A DNA stretch of 64,000 nt from Octopus vulgaris. Its lineage: Eukaryota. The position numbers and the translations under genes were made by a program. The stretch is from NCBI GenBank assembly GCA_951406725.2, contig OX597826.1, forward strand, positions 58,032,001 through 58,096,000. The letters run 5' to 3'. Numbering within the stretch: position 1 is the stretch's first letter; every line of letters begins with the position of its first letter. The notes under the pieces are model-generated. The model did no database searches, was not told the origin of the DNA, and saw nothing but the letters and a program-made list of their open reading frames with translations. Positions 1 to 64,000 of this stretch are shown piece by piece.

Positions 1-54
1 CCGGAACTATGTGGTTGGTTAGCAAGCTACTTACCACACAGCCACTCCTGCGCC
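1..54 (-). mobile_element. SINE family A, 5' tRNA-like head (cut by window edge)
   Basis: Reverse complement reads GGCGCAGGAGTGGCTGTGTGGTAAGTAGCTTGCTAACC, the same head as the full copies at 15868 and 16659. Confidence 0.85.
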
Positions 55-76
55 TATATATATATGTTTATATATA

Positions 77-171
<95 letters not shown>

Positions 172-489
172 CACACACACTCACACACACATGCACACAC
201 ATAAAAAGAGAAGAGAGAGAGAGAGAAGTCGTTGCTGTTTAGCCCCAGGTTAGCCCATATGAAGTAAATCTACAGACAAAGTTGTTCCAGCTGTGATCAT
301 TACAGCTTTTCCTCATCGTACCTAAGTTTTAACGCAAACTTGGCTCTTTGTTCAAGTTGCGAAGTAAACGCAGCGATGTCACTCCTCGTCACACTGTTTC
401 ATGAAGGTCACTGTTAGTTCTGGTTACGCACGCATCCGTGTACTGTCATTTGTTGACGCGCTACAGGACTAGACCGGGAACTTTTTGAT

Positions 490-919
490 ACGACTTCGTA
501 CATTTTGTCTTATGAAGAAAGGCTGAAGACGCTCGACCTTTATTCTCTAGAAAAACGACGACGCCGTGGTGATCCCATTCTTGCTCACAACATCATAAGC
601 GGAAAGTGTAACCTCTCGAAAGAGCTGTTCTTCACTCCTGCTCCAGAGCGTCGGCTGCGGGGTCATTCCGAAAAGCTCTATCTGCGACGATTTCATCTCA
701 ATCGAAGGAGAGGGGTTTTCTCCGTCCGGGTTGCGGATCCGTGGAATAAGCTGCCGGACGAGATGGTGAAGATGCCGACGACCGCTCGGTTCAAAGTCTC
801 CCTTGACCACAAGTGGCCTGAACTCTTTACATGAACACCACCCTGTACATTACTCCATGTCCCCCTACACGGCCTTGGTTTTTGCTTTTTGAGCCAAAAA
901 ATTAACTAACTAACTAACA
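490..919 (+). mobile_element. 5'-truncated CR1-clade LINE: ORF2 C-terminus, 3' UTR and (TAAC)n tail
   Basis: ORF 505-834 translates YEERLKTLDLYSLEKRRRRGD...RGHSEKL...FSVRVADPWNKLP, the typical CR1 ORF2 C-terminal motifs. It is followed by a short UTR ending TAACTAACTAACTAAC. Confidence 0.9.
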
Positions 920-1247
920 TCTCTCGTGACTTTATTCAATGCTTCCTTCTTTCTTTCCTTTTTTAAAATTTGGTTCTATAAAACAAGCAGGTGTAGTTTG
1001 AAAGGTGTGTGGTTACTATTTCTGACAAGACGACGGGCCGCGAATAGCAGAGATGAGGAAACATTTTTTATAGCAGGTTCTAATTGTGAATATATCTCTC
1101 CTAGCGAAAGCACACTTGTAGCATAGCCAGGGACACATCCCGAAGACAAACCCTTCTGTCTCAGGTCAGAAGTTAATTGTGTCCTTCGGCCCAAGTTGCT
1201 GACTCTCCACAACGATCAAATAAAACTCACCATAGAGTACTGCTTCT

Positions 1248-1375
<128 letters not shown>

Positions 1376-1858
1376 AGAGAGAGTGAGAGAGAGAGAGAGA
1401 TGACGTGTAAAATTCTCGCAAATTTTAAATACTAATATTTTTTTAATTATAGATTTCTAGAAAAAATGAAGTTCATTTTCATAATTAGTATAATCAGTAT
1501 ACAAAACTTTAATCTATATACCAAATTTGAAAACAATTGGAACAAAATTGTAAAGTGATGCAAACCGCAAAGATCTCATTCTTATTCCACCAAGGGAAGT
1601 CTACATCAAGCATCTGACATTTTGGTAGAAGGTGACAAGTCGATAACATTGACCCCATTACTTGACTGGTACATATTTTTATCAAACCCGAGAAGATGAA
1701 AAGCAAAGTAGTCCTCGGTGGCATTTGGATTCAGAGCGTAAGGGCTGACAAAATCCCACTAAGCAAGCATTCTGCTTCACGCCCCGACGTTTCTGCCAGT
1801 TTTCTGCCTTGCTGCGCTGAGAAATATATTGAAAATGTGTAGTTATATATGTAAATAT

Positions 1859-2160
1859 GGAGGCGCAATGGCCCAGTGAATTAGGGCAGCGGACTCGCAG
1901 TCGTAGGATCGCGGTTTCGATTCCCGGACCGGGCGTTGTGTGTGTTTATAGAGCGAAAACACCTAAAAGCTCCACGAAGCTCCAGCAGGGGGTGCTGATT
2001 CCTGCAGTACTCTTTCACCATTCTTTCTCTCTTCTGTTGGCCTGCTCGCTTAGCCAGCGGGGTGGCGTCGTTCGAAGGCTAAAAAAACAATGCGAACGCA
2101 TTGGGACCAGCGATGTGTAGCAACATTTGATGGTCTGGTCGGTCACGTGATCACGTGATA
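1859..2160 (+). mobile_element. SINE family C (tRNA-derived), full length
   Basis: A-box-like TGGCCCAGTG and B-box-like GTTTCGATTCC. Ends GTCACGTGATCACGTG and is flanked by the direct repeat ATATGTAAATA (TSD). Homologous to 36361-36635. Confidence 0.85.
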
Positions 2161-2506
2161 TGTAAATACTGGGCATATATTATATATTAATTGAAATCGG
2201 TTTTGTTTTAAGTCTTAAGCTGTACTGGTGTTCACATAATTTCGTCAGGGAGCGATTGAAATTTGAATGTCGGTGAAATTTTACCCAGAGGCGAGTGTGT
2301 TCCCCACCCTTGTTCTTATGGCTTCTTTTTGGGCTAGCTTTACTAGTAAGTAGTTAGAGCAAGCTGAGTTCATTTTACTTTGCCAGATTGTCTGTATTTC
2401 ATGGCCATATGGGTTACTTGCAAGCATTTCTTGTAAGCTTCTAGACATTTTTAGCATACATGATCTCCAAAGGTTTGTCTGTCTCTATATGTGTTCGAGT
2501 TTTTTT

Positions 2507-3230
2507 TATGTATGCATGCTTGTATGTATGTATGTATGTATGTATGTATGTATGTATGTATGTATGTATGTATGTATGTATGTATGTATGTATGTATTTA
2601 TGTATGTATGTATCTATGTATGTATGTATGTATGTATGTATGTATCTATGTATGTATGTATGTATGTATGTGTGTATGTATGTGTGTATCTATGTATGTA
2701 TGTATGTGTGTGTGTATGCGTGCATGTATGTATGTATGTATGTGTATGTATGTATGTTTGTATGTATGTATGTATGTATGTATGTATGTATGTATGTATG
2801 TATGTATGTATGTATGTATGTATGTATGTATGAGTGTGTATGAGTGTGTATGTGTAAGAGCAATGTGTGTATATATAAGTTATGTTTGTGAGTAAATGTG
2901 TCTCTGTGTATGCTTGTATACGTGAGTTTGTGTGTGCTTAACGTGTATGCATGTGCATTTGTTTCGATTTGTACAATAGTGTGCATGCATCTATGTGTGT
3001 GTGTGTGTGTTTGTGTGTGTTTATGTGTTTTATTTATATATACGTATGTTTTTTTATCTGTATGTTTGTTTGTGTGTGAGCGTACGAGTTTTTTTTTTTT
3101 ATTATGTGTGTCTTTTATATCTTTGTGTATTTGCGTATTTACGTGTGTATGTATGTGTATGTATGTGTGTATATTTGTGTGTGAGCCCGTGTGTGTATGC
3201 TTGTGTCTGTGTGTGAGGATGCGTGTGCAA
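2507..3230. repeat. (TATG)n / (TG)n compound microsatellite
   Basis: Seen directly. Confidence 0.95.
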
Positions 3231-3545
3231 GTTCTTTGGCTTTCTATAAGGCGATGCACATATTTTATTATAATTAGAGCTGTGCTGTCGTGTTACCAAA
3301 AGATTACGTCTTTCGATTCGCTTCTACCACATTCCTGGTTATAATGTCTGTTAATTCTTCTTCGCAACTTTTTTAAAGTTCATCTGCGCCTCATGGTGTA
3401 GGCATGGAGCGGGTGGGGTGGGTGGAACTCTACAAAAAAAAAAACAGAGGTTTGGGTGTTGTTTTCTCCGAATGATGTAATATGAAGAAGCAAAATGTAA
3501 GTGAGAGATGTCTACCAACTCGGCTTAACGTGGTTTCACACTCAT

Positions 3546-3758
3546 ATTCTATTCTACTCTAGGCACAAGGCCCAACATTTTTGGGGAGGGGCCAGTTGAT
3601 TAGATCGACCCCAGTACTCAACTGGTACTTAATTTATCGACCCCGAAGGAATGAAAGGCAAAGTCGACCTCAGCGGAATTTAAACTCAGAGCGTAAAAAC
3701 AGACGAAATACCGCTCAGCATTTCGCCCGGCACGCTAACGTTTCTGCTAGCTCGCCGT
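3546..3758 (-). mobile_element. SINE family B with alternative (B2) tail
   Basis: Core GGTCGACTTTGCCTTTCAT...GGGGTCGATAAATTAAGTACCAG on the minus strand. The tail reads CTGGCCCCTCCCC...GGGCCTTGTGCCTAGAGTAG. Confidence 0.85.
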
Positions 3759-3775
3759 CTTATTTACATACCCAT

Positions 3776-4143
3776 ATTCTTTTCTGCTCTAGGCACAATG
3801 CCCAAAAATTTGGGGGAAAGGGGCCAGTCGATAACAGCGACCCCGAAAGATGAAAGGCAAAGTCGACCTCGGCGTAATTTGAACTCAGAACGTAATGATA
3901 GACGAAATACCTATTTCTTAACTACCCACAGAGGGCTAAACACAGAGGGGACAGACAAGGACAGACAAACGGATTAAGTCGATTATATCGATCCCAGTGC
4001 GTAACTGGTACTTAATTTATCGACCCCGAAAGGATGAAAAGCAAAGTCGACTTCGGCGGAATTTGAAGTCAGAACGTAATGATAGACGAAATACCGCTAA
4101 GCATTTAGCCCGGCGAGCTAACGCTTCTGCCAACTCGCCGCCT
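3776..4143 (-). mobile_element. SINE family B dimer (B1-tail unit joined to a B2-tail unit)
   Basis: Two cores joined at GACGAAATAC|CTATTTC (about 3910). Confidence 0.85.
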
Positions 4144-4608
4144 TGTTACAAACTCATATTGTATCACATACTGTTGTTCTTGGTGTTATTGTAAGGAAAA
4201 AGTCAGTGGCATAGCTAGGGTACGTGCCGCCTGGGCCATCCATTGAGCTTGCGCCAACCCCACCCCTACTCCTCCCTTCGTCCCTAAACAGGCTCTAATA
4301 GCAAACCCAAATGTGCCTTCCCATCTATAAAAGCGTCGCTTGGGGCGTACAGCCTTCTTACCATCCTCTACAAGTCTTCTTCCAACTCATCATTTTGCTT
4401 CTAGATTACTGACCATGGCTGTATGGGTAAGAAGCTTGGTCTTTGATTCTGTCCCACAGTGCGGCACTCTAAGCAAGTGTCTCCTGTTGTAACCTCGGGC
4501 CGACCAAAGTCTTGCGAGTGGATTTCGTTGACGGGAGCTAAGAGAAGTATGACGTATAAGCATACATATACACGCGCATCTATATATATATATATATATA
4601 TATATATC

Positions 4609-5000
4609 GGAATAGCTGTGTGGTAAGTAGGTAAGTAGCTTGCTTACCAACCACATGGTTCTGGGTTCAGTCCCACTGCGTGGCACAATGGGCAGGTGTC
4701 TTCTACTATAACCTCGACCCGACCAAAGCCTTGTGAGTAGATTTGGTAGACGCAAACTGAAATGTGTGTGTGTGTGTGTGTGTGTGTGTGAGTGTTTGGG
4801 TTGTGATTTTTCCCCACTACCGCTTGACAACAAGTGTTGATTTGTTTACACCCCATACCCTAGCAGTTCGTCATAAGAGATCGCTAGAATACGTACTACA
4901 CTTGAAAAAACAAAAGTACTGGGACCGATTTGCTTGACTAAACCTTTCAAAGCAGTGCCCCCGCATAGCCGCAGTCCATTGACTGAAACAAGTAAAGAAC
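4609..5000 (+). mobile_element. SINE family A, diverged copy (a partial second copy lies at about 4418-4560)
   Basis: GCTGTGTGGTAAG...GGTTCAGTCCCACTGCGTGGC head, internal (TG)n and a GACTGAAACAAGTAAA tail. Confidence 0.8.
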
Positions 5001-5255
5001 AAAAGGTATCATCTAACGAGTGAACCTCTCTATGGCTGCTTGACCTGCTAGGAAGCTAAGCCAAATCTCTCTCAAATTCTTCCCTGATATCTTAAATAAG
5101 GAATAGGCTGCACAATGTAGTGTCGGAAATACTCTCCACCGCTACCCAAAAAACGGAAGGGTCGCAGTCGAAACGCCTTTACTTACTCAGAGCTGATCTA
5201 GAGCTAAGCAGTGAACCACGTTTTCGGAACAATATTGTCCTCTTTCATAAGACAA

Positions 5256-5468
5256 GCGAGCTGGCAGAAACGTTTGCACCCCGTGCAAAATGCTTAGCAG
5301 TATTTCGTCTGTTTTTACCTTCTGAGTTCAAATTCCGCCGAGGTCGAGTTTGCCTTTTAAACTTTCGGGGTCAATAATTAAGTACCAGCTGCGTACTGGA
5401 GTCGATCTGATCGACTGGCGGCCTCCCCCCAAAAAAATTTCGAGCCTTGTTCCTAGAGTAGAAAAGAT
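5256..5468 (+). mobile_element. SINE family B, B2 tail
   Basis: GCGAGCTGGCAGAAACG...GAGTTCAAATTCCGCCGAGGTCG core. Flanked by the direct repeat TTGTCCTCTTTCATAA. Confidence 0.85.
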
Positions 5469-5640
5469 TGTTGTCCTCTTTCATAATTATTTAAGTTGAA
5501 GTTAATATCTTTTTTTTAAAATTAAATTTAAAACACCTGCTAAATATCTATTGAAAAATAGAAATATTGGTACAGGTGTAAGCAGAGTCGTATTAAGATC
5601 TATAGAGGCCTTAAACACTAAAAACATTTTGGTACCCCAT

Positions 5641-5691
<51 letters not shown>

Positions 5692-5745
5692 AGAAATTAA
5701 AAAAGGAAAATACGCACACTTACATGGTTTTAATATAATTTTTAA

Positions 5746-5782
5746 TATATCGACCGGTTTCGCTATCGCTATTCATGATATA
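5746..5782 (-). ncRNA. Minimal type I hammerhead ribozyme motif with A3-U8 core covariation (Penelope-like pLTR relic)
   Basis: Minus strand: TATATC-ATGAATA-GC-GATA-GC-GAAAC-CG-GTC-GATATA. It has a 6-bp stem I, a 2-bp stem II, palindromic stem III ACCGGT and a GUC cleavage triplet. Confidence 0.7.
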
Positions 5783-6417
5783 ATGTTTAATTTATATGAA
5801 TATATATTTTTTTCTTAAGAAGGAATTTGGTCCATGTTGTTTGTGATGAAATTCACGAGTGAATATATATAATTCAAAATGTAAACCTTGAAATATATTT
5901 CATGCATTTCAAAATAAAACAAAGCTAACAGTAAGATGGTAAGTGGCGTATATTTTTGTATACCTCCTGTTTATATTTGAAAAGTTTACTCTAACCTTTA
6001 TTTAATAGCGAAGCCAATGGTCACATGCTCAAAATTAATCTTACGTAACGCATCTTCTACATTTAGTAGAGATAAGGTATTTTGAATATCATTTTAGCAA
6101 GTTTAAAGTGAAATTCTTTTGCGCTGTAAACCTTTTACTATTTTTCTTGTGCTCTCACTTCTCTTAATGCTCTAAGCACGTGCTTATTTTGCATAATGGT
6201 TAATCCAGCGCTGGGCGTAAGGTATAACTATATTATCTAACAGAAAAACAGAAGTACTACTTCGAAGCTTTACCAACAAAAATCCTCATGTATTTCTGTC
6301 TGATATGAGAATTATGTGGCCAACCTAGTTTCATATTACATGAAAGAGCAAGGGAGTAACAGCTTAATGGTTAGAGCATCTCTTCCAGTTTTGATTTTAG
6401 TTTGATATAGTATCAAA

Positions 6418-6575
6418 CAGGAGTGGCTGTGTGGTAAGTAGCTTGCTAACCAACCACATGGTTCCGGGTTCAGTCCCACTGCGTGGCATCTTGGGCAAGT
6501 GTCTTCTGCTATAGTCCCGGGCCGACCAATGCCTTGTGAGTGGATTTGGTAGACGGAAACTGAAAGAAGCCTGTC

Positions 6576-6621
<46 letters not shown>

Positions 6622-6833
6622 CTGTGTGTGTTTGTGTTTCTTTGTTTGTCTCCCTAGCATTGCTTGACAACCGATGCTGGTGTGTTTACGTCCCCGTCAC
6701 TTAGCGGTTCGGCAAAAGAGATCGATAGAATAAGTACTGGGCTTACAAAGAATAAGTCCCGGGGTCGATTTGCTCGACTAAAGGCGGTGCTCCAGCATGG
6801 CCGCAGTCAAATGCCTGAAGCAAGTAAAAGAGT
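6418..6833 (+). mobile_element. SINE family A, near full length
   Basis: tRNA-like head (TGGCTGTGTGG ... GGTTCAGTCCC), internal (TA)n(TG)n and a CAAGTAAAAGAGTA tail. Confidence 0.9.
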
Positions 6834-7293
6834 ATCCCTTTATTTTGACATTATCTCAACAAGGTGTGGTCTTGTGGTTAGGGTGTTCGAATCACGATCA
6901 TATAATTCCTGGACAGGGTGGTCTACTGTGTCCTTGAGCGAGACACTTCACTTCGCGTTGCTCCAACCTATTCAGTTGTAAATATCATGTGAGGCTCACA
7001 ATGTAATACCGACCCCGCATTTAGGACTTCATATACAGGGGTCTGAGGTCACATCCAAACAAACAAACAAACAAACAAAAATGCGGTAAAAACAAACAAA
7101 AACAACGCACCCGACTTAGTGACATGAAGTCAATGACCAACACATTCAAACCATTTAAGGGTAACTTGAGGGCCGTGAGATTTTCTGGATGGAACGCTTA
7201 ACGGAAATTTACATTGAAATCTTTTAGTAGTGCTGTCGCATGATGATAAGGTGTCTTATGCGGCCCGATTTTCGAAAAAGGGTTGCACATACC

Positions 7294-7710
7294 TATTTCT
7301 TTACTACCCACAAGGGGCTAAACACAGAGAGGACAAACAAGGACGGACAAGCGGATTAAGTCGATTATATCGACCCCAGTGCGTAACTGGTACTTATTTA
7401 ATCGACCCCGAAAGGATGAAAGGCAAAGTCGACCTCGGCGGAATTCGAACTCAGAACGTAGCGGCAGATGAAATACCTATTTCTTTATTACCCACAAGGG
7501 GCTAAACACAGAGGGGACAAACAAGGACGGACAAGCGGATTAAGTCGATTATATCGACCCCAGTGCGTAACTGGTACTTATTTAATCGACCCCGAAAGGA
7601 TGAAAGGCAAAGTCGACCTCGGCGGAATTCGAACTCAGAACGTAGCGGCAGATGAAATACCGCTAAGCATTTCGCCCGGCGCGCTAACGTTTCTGCCAGC
7701 TCACCGCCTT
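7294..7710 (-). mobile_element. SINE family B tandem dimer with one TSD
   Basis: Two near-identical units of about 185 bp, junction at about 7476. TSD GTTGCACATACC at 7282-7293 and 7711-7722. Confidence 0.9.
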
Positions 7711-8149
7711 GTTGCACATACCTGCTGCACAGAGACGTGCTGTATCCTCTCTTTGCCTTTTCAGGGACACCTACATTGGCCGCTGCTTTTGGGAGTGACA
7801 AGTCTGAAGCTATCTCCGCTCACTCGTTTTAAGCATAGCTAGCGTATGAACTACTCAGGACAACCCGAGACGCTGCTCCCTTGCACTCGAACCCCAACTT
7901 CCATACAGGTCTATACAGTGCGGCACTCCTAAAAACGTCGCCTGAAACGGATTGCACCCCTTACACTCAGTCCATCCCAGCTGTGTTACTACAGATATAA
8001 ACAACGCACACACATACATACACACACGTATACATGTCAGGAGAGAGAGAGGGGGAAGGAGGGAGAGAGGGAGTAAGGAAAGAATATTCTACGAAAGCTA
8101 AGAGGAAAATCTAAAGGAAACGATACAAAAATTCACAAATATGCACACA

Positions 8150-8193
8150 CTTCTGTATGTGTGTGTATGCATAAATATATGTATAATGTATAC

Positions 8194-8267
<74 letters not shown>

Positions 8268-8516
8268 GCATATATATATATATGCATATGTACGTATATG
8301 TATATATATATATGTGTATATATATATATATATATATGTGTATATATATATATATATACACATATATACATATTTATATATATATATATATATACATACG
8401 TAAATACATATATATATATATATACATATATATACACACACATATATATATATATACATACATTTATACATATATATATACATATATGCATACAAATAGT
8501 CTGTATATGTATATGC

Positions 8517-8554
<38 letters not shown>

Positions 8555-8921
8555 GAGGGTGTATGTATACATATATTTGTATATGTGTATGTGCGCGCGT
8601 GCGATTATGTGAGTGATGTAATTTGTATACATCTATCTACACCCTACTGCTGTCTGTATCTCGGTGTCTGTTCCTATACACATTAACCAGGAGTGTATGG
8701 TGTATATAGTTTTAGTTGAGGATTAATTCATTCAACTATACACATATATACATCCAAACATACATACCTGTACACAAACACACATACACACGCACACACA
8801 CGCACACACATCCTATATACACACATATATATGTACATACATGTGTCTTAATATATATACATATGTATATACATGTGTGTGTGTGTGTGTATGTATGTAT
8901 GTGTGTATGTATATATGTATG

Positions 8922-8956
<35 letters not shown>

Positions 8957-8965
8957 GTATATAAG

Positions 8966-9016
<51 letters not shown>

Positions 9017-9467
9017 ATATATATATATATAAATATATATATATATGTATATATATGTATATATATGGAGGGGTATGTGCGTACATACTTATACACAAAC
9101 ACACATACATACACACATCTATATACACACACATATATATGTACATACATGTATCTTAATATATATACATATGTATATACATACGTGTGTGTGTGTGTCT
9201 GTGTGTGTGTGTATACATTGTTACCATGGAAATTGAAACGTTCATTTCACATGTCTAGGTTATCACTAAACCTAGTTTAAAGTAATCACAGGCTATCACC
9301 CGCCCTTTCCCAGCACAACTATCGATTTTAAGAGTACATTTGACGTTTGTGAAACAGCATAATAACACGCACTATACACACACACAAATATATATTCATA
9401 TGTATGTATGTATGCATGTATGAATGCTTGTATGTATGTTTGTATGTATGCATGTACATATATATAC

Positions 9468-9498
<31 letters not shown>

Positions 9499-9507
9499 CA
9501 TACATAT

Positions 9508-9555
<48 letters not shown>

Positions 9556-9850
9556 ATATACATACATATATATATATGGAGGGGTATGTGCGTGCGTGTA
9601 TATGTGTGTAAGAATACATATATGTTATCTATAAATACGCATACATAGATATGTACACACAAACATATACACTTATATTCATTTAGTTATTATCCATACA
9701 TACATATATTCGCTCAGTTATCTATCTGTCCATGCATACGTGTATACATACATACATACTTACATACGTACATACATACATACATACATGCATACATACA
9801 TTCATACATACATACATACACACACATACATACGTACATACATACATACA

Positions 9851-9884
<34 letters not shown>

Positions 9885-10199
9885 CATACATACACATACA
9901 TACATATATACATACACGTACATACATACATACATACATACATACATACATACATACATACATACATACATACATACATAAATACATACATACATACATA
10001 CACATACATACATACATATATACATACATACATACATACGTAGGTACATACATACATACACAGAAACAAAAATACCCTGTTTTTGATGTTGAAAATCCAA
10101 TGAAGGAACTTCGGATTTAGGTTAGAAACCAGTTCTTTCGCTATTGGCAAGAAATCTTGAAATAAACTGAAAAATGACATACATACATACATACATACA

Positions 10200-10231
<32 letters not shown>

Positions 10232-10353
10232 CGTACATACATACATACATACATACATACATACATACATACATACATACATACATACATACATACATAC
10301 ATGCATACATACATACATACGTACATACACACACACATACATACATACATACA

Positions 10354-10387
<34 letters not shown>

Positions 10388-10390
10388 CAC
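8150..10390. repeat. Large (TA)n/(TG)n/(TACA)n microsatellite field
   Basis: Seen directly, with short unique interruptions. Confidence 0.95.
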
Positions 10391-10741
10391 AACACACTAT
10401 CTTTTGTTTCGGTATATTTAGGATTTGTCATTTTCGCCTTATTTACTTCCTCATGCGCCGGGCAACGACAACTTTTTGGAGAAGTGGACCGCATGGGTCA
10501 TGGCTCACCTTCAAGCGGGCCACATGGGTCATGACTCAACATCAAGTGGGCTGCACTATTAAAAATATTCAAGGTAATGATTCATTTAGGCGTGCCATTA
10601 AGAAATTTCCGCAAGCCGTAGTTCGCTCACGGCTGTCACAGACTTTTACAGAACCCTACACTTAGTGAAGTAAATCATCTTGGTCAGTTATAGGTAGGCT
10701 TTGACCATCATATTGACCACTGAAAGGTTCTGTGCGGACAT

Positions 10742-10975
10742 CTTACTCTCTTTTACTCTTTACTCTTTTACTTGTTTCAGTCATTTGGCTGCGGCCATGC
10801 TGGAGCACCGCCTTTAGTCGAGCAAATCGACCCCGGGACTTATTCTTTGGAAGCCCAGTACTTATTCTATCGGTCTCTTTTGCCGAACCGCTAAGTGACG
10901 GGGACGTAAACACACCAGCATCGGTTGTCAAGCAATGCTAGGGGGACAAACACAGACACACACACACACACACAC

Positions 10976-11040
<65 letters not shown>

Positions 11041-11206
11041 TACGACGGGCTTCTTTCAGTTTCCGTCTACCAAATTCCACTCACAAGGCATTGGTCGGCC
11101 CGGGGCTATAGCAGAAGATACTTGCCCAAGATGACACGCAGTGGGACTGAACCCGGAACCATGTGGTTGGTAAGCAAGCTACTTACCACACAGCCACTCC
11201 TGCGCC
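10742..11206 (-). mobile_element. SINE family A, full length
   Basis: Full head-to-tail match to the other A copies, with a (GAGTAAAA)n tail. Confidence 0.9.
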
Positions 11207-11666
11207 TGTTTCTAAAAAAGCAAAAGTGTCTCAATCTTAAAGTACTCGATGCCTTTTGGGTAGTGTTTTGTGTCGCTATTTGTCTAAGTTTTCTTGTCCG
11301 CATACTAAAAAATTATCGTCGTCTCGGCTCTCTGAATTACAATCTATAGGCGCAGGCTGGGCTGTGTGGTTAAGGAGCTCGCTTTGAAACCTTGTGATTT
11401 CGGTTTGAGTCACAGCGCGCGGTCTGTTAGGCAAGTGTCTTCTACAGTATTCCCGCGCCTACTAATGACTTGTGAATGAAAGCCCGTTCTATATATATAT
11501 GCAACGTATATCTATGTATATACATACGTATATTTATATGTGTGTGTGTGAGAGGGTGTTTCATGTGTTATTGTGTTTGTGTTTGCCCCACTTCTTCCAA
11601 CTGATTGACAGCCAGTGTTAGTTCGTTTACGTCCCCTGACCATTTTGCATTTTGGCAAAATGGTTC

Positions 11667-11690
11667 AATATAATAATAATAATAATAATG

Positions 11691-11745
<55 letters not shown>

Positions 11746-11813
11746 TAATAATAATAATAACAATAATAATGATAATAATGATAATAATAATAACGATAAT
11801 AATGATAATAATG

Positions 11814-11890
<77 letters not shown>

Positions 11891-11973
11891 AAGAAGATGA
11901 CTAACCAACCAGATAGGTAGATAGATAGATAGATAGGTTGGTAGGTAGGTAGGTAGGTAGGTAGGTAGGTAGG

Positions 11974-12045
<72 letters not shown>

Positions 12046-12061
12046 TAGATAGGTAGGTAGG

Positions 12062-12122
<61 letters not shown>
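11667..12122. repeat. Compound microsatellite (AAT)n-(AAG)n-(AGGT/AGAT/AGAC)n
   Basis: Seen directly. Confidence 0.95.
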
Positions 12123-12817
12123 GTACTTCCGTGTTCTGACGAGGAAAAAATCGAGTAGTTACATCGAGTGAGACCATTTATTGGAAGCTAAAACTTCGCA
12201 GCTTGTTACTTGCAGTTTCTCGTTGACCGAAAGCCTATTTCAGCAGACAAAATGGCGTTAATCCTTTGTGCAACGGTCAAGTCGTTGTTACTAAATAGTT
12301 TGCCGTATGAGGTTTATTAATACATAGAAGACCTATTCGAGAATGTCTTAGCGGACGCCTACTCCAACTGGCAACAACCTGGAAGCATTTGCATTCGGAT
12401 AAAACCAGATGCGACGACACTTCTAAAAAAGAATCCAAACAAAAGTGTGGTTTATAACGTTGCTAATTAGACACAAGAGAGGCTTATATTTGGTGGTCAA
12501 AGTAAGTGGCGGTCTAACGGAAACTTTTTGCCTCACGTACTAAGGTCCTCCCAGAATGCCCTTCTTTCTCTCTCTTACACGTTTTAACGATGGAATTATT
12601 AATGGAGAAGTCGGAAACCTACAGTGGCAACTCATTCGAACTTTGACATAGAAGAACTGTTTCTGTATATATAATCAATGTCACAGTCATGGTGCCGACT
12701 GCTCTGAAGTCAGAGACTTCGAGGGAGTTGGCACTATACTTGGAGGTTACGGGGATAAATTCAACCGAGAGTTGGAGAAGCAAATCTATGCGAGATTTCG
12801 GTTAACCTTTTGATACC

Positions 12818-13018
12818 TGTTTCTTTATTACCCACAACGGGCTAAACATAGAGGGGACAAACAAGGACAGACAAACGGATTAAGTCGATTACATCGATCC
12901 CGAAAGGATGAAAGGCAAAGTCGAACTCGGTGGAATTTGAACTCAGAACGTAGCAGCAGACGAAATACCGCTAAGCATTTCGCCTGGCACGCAAAGGTTT
13001 CTGCCAGCTCGCCGCCTT
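12818..13018 (-). mobile_element. SINE family B with internal deletion (a diverged copy follows at about 13160-13363)
   Basis: B core and B1 tail. Flanked by the direct repeat TAACCTTTTGATA. Confidence 0.85.
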
Positions 13019-13373
13019 GTAACCTTTTGATATCATCCACATGAGATCACATGCTAGTTTTATGATACAAACTCTCTCTTTTCAAGTGATCTAATTTAAA
13101 TCCTTCCATTAAAATATGTTAATTTATGTTCCAAACGCTAGATCAATAATGGTTTCACATTCTAGCACAAGGTCAGCAATTTTAAGAGAAGGAGTAAGTC
13201 GATATCATCGACTCCTGCGCTCAACTGATACTTATTTTATCGACCCCAAAAGGATGAAGAGTAAAGTCGACCTCGGCGGAATTTGAATTCAGAACGTTGA
13301 GACAAACGAAATGCAGTTAATCGCTTTGCCCGGCGTGCTAACGATTCTACCATCTAGCCGCTTAGCATTAGAT

Positions 13374-13695
13374 CAGGGGTTCTCAACCATTTTTTTTATC
13401 TATGGACCCCCTTGGTAACTATTTTATTCTGGTGGACTCCCATTTGCATTCGATGTTTAAAAACTAGCTTTATAGAAACTTCTTTCAAAATTCCCATTTT
13501 GTTTATCACACATTAACTTGTACAGGTTGAACTATGTAAAATGATAGAGAAAGAAACCTAGCTGTTTCTTGCAATACATATATCTAATACAAATTTTTTT
13601 CAGAGGCCCTTAAAATATTATTGTGGATACTCAATTTTCTATTTTGCTGCATGGACCCTGGAAAATCCTATATGGACACCGGTTGAGATTCACTG
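13374..13695 (+). mobile_element. hAT (Charlie-like) MITE
   Basis: Terminal inverted repeats CAGGGGTTCTCAACC ... GGTTGAGATTCACTG. A second copy lies at about 24692-25057. Confidence 0.75.
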
Positions 13696-14294
13696 TACAA
13701 GATTATTAATGAAAGTTATTTTACCAAACTCCTCATTATTTTTGAATAAATAAAAGTGAAAGCAGTGTATTTAGATAGAAATATGGTAACTAAAGGTTTA
13801 AAGTGTTCGGAAGCTGGTTCAGCCAGGATCTAAACGCGGAGAAAAACTGGAAAAAAAAAATAACAAATAGTCTGGCTATGCAGACAGAAAATGAGCTGAG
13901 AGGGAAACGTTCTTGAAAAGTCAGCCTGAATTCGGCTAATGCCTATATCGCTACAATGATGGACTATGCGATGGCTTGAAGTCGTACCGTGTTCCATGAA
14001 GCTATTTCACCAGATTAGAACGAATGTTTTTGGTTTTTTTTCAGTGTCGGTGTGACTGGTGCCGCTGTTTAGAAGATCCATCTGAGACCAACATCCATTA
14101 TGAGGTGGCAAGGGCTCGGAACCCTGTTGCTGATGATGCATAAGTTTAATCTGAGGTTTGTAGCATAGAGGTAATATCCACGTGCACACTTTTGACTCTT
14201 TGACTCACCCGCATGTCTACAGGGATGAATCAAAAAGTAATGCGAATAAAAGCTTCGTTACTTTCTGATTTATCCCCATATATATATATATATT

Positions 14295-14419
<125 letters not shown>

Positions 14420-14603
14420 GTGTATATATATATATATTGACAGTAATGGTAAGACAACAAAAGAAAGAAAGAGACCTTGATATTATGTAAATAGAGGAAT
14501 TTATCTGTAAATGTAATATGTGACAATTATTCGGTAGCCATGATAAAACTCCTAGTTTCTGATGTCGGGGCGGAAACCCACGCCGGTATTTTACCCATGG
14601 AAT

Positions 14604-15146
14604 CATCGCTGAATCATTTGGATAGTTTGAACCTGAGTATCACTAAGCATTTGACAAAACTTGATGCAATATCAGTGAGCGATGCATTCGGCCATTTTGA
14701 GTGAAAACGAAAGTACGACGCGCGCGCGCACAACACGTGTGTATGCTCGGCGTAACAGTCGGGAAATGATGCAGCCTACGGCGCAAAACTTTTTCCACGC
14801 ATGCGCAAGAAAGATGGTGTTACCTCGAACCCAAAGGATTTTGCCCACGCGGTATTAGTTTTGGCGAGCTGGCATAAACGTTAGCACGCCGGGCGAAATG
14901 CTTAGCGGTATTTCGTCTGCCATTATGTTCTGAGTTCAAATTCCGCCGAGGTCGACTTTGCCTTTCATCTTTTCGAGGTCGATAAATTAAGTACCAGTTA
15001 CGCACTGGGGTCGATGTAATCGACTTAATACCTATGTCTGTCCTTGTTTGTTCCCCCTGTGTTTAGCCCCTTGTGGATAGTAAAGAAATAGGTATTAGTT
15101 TTGGCAGGAAAAAATAAAGTCACCTACTTTTTGAACGCATCCCGTA
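14604..15146 (-). mobile_element. mariner 5' fragment (TIR plus transposase N-terminus) interrupted by SINE B
   Basis: The minus strand begins TACGGGATGCGTTCAAAAAGT and later translates MAECIAH*YCIKFCQMLSDTQVQTIQMIQR, resembling the mariner HTH N-terminus (R.CIKFC..LG.....TI.MI). Confidence 0.7.
14863..15090 (+). mobile_element. SINE family B with 15-bp TSD
   Basis: TSD GGTATTAGTTTTGGC at 14851-14865 and 15091-15105. Confidence 0.9.
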
Positions 15147-15158
15147 TATATGTATGTA

Positions 15159-15194
<36 letters not shown>

Positions 15195-15204
15195 GACAAA
15201 ACTG

Positions 15205-15252
<48 letters not shown>

Positions 15253-15818
15253 ACAAAAGAGATAAAAAGAAGCCGTCATTTATTGCAAATTAACGGTTCT
15301 TCGCTGCATGTGAGATCAAGCACGAACTCTGTACCTATTTGATACAGTAGTCAGGAGTTAACATAAGGCGAGGTACTTAGCATACGATCACAGCTGGAAA
15401 TGGCGGTAGCACTGTGGTATTCACGAAAGTTTCGTTGGAATGCCAGAGTTTCACATTGATATGCTCAGGTGTAGCATAGTTGCATAGCAGTAAACAAAAG
15501 CTGTAATAAACATTGTCGTTTCGCAATCGTCTCACTTTCAAACATAAAGACACAGAAGCCATCACAGTGACTTGCATGTGTGTATGTATGTATGTATGTA
15601 TGTATGTATGTATGTATGTATGTATGTATGTGTGCGCGTGTGCGTGTGTGTAATCTTGTAGTTTTTTATTCTTTTACTTTTTAGACACTTATAAACATGC
15701 ACACACACACACACACGTACATATACATACATACTCACGCACGCTGTCATACACTCATGTACGCAGGTACACACGCTAATATGTACACGTGAGTGTGTGT
15801 GTGTGCGTGTGTGCGCGC

Positions 15819-15857
<39 letters not shown>

Positions 15858-15867
15858 TATAGATATA

Positions 15868-17826
<1,959 letters not shown>

Positions 17827-17915
17827 GCGTGTGTAGATTTTAAAACATTTATAGATAAATGTTCTAAAATCTACACAGCCTTGGTTTTTTATTTCATTAC
17901 GAAATAAAATTTTTA

Positions 17916-17946
<31 letters not shown>

Positions 17947-19061
17947 TTATGTTTCTTTCATTTATTATTTATTATGTATGTATATACATACGCATATATG
18001 GATACATGCGTATTTCTACGAAAGAAAGGAAACACAATAAGCTATGCTGAAGATTTCATTGTTGCCTGAAGACTCTAAGTAACAGGGCATTTGAGTTCGA
18101 ACAGACATTAATCGCCTGTGATTTCCTATTTTCCGAACTTCCTTATCGAACTTTTTCTTTACTTCTGATGATGTATAAAATATATACTTTCTAGATTTCT
18201 TTCAATAGACAAATAATTTCCTGAATCGATTCCTCCATATTCTAAAATACTTCAGCATTGAGATGTGGAAATTCTTTAATCGCAGTTTTCCTTTACTTTC
18301 CACCACAATCTGTTTCCACCCCACTCAGCCTCCTCCGCAAAAAAAAAACAACAATCTGCAACCATTCTTTATCTTCTGATAGGAGTCACCACCTGTTTCA
18401 TTCTTTCCCTAGTATGCACCTTGGACCGTAACCTTCTCTAAATATAACCTTCTCTCCTGTACTTGCGCGCACATCTCATCCATTCAAGAACTCACCATAG
18501 CCTTCATCTTTTTCGCATTTACAAAAAGACTCGAGCGCCACTCACTGCTAAAATGCACCTCTTCTAACGTGAGCATGGGGCGTTTTGTCGCAGCTGTTTC
18601 GGCGCCGCCTGTTTGTCGCTGATTCGACGCTGACTTACTTGACATCACTCTCTCTCCTTCCCCGTCTCTTTATGTGTGTAAATACGTTCTTCTCTATGTG
18701 TGAAGAAAGAATAAGCTTGTATGTCTAATCGTTCAATTAACAAAGTGTAATGTCTCTCTCTTTCCCTTCTCACTCTTTCTCTCTCTCTCTGCATGTGTAT
18801 ATTTGTGCACGCGTGTATTTGCCTCCGCTACCAAAAAAAGTACTCCCTAAAACAGGTTCTCAGTCAAGTCAGTAGTGCCAAATTGGCAGCGTTCAAACAG
18901 CAACGCCCACTCGTCTCATACCGTCCTAACGTCATTACATTTATCCCCCTGCCCTCATATCCCCTGCGTTCTCTTACCATGCTTTGACGCCAATAATCTT
19001 CGTAATATACATAGATGTTAGTCGGTTGTGTAGTTAATTAAATAATATATCAAATATTATA

Positions 19062-19357
19062 TCTTTATATATAAAAGTGAAGTTGTGTGTCTGTCTCCTA
19101 CGATTTAGATTCCTAACTACTCCTACATTTTGCGGTGCAGTTTAACCAAAACCGGGTATCTTATAGTCGTGATTCATATCGAGCCCTTCTGGGTATTAGC
19201 GCGCGTCTACGATGAGTCAACGATTTAAAAAAAAAATTTACCATCATTTTTTTTCCATTTTTAATGCATTTTTTGCTATTTTTTGGCTATAACTCTCTAA
19301 AAATGCTTTATAGTTATTTCCCTTACAAACCCGAGCAACGCCGGGCGATACTGCTAG
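19062..19357 (+). mobile_element. Non-autonomous Helitron
   Basis: Begins A|TCTTTATATATAAAAG, has a subterminal hairpin CCCGAGCAACGCCGGG and ends CTAG|T. Homologous copy at 50107-50504. Confidence 0.9.
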
Positions 19358-19446
19358 TATTGCTATAAAACACGTATTATGTTCAAATCAAGAATACTTT
19401 TAACGTTATAAGACAGCTATTGCTATTTATGTATAAGGGAGAACCT

Positions 19447-19490
19447 TCTCTGATGAGGATACAAATAACCTCCGAAACGGATCTGTAAGA
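19447..19490 (+). ncRNA. Minimal type I hammerhead ribozyme motif with canonical core (Penelope-like pLTR relic)
   Basis: TCT-CTGATGA-GGA-tacaaataacc-TCC-GAAAC-GGATCT-GTA-AGA. Stem III ACGGATCTGT is near-palindromic. Confidence 0.75.
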
Positions 19491-19639
19491 TATCTAAATA
19501 GTTCTGTTTATTAAAAAAACAAAACAAAAAAAAACAATAGGATGCTTTCATATCTCTTGCAGTATCTAAAGCTGAAACTTTCAAAGGAATAACTGTAGAT
19601 TTCTCTACGTTTCATGTGTGTGTGTGTCTATTCCGTGCG

Positions 19640-19856
19640 CTGGCAGAAATGTTAGCATGCCGGGCGAAATGCGTAGCCGTATTTCATGTGCCGTTACGTT
19701 CTGAGTTCAAATTCCGCCGAGGTCGACTTTGCCTTTCATCCTTTCGGGGTCGATAAATAAAGTACCAGTTTCGCACTGGGGTCGATGCAGTCGACTTAAT
19801 CCCTTTGTCCTTGTTTGTCCCCTCTATGTTTAGCCCCTTGTGAGCAATAAAGAAAT
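19640..19856 (+). mobile_element. SINE family B
   Basis: Core and B1 tail match the other copies. Confidence 0.85.
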
Positions 19857-20323
19857 ATATTCCTTATTTTATACACTCATATATATATATTCATATATGA
19901 CACGTTTTATACACTCACATATGACAGAATATTTCTTAAAATTTGCTGTCATTCGAGTCAAACTCATAAAACAGACATATGTTCTTCTCTTTCTAATACC
20001 TCCTTGGAAGGCAAAATAATTTCCGGTTTCATAACAGCTATATATTAAGTGCATTATAGATCTGAACATACAGAACTTGGGATTATCGTTACTGCGCCGG
20101 GAAAAAATTCTTAGCGACATTGCTTCCGATTTCACGTTCTGAGCTCAAATGCCGCCGGGTTCGAATTTACCTTCCATCATCCTTTCGCGGTTGATAAAAG
20201 AAGTACCAGTTGAATCAACTTATCCCCTCCTCCTCCAATATTGTTGGCTTTGCACCAAAATTTGAAACCAATATCGTTATGCGTTAATTTATACATCGAA
20301 CATGAAATGCAGCCTGTCTAACC

Positions 20324-20557
20324 TATTTCTTTACTACCCACAAGGGGCTAAACACAGAGAGGACAAACAAGGACAGACAAACGGATTAAGTCGATTATAT
20401 CGACCCCAGTGCGTAACTGGTACTTATTTAATCGACTCCGAAAGGATGAAAGGCAAAGTCGACCTCGGCGGAATTTGAACTCAGAACGTAGCGATAGACG
20501 AAATACGGCTACGCATTTCGCCCAGCGTGCTAACGTTTCTGCCAGCCCACTGCCTTT
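20324..20557 (-). mobile_element. SINE family B with TSD
   Basis: Flanked by AATGCAGCCTGTCTAACC on both sides. Confidence 0.9.
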
Positions 20558-20759
20558 AATGCAGCCTGTCTAACCATTAAATCAGTGCCCCATTCTATGA
20601 ATTATATACTGGATTCCGTGCATTAAATTTGCGTCTCATTAACCGTATTGGAAACCAGTTAGTTTTTATTTTTAAATAGATAATGCTTTTTAGTTTAGGT
20701 AGGTGCGGTCTATCCGGTCAACAGAGAAGGTACGTTCCTGATACAGAACGTTCCTGATA

Positions 20760-20939
20760 CAGACATCCATACATGTATACACACATACACAAGCATACAC
20801 AAACATGCAAACACACAGACACAAACCTGCAAACACACACACACAAATACATACATACATATGTACATGCATACATACATGCATACATACATACATACAT
20901 ATGTACATACATACATGCATACATACATACATACATACA

Positions 20940-20970
<31 letters not shown>

Positions 20971-21081
20971 GTACATACATACATACATGCATACATACAT
21001 ACATACATACATACATGCATACATACATACAAACAAATACGAATACAAAGACACACACACACACACACAGACACACTCACA

Positions 21082-21152
<71 letters not shown>

Positions 21153-21305
21153 GGTAGCAGGTTTGCTTTTCTACCATATGTATCCTGGTTCAGCTCCACT
21201 GCGTGAAATCTTGGTCGCTCCGAGGCTGAAGCTAACCAAAATGCCAAAAAACGGGACTGAACCCGGATCCATATAGTTGGGAAGTAAACTTCTTACCGCA
21301 TTCAT

Positions 21306-21346
<41 letters not shown>

Positions 21347-22100
21347 CGTGTGTGTTTGGTATAAAATGTATGTGTGAATTATCCAGAATACGTCTTGTAC
21401 GCTTTGCGTGCGCAGTCCTTTTGTGTCTGTGTGTTCGTGCGCCAACAGTTCACTTTATGCGGGTGTGAAAAAGAACTATCGATGGCGCTTAAAACTTGTT
21501 ACTGTCGTCCGGTTTATTCGTCTCCCCCTGTATCTTTTCTTCTCTCTATCCATCTCCCCTCTGTCTGTCCGCCTCTCTCTCTCTCGTCTTCTCTCATTCG
21601 TTTCCAATTCATCTTATTGTTATTTCTTCTTTCTTTCCTTTCGGAATACAATAGATTTTGGCGCCGACTAATAAAGCTCAGCATGTAAACCGTGCGTGTA
21701 TGCCTATGTATGTATGTATGTATGTATGTATGTATGTATGTATGTATGTATGTATGTATGTATGTATGTATGTATGTATGTATGTATGTATGTATGTATG
21801 CATGTATGTATGTATGTATGTATGCATGTATGCATGTGTGTATGTATGTATGTATGTATGTATGTATGTATGTATGTATGTATGCATGTGTGTATGTATG
21901 TATGTATGTATGTATGTATGTATGTATGTATGTATGCATGCATGTATATATGTATGTATGCATGCATGTATATATGTATGTATGCATGTGTGTATGTATG
22001 TATGCATGTGTGTATGTATGTATGCATGTGTGTATGTATGTATGTATGTATGTGTGTATGTATGTATGTGTGTATGTATTTATGTATGTATGTATGTGAA
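20760..22100. repeat. (TACA)n/(CA)n and (TATG)n microsatellite blocks
   Basis: Seen directly (about 20760-21150 and 21705-22097). Confidence 0.9.
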
Positions 22101-22257
22101 TTTACCGATGCAAAGAGTAAAATTGAATTCAAAATATGCGTATATATAGTAGATATGTGTACAATAAAAAAAATGTGTACATTTATATATGTGCAAACAT
22201 AGGAATGTATATATGTAGGTGTTTGTATTTTGTATGTCTGTGTATGTGTGTGTGGGT

Positions 22258-22608
22258 GGAGGGGCAATGGCCCAGTGGTTAGGGCAGTGGACTCGCGTTC
22301 GTGGGATCGCGGTTTCGATTCTCAGACCGGGCGTTGTGATTGTTTATTGAGCGAAAACACCTAAAAAGTTCCACGCGGCTCCAGCTGTGGATAGTGGCGA
22401 ATTCTGTTGTATTCTTTCACCACAATTTTCTCTCACTCTTTCTTCCTGTTTCTGTCACATACAGTCACGCTGAATCTTCACGAGAACTAACGTTAAGGGG
22501 GACATGTGTCTGTGGAGTGCTCAGTCACTTACACGTTAATTTCACGAGCAGGCTCTTTCGTTGATCGGATCAGCTGGAACTCTCGTCGTCGTAACCGACG
22601 GAGTACCA
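22258..22608 (+). mobile_element. SINE with family C head and a different (family D) tail
   Basis: The head matches 1859 and 36361. The tail GTCACGCTGAATC...CTCGTCGTCGTAACCGACGGAGTACCA matches 28040-28197 and partly 24133-24160. Confidence 0.8.
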
Positions 22609-23447
22609 TATTTATGTGTAAATGCATGTGCGTCTACACACACACGCATGCATGTATTTGTATAAGTATTACCTTTTACCTTTTACTTGTTTAAGTCATT
22701 AGACTGCGGTCATGCTGGGGCACTTTCTAAACACATTTGCAGACACATATAAATATATATATATGTAAGTCTTTATTCATGCATATGTTCGCATATATTA
22801 TATATACATTTCCCAAAAAAAAAAGGAAGAAAAAAAGTGAGTTCAAATTCCACCGAGGTCGACTTTGCCTTTCATCCTTTCGGGGTCGATAAATAAAGTA
22901 CCAGTTTTGCAAATGGGGGTCATTGTAATTCCTTTGTCCTTGTTTGTCCCCCTCTATGTTTAGCCCCTTGTGGGCAGCAAAGAAAAATATGTTATATATA
23001 CACGTACTCCTAATTTTTTTTTTTTTGTTTTAATTTTCTTTTCCAGAACACAAGGCTGAAATCATTAATTAAAAAGTAATGCTCTGTATTGGAAATTGGA
23101 CAATAATTACAATTTCGCCAAGTCTATTCTTGGATTGAGCATAAGCGGTCTTGGGCTTTCATTTTCTATTCATATATATGTATGGTCCGATTGTAGCCGC
23201 CATGTACTCGTAAGTGTAAGTAATGAGACGTTAAGTGGTCCGAACTGGTATACACAATAAATTTTTACTCATCTTAATGCCCTGGTCTCTCTCTCTCTCT
23301 CTCACCTTCTATCTATCCTTCTTTCTTTCTGTCTGTCTTTCTTTCTTTCTCTCTTTCTTTCTTTCTTTCTCTCTCTCTCTCACTCCCTTTCTCTCTTCTT
23401 TTTTCTTCTTTGTCTCTCTCACTTTCACATTGGCACATATAAATATG

Positions 23448-23500
<53 letters not shown>

Positions 23501-23514
23501 CTATCTATCTATAA

Positions 23515-23581
<67 letters not shown>

Positions 23582-23582
23582 C

Positions 23583-23682
<100 letters not shown>

Positions 23683-24319
23683 GCCTCGCTGACTGGCTGT
23701 CTGCCTCGCTGACTGGCTGTCTGTCTGTCTCGCTGACTGGCTGTCTGTCTGTCTGCCTATCTATCTGTCTGTCTGTCTGTCTGTCTGTCTGTTAACCAGT
23801 CATCAACGAGACTCCTTCGTTATCATATCGTTGTGTCTTCGTCGTTACGAGATGCTATGATGGCAAGATGCTATATCTAAAAGCTTTAGGCAAAACATGG
23901 ATGTATTCGATGATAGCACGTCAACAGCCACCATGTGGTGTGTGTGTGTGTGTGTGTTAATGGAGGGCTTAGTGATTACAGTGTTCATGAGTTCGATTCC
24001 CTTGAGGCGCCATATGTCAAGGCACGTTATGTCGTTGAGCTAGGCACTTCATTTCACGTTGCTCCATTCCACTCAGCTGCAGAAAATGAGTAATACCTGT
24101 ATTTTAAAGGGTCAGTTTTGTTACATGCGGTGTGTCACGCTGAATCTCTCTGACAACTTACATCAATGGTATGCATTACGTCCCCGTAACCTAGCGGTTC
24201 GGCAAAAGAGACTGATGAAATAAATACCAGGCTTCCAAAGAATAAGTCCTGGGGTCGATTTGTTCGAGTATAGGTGGTACTCCAGCGTGGCCTCAGTCAA
24301 ATGACTGAAGCAAGTAAAA

Positions 24320-24407
<88 letters not shown>

Positions 24408-24691
24408 ATTTAGATATGAACATGAGTGTGTGTGAACGTATACGTATATTAATAGATCTCGATGCTCAAATCGATACGTTTCAGTAAACCCTAAGATGAA
24501 TTGAAGTAATTAAACGAAAGTGTATCTTCTGTAATCGTAAACAAATGTGAATTTGTCTTCTTTCCTCTTCATACATAGAAAAAAATAAAGGAGATTGCCC
24601 TATCACGCTGCACAGTTCCTTGACCATGCATCACAAAAAAAGTACACACCCTTCTAGATACAAAGAGTTTATCGCCAATAACAGTTTATAT

Positions 24692-25057
24692 CCGGGATTC
24701 TCAACCATTTTTTTTAATTTGTGGACCCTTTGATTACAATTTTATTCTGGTAGACCCCCCATCGCCATTTGATGTTTAAAAACTAGTGTTAGAGATACTT
24801 CTTTTAAATTTCTTTTAAAATTCTTATTTTGGTTTTTGCATATTAACTTGTGTAGGTTGAACTATGTAAAATGCTGGAGAAAGAAACCTAGCTGTTTCTT
24901 GCAAATACATACCAATACATACATCAAAAGCAAAAGATTATCAGGAGCCCCTAGAATACTATTGTGGATCCTCAATTTACTCTTTCGTTGTGTGGACCCC
25001 ACAAAATTTTATATGGACCCTCATGGGCCATATAGACTCCGGTTGAAAAAACCAATG
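24692..25057 (+). mobile_element. hAT (Charlie-like) MITE, second copy
   Basis: Colinear homology with 13374-13695; degenerate TIRs. Confidence 0.75.
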
Positions 25058-25099
25058 GTTCATATCAAGTGTCAGCTATCAATATCAAGTTTCCTTAAC

Positions 25100-25380
25100 T
25101 GTTGCAGTCAGTCGTTGGGTACTACACCACAGGCTTTTGCTGTCAGCCGTCGCCATTACTCTCAGTTCTCTGTTATGCGTAGCAGGATCGTTGTGCTGTG
25201 ACCTGTCCGGTCCTTGATGTTGTCAGGCTGGGATTTTCTCTGTCTGCGTTTTTTGTCACCCTCCGCCCTCCTTCAGCATGACCCTCAGCACAGATAATAT
25301 CATACCATCTTCGACCGGCGTTCAACAGGGCGATCCTATTCGCTCTCGGGGTGGACAGCATCGCTCGGAGCGTCACGTGC
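25100..25380 (+). pseudogene. Degraded reverse-transcriptase fragment of an early-branching (CRE-like) non-LTR retrotransposon
   Basis: From 25293 it reads DNIIPSSTGVQQGDP, then after a frameshift/deletion FALGVDSIARSV. This resembles the RT motif GVQQGDPLGPLLFAL. Confidence 0.6.
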
Positions 25381-26047
25381 ATCACACAAATAATCCTTTC
25401 TACTATAGGCACAAGGCCTGAAATTCGGGGGAAGGGGCTAGTTGATTACATCGATCCCAGTACTCGACCCCGAAAGGATGAAAAGGATGCCGACCTCGGC
25501 GGAATTTGAACTTAGAAGGTAAAGCCGAATGAAATGCCGCAAAGCATTTTGTCCGGTGTGATCAAGATTCTACTAGCTCGCCGCCTTAATAATAATAATG
25601 GATTCTAATTTTGGCACGAAGCCAGCAATGGTGGAAGGTAAGTGGATTACATTAACGCCAAGTACTTAACTAATACTTAATTCACAAACTTCGAAGAGAT
25701 GAAAGGCAAAGTCGACCTCGGCAAAATTTGAACTCAAAATGTATAGAGCCGGAAGAAATGCTGCTAAGAATTTTGTCCGACGTGCTAACGATTCTGCCAG
25801 TTCCCCACCTAAAAATAATTATTATAAATTCTTACAATGGTTTTATATGTGGGGGTAGGGTAGGGTATAATGAGCTTAATAGACTTCAGTACTCACCTCG
25901 TTCTTGGTATTTATAATGATGAAAGATGAAAAGTAAAGTGAAAAAACATACTTAAATTTTTTAAAAGCGAGAAAAAACAAGTTAATTGCTTTATTTTTCT
26001 GGTTTAAATTTTTGCCAAATTTTAACGTAACATTTCTGCTATACTAA

Positions 26048-26135
26048 TCATCATCGTCGTCGTCGTCGTCGTCCTCCTCCTCCTCCTCCCTCCTCCTCCT
26101 CCTCCTCCTCCTCCTCTTCCTCCTCCTCCTCCTCC

Positions 26136-26169
<34 letters not shown>

Positions 26170-26177
26170 CCTCCTCC

Positions 26178-26210
<33 letters not shown>

Positions 26211-26232
26211 ACATCATCATCAACATCATCAA

Positions 26233-26303
<71 letters not shown>

Positions 26304-26332
26304 ACAGCAACAGCTGTAACAGTAGCAGCAGC
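26048..26332. repeat. (TCG)/(TCC)/(ATC)n trinucleotide microsatellite
   Basis: Seen directly. Confidence 0.95.
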
Positions 26333-26826
26333 GGTATTACAATCAACAATACTCGAGTGAAGACTACTCGAGTAACGTCTCCACAATTACTGATAAGAGA
26401 GACCCCGCCATTCCCGCTAACCTCAACCATCGTTCTGCTCTTGTCGCTATAAAAATTAATATGAAATGAAATATTTAATTGAATCAAAATTGCAATCAAA
26501 TAGGATTATTAAAGCTAAAAGTTGTTTTTTTTTTCTTTGTTAATTTCATAGTCAACATAGTAATGGAGGAGTGCGTGTGAGCATACTAGTGTATCACAAG
26601 TGTATATGGAGATAATTATGCAAATAAACTAATGAAACCGCTTGGGCTACATATATAAAATATACATACAAGTATACATGTAAATAAAGACAAAACAAAA
26701 ACCGAAAATATTCAGACGATGAACATTCATATATGAATCTATAAATATTTACATATTAACAGAGTAGACTTACATTGGGCACAAAAACTCAAAAAATTAA
26801 GGGGAGAACTGTATAGTATTACAGGT

Positions 26827-26956
26827 CCGACAGCTGTTTCGGGGAATTCGGAATTACGTTCTAACTTTGGCAGATGTAATTCGCAAAAAGTCAAGAATAT
26901 TCAACCAATAGTGGAAGCATGTAAACATTGAGTAATACCGGCCTCCGTCTTCAGGG
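26827..26956 (-). ncRNA. Candidate hammerhead motif with a roughly 100-nt loop 2
   Basis: Minus strand: CC-CTGAAGA-C-GG...(about 100 nt)...CC-GAAAC-AGCT-GTC-GG. Stem III ACAGCTGT is palindromic; stems I and II are only 2 bp. Confidence 0.45.
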
Positions 26957-27038
26957 TGGAGAGATAGATATCTCACAAGTACATACACGTGTATGTGTGC
27001 GTGTAAAAAGAATATATATATACATATACATATATATG

Positions 27039-27090
<52 letters not shown>

Positions 27091-27326
27091 TATACATACG
27101 TTTATATATATATATATATATATATACATACATTTATATATACATATATATATATACATACATACATTTATATATACATATATATATATACATACATACA
27201 TTTATATATACATATATATATACATACATTTATATATATATATATATACATATATAGGTAGATAGATAGTTGCATGTATGTGCATATGAGTGTATATATA
27301 TATGTATGTGTATTTATGTATATATT

Positions 27327-27388
<62 letters not shown>

Positions 27389-27963
27389 CGTGTGCGCGCG
27401 CGTATATAGTGAATTCTCTCATGAGATTCATTGTATGAAGGTCTGACATCCTATATTGTAACAATTGCATTACCCACGCAAATGATTTGCTTTCTGTGGT
27501 GAAGGCTTATGTAGGACCAGCTACACTTTTGGGAAATGTCAATCGCAGAGAGTTGGAAGTAATGTTTCCCAGAGGCTCAATGAACAACATTACTCAGGCT
27601 TTTTCCGTTAGAGTTTAGTATCCGGGTTTGTTGTCTTCGCTACGGCTTACATTCCTGGTAGAGTAAGCCCACGAGGAACATGGTATGGCTCCCATTGTGT
27701 GTGTGTGTGTGTGTCTGAATGGGCTGTGTGTGTGTTTGTATGCAGATGAAAAACAGTTTTTTGTGGTTTACGAAGTTCGTTTCTCAGGTGTCTTTTAGTA
27801 TAGTCTGGTGTTAGCTATTACCTTATTATGAGTGGACATTGGTAGACGGAAGAGATGTGTAGAAGGATGTCATGCACGCACACACGCACGCGCACACATA
27901 CACACACACTCACACACACACACACACAAATACAAACGCTCAGACTCTGACACATCTATTTAC

Positions 27964-28036
<73 letters not shown>

Positions 28037-28200
28037 AAAGCCTTGTCACACACTGTGTCATACTGAATCTCCCTGAGAACTGCGTTAAGGGTACACGTGT
28101 CTGGAGTGTTCAACTACTTGCACGTTAATTTCACGAGCAGGCTGTTCCGTTGATTGGATCAACTGGAACTCTCGTCGTCGTAACCGATGGAGTGCCACGA

Positions 28201-28249
<49 letters not shown>

Positions 28250-28536
28250 GTACACAAAACACTCATATATACGCACACAAACTACATACATACATACATG
28301 CTTATATACATGCAATTATTCATGCATACATGCATACATACATACATGCACGCATACATACATTCATACAAACGTACATGCATTCACACAGACACATAGA
28401 CACATACACAGACACAGGTAGACAGACACACACACACACACGCATATGTCATTAGCACATCGGATAAAATGTCTTTTAGTGTTGGTTCTGACCCGTTACA
28501 TCCTGAAATTAGACCCCCATCTTGGTCATCTTTACG

Positions 28537-28820
28537 TTTCACTTCCAGAGCGTCAATGAAGTTAAGTATCACAGAGAAATACCAATCACCACTCTCACAA
28601 TTTCAGGCCATGTACCTTAAAATAGGGATCTCCCAACCAATAGACCGTGGACCTGTATCAGGCCGCGCAGAAATCATCTTTACCTTTCACTTCCAGAGTG
28701 TCAATGAAGTTAAAGTATCACAGAGAAATACCAATCATCACTCTCACAACTTCAGACCATGTACCTTAAAAGGGATCTCTCAACCAATAGGCCGTGGACC
28801 TGTATCAGGCCGCGCAGAAA
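28537..28820. repeat. Tandem duplication of about 148 bp of unique sequence
   Basis: TTTCACTTCCAGAG...GGCCGCGCAGAAA occurs twice. Confidence 0.9.
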
Positions 28821-29250
28821 GAATAAATTTTATAATTTCCTTTTCTCTTTTTTTTTACTATCACTGACTACTGGGTGTTTTTGCGTTATACACGTACGAG
28901 GGTGAGTTCGAAACGAATGCAACTTTTATTTGCCTTACTTCTGACTCATCGTTGTTTATATGGGAGGTTTGTCAAAATGTAATGCAAATAAAAATTGCTT
29001 TACTTCCTGACTCACGCTCGAATAACACATACGTAATAATTGTATTCTATGATCTTCTGTGTTTGTCATGCGTATGATTCCCGGTCCGTGAATAAATTGT
29101 CCTGCATGAACACGGTCCGTAGTGCTCAAATGGTTGAGGACCGTTGCCTTAAATAGCAATATCTGTATTTGTTTTAGTTAGCTCCAGCTTAATCTTGACT
29201 GATAATTACAAATGTACTTAAACTTGTATTTTATTAATTTATTATTATTA

Positions 29251-29299
<49 letters not shown>

Positions 29300-29610
29300 C
29301 ATTATTGTTGTTTTTGTTGTTGTTGTTGTTGAAATTTAGGGTATCCAGAACATCATCTTTGTATTAAATCTTCTTGTACCTCTTGGTCAGGATATAAGAT
29401 TTGGCTGCTATTCCTAGCCCGTCTGATAAAGTAACTATATATGGACTCTGCCGTTAGCTCATTCTAATGTAGTGAACACGATGATGATGATGATGACGAC
29501 GACGACGACGATGATGATGAAGATGAGGATGAGGAGCAGGAGGAAGGGGAGGGGAAAGGAGGAGAACGAGAACGACGAGAAAGACGACAACGACCATGAT
29601 GATCATGACT

Positions 29611-29642
<32 letters not shown>

Positions 29643-29853
29643 CATCATCATCATCATCATCATCATCATTATCATCATCATCATCAACAACAACAGCACC
29701 ATCATGTCGTCGTCATCATAATAACAACAACAGTTTGTTATATTTAAAGAGATGCGCTGTTGTCGCATACACACATACACACATATATGGGAACATGAGT
29801 GGAAGAGAGCTAATGTACCTGTGTATGTGTGAGTGTGTGTGCGCGTGCATGAA

Positions 29854-29890
<37 letters not shown>

Positions 29891-30071
29891 TTTACGTGAG
29901 AGTGTTCGCGTATATCACTGTGCGTGTGAATATATGTGTTCGAGAAAGGTTTTTTTTTCGAGGGAAACAGAGAAGACAGTTCGTAACAGCGAGCACTTGT
30001 AAGCGTGTGTGTGCGTGTGTATGTTCGTGCGAGAGACGAAGGGGTACGCATGCGTGGTACCAAAGAAATAT

Positions 30072-30220
30072 TCCGCCGAGGTCGACTTTGCCTTTCATCC
30101 TTTCGGGGTCGATAAATTAAGCACCAGTTACGCACTGGGGTCGATGTAATCGACTTAATACCTATGTCTGTCTTTGTTTGTCCCCTCTGTGTTTAGCCCC
30201 TTGTGGGCAATAAAGAAATA
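30072..30220 (+). mobile_element. 5'-truncated SINE B with TSD GGTACCAAAGAAATAT
   Basis: The direct repeat lies on both sides of the B core and tail. Confidence 0.85.
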
Positions 30221-30519
30221 GGTACCAAAGAAATATCTATATGTCTATCTGTCAATCCGTCTGTCTGTCCGTCTTTCTCATTTGTCTGCCTGTTCGTAAG
30301 TCTATCAATCAGCCTGTCTGGTATTATGTGAGAAAGAGAAACGGGATGTAACTGAAGTATGGGAAGTTAGACGGGCAAAGAGACTGAGAAATTGTTGATG
30401 TCATATGTGTGTATATGTGTATTTAAGGAGTAGATAAATGGACAGGGAGAAAAGACGACAGAAAGAGAGAGAGGGAGAGAGAGAGGAGTGAGAGAGAGGA
30501 GAGAAGACAGAGAGAGAGA

Positions 30520-30959
30520 GAGAGAGAGAGAGAGGCTGATTCGATAGTTCGTCCGATCGCCCCGTTCATACACACGTACATATATACATACATACAAACA
30601 TACATACACACACACAAACATATATTCTTTTATTCTGGAGCACCGCCTTTAGTCGAACAAATCGACCCCAGGACCTATTCTTTGTAAGCCTAGTACTTAT
30701 TCCATCGGTTCTTTTGTCGAACCAAGAGAGGAGAGAGAGAGAGAGGCTGATCCGATAGTTCGTCCGATCGCCCCGTTCATACACACGTACATATATACAT
30801 ACATACAAACATACATACACACATACACATACATACACACATACACAAACATATATATATTCTTTTATTCCAGAGCACCGCCTTTAGTCGAACAAATCGA
30901 CCCCAGGACCTATTCTTTGTAAGCCTAGTACTTATTCCATCGGTTCTTTTGTCGAACCA
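30520..30959. repeat. Tandem duplication (about 200-235 bp) including a SINE A 3' fragment
   Basis: GAGGCTGAT..CGATAGTTCGTCCGATCGCCCCG...GTCGAACCA occurs twice. Confidence 0.85.
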
Positions 30960-32025
30960 CTAAGTTACGGGGACGTAAACGCACCAGCATTTTTTTCTCT
31001 GTAGCATATAGACAGCTGCAGACATGTTTAAGCCTAATTAGATCTCATCAGCGTATCATAATCTTCTAACGCCGATAGAGTTTCATAGAGATTGAGATGA
31101 CGATGTTCTTATCATTTAATTCCAAGTCATCTCTGACCGAAGGGACTCACGAGCAAAGACGTTCAAATCATGACCTTCTAGCCCTTTTCCAGGTATTATA
31201 TAGTACGAACTATATAATCTAGTGAATACTTTATTTAAAACAATAGGATGTGATTTGAGGGAGATTTGCCTTTTGTTTGAGCAAATCAAGAGATCAAGTA
31301 TGCAAACTCCTTTCTTGGCTTTTGAGATGATAGCAGTGAGGATGATTACTCTTTACCATTTACATCCTATTTGTTTCAGTAGTTAGTCTGCGGTCATGCT
31401 GGGGTACCGCGTTGAAGAATTCTATGTCGGACGAATCGATCCTAGAACTACTGTTTCTTTTTTTTTTAAGCCTGGTACTTATACTATCGGACCCTTTTTG
31501 TCGAAGCGCTATGTCACGGGGACGTAAACCAAGCAACATCGGTTGTCAAACGGTGATCTCACACACACACACGCACACACAAACACACGCACAAACACAC
31601 GCGCACGCACGCACACAGTAGCGGCGGTGGCAGTCGTAACGAAATTAGTGCTAGTGGTGTTGATGGTAGTGGTGGTGGTTGTGGTGGTGGTGGTGGCGGT
31701 GGCGGTAGGAGTAGAGAGGTAATAGTAGTGGATTGTAGCGTTAGTCGTAGTTGCAGTGGTAGTGGTAGTCATAGGGGTAGTACTGGTGGTAGTACTACAA
31801 GCAGTATTGGTAATTGTAGAAGTGGTTGTGGTGTGGTGTTTATATAATAGTATGCAGGAATATGGTGAAGACAAATGGTCCTGTCAACATCACACCTCAC
31901 TGCTAGTTATTGTGAATAATAGTGAGAGGACATTGACGACAGACGTTTATAGTATAATGATGACGACAATGGCGGCAGCAGCGATGGTGGTGGTGGTGGT
32001 AGTGGTGTCATGATGAGGTTGATTA

Positions 32026-32798
32026 CCTATTTCTTTACTACCCACAAGGGGCTAAACATAGAGGGGACAAACATGGACAGACATAGGTATTAAGTCGATT
32101 ACATCGGACCCCAGTGCGTAACTGGTACTTAATTTATCGACCCCGAAAGGATGAAAGGCAAAGTCGACCTCGGCGGAATTTGAACTCACAACGTAACGGC
32201 AGCCGAAATACCTATTTCTTTACTACCCACAAGGGGCTAAACACAGAAGGGACAAACAAGGATAGACAAACGGATTAATTCGATTACATCGACCCCAGTA
32301 ACTGGTACTTATTTAATCGACCCCGAAAGGATGAAAGGCAAAGTCGACCTCGGTGGAATTTGAACTCACAACGTAACGGCAGCCGAAATACCTATTTCTT
32401 TACTACCCACAAGGGGCTAAACACAGAGGGGACAAACAAGGACAGACAAACGGATTAATTCGATTACATCGACCCCAGTAACTGGTACTTATTTAATCGA
32501 CCCCGAAAGGATGAAAGGCAAAGTCGACCTCGGTGGAATTTGAACTCACAACGTAACGGCAGCCGAAATACCTATTTCTTTACTACCCACAAGGGGCTAA
32601 ACACAGAGGGGACAAACAAGGACAGACAAACGGATTAATTCGATTACATCGACCCCAGTAACTGGTACTTATTTAATCGACCCCGAAAGGATGAAAGGCA
32701 AAGTCGACCTCGGCGGAATTTGAACTCGCAACGTAACGGCAGCCGAAATACCGCTAAGCATTTCGGCCCGACGTGCTAACGATTCTGCCAACCTCCAC
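32026..32798 (-). mobile_element. SINE family B head-to-tail tetramer (180-bp period)
   Basis: Junctions CCGAAATAC|CTATTTC at about 32211, 32391 and 32571, with a single tRNA-like head at the right end. Confidence 0.92.
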
Positions 32799-33196
32799 TA
32801 CGATAGCTATGACGACGAAGATGTCAATGACGACGACGATAATGATAATGATAATGATGATGGTAGTGGTGGTGATGACGACACCCGCGACGATGGTTTG
32901 CAGTTGTGGTGCTGGTGTTGGTGGTGGGGGCTAACGACGATGACAACGACGACGATAACGGTGATAATGCCGATGATGATGATGAATGATATATTAGTAC
33001 TTCGGTTCCTTTTCCTTCTCTCTGTCTCATTCACACATGGGCACGGGTGCGTGCGTCACTCACAGACACACACATTTACAATTGGGACTTCCAGCGAAGT
33101 TTTCAGTTATTCTGTCTGTCCTGTTGGTTATTTTCCTTTCCGTCTCTCTCTGCTGTCCTTCCGAAGGAGATGTTGGGCAGCCTTGAGAAGGAGAAA

Positions 33197-33261
<65 letters not shown>

Positions 33262-33349
33262 GGGCAGAGGCAGAGAGAGAGGCAGAGAGAAAAGGAGGGA
33301 CAGAGGAGGAGAGGAAAAACTTCGAAGCATGTCTGCTTTCGTAATTATG

Positions 33350-33768
33350 TCATCACCACCATCTACACTTAACACCACCACCACTATTACCACCATCACC
33401 ACCGCCACCGCCGCCAGCACCACCACCACCACCACCACCACCACCACCGTCACCACCGCCACCATCACCACCATCATCACCACTACCACTATCACCACCA
33501 TCATTACCACTATCACCACCACCACCACCACCACCACCACCACCACCACTATCACCACCGCCACCACCGCCACCACCACACCATCACCATCACGACCACC
33601 ACCACCGCCACCGCCACACCATCATTATCATCATAAGTAGCATCAACAGCAGTAGCAGCTACACCATCACCACCAGCATCACCACCACCATCACAACCAT
33701 CACAACCATCATAATCATCATAAACAATAGCACCACCACCAACATCGCCATCATCACCATCACTACTA

Positions 33769-33800
<32 letters not shown>

Positions 33801-34070
33801 GCCACCGCCACCGCCACACCATCATTATCATCATAAGTAACAACAACAGCAGCAGCACCACCACCACTACCACCATTACTACCACCAACATTACTACCAC
33901 CACTTCCACCATCGCTATCACTATCACCGCCACCACAACCATTTTTATTATCGCAAGTAGCACCGACACCACTAACACCACCCCCAGCAGCAGCACCAGC
34001 AGCACAAACACCATAATTTTTATAAGCAACAGCACTATCAACCACCGTATCTACGCCGCACCTACTATCA
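33350..34070. repeat. Degenerate (ACC)n / (ACCGCC)n repeat field
   Basis: Seen directly. Confidence 0.9.
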
Positions 34071-34704
34071 CACTTTTAGGGACAGATCCCAAATCATTAT
34101 AAATTAATTTACAGCTTTAATTACGAGATGATCAAAGTCGCCATAAAACGGTTTATTAACAGCAATGTCTAAATATTTGTATTTATGTCAATAGGTTATT
34201 TGCTTAAAAGCCAATGAGGAAAGAAATAACAGTTAGTACACGCTCAAATCACACCGTACCGTCTTAATGACTGAATCAAGCAGTGAATAATTCTAGAGCT
34301 AAGCTATTCTTTAGAGAAATGAAAATGAACAGATAGGGTTATTGTCAAAGGAATGTCTTTCTTTCTTCATGGAAACTGAAGCCGAGGAGGAACTAAACAA
34401 CAGTATGCTGACAGTCAGAAAGGAGTAACTCAGACGACTGGAAATAGTTATTTTGAATTAATGAATATTCCTCATTTGTACGTATTCCTTTAAATTATCG
34501 ACTATCGCGAATCAACAAAGACTCACATGTGTGAGTGTGTATGTGTGTGTTTGTTCATGAATGTGTGCACACGCGCGCATACACTCACACACACACTCAC
34601 ACACACACATAAAGAGGGAAATGGGCAGAAAAGAAGACACCACAACAGGAACAAGTATTAACAACTTTTATATTAATTTAACGCTTTAAAAAAAAAAGGT
34701 ATGT

Positions 34705-34742
34705 TTCTTGACGTTTCGGACACTTTTCTTTCATCAAAAGAA
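34705..34742 (-). ncRNA. Degenerate minimal hammerhead motif (C3U)
   Basis: Minus strand: TTCTT-TTGATGA-aagaaaagtgtcc-GAAACGTC-AAGAA. Stem I is 5 bp and stem II is damaged. Confidence 0.5.
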
Positions 34743-35426
34743 GGATAGAAAAGAGAAGCTAAAAGAATGAAAAAAGCTGCCTGGAAAAATACCGAACGGC
34801 TTTTCTACATTTACGTATTGCCGTCTATAATTTATGTATGTATGTATGTAGGTAGGTAGGTAGGTAGGTAGGTAGGTAGGTAGGTAGGTAGATAGGTAGG
34901 TAGGCAGGTAGTAGGTGTATAGGTAATAACGTCCAACATGCGGCTATTTAACGCTTTAATTTGAATCCTGCCGAAGCCAGTTTTATATTCAATAGATTTT
35001 GGTGACAATATAATAAAGTACCAGTCATTCACTGAGTCAGTATAACCATGTAACTTATGTGAAACCTTATACATGTGTAAAACACACCTAGAAAGTAATT
35101 TCAATCACCAATGTGATTGCTCAGTAAATTTAAAAACAGTAGCCATCTTTCCTTCACATCACTTACCCTTGTTTAAAACAATGGCTATACTGTGCATAGC
35201 GTTACTAAAGATATACAATCTGTAGCGAAAAACAATACGGGCTGGTCAGGCATGGCTGGAATGTCTTTCATCGTAGGTTTATCTGCTGGGTCACAGCTGC
35301 GCTGATACCAAGCATCGGCAACAGCAAAAAATTTTTCGGCTTGTTACCCTCATCATGTCTAGTTTTTGTATGTACTTATGTGTTTGTGTACATTTTATAC
35401 ACACACGCACGTACATACACACAGAG

Positions 35427-35483
<57 letters not shown>

Positions 35484-35538
35484 TACATACATGCACACAC
35501 ATAGAAGCGCACACACTAACAAACACAAAAACACACCC

Positions 35539-35632
<94 letters not shown>

Positions 35633-36067
35633 TGAGTGAGTGAGTGAGTTTGGAAGAAATACATGCAGTAGTTTGCGCGCGCGTATGTGTGTCTATGGTA
35701 AGAAGTCTGTATCACAACCACGACTCTGGATTCAGTGCCATTACGTTACAACATGTGTATGTGTCTTCTAATATAGCTCCGAGCCGACCGAAGCCTTGCA
35801 GACAGAAACTGAAGGAAACTCGAGCCATAAATATATGTGTGTGTTTGAGCGTGTGTGTGTGTGTGTCTTTCTTTGTGTTCGTTTCCCACCACGATTTGAC
35901 AACTAATGTTGTCTTGTTAACATCTTGTGAACCTAGGGGTTCGTCAAAATGAAACCGATAGGATAAGTATCAGGTTTTAAAAATATTAGTAACGGCGTAT
36001 ATTTGTTCGATTAAACCATACAAAGTTGTGCTCCACCATGGCCGCAGTCCAAAAACTAAAACCAGTA

Positions 36068-36098
<31 letters not shown>

Positions 36099-36174
36099 AT
36101 CCAAACAAGAAAACAAAAACAAAAAAAACAACGCAAGGACGTGGAACAAATAAAGTATTATTGGACGCTCAGGA

Positions 36175-36670
<496 letters not shown>

Positions 36671-36741
36671 TATGCGTATATACCTGTGTGTGTGTATATG
36701 TGGGCGTGTGGTTGTGTGAGTGCGTATATTATGTATGTATG

Positions 36742-36775
<34 letters not shown>

Positions 36776-37082
36776 TGTACATATCTAACTATCTGTCTAT
36801 CCTCGGTTAGTTGTCCATAAGTCAGTAAAAAAAGCACCCTCTAAAAGAGAGAAAGTGAAATCAGGCGGTTATACCTATATATTTGTCGTGTAGCATACTC
36901 TTGATTTGGTCATATACTCGGTCAGAAAGTTACCGATGTTTACGCGCCAGCAATTGCACTTGACAAAGATTGAGTCGTCAATATTGCCAAGAACAATTGT
37001 TGGCGCCTAACCGCCGGTAACTTTCTGACTCGTTGGTTCTATGCCATAACCAGCAATATACTACTTGAGTATCTGTATATAT

Positions 37083-37119
<37 letters not shown>

Positions 37120-37299
37120 CACAGACATTCGTACATAAATGTGTATGTATTTAAGGACTTCCAAATTTTGTTTTAATCGACAAGGAGAAAGCATTAAGGA
37201 AGATATAAGGTGAAGTCTAAAGGAGCTTGCATCACATCCAGAATGGTTGGTAGGAAGAAAACGTTGAAGCTCTTCAACACTCATCAGATGCTAGATATT

Positions 37300-37830
37300 C
37301 TAAGGCAATATACCAACTGATGAAAGAAATCTGCAGTCCACACGAATCATCTTTTACTCCTTTTGAAATACAGGCTAGATGGAGGAAAACAGAGATTGGT
37401 GAATCGTTACGAGACAATATTATGCAGTGGCCGAGAAAGGAATGCTTAGATGAAACCCAAGTCAGAATGAAATCTATGGTGGGTATTAAGGTGTTTGAAT
37501 TTTTTGTTAGGGATCTATCATATGCTGATGATTGCTTTTTAGAATCTTACACAGAACAGGAACTGCAGGATCTGATTACATTTTTTAACGCATATTGCAA
37601 AGATTTTGGCTTGGAAATGGATTTGAAGGAAACATAAGTTATGTTTCAGGTTGCACCCGGAAATGTATATGTCAAATCAAAGATATTAGTAGGAGATAAA
37701 GAATTAAAGGTGGTGAGGTCCGTTACTTATCTGAGAAGTATACTGCGAGATGATGCAAGTTTGGAGATAGGGATCTTATAGAAAATGAAGAAGGATTCGC
37801 AAGCTTTTGGAGATCTGGAAAACAGGTTTT
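37300..37830 (+). pseudogene. Degraded RTE-clade LINE reverse-transcriptase fragment
   Basis: Reads KVFEFFVRDLSYADDCFLESYTEQELQDLITFFNAYCKDFGLEMDLKET*VMFQ...VTYLRSIL, containing the YADD catalytic motif and the RTE-typical FGL.I..KKT and F.YLGS context. Confidence 0.85.
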
Positions 37831-40800
37831 CGTTACACGGCATGTGTCACAGAAATCATTGTATATGCGTGGATCTTGGAAAAAATTACGAATGTGTGCT
37901 TCTTTTTCTCAAGGCAGTAAGGTGTTACTTGTAGGATATTTGACTACTGTTTCTAGCATGTAAGGCATCCTTTGACTTACCTGTTAACAATGAAGGGTTT
38001 CTCTAAATATTTTCGACAGTTTAACTTTATTCCCTATTATGCATCTTACTATAAGAATACAACGTCACGTTATGAAAATATTCTTGTTGTTGTTGCCCTC
38101 CACAGTCTTTCAATATCAGATTTTACTTTGCACCACATATCCGCGATTATTTTCTTCGCATTCCAATCCTTTTCTTCTATTTACACATTCTTACCATTTT
38201 ACCAATACTACTAATGTGTTAGTATTGGAAAGATGGTATTTTAACTGCAGGAATTCAAACAATATTCTAACGAAAAAATAATATACACACACAAATTAAC
38301 ACGCAGTCTAATATTACATTCTTCCACTTGCTGATTAGCGACAAAATATATATTTTTTTAAATCAATTAATTAGTAATATTAGATTACACAGTTTGTCCA
38401 TTAGTAGCACTGTTTTGTGTCGTTGGTTTTTTTTTTTTTACTTAAGTATAATATTACTGTAATTTGCAACAAGGTCAGTTATTACCCTATATTTAGCATT
38501 TTCTTCAGTTTTAATTATTAATCTGACGTGACTATAATATTCTTTCCTAACTTTTTACTTTCGATGGTAAATGTGTTTTTAATCTACCAATTTCGAAGAC
38601 ACCTAGATATTTATAAGTTCGTAATTACTCAAACTATTTTGTTTTTTTTTATTTCTTTGTCTAAGAGAGCTGTATTATTGGTTCACATTAGTTTTATGTA
38701 TTTATTTTTTGGGTTTTTTTTTCTCTTTTTGTTGTGGCTTTAGTTCACCTCTCTAGTTCTGTTTCTCGTCAATATTGAATCCGTGTAACATAAGTAAGAT
38801 ATTTCTCGTTGTTTGTCATCTTGGAAATAGTTGTTTACCAGTCTAAAGCAGTTTTGCCTACTTTCACTATGATGTATCTTGTTGATCGTTGCTGTTGTTG
38901 TTATTACATAATCCCAGGACACCCTCATGCAGAAGACTTAGGATCAAATGCGTTCCAGCCTTGTCCATTCCGTCTTTTAGGACTACTAAGTAACATAGTG
39001 GTTAATCGTACAACACAAAACGAAGTGAAGGAAAACTGTCTATTTGCAATATTCTTCCTTCTTTAAGGATCGTGTTTGTTTTTATTACTCTTTATTTTAT
39101 TGTTTTCCGTATTAATCAGAAGAAGAAAGATAGTACTAATGGCATTTATTAAAGGGATTCTGAGACTGGAAGCGAGAAACCGGGTATCTGGTTCAGATAC
39201 TTGAAACATAGTGAACTCTTTTAGAACCACCCAAGTACCAGATGTGATATTAAGTCGGGTGACAACTTAAATCTACCAACCAAGAACAGGTACAATGGAT
39301 TTCCGTACAGTCACTAACTCTCCGATTTATTCTTAAGACAATTGTTTATCATTTGTGCCTTATATGTTTTATATACCTTCGATTTCTTGGTGCTAGTCAT
39401 CTTGCACCCCACATTTCCAGAATCCTCGAATGTTAGGTTTTGTCAAGCGCTTTTCACTAATCAACTATTCGATATTTTATGTAATCCTTTTTCTGTAATC
39501 CTCAGATATGGCTTTACTATTTAGAAATCAATCTTTATGGAATTTCTGATTTGTCAAAAGTTGTTCTTACTTCTACGAGAGGGTTGATCTTCTCATGACG
39601 ATCTTTCCAAATAATATTTGTTGCTTGATTTATTCAGCGAAGGGGGTCATGTGAGTTATGTCACGAAGGACAATATCTCCTTGACTTTGAAATAAATTAA
39701 GGAATTATCTGACAAGGAGGAAAGTGACATGCCATTGCTTTGCCATAAACGATAGAAACTACCAAAGCAGTAGCTAGACGAAGCTCTCGCTGATAATGTG
39801 GATTATTACAATTTACAGGAGTTTGTCAATGTTCTCCTGGTGTTGTTCTTTTATGAGCAACATCACCATTCCTTGGCTCACACGATTAAGAATGCTTTCA
39901 GTCTGTTGAAAGTTGCTGTAGACAGTTCTTAATACATTAAAGAACAAGTGTAGCATATAACAAAATAAGTTCCTAAAGCAGATTCATTCAGTTCCCGCAC
40001 ACATGCTCAACTCACTGACTTTCACCCACTGAATTCGGTTTTCTTGGCAGCACTACATCTTTGACTAAGAACCGTGTAATACTCTTGGACCAAACACGGA
40101 TTTACGTCATCATAAGTGATCCTTACACCTAAGAATTTCTCTGGATCAGGAAAATCAAGACCAGTACGTCTGAAAAAGACACAGCCGATAACATAAGTAA
40201 CATAAAATGTTAAGCATAAGCCTTAAAGGAATCCTCTTTGTAGGTTTGATGAAAGGCCGTCAATTCCTTTTTGAGTGCATTCACCCTTGTAGACAAACAC
40301 TGTTATTTGTCTTACCATTTGTCCGTCTATACTCTATACAGCTGAACGAGGCCCGAGAGTGGTGTGGCCAATTTAGTCAGTGATAGTCAGATTACAAAAC
40401 AAGACTGGTTTACATAATTACTGGTAGCAGGAAAGTTTTGACGTGAGGTAAAATGATGGCATAACATAGAGCAGTGACAATTTAAATTTATACAGTTTAG
40501 ACACTCCGGCACACATTTATATGATGCAATTTTACACTTTTCAACACATCATTGATTAAATCATTTACCGTAGCCGCCTGTTGAGCGCTATATACGAAAA
40601 TTGGATATTCTGGTTTAGTGAAGTGCCTGTTAAGCCGTATGTGAAATAGAACCGAAACCAGCCAGAACGATACCAATTTTTCTACTCAGAGATCGTTAAA
40701 ACATTTGTCTACATTTGTCCAGTGCTCGACCTCACTGCAGTGATTGCTAAAGCCTGTGTTACTTAAATGCGTTATATGGGTAATAGTAAGAGGAAATTGA

Positions 40801-41136
40801 GCCTGCTGACACATTAACATATTAGCAATCAAATTTCACCTCGAATAAAACATTACCACCTTAAGAAAGCAAAGACATATTTGATAGTATAGCCCTAGAA
40901 ACTTTATGTCTAAAAAGTATTTTAACGTGATATGAAATTGCCATGGTTGGTAAGCCTTTGATCGTAGCTCTATCTGCTCGATCAGAAATGACCTAGGGTT
41001 AAACAACCACAAGACCACGGCGAGAACAATAACTGAAAGCGGATCAAATGGAGATTCTTTGGAATAGTCCAAACCGGTTGAAGTTTCTTCTTGACCCTCT
41101 GCCTGTCCTGTGTAACACGTGACAAACTGGATATAT

Positions 41137-41545
41137 TGGCTGTGTGGTAAGTAGCTTGCTAACCAACCACATGGTTCCGGGTTCAGTCCCACTGCGTGGC
41201 ATCTTGGGCAGGTGTCTTCTACTATAGCCCCGGACCGACCAATGCCTTGTGAGTGGATTTGGTAGACGGAAACTAAAAGAAGCCTGTCGTATATATGTAT
41301 ATATATATATAAGTGTGTGTGTATATGTTTGTGTGTCTGTGTTTGTCCCCCTAGCAGTGCTTGACAACCGATGCTGGTGTGTTTACGTCCCCGTAACTTA
41401 GCGGTTCGGCAGAAGAGACCGATAGAATAAGTACTGGGCTTACAAAGAATAAGTCCCGGGGTCGATTTGCTCGACTAAAGGCGGTGCTCCAGCATGGCCG
41501 CAGTCAAATGACTGAAACAAGTAAAAGAGAAAAGAGTAAAAGAGA
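41137..41545 (+). mobile_element. SINE family A
   Basis: Near-full match to the other A copies. Confidence 0.9.
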
Positions 41546-42182
41546 GTTCATACTTCATATATGATATACATTCCCCAATTTTTTTTTCGACCATTAGAGT
41601 ACCTTGGAACTTATGAAAGGGAAGCTTTATATTACTCTATGAAATAAGGGCTGAATAAAAGTCTGAAAACAAGCATGGATCAAACCTTTAACGGAAACGC
41701 ATGAAAATGCTCGGGGCAGGCAAATGGTTAAATACTGGAATCAGTGGCGGAATCAAAGAGTTTAGTAAAAACCAATAAAGGCGAATTTAAGACATGGGAA
41801 GGACTGTTGATATGAAATGGGTTTCTGTCATTTAGGACTACGTAAACCAAGAGTATACTTTTGTGACCATTCAATCTTTGATTTTATCAATTTACTTGAT
41901 AACAAAGTAATTAAAATTATTGGCCAGAATCTCAAGGTCATCATGGCGACTATAAATATGTTGATTGCAATCACTGGTCAATAATCTGACCATAAAATTA
42001 AAGAGAGAAGTTCTCGTATCTACTCCTGGTATGATACCGATGCGCGCGCGCACGCACGCACACACACACACACACACGCACACACACACACTCTCTGTCT
42101 CTTTTTCTCTCTCGGATTCTAGTCCCACTACCCCACCTTTCCTACCTCTCTCCCTAAGGCCCTATCTCTATCACTCTTTTTC

Positions 42183-42215
<33 letters not shown>

Positions 42216-43869
42216 GTATACATACACACACACTAACACACATACATGCAGGCAGAGATACGTGTGTGCATATCTGCATTTGTATTATATACCCCATAAG
42301 TCTGTCAGGTTTTCAAATCTAATATACGTTTCAATTTCTTAATTATAGTGGATATACACACTCAAGCGCATAAACACATATTCACGCTCATGCATACGCA
42401 TACGCATATGATATATATTATAATATATACCATACATTATATGTATGTGTGTGTGTGTGTGAATCTGTGTGTATGTGTTTATGTATGTCTGTACGTGCGT
42501 GCGCGCGTTTATGTGTGTATTAATCCACAATAATTTAAGCGAATTAAAATCTACCAAATTATCTCACATCTCCAAAACTTTGAAACTCCTTTACTCAGTT
42601 GCACTGTAGTGACATCTCAACAACCATAACTGGATCAGTCTTTTAGTCAGTTGTTTTATTCTAATATAGGTTCCAAATTTTAGCACAGGGCTAGCAATTT
42701 ACGGGGAGGAGGTTAGTGGATAGCATCGACCCCAGTGCTGAACTGGTACGATTTTAACGGCCCCGAAAGGATGAAACACAAAATCGACCTCGGCGTCATT
42801 TAAACTCAGAACGTAGAAACGGACGAATTGAAAATGGAATATAGCTGTGATTAACAGTAATAGAATGCCGCAAACTTATAAAAAACGTTATGAAATTTCA
42901 AAGCGTAAGCGTGTGGTGAATAACTAACTGCAAAACATTGAAAAAGTGCGAATATATATTTGAATTTGTAAAGTTTGAAGCCAGATAAAACAGTGCCGGG
43001 CAAGAATATAATTCAGGTCAATAGTTCTAAAAATGGCGGATATCGCATACCGCCAGTTTGCTGTATAATTTGTGCAGTCTTTGTCTCCCTTATAAATTAT
43101 TGACTTTTACGCAATTTAATATTTTCTGCTAGGGAGGGAACTAGTTGATTTCACCGACCCCGAACCAATGAAAGGCAAAGTCAACCTCAGAGGTCATTTG
43201 AATTCAGAACGTAAAGACGGACGAAATGCCTCTAAGCATTTTGCCTGGCGTGCTAACGATTCTGTCAGCTCACCGCCTTAACAACAACAACAACAACAAC
43301 AATATAATATAAACTGTCAAATATTTTGGTGCGTGACTTTTGGCCCACCATGTACATAAAAAACGGCGATGGTGGGAGTACTGATAAAGTGTTTGTATTA
43401 AAATAGGAGGCGATTGTTAAAAATGTTTGGGAAATCCTGGTGTAGATGAAATTGGGTCGTCACATTGGCCACGTACCTTTAGCAAGACCTAATTAGTAGA
43501 GACTAAAATACCAAAAGGTTTTAATGAATCAATAAATAGAGCCACTATTTAGAGATGCAGCAAAGCAGCTGGAATATAAAGACGTAAGGTAAAAGTAAAT
43601 ACTTTAGAAAGTTGAAGGGTTTTAAAGATAATCCAGCAAGATTTTGTGTAAAGAAGTGTTTGGGTTTCCAATGAAATACTATAGAGTGTATTAATAAATC
43701 ACCTTTGATTTTTTAAATTTATTTTTTAAATAAAATTCCGGCGACGAGGATTAAATCTGGATCCCATACCCCGCGTAGTTCGTGAATTTAGAGGGTTTAG
43801 ATTTGCGATACTATCCCATTATTTTCCATCGTAAAATGGCAGATTCCTAAATATTCCGCTCGCACATTC

Positions 43870-44476
43870 ACAATAAACAAGGCATAGTTCCAGACTTTTG
43901 ATCGTGCAAGGTGTATTTTTACCCACTCCGATGTTTACACACGACCAGTTTTACGTCGCTATGAGTAAAGCAACGGACTCCAGTAATTTGAAAATTAGTG
44001 TCGACCAAACAGAAAATATCGTCTACAAAGCAGTTTTGTAATCATGTTGATATTATCGAAAGGAATATGGTAAATAATTTATGTAACGAAATTTGTGAAC
44101 TTTAAGTGTTTAAGAGTATAAACAAGCATAAAATAGTGTAAACAACTAAAATAAAAGTATATCTAAATAAAATTTTTTCTTAATACTTTTTATGTAGTGC
44201 TCGAAGGAAGGTCTGGCTTTCGTTAGGGGTAGTCCACATAAACATTCATGATATAGAGGCTGAGAGCCTATTTCAGTTCGGGAGTGAATCGTCACTATAT
44301 GCCACTTAGTCGCCAACACATGTCATATAGCTGCAATAGAATGCTGCATCACCAACAATAATGTGATTTCTCTCAGACATCTATGAAGTCCGTTTACACA
44401 TTTCTCAATACATACTGCTGTTATGACTTCCCTCCCTCATTTTATGCCACCATCGTAGATGGGTAGATTTGGTAGT
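43870..44476 (+). mobile_element. Helitron 3' relic: Pif1-like helicase C-terminus and terminal hairpin
   Basis: 43870-44041 reads TINKA*FQTFDRA/GVFLPTPMFTHDQFYVAMSKA...TENIVYKAVL*, compared with the Helitron pattern TINKSQGQT...VFSHGQLYVALSR...TKNIVYKEVL. A hairpin CCATC-GTA-GATGG at about 44450-44462 is followed by GTAGT. Confidence 0.85.
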
Positions 44477-44501
44477 ATATATTATCTAATAAGGACAGGA
44501 G

Positions 44502-44613
44502 ATGTTTTTATGAGCAACAATTAGTTTCATGTGCTGTGAGCATGCCAGACAGTATTTTTAAACACGTCTAGCATGTTCTCAGCACATGAAACTAATAGTA
44601 GCACATAAAAACA
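44502..44613. repeat. Imperfect inverted repeat (about 48-bp arms)
   Basis: TGTTTTTATG..ATTAGTTTCATGTGCTG..GCATGCCAGAC pairs with GTCTAGCATG..CAGCACATGAAACTAAT..CATAAAAACA. Confidence 0.8.
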
Positions 44614-44695
44614 AATATTGTGTTTATTAAATAATATTTATCTCTCACCAGATGGAGTAATGTTTTTTTTTATCTTACCATCACGGAACAGTATA

Positions 44696-44755
<60 letters not shown>

Positions 44756-45551
44756 CACACATATATGAAGAGAAAGGGAAAAAGAGACGTACTGGAGAAT
44801 CTTGTGTAATACAGTGAGTTAAAAAAATGTAATTTCGGTTACCGAGATTACCGTTGCAATTAGAATACAAAAATTCCCTGTAGGACTGCTTTAAAATTTA
44901 AAAGCAACTTACCACACAGATCAGGTGATACAAATTTCGGATCAGCTAACTGAAGTCTTTCGATTCACCATACTACATACGTCAGAACGCGTGCAAAACG
45001 CTCTCATATTTTCTCTCAGCACTTGTGTGTGAGGTGAATGCGTGTGCAAGTGTGTATGTGTGTGTACTAACCTTTCATCTCCCACTTTTTATCAATCACT
45101 CTTTCTGTCTGGCGGTCTGTTTCTCACTCTCGGTCTCTCTTTCTCTCTCTCTCTATCTATACTTCCCCTGTCATTTCGCTTTCTTTGTAATCCTTCAGTT
45201 TATAAATAAAGATGTAAACATTTTCTTCTTAAATTCTTCAAATTACAACATCTTATTTCATTTGATATTTTTACACAAGAAAATAGTTTTATTTAAAAAA
45301 CAAATTCTTATATTCTAAAATCTCATATCGATTTACTGTCTTGCCTCTCTCATTGTCTACTGGTGTGTCTGTCTGCATGTTTCTCTCTCTCTCTTTCTTT
45401 CACTCACTAACTCTCTCTCTCTCTTTCTCACTCTCTCCAAACATTATATTCGTGTGTGCATATGAAAGACAAAGGGTTATAGTTGAATCGAGAATAGATC
45501 TTGACTCCAACGTTCGAATCATTTAGACGTATATTTACACATACACACATG

Positions 45552-45658
<107 letters not shown>

Positions 45659-45857
45659 TACTGATTACAGTCACTGAACTTCGTGCAAGCAGGTGTACCA
45701 TCTCTAGGGGGCTTAATCGATTTTACGTCAAATACTTTGTATTATTGTTCCGATAGAAACCCAAAATGGGAGATCACTCGGCCATGCATAAATTACAAAA
45801 ATACCGCAAGGTATTTTTATTATTTTGTTCCACTCACTAGTTTTCTTCACTCTATGC

Positions 45858-45910
<53 letters not shown>

Positions 45911-46270
45911 GTGTCTGATTCTCGAGGCTGGTTGGTCATGTCTCGTGCCATCAACATTCAGACATCCCCAATCAACTCGTTTGCTCCCCTTGGTGCATCT
46001 AAGCCCTTCGGCATCGCACTAACTTCACATTCCTTTCTTCCCAGACCCTGGGACCTTTGGAGTCTGTAGCCGGCACCTGTCTTTCCTGCAGGCATTGAGC
46101 TGCAACATTCTAAACATTCTAAACGGAACATTAACGGCATCAAACTCACCGGTCTCGAAGAGCTTGCAAATGTCATGGGCATTCAAATTTACAATTTACT
46201 CCAGATTCAACAAGTAATGTGTATGTGTGGGGGATGTGTCTGTTATATATATATATATATATATGCATGA

Positions 46271-46319
<49 letters not shown>

Positions 46320-46345
46320 GGAGACCAAAAGTGTACGTACGCCGC

Positions 46346-46409
<64 letters not shown>

Positions 46410-46481
46410 GGAGTAAACACATAAATGTGAAACAATGTGGAAAAAAGAGTACTCAAATACCAGTGGTAGAGTAATATGCTT

Positions 46482-46637
46482 TATTCAAAAGCAGCAGAAA
46501 ATTCAACAAAACCTGTTACTCTGAGTTTCACGTTCCCGTTTTTGCTAAGCAGTTTTTGCTAAGCAAAACTGTCCGACGAACGGGAACGTGAAACTCAGAG
46601 TAACAGGTTTTGTTGAATTTTCTGCTGCTTTTGAATA
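46482..46637. repeat. Perfect 59-bp inverted repeat (46482-46540 / 46579-46637), probable inverted Penelope-like pLTR
   Basis: The two arms are exact reverse complements, and the right arm overlaps a hammerhead motif. Confidence 0.9.
46565..46611 (+). ncRNA. Minimal type I hammerhead motif with U4C core variant
   Basis: aaaaCTGT-CCGACGA-ACG-ggaa-CGT-GAAAC-TCAGA-GTA-ACAGgtttt. Stem III is ACTC-A-GAGT. Confidence 0.7.
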
Positions 46638-46639
46638 CA

Positions 46640-47584
<945 letters not shown>

Positions 47585-47591
47585 ATATATA

Positions 47592-48134
47592 CAGGGTCAG
47601 GCAAAATGATCTGACACATTTGTAGGTTAAATAAAAGGCATTGTTTTTCGTTTCTTTTTCAGTTGCTGCCATGAATTGGACTGGTGAGCATCGCGCTTTC
47701 ATTATCAAAACAAACGATTCTGTAACTGCAACACAAAGAGCGTTCCGTTTGCACTTCAATCTTGGTAGACATGATCCCGTACCAGCTCGAAACACGATCT
47801 TGTTATGGGTTACCAACTTCAGAGCTACTGGATCTGCATTGAAACGAAAATCAACCGGCCGACCTCGCACCGCCAGAACTTAAAGATGCAATTCGTCAAG
47901 AAATTACTGCCATTCCACATGAAATGACCCGCCGAGTTATTGACAACTTTCGTGAACGCCTTCGACAGTGTGTGGACAATAATGGATCCCATTTGACTGA
48001 TTTAATTTTAAAAACATAATGAAACAAAATGGCATTATATGTTCTTTTCAAAAATAAAAACACTTTTTTGCTTCTTTACTTCATTTGCCTTTTATTTAAC
48101 CTACAAATGTGTCAGATCATTTTGCCTGACCCTG
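47592..48134 (+). mobile_element. Internally deleted Tc1/mariner element (DUF4817-like HTH transposase)
   Basis: Perfect TIR of about 49 bp (CAGGGTCAGGCAAAATGATCTGACACATTTGTAGG...) with TA TSD. N-terminus MNWTGEHRAFII...TQRAFR...TGRPRTART (from 47671) is joined out of frame to C-terminus ELKDAIRQEITAIP...FRERLRQCVDNNGSHL (to 48019). Confidence 0.92.
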
Positions 48135-48355
48135 TATATGAATATATATTGTTTTATTCATTTTTAACTTATTTGAGTCATTAGACGGCACCCATGCTGC
48201 AGCACCGCCTTGAAGAACTTTTAGTCGAATAAATCGACTCTGGTACTTATACTATCGATCTCTTTTTGTCGACCCACTAGGTTAATGGGGCTTAGACAAA
48301 ACATCACCGGTTGTCAAGCGGCGTGGGGGGGGACAAGCACAGATACGAACACGCA

Positions 48356-48419
<64 letters not shown>

Positions 48420-48952
48420 CATATATATACGACGGATTTCTTTCAGCTTCTGTCCTCTCATAGGACTATAGGGAAGACACCCGCCCACTCAGTGGGATTG
48501 AAACCGGACCGTTTAGTGGGGAAGCAAAACTCTTACCACGCAGCCATATGTACGTACGTACGCATGTATGTATGTATGTATGTATGTATGTATGTATGTA
48601 TGTATTTATGTTCAAATCCCACTTAGTTCCATGTCGTTTTTCAACTTTACAAGGATTACTATAATTAGTACCAGCTATATACTGAGGCCCACCATATTGA
48701 CTGTACCCACTCCCCATCATTTCACTTTGTTGCATTTGAACGAAAAACTTAGAAACCATTATTCTCTGTCTCTTAGTCGAATGAATTGAGCCTGGTTCTT
48801 ATACTATCGATCTCTTTTTGCCGAACCACTAGGTTACTGGGACTTAAACATGAGTTTTAACGTGAATTATGAAATGGAAGTTATATTGTCGATGTTTTCG
48901 TAAAGGTATTAGCGAAATAGTAAGAAATAGTTCTGCAAGGAAATCGGGAGCA

Positions 48953-49181
48953 AATTCGGTGGTACATTTTCTGTGAACTTCTTTACCACAAGGGTTACGG
49001 TCACACAAGAAACAACAATTTTTATAATGCCGCAGGTGGCCCCAAGTATATTACTGATATTTCATTCAATCATTTGACTCAAGATCTTACTGTTATAAAT
49101 GTATGACACTCATGTATCAGATCTTGCGTCAAACAACTGTAACATTATTGTTTTGTACTGAGCTATTGAATGACGCTCAGT
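48953..49181 (+). repeat. Dispersed duplication, copy 1 (copy 2 at 50838-51061)
   Basis: AATTCGGTGGTACATTTTC...GAATGACGCTCAGT is nearly identical at both sites. Confidence 0.9.
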
Positions 49182-49522
49182 TACAAAATATTGTCACAGC
49201 TGTGTAACGCTCAGAGGCGAGATATTGCTTTTACTGTTGTATGATACTCAGATACGAAACATTGCTGCTTCATTTGTGTGAAGCTCTGATATGAGACATT
49301 GTTGTTACAATTGTACGACGCTCAGATAAAAAACATTGCTATTACAATTGTATGAATTGTATGTCACTCAGTTAGAAGACAGACTCCATTCTGACTTGAT
49401 GAGGACAGCTAAATTGGTTTATTTCAAACAATCAGATACCTCCCACCAAGGACAGTCCTAATGAAGCAGATCTATGATGAAAAATATTTCAACCTTAATA
49501 ATTCCGTATTTTTTCCAAACGT

Positions 49523-49940
49523 AGGCACAGGAGTTGCTGTGTGGTAAGTAGCTTGATAACCTACCACATGGTTCCGGGTTCAGTTCCACTGCGTGGCACC
49601 TTGGGCAAGTGTCTTCTACTATAGCCTCGGGCCGACCAAAGCCTTGTGAGTGGATTTGGTAGACGGAAACTGAAAGAAGCCCGTCGTATATATGTATATA
49701 TATATATATATATGCGTGTGCGTGTTTGTGTGTCTGTGTTTGTCCTCCTAGCATTGCTTGACAACCGATGCTGGTGTGTTTATGTCCCCGTTACTTAGCG
49801 GTTCGGCAAAAGAGACCGATAGAATAAGTACTGGGCTTACAAAAGAATAAGTCCCGGGGTCGAGTTGCTCGATTAAAGGCGGTGCTCCAGCATGGCCGCA
49901 GTCAAATGACTGAAACAAGTAAAAGAGTAAAAGAGAGAGT
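49523..49940 (+). mobile_element. SINE family A, full length
   Basis: Full match to the family; flanked by AAACGT. Confidence 0.9.
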
Positions 49941-49978
49941 AGTAAACGTGGAAAGATTCAAACTAAAACCCTCTAAAC

Positions 49979-50558
49979 CAGTGTTCCTCAACCCTTTTTA
50001 ATATCCAGGATTTGGATCTGTTCAGATCCAAACCCTGGATTTTTGTTTTAGGAGCTGCACCGTAAAAAATTGAACACAAGTCTATTAAAGTAAACTTTAT
50101 TGTATACTAGCAGTATCGCCCGGCGTTGCTCGGGTTTGTAAGGGAAATAAGTATATAAGCATTTTTAGAGAGTTATAGCCAAAAAATAGCAAAAAATGCA
50201 TTAAAAATGGGGAAAAAAATGATGGTAAATTTTTTATTTTAATCGTTGACTCATCGTAGACATTTTTAGGGAGTTACTTCCCTTATATAATAGCGAAAAA
50301 ATGCATTAAAATGGAAAAAAATGATGGTAATTTTTTTTTTAATCGTAGACTCATCGTAAACGTGCGCTAATACCCAGAAGGGCTCGATATGAATCACGAC
50401 TATAAGATACCCGGTTTTGGTTAAACTGCACCGCAAACTGTGGGAGTAGTTAGGAATCTAAATCGTAGGAGACAGACACACAGCTTCTCTTTTATATATA
50501 AAGATATAGAGAGAAGACATATACACGCTGTCCTTGGAGCCGCGTTTAAAAACTGCTA
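49979..50558 (+). mobile_element. hAT-like MITE interrupted by a Helitron
   Basis: CAGTGTTCCTCAACC ... GTTTAAAAACTGCTA degenerate TIRs, flanked by CTCTAAAC / TTCTAAAT (8-bp TSD-like). Confidence 0.55.
50107..50504 (-). mobile_element. Non-autonomous Helitron (same family as 19062-19357, with an internal duplication)
   Basis: TC...CTAG termini, terminal hairpin and insertion at an AT dinucleotide. Confidence 0.9.
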
Positions 50559-51212
50559 TTCTAAATGGTTATTCACCTTACTAGAAATAGCAGTAAAGCC
50601 ATATCTCGCTCAATTAACTCCTTAAAATCTTGAACAAAATAAGGAGGTACAGTCATGGCTGCACTACGTCGGGAAATAAGGTGGGATGGTCAGAACTGGA
50701 ATACAATCGACCATATTTCTGCTTGATCAAAGCCGATTTAGAATTTATCTACAAGAACAACAACAATAGCGAATACAAAAATGAACCAGCAGAAGAGCCT
50801 GTACACAGTTTGCTTGACTGGTTAGAAATAACAGCATAATTCGGTGGTACATTTTCTGTGAACTTCTTTACCACAAGGGTTACGGTCACACAAGAAACAA
50901 CAATTTTTATAATGCCGCAGGTGGCCCCAAGTATATTACTGATATTTCATTCAATCATGTGATTCAAGATCTTACTGTTATAAATGTATGACACTCGTGT
51001 ATCAGATCTTGCGTCAAACAACTGTAACTGTTTTGTACTGAGCTATTGAATGACGCTCAGTCAAGTCACATCCTACTGAACGGGCATGTTGCATAATGTA
51101 GTTCTAGGTTCACTCGTATCTGTGTAGAAGACAGAATAGGAATGGCTGGAACGGATTGAACGCCATTTTTTTGCTCATAGGTATTTTCGATCAACACTGA
51201 ACTAGGACTAAA

Positions 51213-51244
<32 letters not shown>

Positions 51245-51724
51245 ACAAAAAACAATGCATAATGGCATAAATACCTTAGCAGCCGTCGTACAAATTCTGC
51301 CACAACTGGATTGGTTACAGGAAAACTTGGGAGAACACTACTTGTTCTTTCAGACCGCCACCCCATATAAAAAAAAAAAAAAAAAAGAAACTTGGCTAAA
51401 TTTGAAGAGAAAAAAGGAAAAAGAGATTAAATATAGATAAGCAAAAAAAAAAAAAAATTAAGTCAATATATTTAAAAAGAAAAATAAAGTTTTTTTTTTT
51501 TCAAGAACAGCTTGATTTGCAAATTTGGTCTCCAGGCGTGTTGTAAGTGAGAACGACATACGATGGTGAATAGCAGATGGATAGGTCCATTTTACAGACA
51601 TGACAGACCAATGGAAAGATAACTCGTACAGTAAAACGTACACATGACATACATACGTATGCGTTCGAACGCACGTTCGCAGACAACTACAACCACATAC
51701 ACACGCACACAAAGACGCACACAC

Positions 51725-51803
<79 letters not shown>

Positions 51804-52209
51804 TGCATATATATATATATATATATGCATATATATATATATATGCATATATATATGCATATATACCTATATGCACATATAAGTACGTATATGTGCATAT
51901 ATGTATGCCTTTATGTTCATACACATATATGTATGTTTATATATGTATATATATATACATATATATATGTATATATATATAGAGAGAGGGGGGGAAAGAC
52001 GGAGGGAGGGAGGGACATATACCCACACATATAAACACACACATATACGTATTCACAAATGTATTCACGCATAAACGCGTTTGTATTCGCGCATAAACAC
52101 GCACACACATATGCTCGCATATATATATGTTGTGTGTGTGAATGCATGCGTGTGTGAATGTGTGTACGTGTGTGTGTGTGTATACATGACTTGATGCAAA
52201 TATTCACAC

Positions 52210-52240
<31 letters not shown>

Positions 52241-52314
52241 CATGTATTGTCGGATACACCCAAATGTGTATACATATATTCATATACATACGTATATACA
52301 TATATACATAAATA

Positions 52315-52362
<48 letters not shown>

Positions 52363-52450
52363 CGTATATATATATATATATATAAGTATGTATGTATGTA
52401 TGTAGGTATGAATGTATGTATGTATGTATGTATGTATGTATGTATGTATG

Positions 52451-52562
<112 letters not shown>

Positions 52563-53869
52563 TGTATCTATGTATGTACGTATACCCTTCACATACACAA
52601 ATAAACCAACGATCAGAAAAACCTCCTACTTTAGTTGTGATCCAGGGTAAAGTGAAATTACTCACTTTACCCTTCACTGAAGAATTTGTCTCTGATGCAG
52701 AAGAAAATATCTTTCATCGCCCCAGTTCTATTTTATTTTATTTTATTTTATTTCATTTATATTTATTTTATTTATTTTTTTATTGTTTTGCTTTACATTT
52801 TAGTTATTTTTTTTAGTTATTTATTTTGAATTCTTTCTTTTCTTATTTTCTGGGTATCAGTCCCGAAAATTATAGACTCTCACTCAATCTCGTCATCGGT
52901 GGCGGAAAAGACAACAACAACAACAAAAAGCTAAGATAACAGCAGCAGCGGCAGCGGCAGCAGCAACAATAACACACACTCATACACACACACAGACACA
53001 CACACACAACAAAAAAATAACAATAACAATAACAGCAGCAACAACAACAGTTCCACCAAGAACCTCATATTCTCTCCACATGCCTTTATCTGTTTTTGCT
53101 TTTTCTCCTGGTAAGGCACAATAATGGTAAATACAATATCATCGTCAACAAAAGAAAGAAAAAAATCGAGGAAGCTTTGTTTACTCCCCCCCCAAAAAAG
53201 AACAAAATAAATGAACAAATAAAAAAATATACAAACATGTATCTCTCTACCCTTCTTTTATATTATATTACCCCTTAAAACACACAAATAAATAAATCAA
53301 TCAAAAAATAACCAAACGGAAAATATAACGTATAAAATAATGCTAATCTTCCGTTCCCCCTTTTTTTTTTCTAAGCTTTTTTTTTTTGTTAACCCCTTAA
53401 AACAAAAAAATAAATAAACATTTAAAACTAATGTAATGCTAATCTTCCTCTCGTTTTTAGTTTTGCTTCCTTTTTGTTAACCCCTTAAAAAAGAAATAAT
53501 AAAAATAAATGTTAACTCCATCCCACCCCAAACCATTCCCAACCTTTTGTTTAAGGTGGATGAGTGGGGTTCCATGTATTCCTTTCCCTCATCCACCCCC
53601 AGTTAATTTATCTTCTTTTTTAATATTTTTTTTCATGGAGAAGAAATTTAACTTCTCTCTCAACAATGTCAGACGTTGCTTGGCTTAGCTTGGTTTGGCA
53701 TGTATTGGCCTCTTTAAGGTCATAAAACAAGAAATCATGTTTAGACTGATAGATTATTAGTGTCTTAAACTTCGTAACGTTATGTAATCATAAACAAATG
53801 TGTTTTGTTTTTAAAGATACATAATATTTTGTTAGTTTCGGACACTAGAATACTATCTTTATAAATAAA

Positions 53870-54427
53870 CAAGGCCCGAAATTTTGGGGGAGGGGGCCAG
53901 TCGATTAGATCGACCCCAGTGCGTAATTGGTACTTAATTTATCGACCCCGAAAGGATGAAAGGCAAAGTCGACCTCGGCGGAATTTGAACTCAGAATGTA
54001 AAGGCAGACGAAATACCTATTTCTTTACTACCCACAAGGGGCTAAACACAGAGGGGACAAACAAAGACAGACAAACGGATTAAGTCGATTACATCGACCC
54101 CAGTGCATAACTGGTACTTAATTTATCGACCCCGAAAGGATGAAAGGCAAAGTTGACCTCGGCGGAATTTGAACTCAGAATGTAAAGGCAGACGAAATAC
54201 CTATTTCTTTACTACCCACAAGGGGCTAAGCACAGAGGGGACAAACAAAGACAGACAAACGGATTAAGTCGATTACATCGACCCAGTGCGTAACTGGTAC
54301 TTAATTTATCGACCCCGAAAGGATGAAAGGCAAAGTCGACCTCGGCGGAATTTTAACTCACTACGTAACGACAGACGAAATACGGCTACGCATTTCGCCC
54401 GGCGTGCTAATGTTTCTGCCAGCTCGC
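53870..54427 (-). mobile_element. SINE family B trimer (B1-B1-B2 tails)
   Basis: Junctions at about 54016 and 54200; flanked by TACTATCTTTATAA. Confidence 0.9.
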
Positions 54428-55090
54428 TAACTTACTATCTTTATAACTATTGATATAGAAATCATATAATCCTACATGTTATTTTTTTCTTTCCCTCTCA
54501 TTTTCTTTTAACGAAGTTCTTTGTTTATTTGAGTTTCGCACCACCACCTTTCACTCATGGAAATGGGTGTTGAGAAAAGGCTTGGATTGGAAGAACCGTT
54601 CGAGAGACGATCAAAAATGCCTTCCAAAATGCAGTATATCATCTGATATTTTGTAAATTGAAATCTTCGTCGAGGTCAGTTTTTGCTCTTCACTCGTCCC
54701 AAGTACTGACGTCGATGCCAATCGATTAATCCTTGTCAGACTTGGTGCCTATGCTGATGAGATTTAAACACTACGAAACTAGTTTGGAATTATCAGCATA
54801 CTGCTAATGATCAGACTCACTTCAGGCTGCAGTTTATATTTAATTCTAATTAAATATAGCGGGGTTTTTTTTAAACCAAACCTAGATTTTAGTAACTGAT
54901 TCATCTAATTTCTTAAATATTTTAATCAATTGGAATGTTTTATCAACTACATCAAACATACTATTGCCTATTTACAATTAAATTTAGCTGCAGTAGGCTT
55001 CTTCAAGTGTTTTAAGAGTATGTATATGTATATGTCTGCGTACACATACACACACTTATATATATATGCATATACATATATATGTATATG

Positions 55091-55148
<58 letters not shown>

Positions 55149-55680
55149 TAAAAAAATACAAACTGGGACAAGAACGCAAAACATTTAGAAGACGATACAA
55201 AAAACCCGGACGGGACATTCGAAGCCTTCAATCTTCAGTCAAGAACCGGATCACCCTCACAATTTCGGCTGAATGTATTTGTGTGTGTGTGTGAAAATAT
55301 ATATATATATGTATTCTTAACTCTATTATATATATACATACATATATAAAATAGAGTTAAGAATGAGTACGCTTAGACAGCTATTTGATATACACTACAC
55401 ATTTAACCCGTTGCTTAATTTAAATCCTTTGTATATGTGGATCTATTTTGTATCGAAACTGTTGTTTATTAAATAGCTGTCTAAAAGTGCACATTCTTGA
55501 CTCTATTTATTCAATTTTATTTTATTTTCACAAACGATGAATGCCTAAACCTAGACTTGGAAATATATCGTGATACTATCGGTTATTTGGTAATTCTAAG
55601 GGTGAACGAGCTCTACTTTGAACTCTAATACATTCCTAATGGAAAACACCTTAAGTTATATGTATGTATTTATATATATA

Positions 55681-55924
55681 TATTCTGTTGTGTCTGGGGA
55701 GAGCCATTCTCTTTTAGTGCCTTATTATTTAACACACTTATTTCCACTTATTTCTTATCTTTATTTTCTAAAATTTTCGTTGCGTCTTGCAACCTTTTCA
55801 ATAGTCTTGACTCAGAAAGTCTTGACTTAGAAAATAAAAATAAGAAATAAGTGGAAATTTTACCGGTGAGTGTGTTAAATAATAAGGCACTAAAAGAGAA
55901 TGACTCCCCAGACACAACAGAATA
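55681..55924. repeat. Inverted repeat of about 90-bp arms enclosing a hammerhead motif (probable inverted Penelope-like pLTR)
   Basis: 55681-55771 versus 55827-55924 are reverse complements apart from small indels. Confidence 0.85.
55768..55804 (-). ncRNA. Minimal hammerhead motif with U3-A8 covariation and AATT palindromic stem III
   Basis: Minus strand: CTA-TTGAAAA-G-GTTGC-aagac-GCAAC-GAAAATTT-TAG. Confidence 0.55.
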
Positions 55925-55934
55925 TGCTTCAACA

Positions 55935-56166
55935 AGGCGGCGAGCTGGCAGAAACCTTAGCATGTCGGGCGAAATACTTAGCGGTATTTCGTCTGCCGAT
56001 ACGTTGTGAGTTCAAATTCCGCCGAGGTCAACTTTGCCTTTCATCCTTTCGGGGTCGATTAAATAAGTACCAGTTACGCACTGGGGTCGATATAATCGAT
56101 TTAATCCGTTTGTCTGTCCTTGTTTGTCTTCTCTGTGTTTAGCCCCTTGTAGGTAGTAAAGAAATA
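55935..56166 (+). mobile_element. SINE family B with TSD AGAATATGCTTCAACA
   Basis: Full head and B1 tail with the direct repeat on both sides. Confidence 0.9.
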
Positions 56167-58878
56167 AGAATATGCTTCAACACACGAACTCATATAAAGA
56201 ATCTTGCAAACCAATTCCAAAAACGAAATATATATATATATATAGTGTTTATTTTTGTTGATCCAGAGAAGCAGGTTACTTGATCGACTAAAATAAAGCT
56301 GCAATCAAATAAAGAAGAAAAGAATACGTCACAAAGAAAACTATAAAATATTTAAATGAATAAATTATAAATTGTTTTGTTTTGGTTGAGAAGGTGAAGA
56401 ATTAATGTATTCATGGTTTCTAGATTGAATGCTCCAAGTCTATGGGTTGGCGGAATCTTTAACCCGTCGGACAAAATGTTAATGGACATTTCTTCTGGTT
56501 CTTTACATTCTCAGTTCCAATTCCGCCGACGTCGACTTTACCTTTCATCCTCTTGGGGTCGATAAAATAAGCACCTATTGAGGACCGACATCGATCTAAT
56601 CGACTTCGTATTCCCCTCAAAGTACTTGTACTTGTTTCCAAATCACATGGTTCAGGGTGCCACTGCGTGACATCTTGGGCAGGTGCCTTCTACTATACCC
56701 TCAGGCCAACAAAAGCCTTATGAGTGGATTTGGTAGACGGAAACTGAAAGAAGCCTGTCGTATATATAAACGTACGTGTGTTTGTGCTTGTCACCACACC
56801 ACTGCTTGGCAACAAGTGTTGGTGTGTTTACGTCCCTGTGACTTAGCGGTTCGGCATAAGAGACCGATAGAATAAGTACAGGACTTTTAAAAAGATAAGT
56901 ACTGGGATCGATTCATTCAACTAAAATATCATTCAAGGCGGTGCCCCAGCATGGCCGGATGGCTGTTGTTTAATGACTGAAACAAGGAAAAAAGGAAAAG
57001 TTTACAAAAAGATACGACATTACTTTTACAATTTTGCTCGAAAGCTTTTTATGAGGCAAAAAAACCTAAGCACAATGTTTCGACTGGAATGCACTGCAGA
57101 CATTGTACTTTGCGGTATTTATTTACATTCCATCATGTGTGGCTTCAGATCGACACCAATGTTAACTTTGTTTTTCATCATTCTCTGATTGATAAAATAA
57201 TATACCAATTAAGCAGTGGGGTCGATAAAATCGATAAACTCACCTCCTAGTACGCCTTTGATTACAGTATTAAAAAAAAAATTATTGGGTTTACAGGATT
57301 ATTAAACCGTTTGTTAAAGTGCCTTGTGGTATTCATTCTGGTTCTTTACATTACTAGCTCAAATCCCTCCGAAATCGACTGAGCATTTTACCCTTCCGGA
57401 GCCGATAAAATACAGTACGTCCTTTTCTTAAATGTTAGAGAGTATAATTATTGCTATTATTGTCAACAGAGTTTAAATCTGACATAGTCACAAATCCTCA
57501 GATTCTTAGGAAGTGACGTGTCTTAATGATTATATGACGTTCAAGCACGACTGGTCCGTCGCACACACTCTTGGACATTAACTATGTAAATTAAATTAAA
57601 CTTAATTGCACACCAGAATCGAAAGAAGTTTGCTAAACGAGCTTTCAACATGTAGCGTGTAGCAATAATTTCTATACTTATTCCCGAGCTATTAGCTATG
57701 TATTACGGGGAAAATACCCTAGTTATGTAAATGTCAGTGTTAGAAATTTTAATTAATTAAAATTTTTTAATATTATTCGCAGCAACAAAAATAAATCACA
57801 CACACACACACACATACACATATATACATACAATTGTGTGTGTGTGTTTGTGTGTGATTTATTTTTGTTGCTGAGAATAATATTGAAAAATTTTAATTAT
57901 TTGTTCCGAGTATTTACGTTCTAAAGTCGAATCACACCGAGACCAACATTACCTTTCATCCTTTTGGAGTTGATAAAATAAAATACCAGTCAAGTACGCC
58001 CATCCCTACCTAAATAAATTGCTGGCTTTGCACCCACCGAAATTGAAAACGAATATTATCGAGAATAATGGATTATCAGAATGCATGTGTTTGTGGTTGA
58101 ACTCGTTCACGTCTTTACAGTGTGTATGTTGTACGGTGATCATTATTGAGAGTGGTGGATTAGTAGAATCCTTACAGTTGGACAGAATACCTTGCAGCAT
58201 TTATCCCGGGTCTTTACATTCTGAGTTCAAATCTATCGAAATCAACGATGTCTTCCATCCTTTCCGGCTTGATAAAATAAAGTACCATGAAAAATATTTG
58301 GCTGTTATTTCTAACATCAGCTGGTACTTATTTTATCGAGATCGGATAGAAGAAATATAATTTGGCTTCGGAGATTATTTTGAATTAACAGAACTCAAAG
58401 CCTGAAATTTGGTTGTGGATGGTTAGTCGATATAATCGACCAAAGTACATGACTAGTACTTTAGTTTATTGACCCCGCAAGGATAAAAGGTAAAGTTGAA
58501 CTAGGTGCGATTCGAACTTAGAATGTAAAAGAGTTAATGAAACTATGACAACGCATTTCGTCCGACGCTTACTTCTAATTTATCACCCATGTCTGTGATA
58601 ATAATTACTGTTAATTTAGGCCAAGGGCCCAGAATTTTTCAGGGTAGAGGTTTAATCGATTACATCAACCCTATACTTGACCGGTACTTTGTTATGTCGA
58701 TCCTGGGAAAATGAAAAGTTGAGGTGATTTCGGGGTGATTTGAAGAGAGCTGGAAGAAATACAGCGTGGAATTTTCCTGACGCTTTAACTATTCGGCCAA
58801 CCCGAGCCCTTATCTGTCATAATAAAGCTTACTCATTGAATATTTGGTGGGTATCGATATACAGTCTGAGTCAACACG

Positions 58879-59110
58879 TTTCTTTACTACCCACAAGGGG
58901 CTAAACACAGAAGGGACAAACAAGGACAGACAAACGGATTAAGTCGATTACATCGACCCCAGTGCGTAACTGGTACTTTATTTATCGACCCCCGAAAAGA
59001 TGAAAGGCAAAGTCGACCTCGGCGGAATTTGAACTCAGAACGTAACGGCAGACGAAATACGGCTACGCATTTCGCCCGACGTGGTAACGTTTCTGCCAGC
59101 TCGCCGCCTT
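58879..59110 (-). mobile_element. SINE family B with TSD AGTCAACACG
   Basis: Full copy with a flanking direct repeat. Confidence 0.9.
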
Positions 59111-59165
59111 TAGTCAACACGATATAAGATAGTCGCCGGACCTGTTAGAAAAAAACACCCAAAAC

Positions 59166-59313
59166 GTGGCTGTGTGATAAGAAGTTCTCAACCACATGAC
59201 TCAGGATTCAGTCCCACTGCGTGGCATCTTGGGCAAGTGTCATCCGCTATAGCCTCAGGCCGACCAAAGCCATGTGAGTGGATTTGGTAGACAGAAACTG
59301 AAAGAATCCAGTC

Positions 59314-59382
<69 letters not shown>

Positions 59383-59580
59383 GTGTGAGTTTACCACCAC
59401 CGCTTGACAAATGGAGTTGGTGTCTTTAAGTCCTCCGTAATCTTGTGGTTCGGCAAAAGATAACGATAAAATAAGTACCTGTCTTTAAAGAAAATAAGTA
59501 TTGGGGTCAATTCGTTCGACTAAAATCCTTCAAGGTGGTGCCCCAGCATGACCGCAGTCTAATGACTGCAACAAGTAGAT
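59166..59580 (+). mobile_element. SINE family A, diverged (another at about 56645-56990)
   Basis: Head, internal (TG)n and tail are all recognisable. Confidence 0.8.
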
Positions 59581-60214
59581 AAATAAATGTAAATGAAAAA
59601 AATCCTTCTCGAAGGACACTGTTGCCATCATGAAGAAGGCAGATTCGAACCATCGCCCTTTTCGTTGATAGTCGTGATACTCTCAGCCAGCTGTGAATGT
59701 CTCATTAAATGCATTGCTGAATATTGAATTCATCGACTTCTCGGTGTATGATGAAAAGGAAAAAATTCCACACTGACGGAATTTCAAACGAGAATAAAGA
59801 CGCACCGAACTATGTGATGGAAAGCATCTCGACCGGTGGCCTGCCGTTCACGCTAAAACATTTGCCCCTTTTTTTTTCTTTACTCGTATATATAATACGT
59901 ATGATGTGTTTGTTTAAAGTGGCTGTATGTAACGGGTATATGAGGCGGTATCTTAGATAGGTTTTTATCTTCATCTCGGGTGGTTTTCTTTCTGTTCTTT
60001 CTTACCCGCATACGTACACACACACACATGTATGCATGCATGCATGCATGTGTGTGTGTACATATACATGTATATATGTATATATGTATGTACGTATGTA
60101 TGTATGTATGTATGTATATAAATGTGTTTATATATATATATATATATACATACATGTATGTATGTATGTATATAAATATATATATATATATATATATACA
60201 TACATGTATGTATG

Positions 60215-60295
<81 letters not shown>

Positions 60296-60705
60296 ATATA
60301 TATATACATGTATATATATATATATACATACATACATACATACATACATACATACATACATACATACATACATACATACATACATACATACATACATAGT
60401 GAACGTATTGTTTTTAATGGTATTTGTTGTGTGTACGGATATATAGATGTGTCCATGTGTTTCTGTTTGAACTCGTTCACTTCTTTATTCTGTGAGTATG
60501 TTTTACGGTGATCGTTTTACACGCAAATAAAGTGAAGCCCAGCTGCTCAGACCATTAGAGGCAGAGAAAAAAGAACATTTTCGTCGTTAAGGCTTTAAAA
60601 TCTTTTTCATAACCTTCTAATGAAGAGTTCTACTGCAGGGGAAGTAATTGATATCATTGGATTTTTGTCGCTTCAGATGATTTGGCTGTAAATTCGGGGG
60701 GTAAA

Positions 60706-60779
<74 letters not shown>

Positions 60780-61208
60780 AAAAGGAGAGGAGGGTGGGGC
60801 GGCGGTGGTTATAAAATAGAAAATAATAGAAATAAAAATAAAACGAAAAGCAAACAGAAATACAGAAAACAAACCCAAGAAAAACAAAATATCTCTGTCA
60901 CCAACAAGACAAACACGACCGCACCTTCACCAATACGGAATCGTTAGTAATACTTATTATGACAGTAACACGGTATCAACAACAACAACAAAAATTGGTA
61001 AGAAATTATCTGATGCTTTAACGATATTTGATCCGACTCAGAAGAATAAATAAATAAATAAATAGGTGAAAGCTGGCTCGGCTTCAGACCCAGAATTCCA
61101 CCTTCAAAGAAATTGTTACAATCATACAAAAGAAAACTCCGCTTTGTTTCTATTTCATGGTTTCCAATAAAAGTAAAAAGTAAAAAATAAAAAAAAGTCT
61201 CTCATTGT

Positions 61209-61269
<61 letters not shown>

Positions 61270-61934
61270 GCTACTACTACTGCTGCTGCTGCCGTCGCAT
61301 CTGGATTAATTCACTTCTGCACTCAATTAAATTTTTCATCTTTTAATTTCTCCCATTCATGCAAAGCCACATATTCGAGTTCAAGTCCTTGATACATTTT
61401 ATACTAATTGCTATTTTTTCTTTTGATTGTTATATTACGATTTAATTACCATACCTTAGTTTTATTTTAATTACTACTTACTATATTTACTATATTTAAT
61501 TGAATTGTTATTATTACCTCTAACTTTTATTGCAATTTTTATTTCTAAATTTCTTATGGAACGTCGAGGGGATCTTATGCGTACAATATATTTTTACATG
61601 TTGTTTATATATTTATATATTACTATATATTTCTAAACGTCGGGCTTTATGTCTCTTCTGTAGATATAAATGAATATATGAATATATGTATGTGTTTGAT
61701 CTTTCTGTGGATTTTGTTGCGTTCTTGTAGTTGCAGCTCGCATTGCCTCCCCTCGGATTAAAAAGTGTATACAGCTCATTTGAGCACTACTATTCCAGTC
61801 TGTTATATATTTTGAGCGTTGTTGTCACTAACGATCTCAAGACATAACTTTATATTTTGTAATATATATATTTATACATCCATATACATACAATAGAGAG
61901 ATGTTTTTGTTTCACTTTTAACACGTAATACTGA

Positions 61935-62275
61935 AATAGCGGAGAAGATATGATATTGCTGTGGGCCCGCCCTAGGCAAAAAGTTAAACATTTTTTTTGC
62001 CCATGAAACTACATGGACCCTAAGTAAGGCATGTGTAAAATTTGATAAAATTGGTTGTGTAGTTCTCAAGTTTTAGTGAATCAGAGTGGAGAAGATATGA
62101 TATTGCTGTGGGCTCGCCCTAGGCAAAAAGTTAAAAAAGGTTTTTGCCGATGACACTCCCCGGACCCTAAGTAAGGCATGTGTAAAATTTGAATGTAATT
62201 GGTTGTGTAGTTCTCAAGTTTTAGGGAGACAGACAGACAGACAGACACACATTCTCAGTTTTATATATATAGAGA
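61935..62275 (-). mobile_element. Helitron-like 5' end with two internal tandem repeats of about 147 bp
   Basis: The minus strand begins A|TCTCTATATATATAAAACTGAGAATGTGTGTCTGTC, like the 19062 Helitron start. GGAGAAGATATG...CTCAAGTTTTAG is duplicated. No 3' CTRR found. Confidence 0.6.
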
Positions 62276-62540
62276 TGTGTGTGTGTGTGTATGTATTTGT
62301 GTGTCTGTGTTTGTCCCCCCAACATCGCTTGACAACCGATGCTAGTGTGCTTACGACCCCGTAATTTAGCGGTTCGGCAAGAGACCGATAGAATAAGTAC
62401 TAGGCTTACAAAGAATAAGTCCTGGGGTCGATTTGCTCGGCTAAAGGCAGTGCTCCAGCATGGCCACAGTCAAATAACTGAAACAAGTAGACGAGTAAAG
62501 AGTAATAATAATAATATTAATAATAATAATAATAATAATA

Positions 62541-62970
62541 TATAAAGATCTTGAAATAGAAATCAGCAAAATGTGGAAGCTGAAGACTAAAACAATACCT
62601 GTTGTCATAGGTGCCCTGGGAATGATAGCGAAAGGGACTAATTGCTACCTAACTCAGATACCAGGAAACCCCAACATGGCAGAAATTCAGAAGATAGTGC
62701 TCATGGGAACTGCTCATATCCTACGCAAAATACTCTCAATGTAATCCCAAGGTTATCTATTTTATTTTATTTTATTTTATTTTATTTATTATTTTTTATT
62801 TTATATTTTATTATGTATTAAACATTCACTAGTACAACACCAAAAAAAAAAAAAAACAAACAAAAAACCCCAAATATATGGCACAGAACTTCCAACCTGT
62901 TGTCTCTTGAGGTCTCTGGGTGAGACTTGGAGCCAACTTGTACAGACATAAAGCAAAAGTCAAACATAGA
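62541..62970 (+). mobile_element. 5'-truncated R4/Dong-clade non-LTR retrotransposon inserted in (TAA)n
   Basis: 62541-62744 reads YKDLEIEISKMWKLKTKTIPVVIGALGMI...IQKIVLMGTAHILRKILSM*, the restriction-like endonuclease C-terminus. It is flanked by (TAA)n on both sides, the known Dong target. Confidence 0.9.
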
Positions 62971-62982
62971 ATAATAATAATG

Positions 62983-63048
<66 letters not shown>

Positions 63049-63098
63049 TAATAATAATGATAATGATACTGATAATGATGATGATGACGATGATAATG

Positions 63099-63135
<37 letters not shown>

Positions 63136-63152
63136 TGATAATGATAATGATA

Positions 63153-63214
<62 letters not shown>

Positions 63215-63215
63215 G

Positions 63216-63291
<76 letters not shown>

Positions 63292-63375
63292 TAATAATAA
63301 TAATAATGATGGTAATGATAATGATAATGATGATGATGATGATGGTAATGATAATAATAATAATGATAATAATAA

Positions 63376-63425
<50 letters not shown>

Positions 63426-63475
63426 TAATAATAATGATAATGATAGTGATAATGATGATGATGACGATGATAATG

Positions 63476-63506
<31 letters not shown>

Positions 63507-63577
63507 TGATGATAATGATAATGATAATGATGATGATGATGATGATGATGATAATGATAATGATAATGATAATAATG

Positions 63578-63608
<31 letters not shown>

Positions 63609-63688
63609 TAATAATAATAATAATGATGATAATGATAATGATGATGATGATGATGATGATGATAATGATAATGATAATGATAATAATG

Positions 63689-63737
<49 letters not shown>

Positions 63738-63754
63738 TGATAATGATAATGATA

Positions 63755-63786
<32 letters not shown>

Positions 63787-63820
63787 AATGATAATAATAA
63801 TGATAATAATAATAATAATG

Positions 63821-63873
<53 letters not shown>
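62970..63873. repeat. About 900-bp (AAT)/(ATG) compound microsatellite
   Basis: Seen directly. Confidence 0.97.
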
Positions 63874-63879
63874 TGTTCA

Positions 63880-64000
63880 AAATTTGCCACAAGGACAGCA
63901 ATTAGGAGGAAAAGGATAAGTCGAAAACATTGACTCCAGTGTTTAAGTGGTACTTATTTTATTGACACCCGAAAGGATGAAAGGTAAAGTCAACCCCGGC
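63880..64000 (-). mobile_element. Diverged SINE family B (cut by window edge)
   Basis: Contains CCCGAAAGGATGAAAGGTAAAGTCAACC core. Confidence 0.75.

Follow-up and report, generated by a model that had tools for sequence, protein, structure and literature searches.

The 64,000-nt stretch of Octopus vulgaris DNA analysed here (the window) carries on its minus strand, from 5782 to 5746, a 37-mer that is a hammerhead ribozyme core variant outside the C3-G8 consensus. We consider it quite probable that this 37-mer is the pLTR hammerhead of a Penelope-like retrotransposon (PLE) family in which an A3-U8 pair is fixed, and that the parent element likely underwent slow self-cleavage as a dimer, probably with the help of its own protein. 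The A-U core appears to be new, and the ribozyme class, the element type and the biological role belong to a known class. Comparison of the genomic copies gives good evidence that selection probably acted on the 3-8 pair.

A hammerhead with an A3-U8 pair

A scan of the letters for the type I hammerhead shape, made on both strands of the 64 kb, gave the motif at 5746-5782 as its sole match. Stem I is formed by a 5' arm (5777-5782) that makes 6 bp with a 3' arm (5746-5751). The core A3-U4-G5-A6-A7-U8-A9 (5770-5776) reads AUGAAUA, with A3 at 5776 and U8 at 5771. The scan and the copy alignment place stem II at 5762-5769, with 2 bp including G10.1-C11.1 and a 4-nt loop, and the segment G12-A13-A14-A15.1 (GAAA) at 5758-5761. 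The ACCGGU palindrome (5753-5758) is predicted from the homodimer minimum free energy (MFE) structure to form helix III between the two molecules of a double hammerhead, and hammerhead numbering puts the predicted cut between C17 (5752) and G1.1 (5751). The hammerhead positions U4, G5, A6, A9, G12, A13, A14, A15.1-U16.1 and H17 are all present, whereas the C3-G8 identity of the usual CUGANGA descriptors is missing and the Watson-Crick 3-8 pair is A-U. The first-pass annotation had proposed an A3-U8 core at this place, and we confirm it on the minus strand, together with the 6-bp stem I, the 2-bp stem II and C17 at 5752. Rfam did not find a hammerhead at the gathering threshold in the whole window or at E<=10 in 5650-5900.

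On the other hand, the intact stem III of that annotation did not hold. Helix III cannot close in the monomer because it would need a 2-nt loop, which is forbidden in ViennaRNA. Of the three-helix junction, closed by stem I, stems I and II are formed in cis and helix III only in the predicted dimer. Two copies of the window motif gave the double hammerhead as homodimer MFE structure, at -15.9 kcal/mol versus -3.9 kcal/mol per monomer, and a single copy was predicted to misfold in its 91- and 171-nt contexts. When one natural example per family was folded as a dimer, 5/5 predictions contained the palindrome helix and both stems I, with stem II mispredicted or extended in 2/5. The window motif has just 2 bp in stem II, and no loop-loop contact was seen. 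The dimer requirement and the retrotransposon context were both missed in the annotation.

Elsewhere in the window, C3-G8 hammerhead-like cores followed by GAAAC stand without stem I at 19450 (+) and 54754 (+) and are possibly decayed motifs. Tandem arrays with a 180-184-nt unit of a SINE-like repeat occupy 7289-7661, 32024-32752 and 53899-54383.

The host Penelope-like element

The motif lies in a 5'-truncated pLTR fragment of a Neptune/Nematis-type Penelope-like retrotransposon (5692-5864, about 175 bp, minus strand), recognized by its similarity to a longer copy. Over 179 nt, the fragment has 96% identity to a copy with its pLTR behind a reverse transcriptase (RT)/GIY-YIG frame, and a search for RT gave no match anywhere else in the 64-kb window. 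At its 3' junction the element meets a (TA)n/(TACA)n tract (5641-5691), which is the likely insertion target; 13 of 30 loci picked by the element tail end at about one shared point, mostly into (TA)n. The window copy is a lone, truncated, dead fragment and probably inert.

Family copies have common flanks, and the longer ones have an RT-CxxC-GIY-YIG frame that ends about 285 nt upstream of the motif on the same strand. In 27 of 30 loci picked by the endonuclease, the motif is located about 270-400 nt downstream of, and sense to, this RT-endonuclease (EN) frame. The GIY-YIG endonuclease matched PF01541 at 31.6 bits (cut-off 22.6). A 635-aa open frame of one copy contains RT together with a GIY-YIG domain at the C terminus, its YLDD RT motif being recognised by visual inspection, and a Cx2-5CxxC linker before GIY-YIG is visible in the copy translations. 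By these sequence features, the motif-bearing family is an EN+ Penelope-like element with a Neptune/Nematis linker. The CxxC linker type agrees with the Neptune/Nematis clades of EN+ elements as described in the accessible text of PMC8557442, and the assignment is made by the linker, our tree being composed without named reference PLE proteins.

No intact member of the family was seen among 150 scored copies, the longest open frame being 635 aa, whereas a sister family reaches 781 aa. The 20 long loci were all 5'-truncated; three carried an inverted pLTR and not one a direct 5' pLTR. We also considered a non-LTR retrozyme and rejected it, since the family copies are dispersed and tied to the RT-EN frame and are not short non-coding tandem repeats with canonical hammerheads. 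At one locus (L024), a copy of the A3-U8 family and a copy of a U3-A8 family lie less than 3 kb apart; PLEs may insert side by side.

A3-U8 as a family state

The 37-mer had 991 matches in the genome (2.8 Gb) at up to three mismatches and 0 in a reversed control, and thus the motif is not due to chance. A family search that left positions 3 and 8 free gave 327 matches; the first 100 listed contained 96 A-U pairs, four single mismatches and no C-G pair. The conservation of A3 and U8 that the annotation wished to see checked is therefore present, and far from lacking a consistent core, the family copies agree in A3-U8. Similarly, when 30 loci were chosen by the endonuclease and 28 of them could be aligned to the window copy, A3 was found in 27/28 (one gap) and U8 in 27/27. 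Loci picked by the tail (n = 30) gave 24 A-U, one G-U and five that the script left unread.

In the 28 aligned copies, deviations were fewer in the core (9/436 cells) than elsewhere (283/4202; Fisher p = 2.7e-5, for copies that are not independent), and none of the 15 subfamily-diagnostic columns fell in the core. The stem II loop differs among subfamilies, and the stem I pair 5781/5747 shows a double change from A-U to G-C in 3 of 26 copies and one-sided changes in four. Contigs from four runs under three organism labels had no variant of >=10% at position 3 or 8, and such variants inside the motif were confined to the stem II loop and outer stem I. These data indicate that A3-U8 is an inherited state of the family, fixed across about 1,000 copies and its subfamilies, and not a decay of the window copy. 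The compensatory double change of the annotation stands in so far as paired 3-8 swaps do occur across families, but the window copy inherited the pair from its family and did not make it.

A3 might also have been fixed for coding. A3-U4-G5 is an AUG that opens an 18-codon frame, and in the PAc element (Anolis Poseidon) the ORF start falls inside the hammerhead, according to the accessible part of PMC11167929. A3 fixed as part of a start codon seems to us hardly credible all the same, as sister families have U3 or G3. Moreover, U8 would occupy the third position of codon 2, in which a C is synonymous, and thus coding does not explain the 3-8 covariation.

Other 3-8 pairs in sister families

A pattern that excluded C3 and G8 and allowed the nine remaining combinations gave 4,235 matches (control 82), and the first 100 listed comprised 30 A-U and 70 U-A and were free of mismatches. 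With a comparable C3-G8 pattern there were 139 matches (control 22), mostly in tandem arrays of about 360 nt. From these two counts, most of the motifs would escape the standard descriptors and Rfam. A looser A3-U8 pattern gave 1,856 matches (control 332), and a G3-C8 pattern, which requires C ahead of GAAAC together with a loop of 2 nt, gave 262 (control 216) with genuine G-C families among them; the gap range differs between the patterns, and the counts of different 3-8 pairs are only roughly comparable. A recurring G3-C8-like match (L147, L151, L159) has no stem I and was treated as a different repeat.

By their flanks, the related PLE families comprise another A-U family, two with U-A and one with G-C. 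They share about 55-65% protein identity with differing stems I and II, which carry compensatory changes between families, and the remaining core positions are identical. One family within the G-C group, defined by common flanks, is mixed. It had 105 matches, and the first 100 listed were 83 A-U, nine G-C, four A-C, two G-U, one U-C and one A-G (Fisher p = 5e-8), the G-C copies probably going back to one event. G-C and A-U would be two transitions apart, with G-U wobble as a possible intermediate. All four Watson-Crick 3-8 pairs (A-U, U-A, G-C and C-G) are thus present in one genome. The family-level states are all Watson-Crick, with C-G in the tandem arrays, and mismatches are scattered single copies.

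Several other loci were observed in these searches. L063-L090, L109 and L110 are retrozyme-like, with tandem arrays of about 360 nt and C3-G8 or U3-A8 cores, L110 being a lone U3-A8 copy of similar build to the arrays. A young sister PLE family (L117, L122, L192 and others) has many 781-aa frames, and in its U3-A8 hammerhead stem II is longer; in L192 an additional 333-aa frame overlaps the start of the long frame. A U3-A8 subfamily (L091, L095, L097, L099, L100) has an extra unpaired U between stem I and position 3, unlike L092-L094 of the U3-A8 family, in which pairing is full.

Outside this animal group, in collections without animal genomes, A3-U8 patterns had three matches in metagenomes, all lacking stem I and any PLE match. 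Viral contigs gave 50, of which 0/50 combined stem I of >=3 bp with stem II of >=2 bp. Both sets were taken as chance matches.

Phylogeny and position 17

For the tree, 84 rows with motif and protein were reduced by eight duplicate or nested rows and by rows with fewer than 105 aligned C-terminal residues, and seven motif-less rows were added, giving 75; the two big families were then cut to six rows each. The resulting 45-row tree (LG+G4, quick search, rows anchored on one query) includes the seven more distant endonucleases, behind none of which a hammerhead was found, and two of these served as outgroup. Ten A-U rows formed one clade (SH-aLRT 99), and two short A-U rows, just 26-27% filled, were nested in the G-C clade (98-100). 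A single clade of all 12 A-U rows was rejected (p-AU 0.031) in a test made after seeing the tree. Since A-U stands in two places of the tree, it had at least two origins or one regain, the tree fixing neither the root nor the order of states.

The same material bears on the view that the motif is a relic, in which A3 and U8 drifted to fixation in a few masters and hitchhiked with amplification. Each family goes back to few masters, so that copy counts are not independent events, and the 3-8 state needs only four changes on the tree. Nevertheless, drift would hardly leave every family-level state Watson-Crick, with mismatches only in scattered single copies, or hold the rest of the core unchanged between families so far apart in protein. 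We regard drift as already disfavoured and very improbable.

With regard to position 17, we examined 196 motifs selected by pattern. G3-C8 went with A17 in 52/55 motifs and with C17 in one, A3-U8 with C17 in 67/79, and U3-A8 with A17 in 9/32. A 3-17 mispair is discussed as inhibiting cleavage in the accessible text of PMC3884650. The A17 of the G3-C8 motifs fits avoidance of such a mispair, although these motifs are a single clade and the cases of U3 with A17 run counter.

Possible traces of cleavage in genomic copies

An excess of copy ends at the predicted cut was not found: of 17 copies without C17, 16 have point changes and one begins at G1.1. Most tail-picked copies pass through an intact motif.

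That one copy is an insertion (L309:1325-1560), which consists of two inverted copies of the pLTR part 3' of the predicted cut. G1.1 is the exact first base of both arms, and between them lies a foreign GC-rich spacer of about 45 nt, which had no match among the other fetched loci and only generic hairpin matches in Rfam. This insertion, a single event, may be the trace of a cleavage product.

Known hammerheads and a possible mechanism

Minimal type I hammerheads in the pLTRs of metazoan Penelope-like elements were described by Cervera and de la Pena (2014; PMC4209133), and we compare them here as far as the text accessible to us goes. They share with our motif the type I topology, the pLTR position, G10.1-C11.1 and a palindromic helix III that implies a dimer; the elements also resemble ours in being mostly single truncated copies with inverted pairs close together. 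In contrast, their 56 representative motifs (Fig. S3) are 53 C-G, two U-A and one U-G, with no A-U or G-C, and helix II has 7-8 bp in the Schistosoma mansoni motifs, against 2 bp here. The extra base after A9, present in most S. mansoni motifs, is absent here. Natural U3-A8 core variants (Perreault et al., 2011, PMC3088659; S. mansoni Cercyon, PMC4209133) are likewise compensatory 3-8 changes, as far as these texts were available, but the purine at position 3 (A-U, G-C) puts our pairs two transversions away from C-G or U-A. A natural A3-U8 pair was not encountered in the accessible portions of the literature searched, including PMC7229834, PMC6155905, PMC10085705 and a 2026 preprint, and older studies may contain it.

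The accessible text of PMC11167929 reports that the PAc hammerhead, also located in a pLTR, depends on its protein for cleavage and shows partial rescue by a 3-8 swap. This partial tolerance is shared with our family; PAc differs in having C3-G8 and belonging to the Poseidon clade, and protein help is our assumption for the A3-U8 family.

In the reading we prefer, a tandem or read-through transcript would bring two repeats together, which would pair via the ACCGGU palindrome of each, exchange the arms of stem I and cleave after C17. For minimal PLE hammerheads, action as dimers and low rates in vitro have been reported (PMC4209133; PMC6765202). The cutting would be slow and probably aided by the element's own protein, and it might free or circularise the element RNA. 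In hammerhead catalysis, the 2'-OH of nucleotide 8 acts as the general acid. If catalysis depends on a Watson-Crick pair at 3-8 for the placement of the nucleotide 8 ribose, the bases may change as long as the pair holds.

The fold including the 3-8 pair might instead have been retained because it binds the PLE protein or acts as a folding element for it, for instance close to the point where reverse transcription begins, with A3-U8 hardly cutting. Several reports, as far as accessible, would agree with this: when all double mutants of another hammerhead were scanned, G3-C8 alone restored activity and the other doubles in the region were low (PMC9901934), ribozyme mutants of PAc were unimpaired in insertion in vitro (PMC11167929), and minimal PLE hammerheads had low activity in vitro (PMC4209133). 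The copies, too, come mostly from RNA uncut at the 3' motif. A role in binding alone fits poorly with the fixation of every catalytic-core position and of the NUH site, and with the near-exclusive A17 of the G3 motifs, subject to the reservations given above. On balance we think it unlikely, and slow cleavage of a dimer remains our preferred reading. The annotation had argued for selection for activity in the parent element: selection on the 3-8 pair there appears well supported by the comparisons, whereas cleavage as the selected property is a prediction.

Implications

Nucleotide 8, which is catalytic, is held in position by the 3-8 pair. C-G and U-A are known in nature, and this genome adds family-wide A-U and G-C. 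The mixed family, with G-C and A-U copies in near-identical flanks, offers a natural pair for separating base identity from pairing alone, and the same pair could show whether the element protein rescues weak cores.

Finally, we suggest tentatively, and with somewhat less than even confidence, that A3-U8 is a working protein-assisted core that would have arisen at least twice in one Penelope radiation sampling U-A, G-C and A-U, with co-adaptation at position 17. CUGANGA descriptors would then fail to see the majority of hammerheads in this genome, and censuses of animal ribozymes may fall substantially short.
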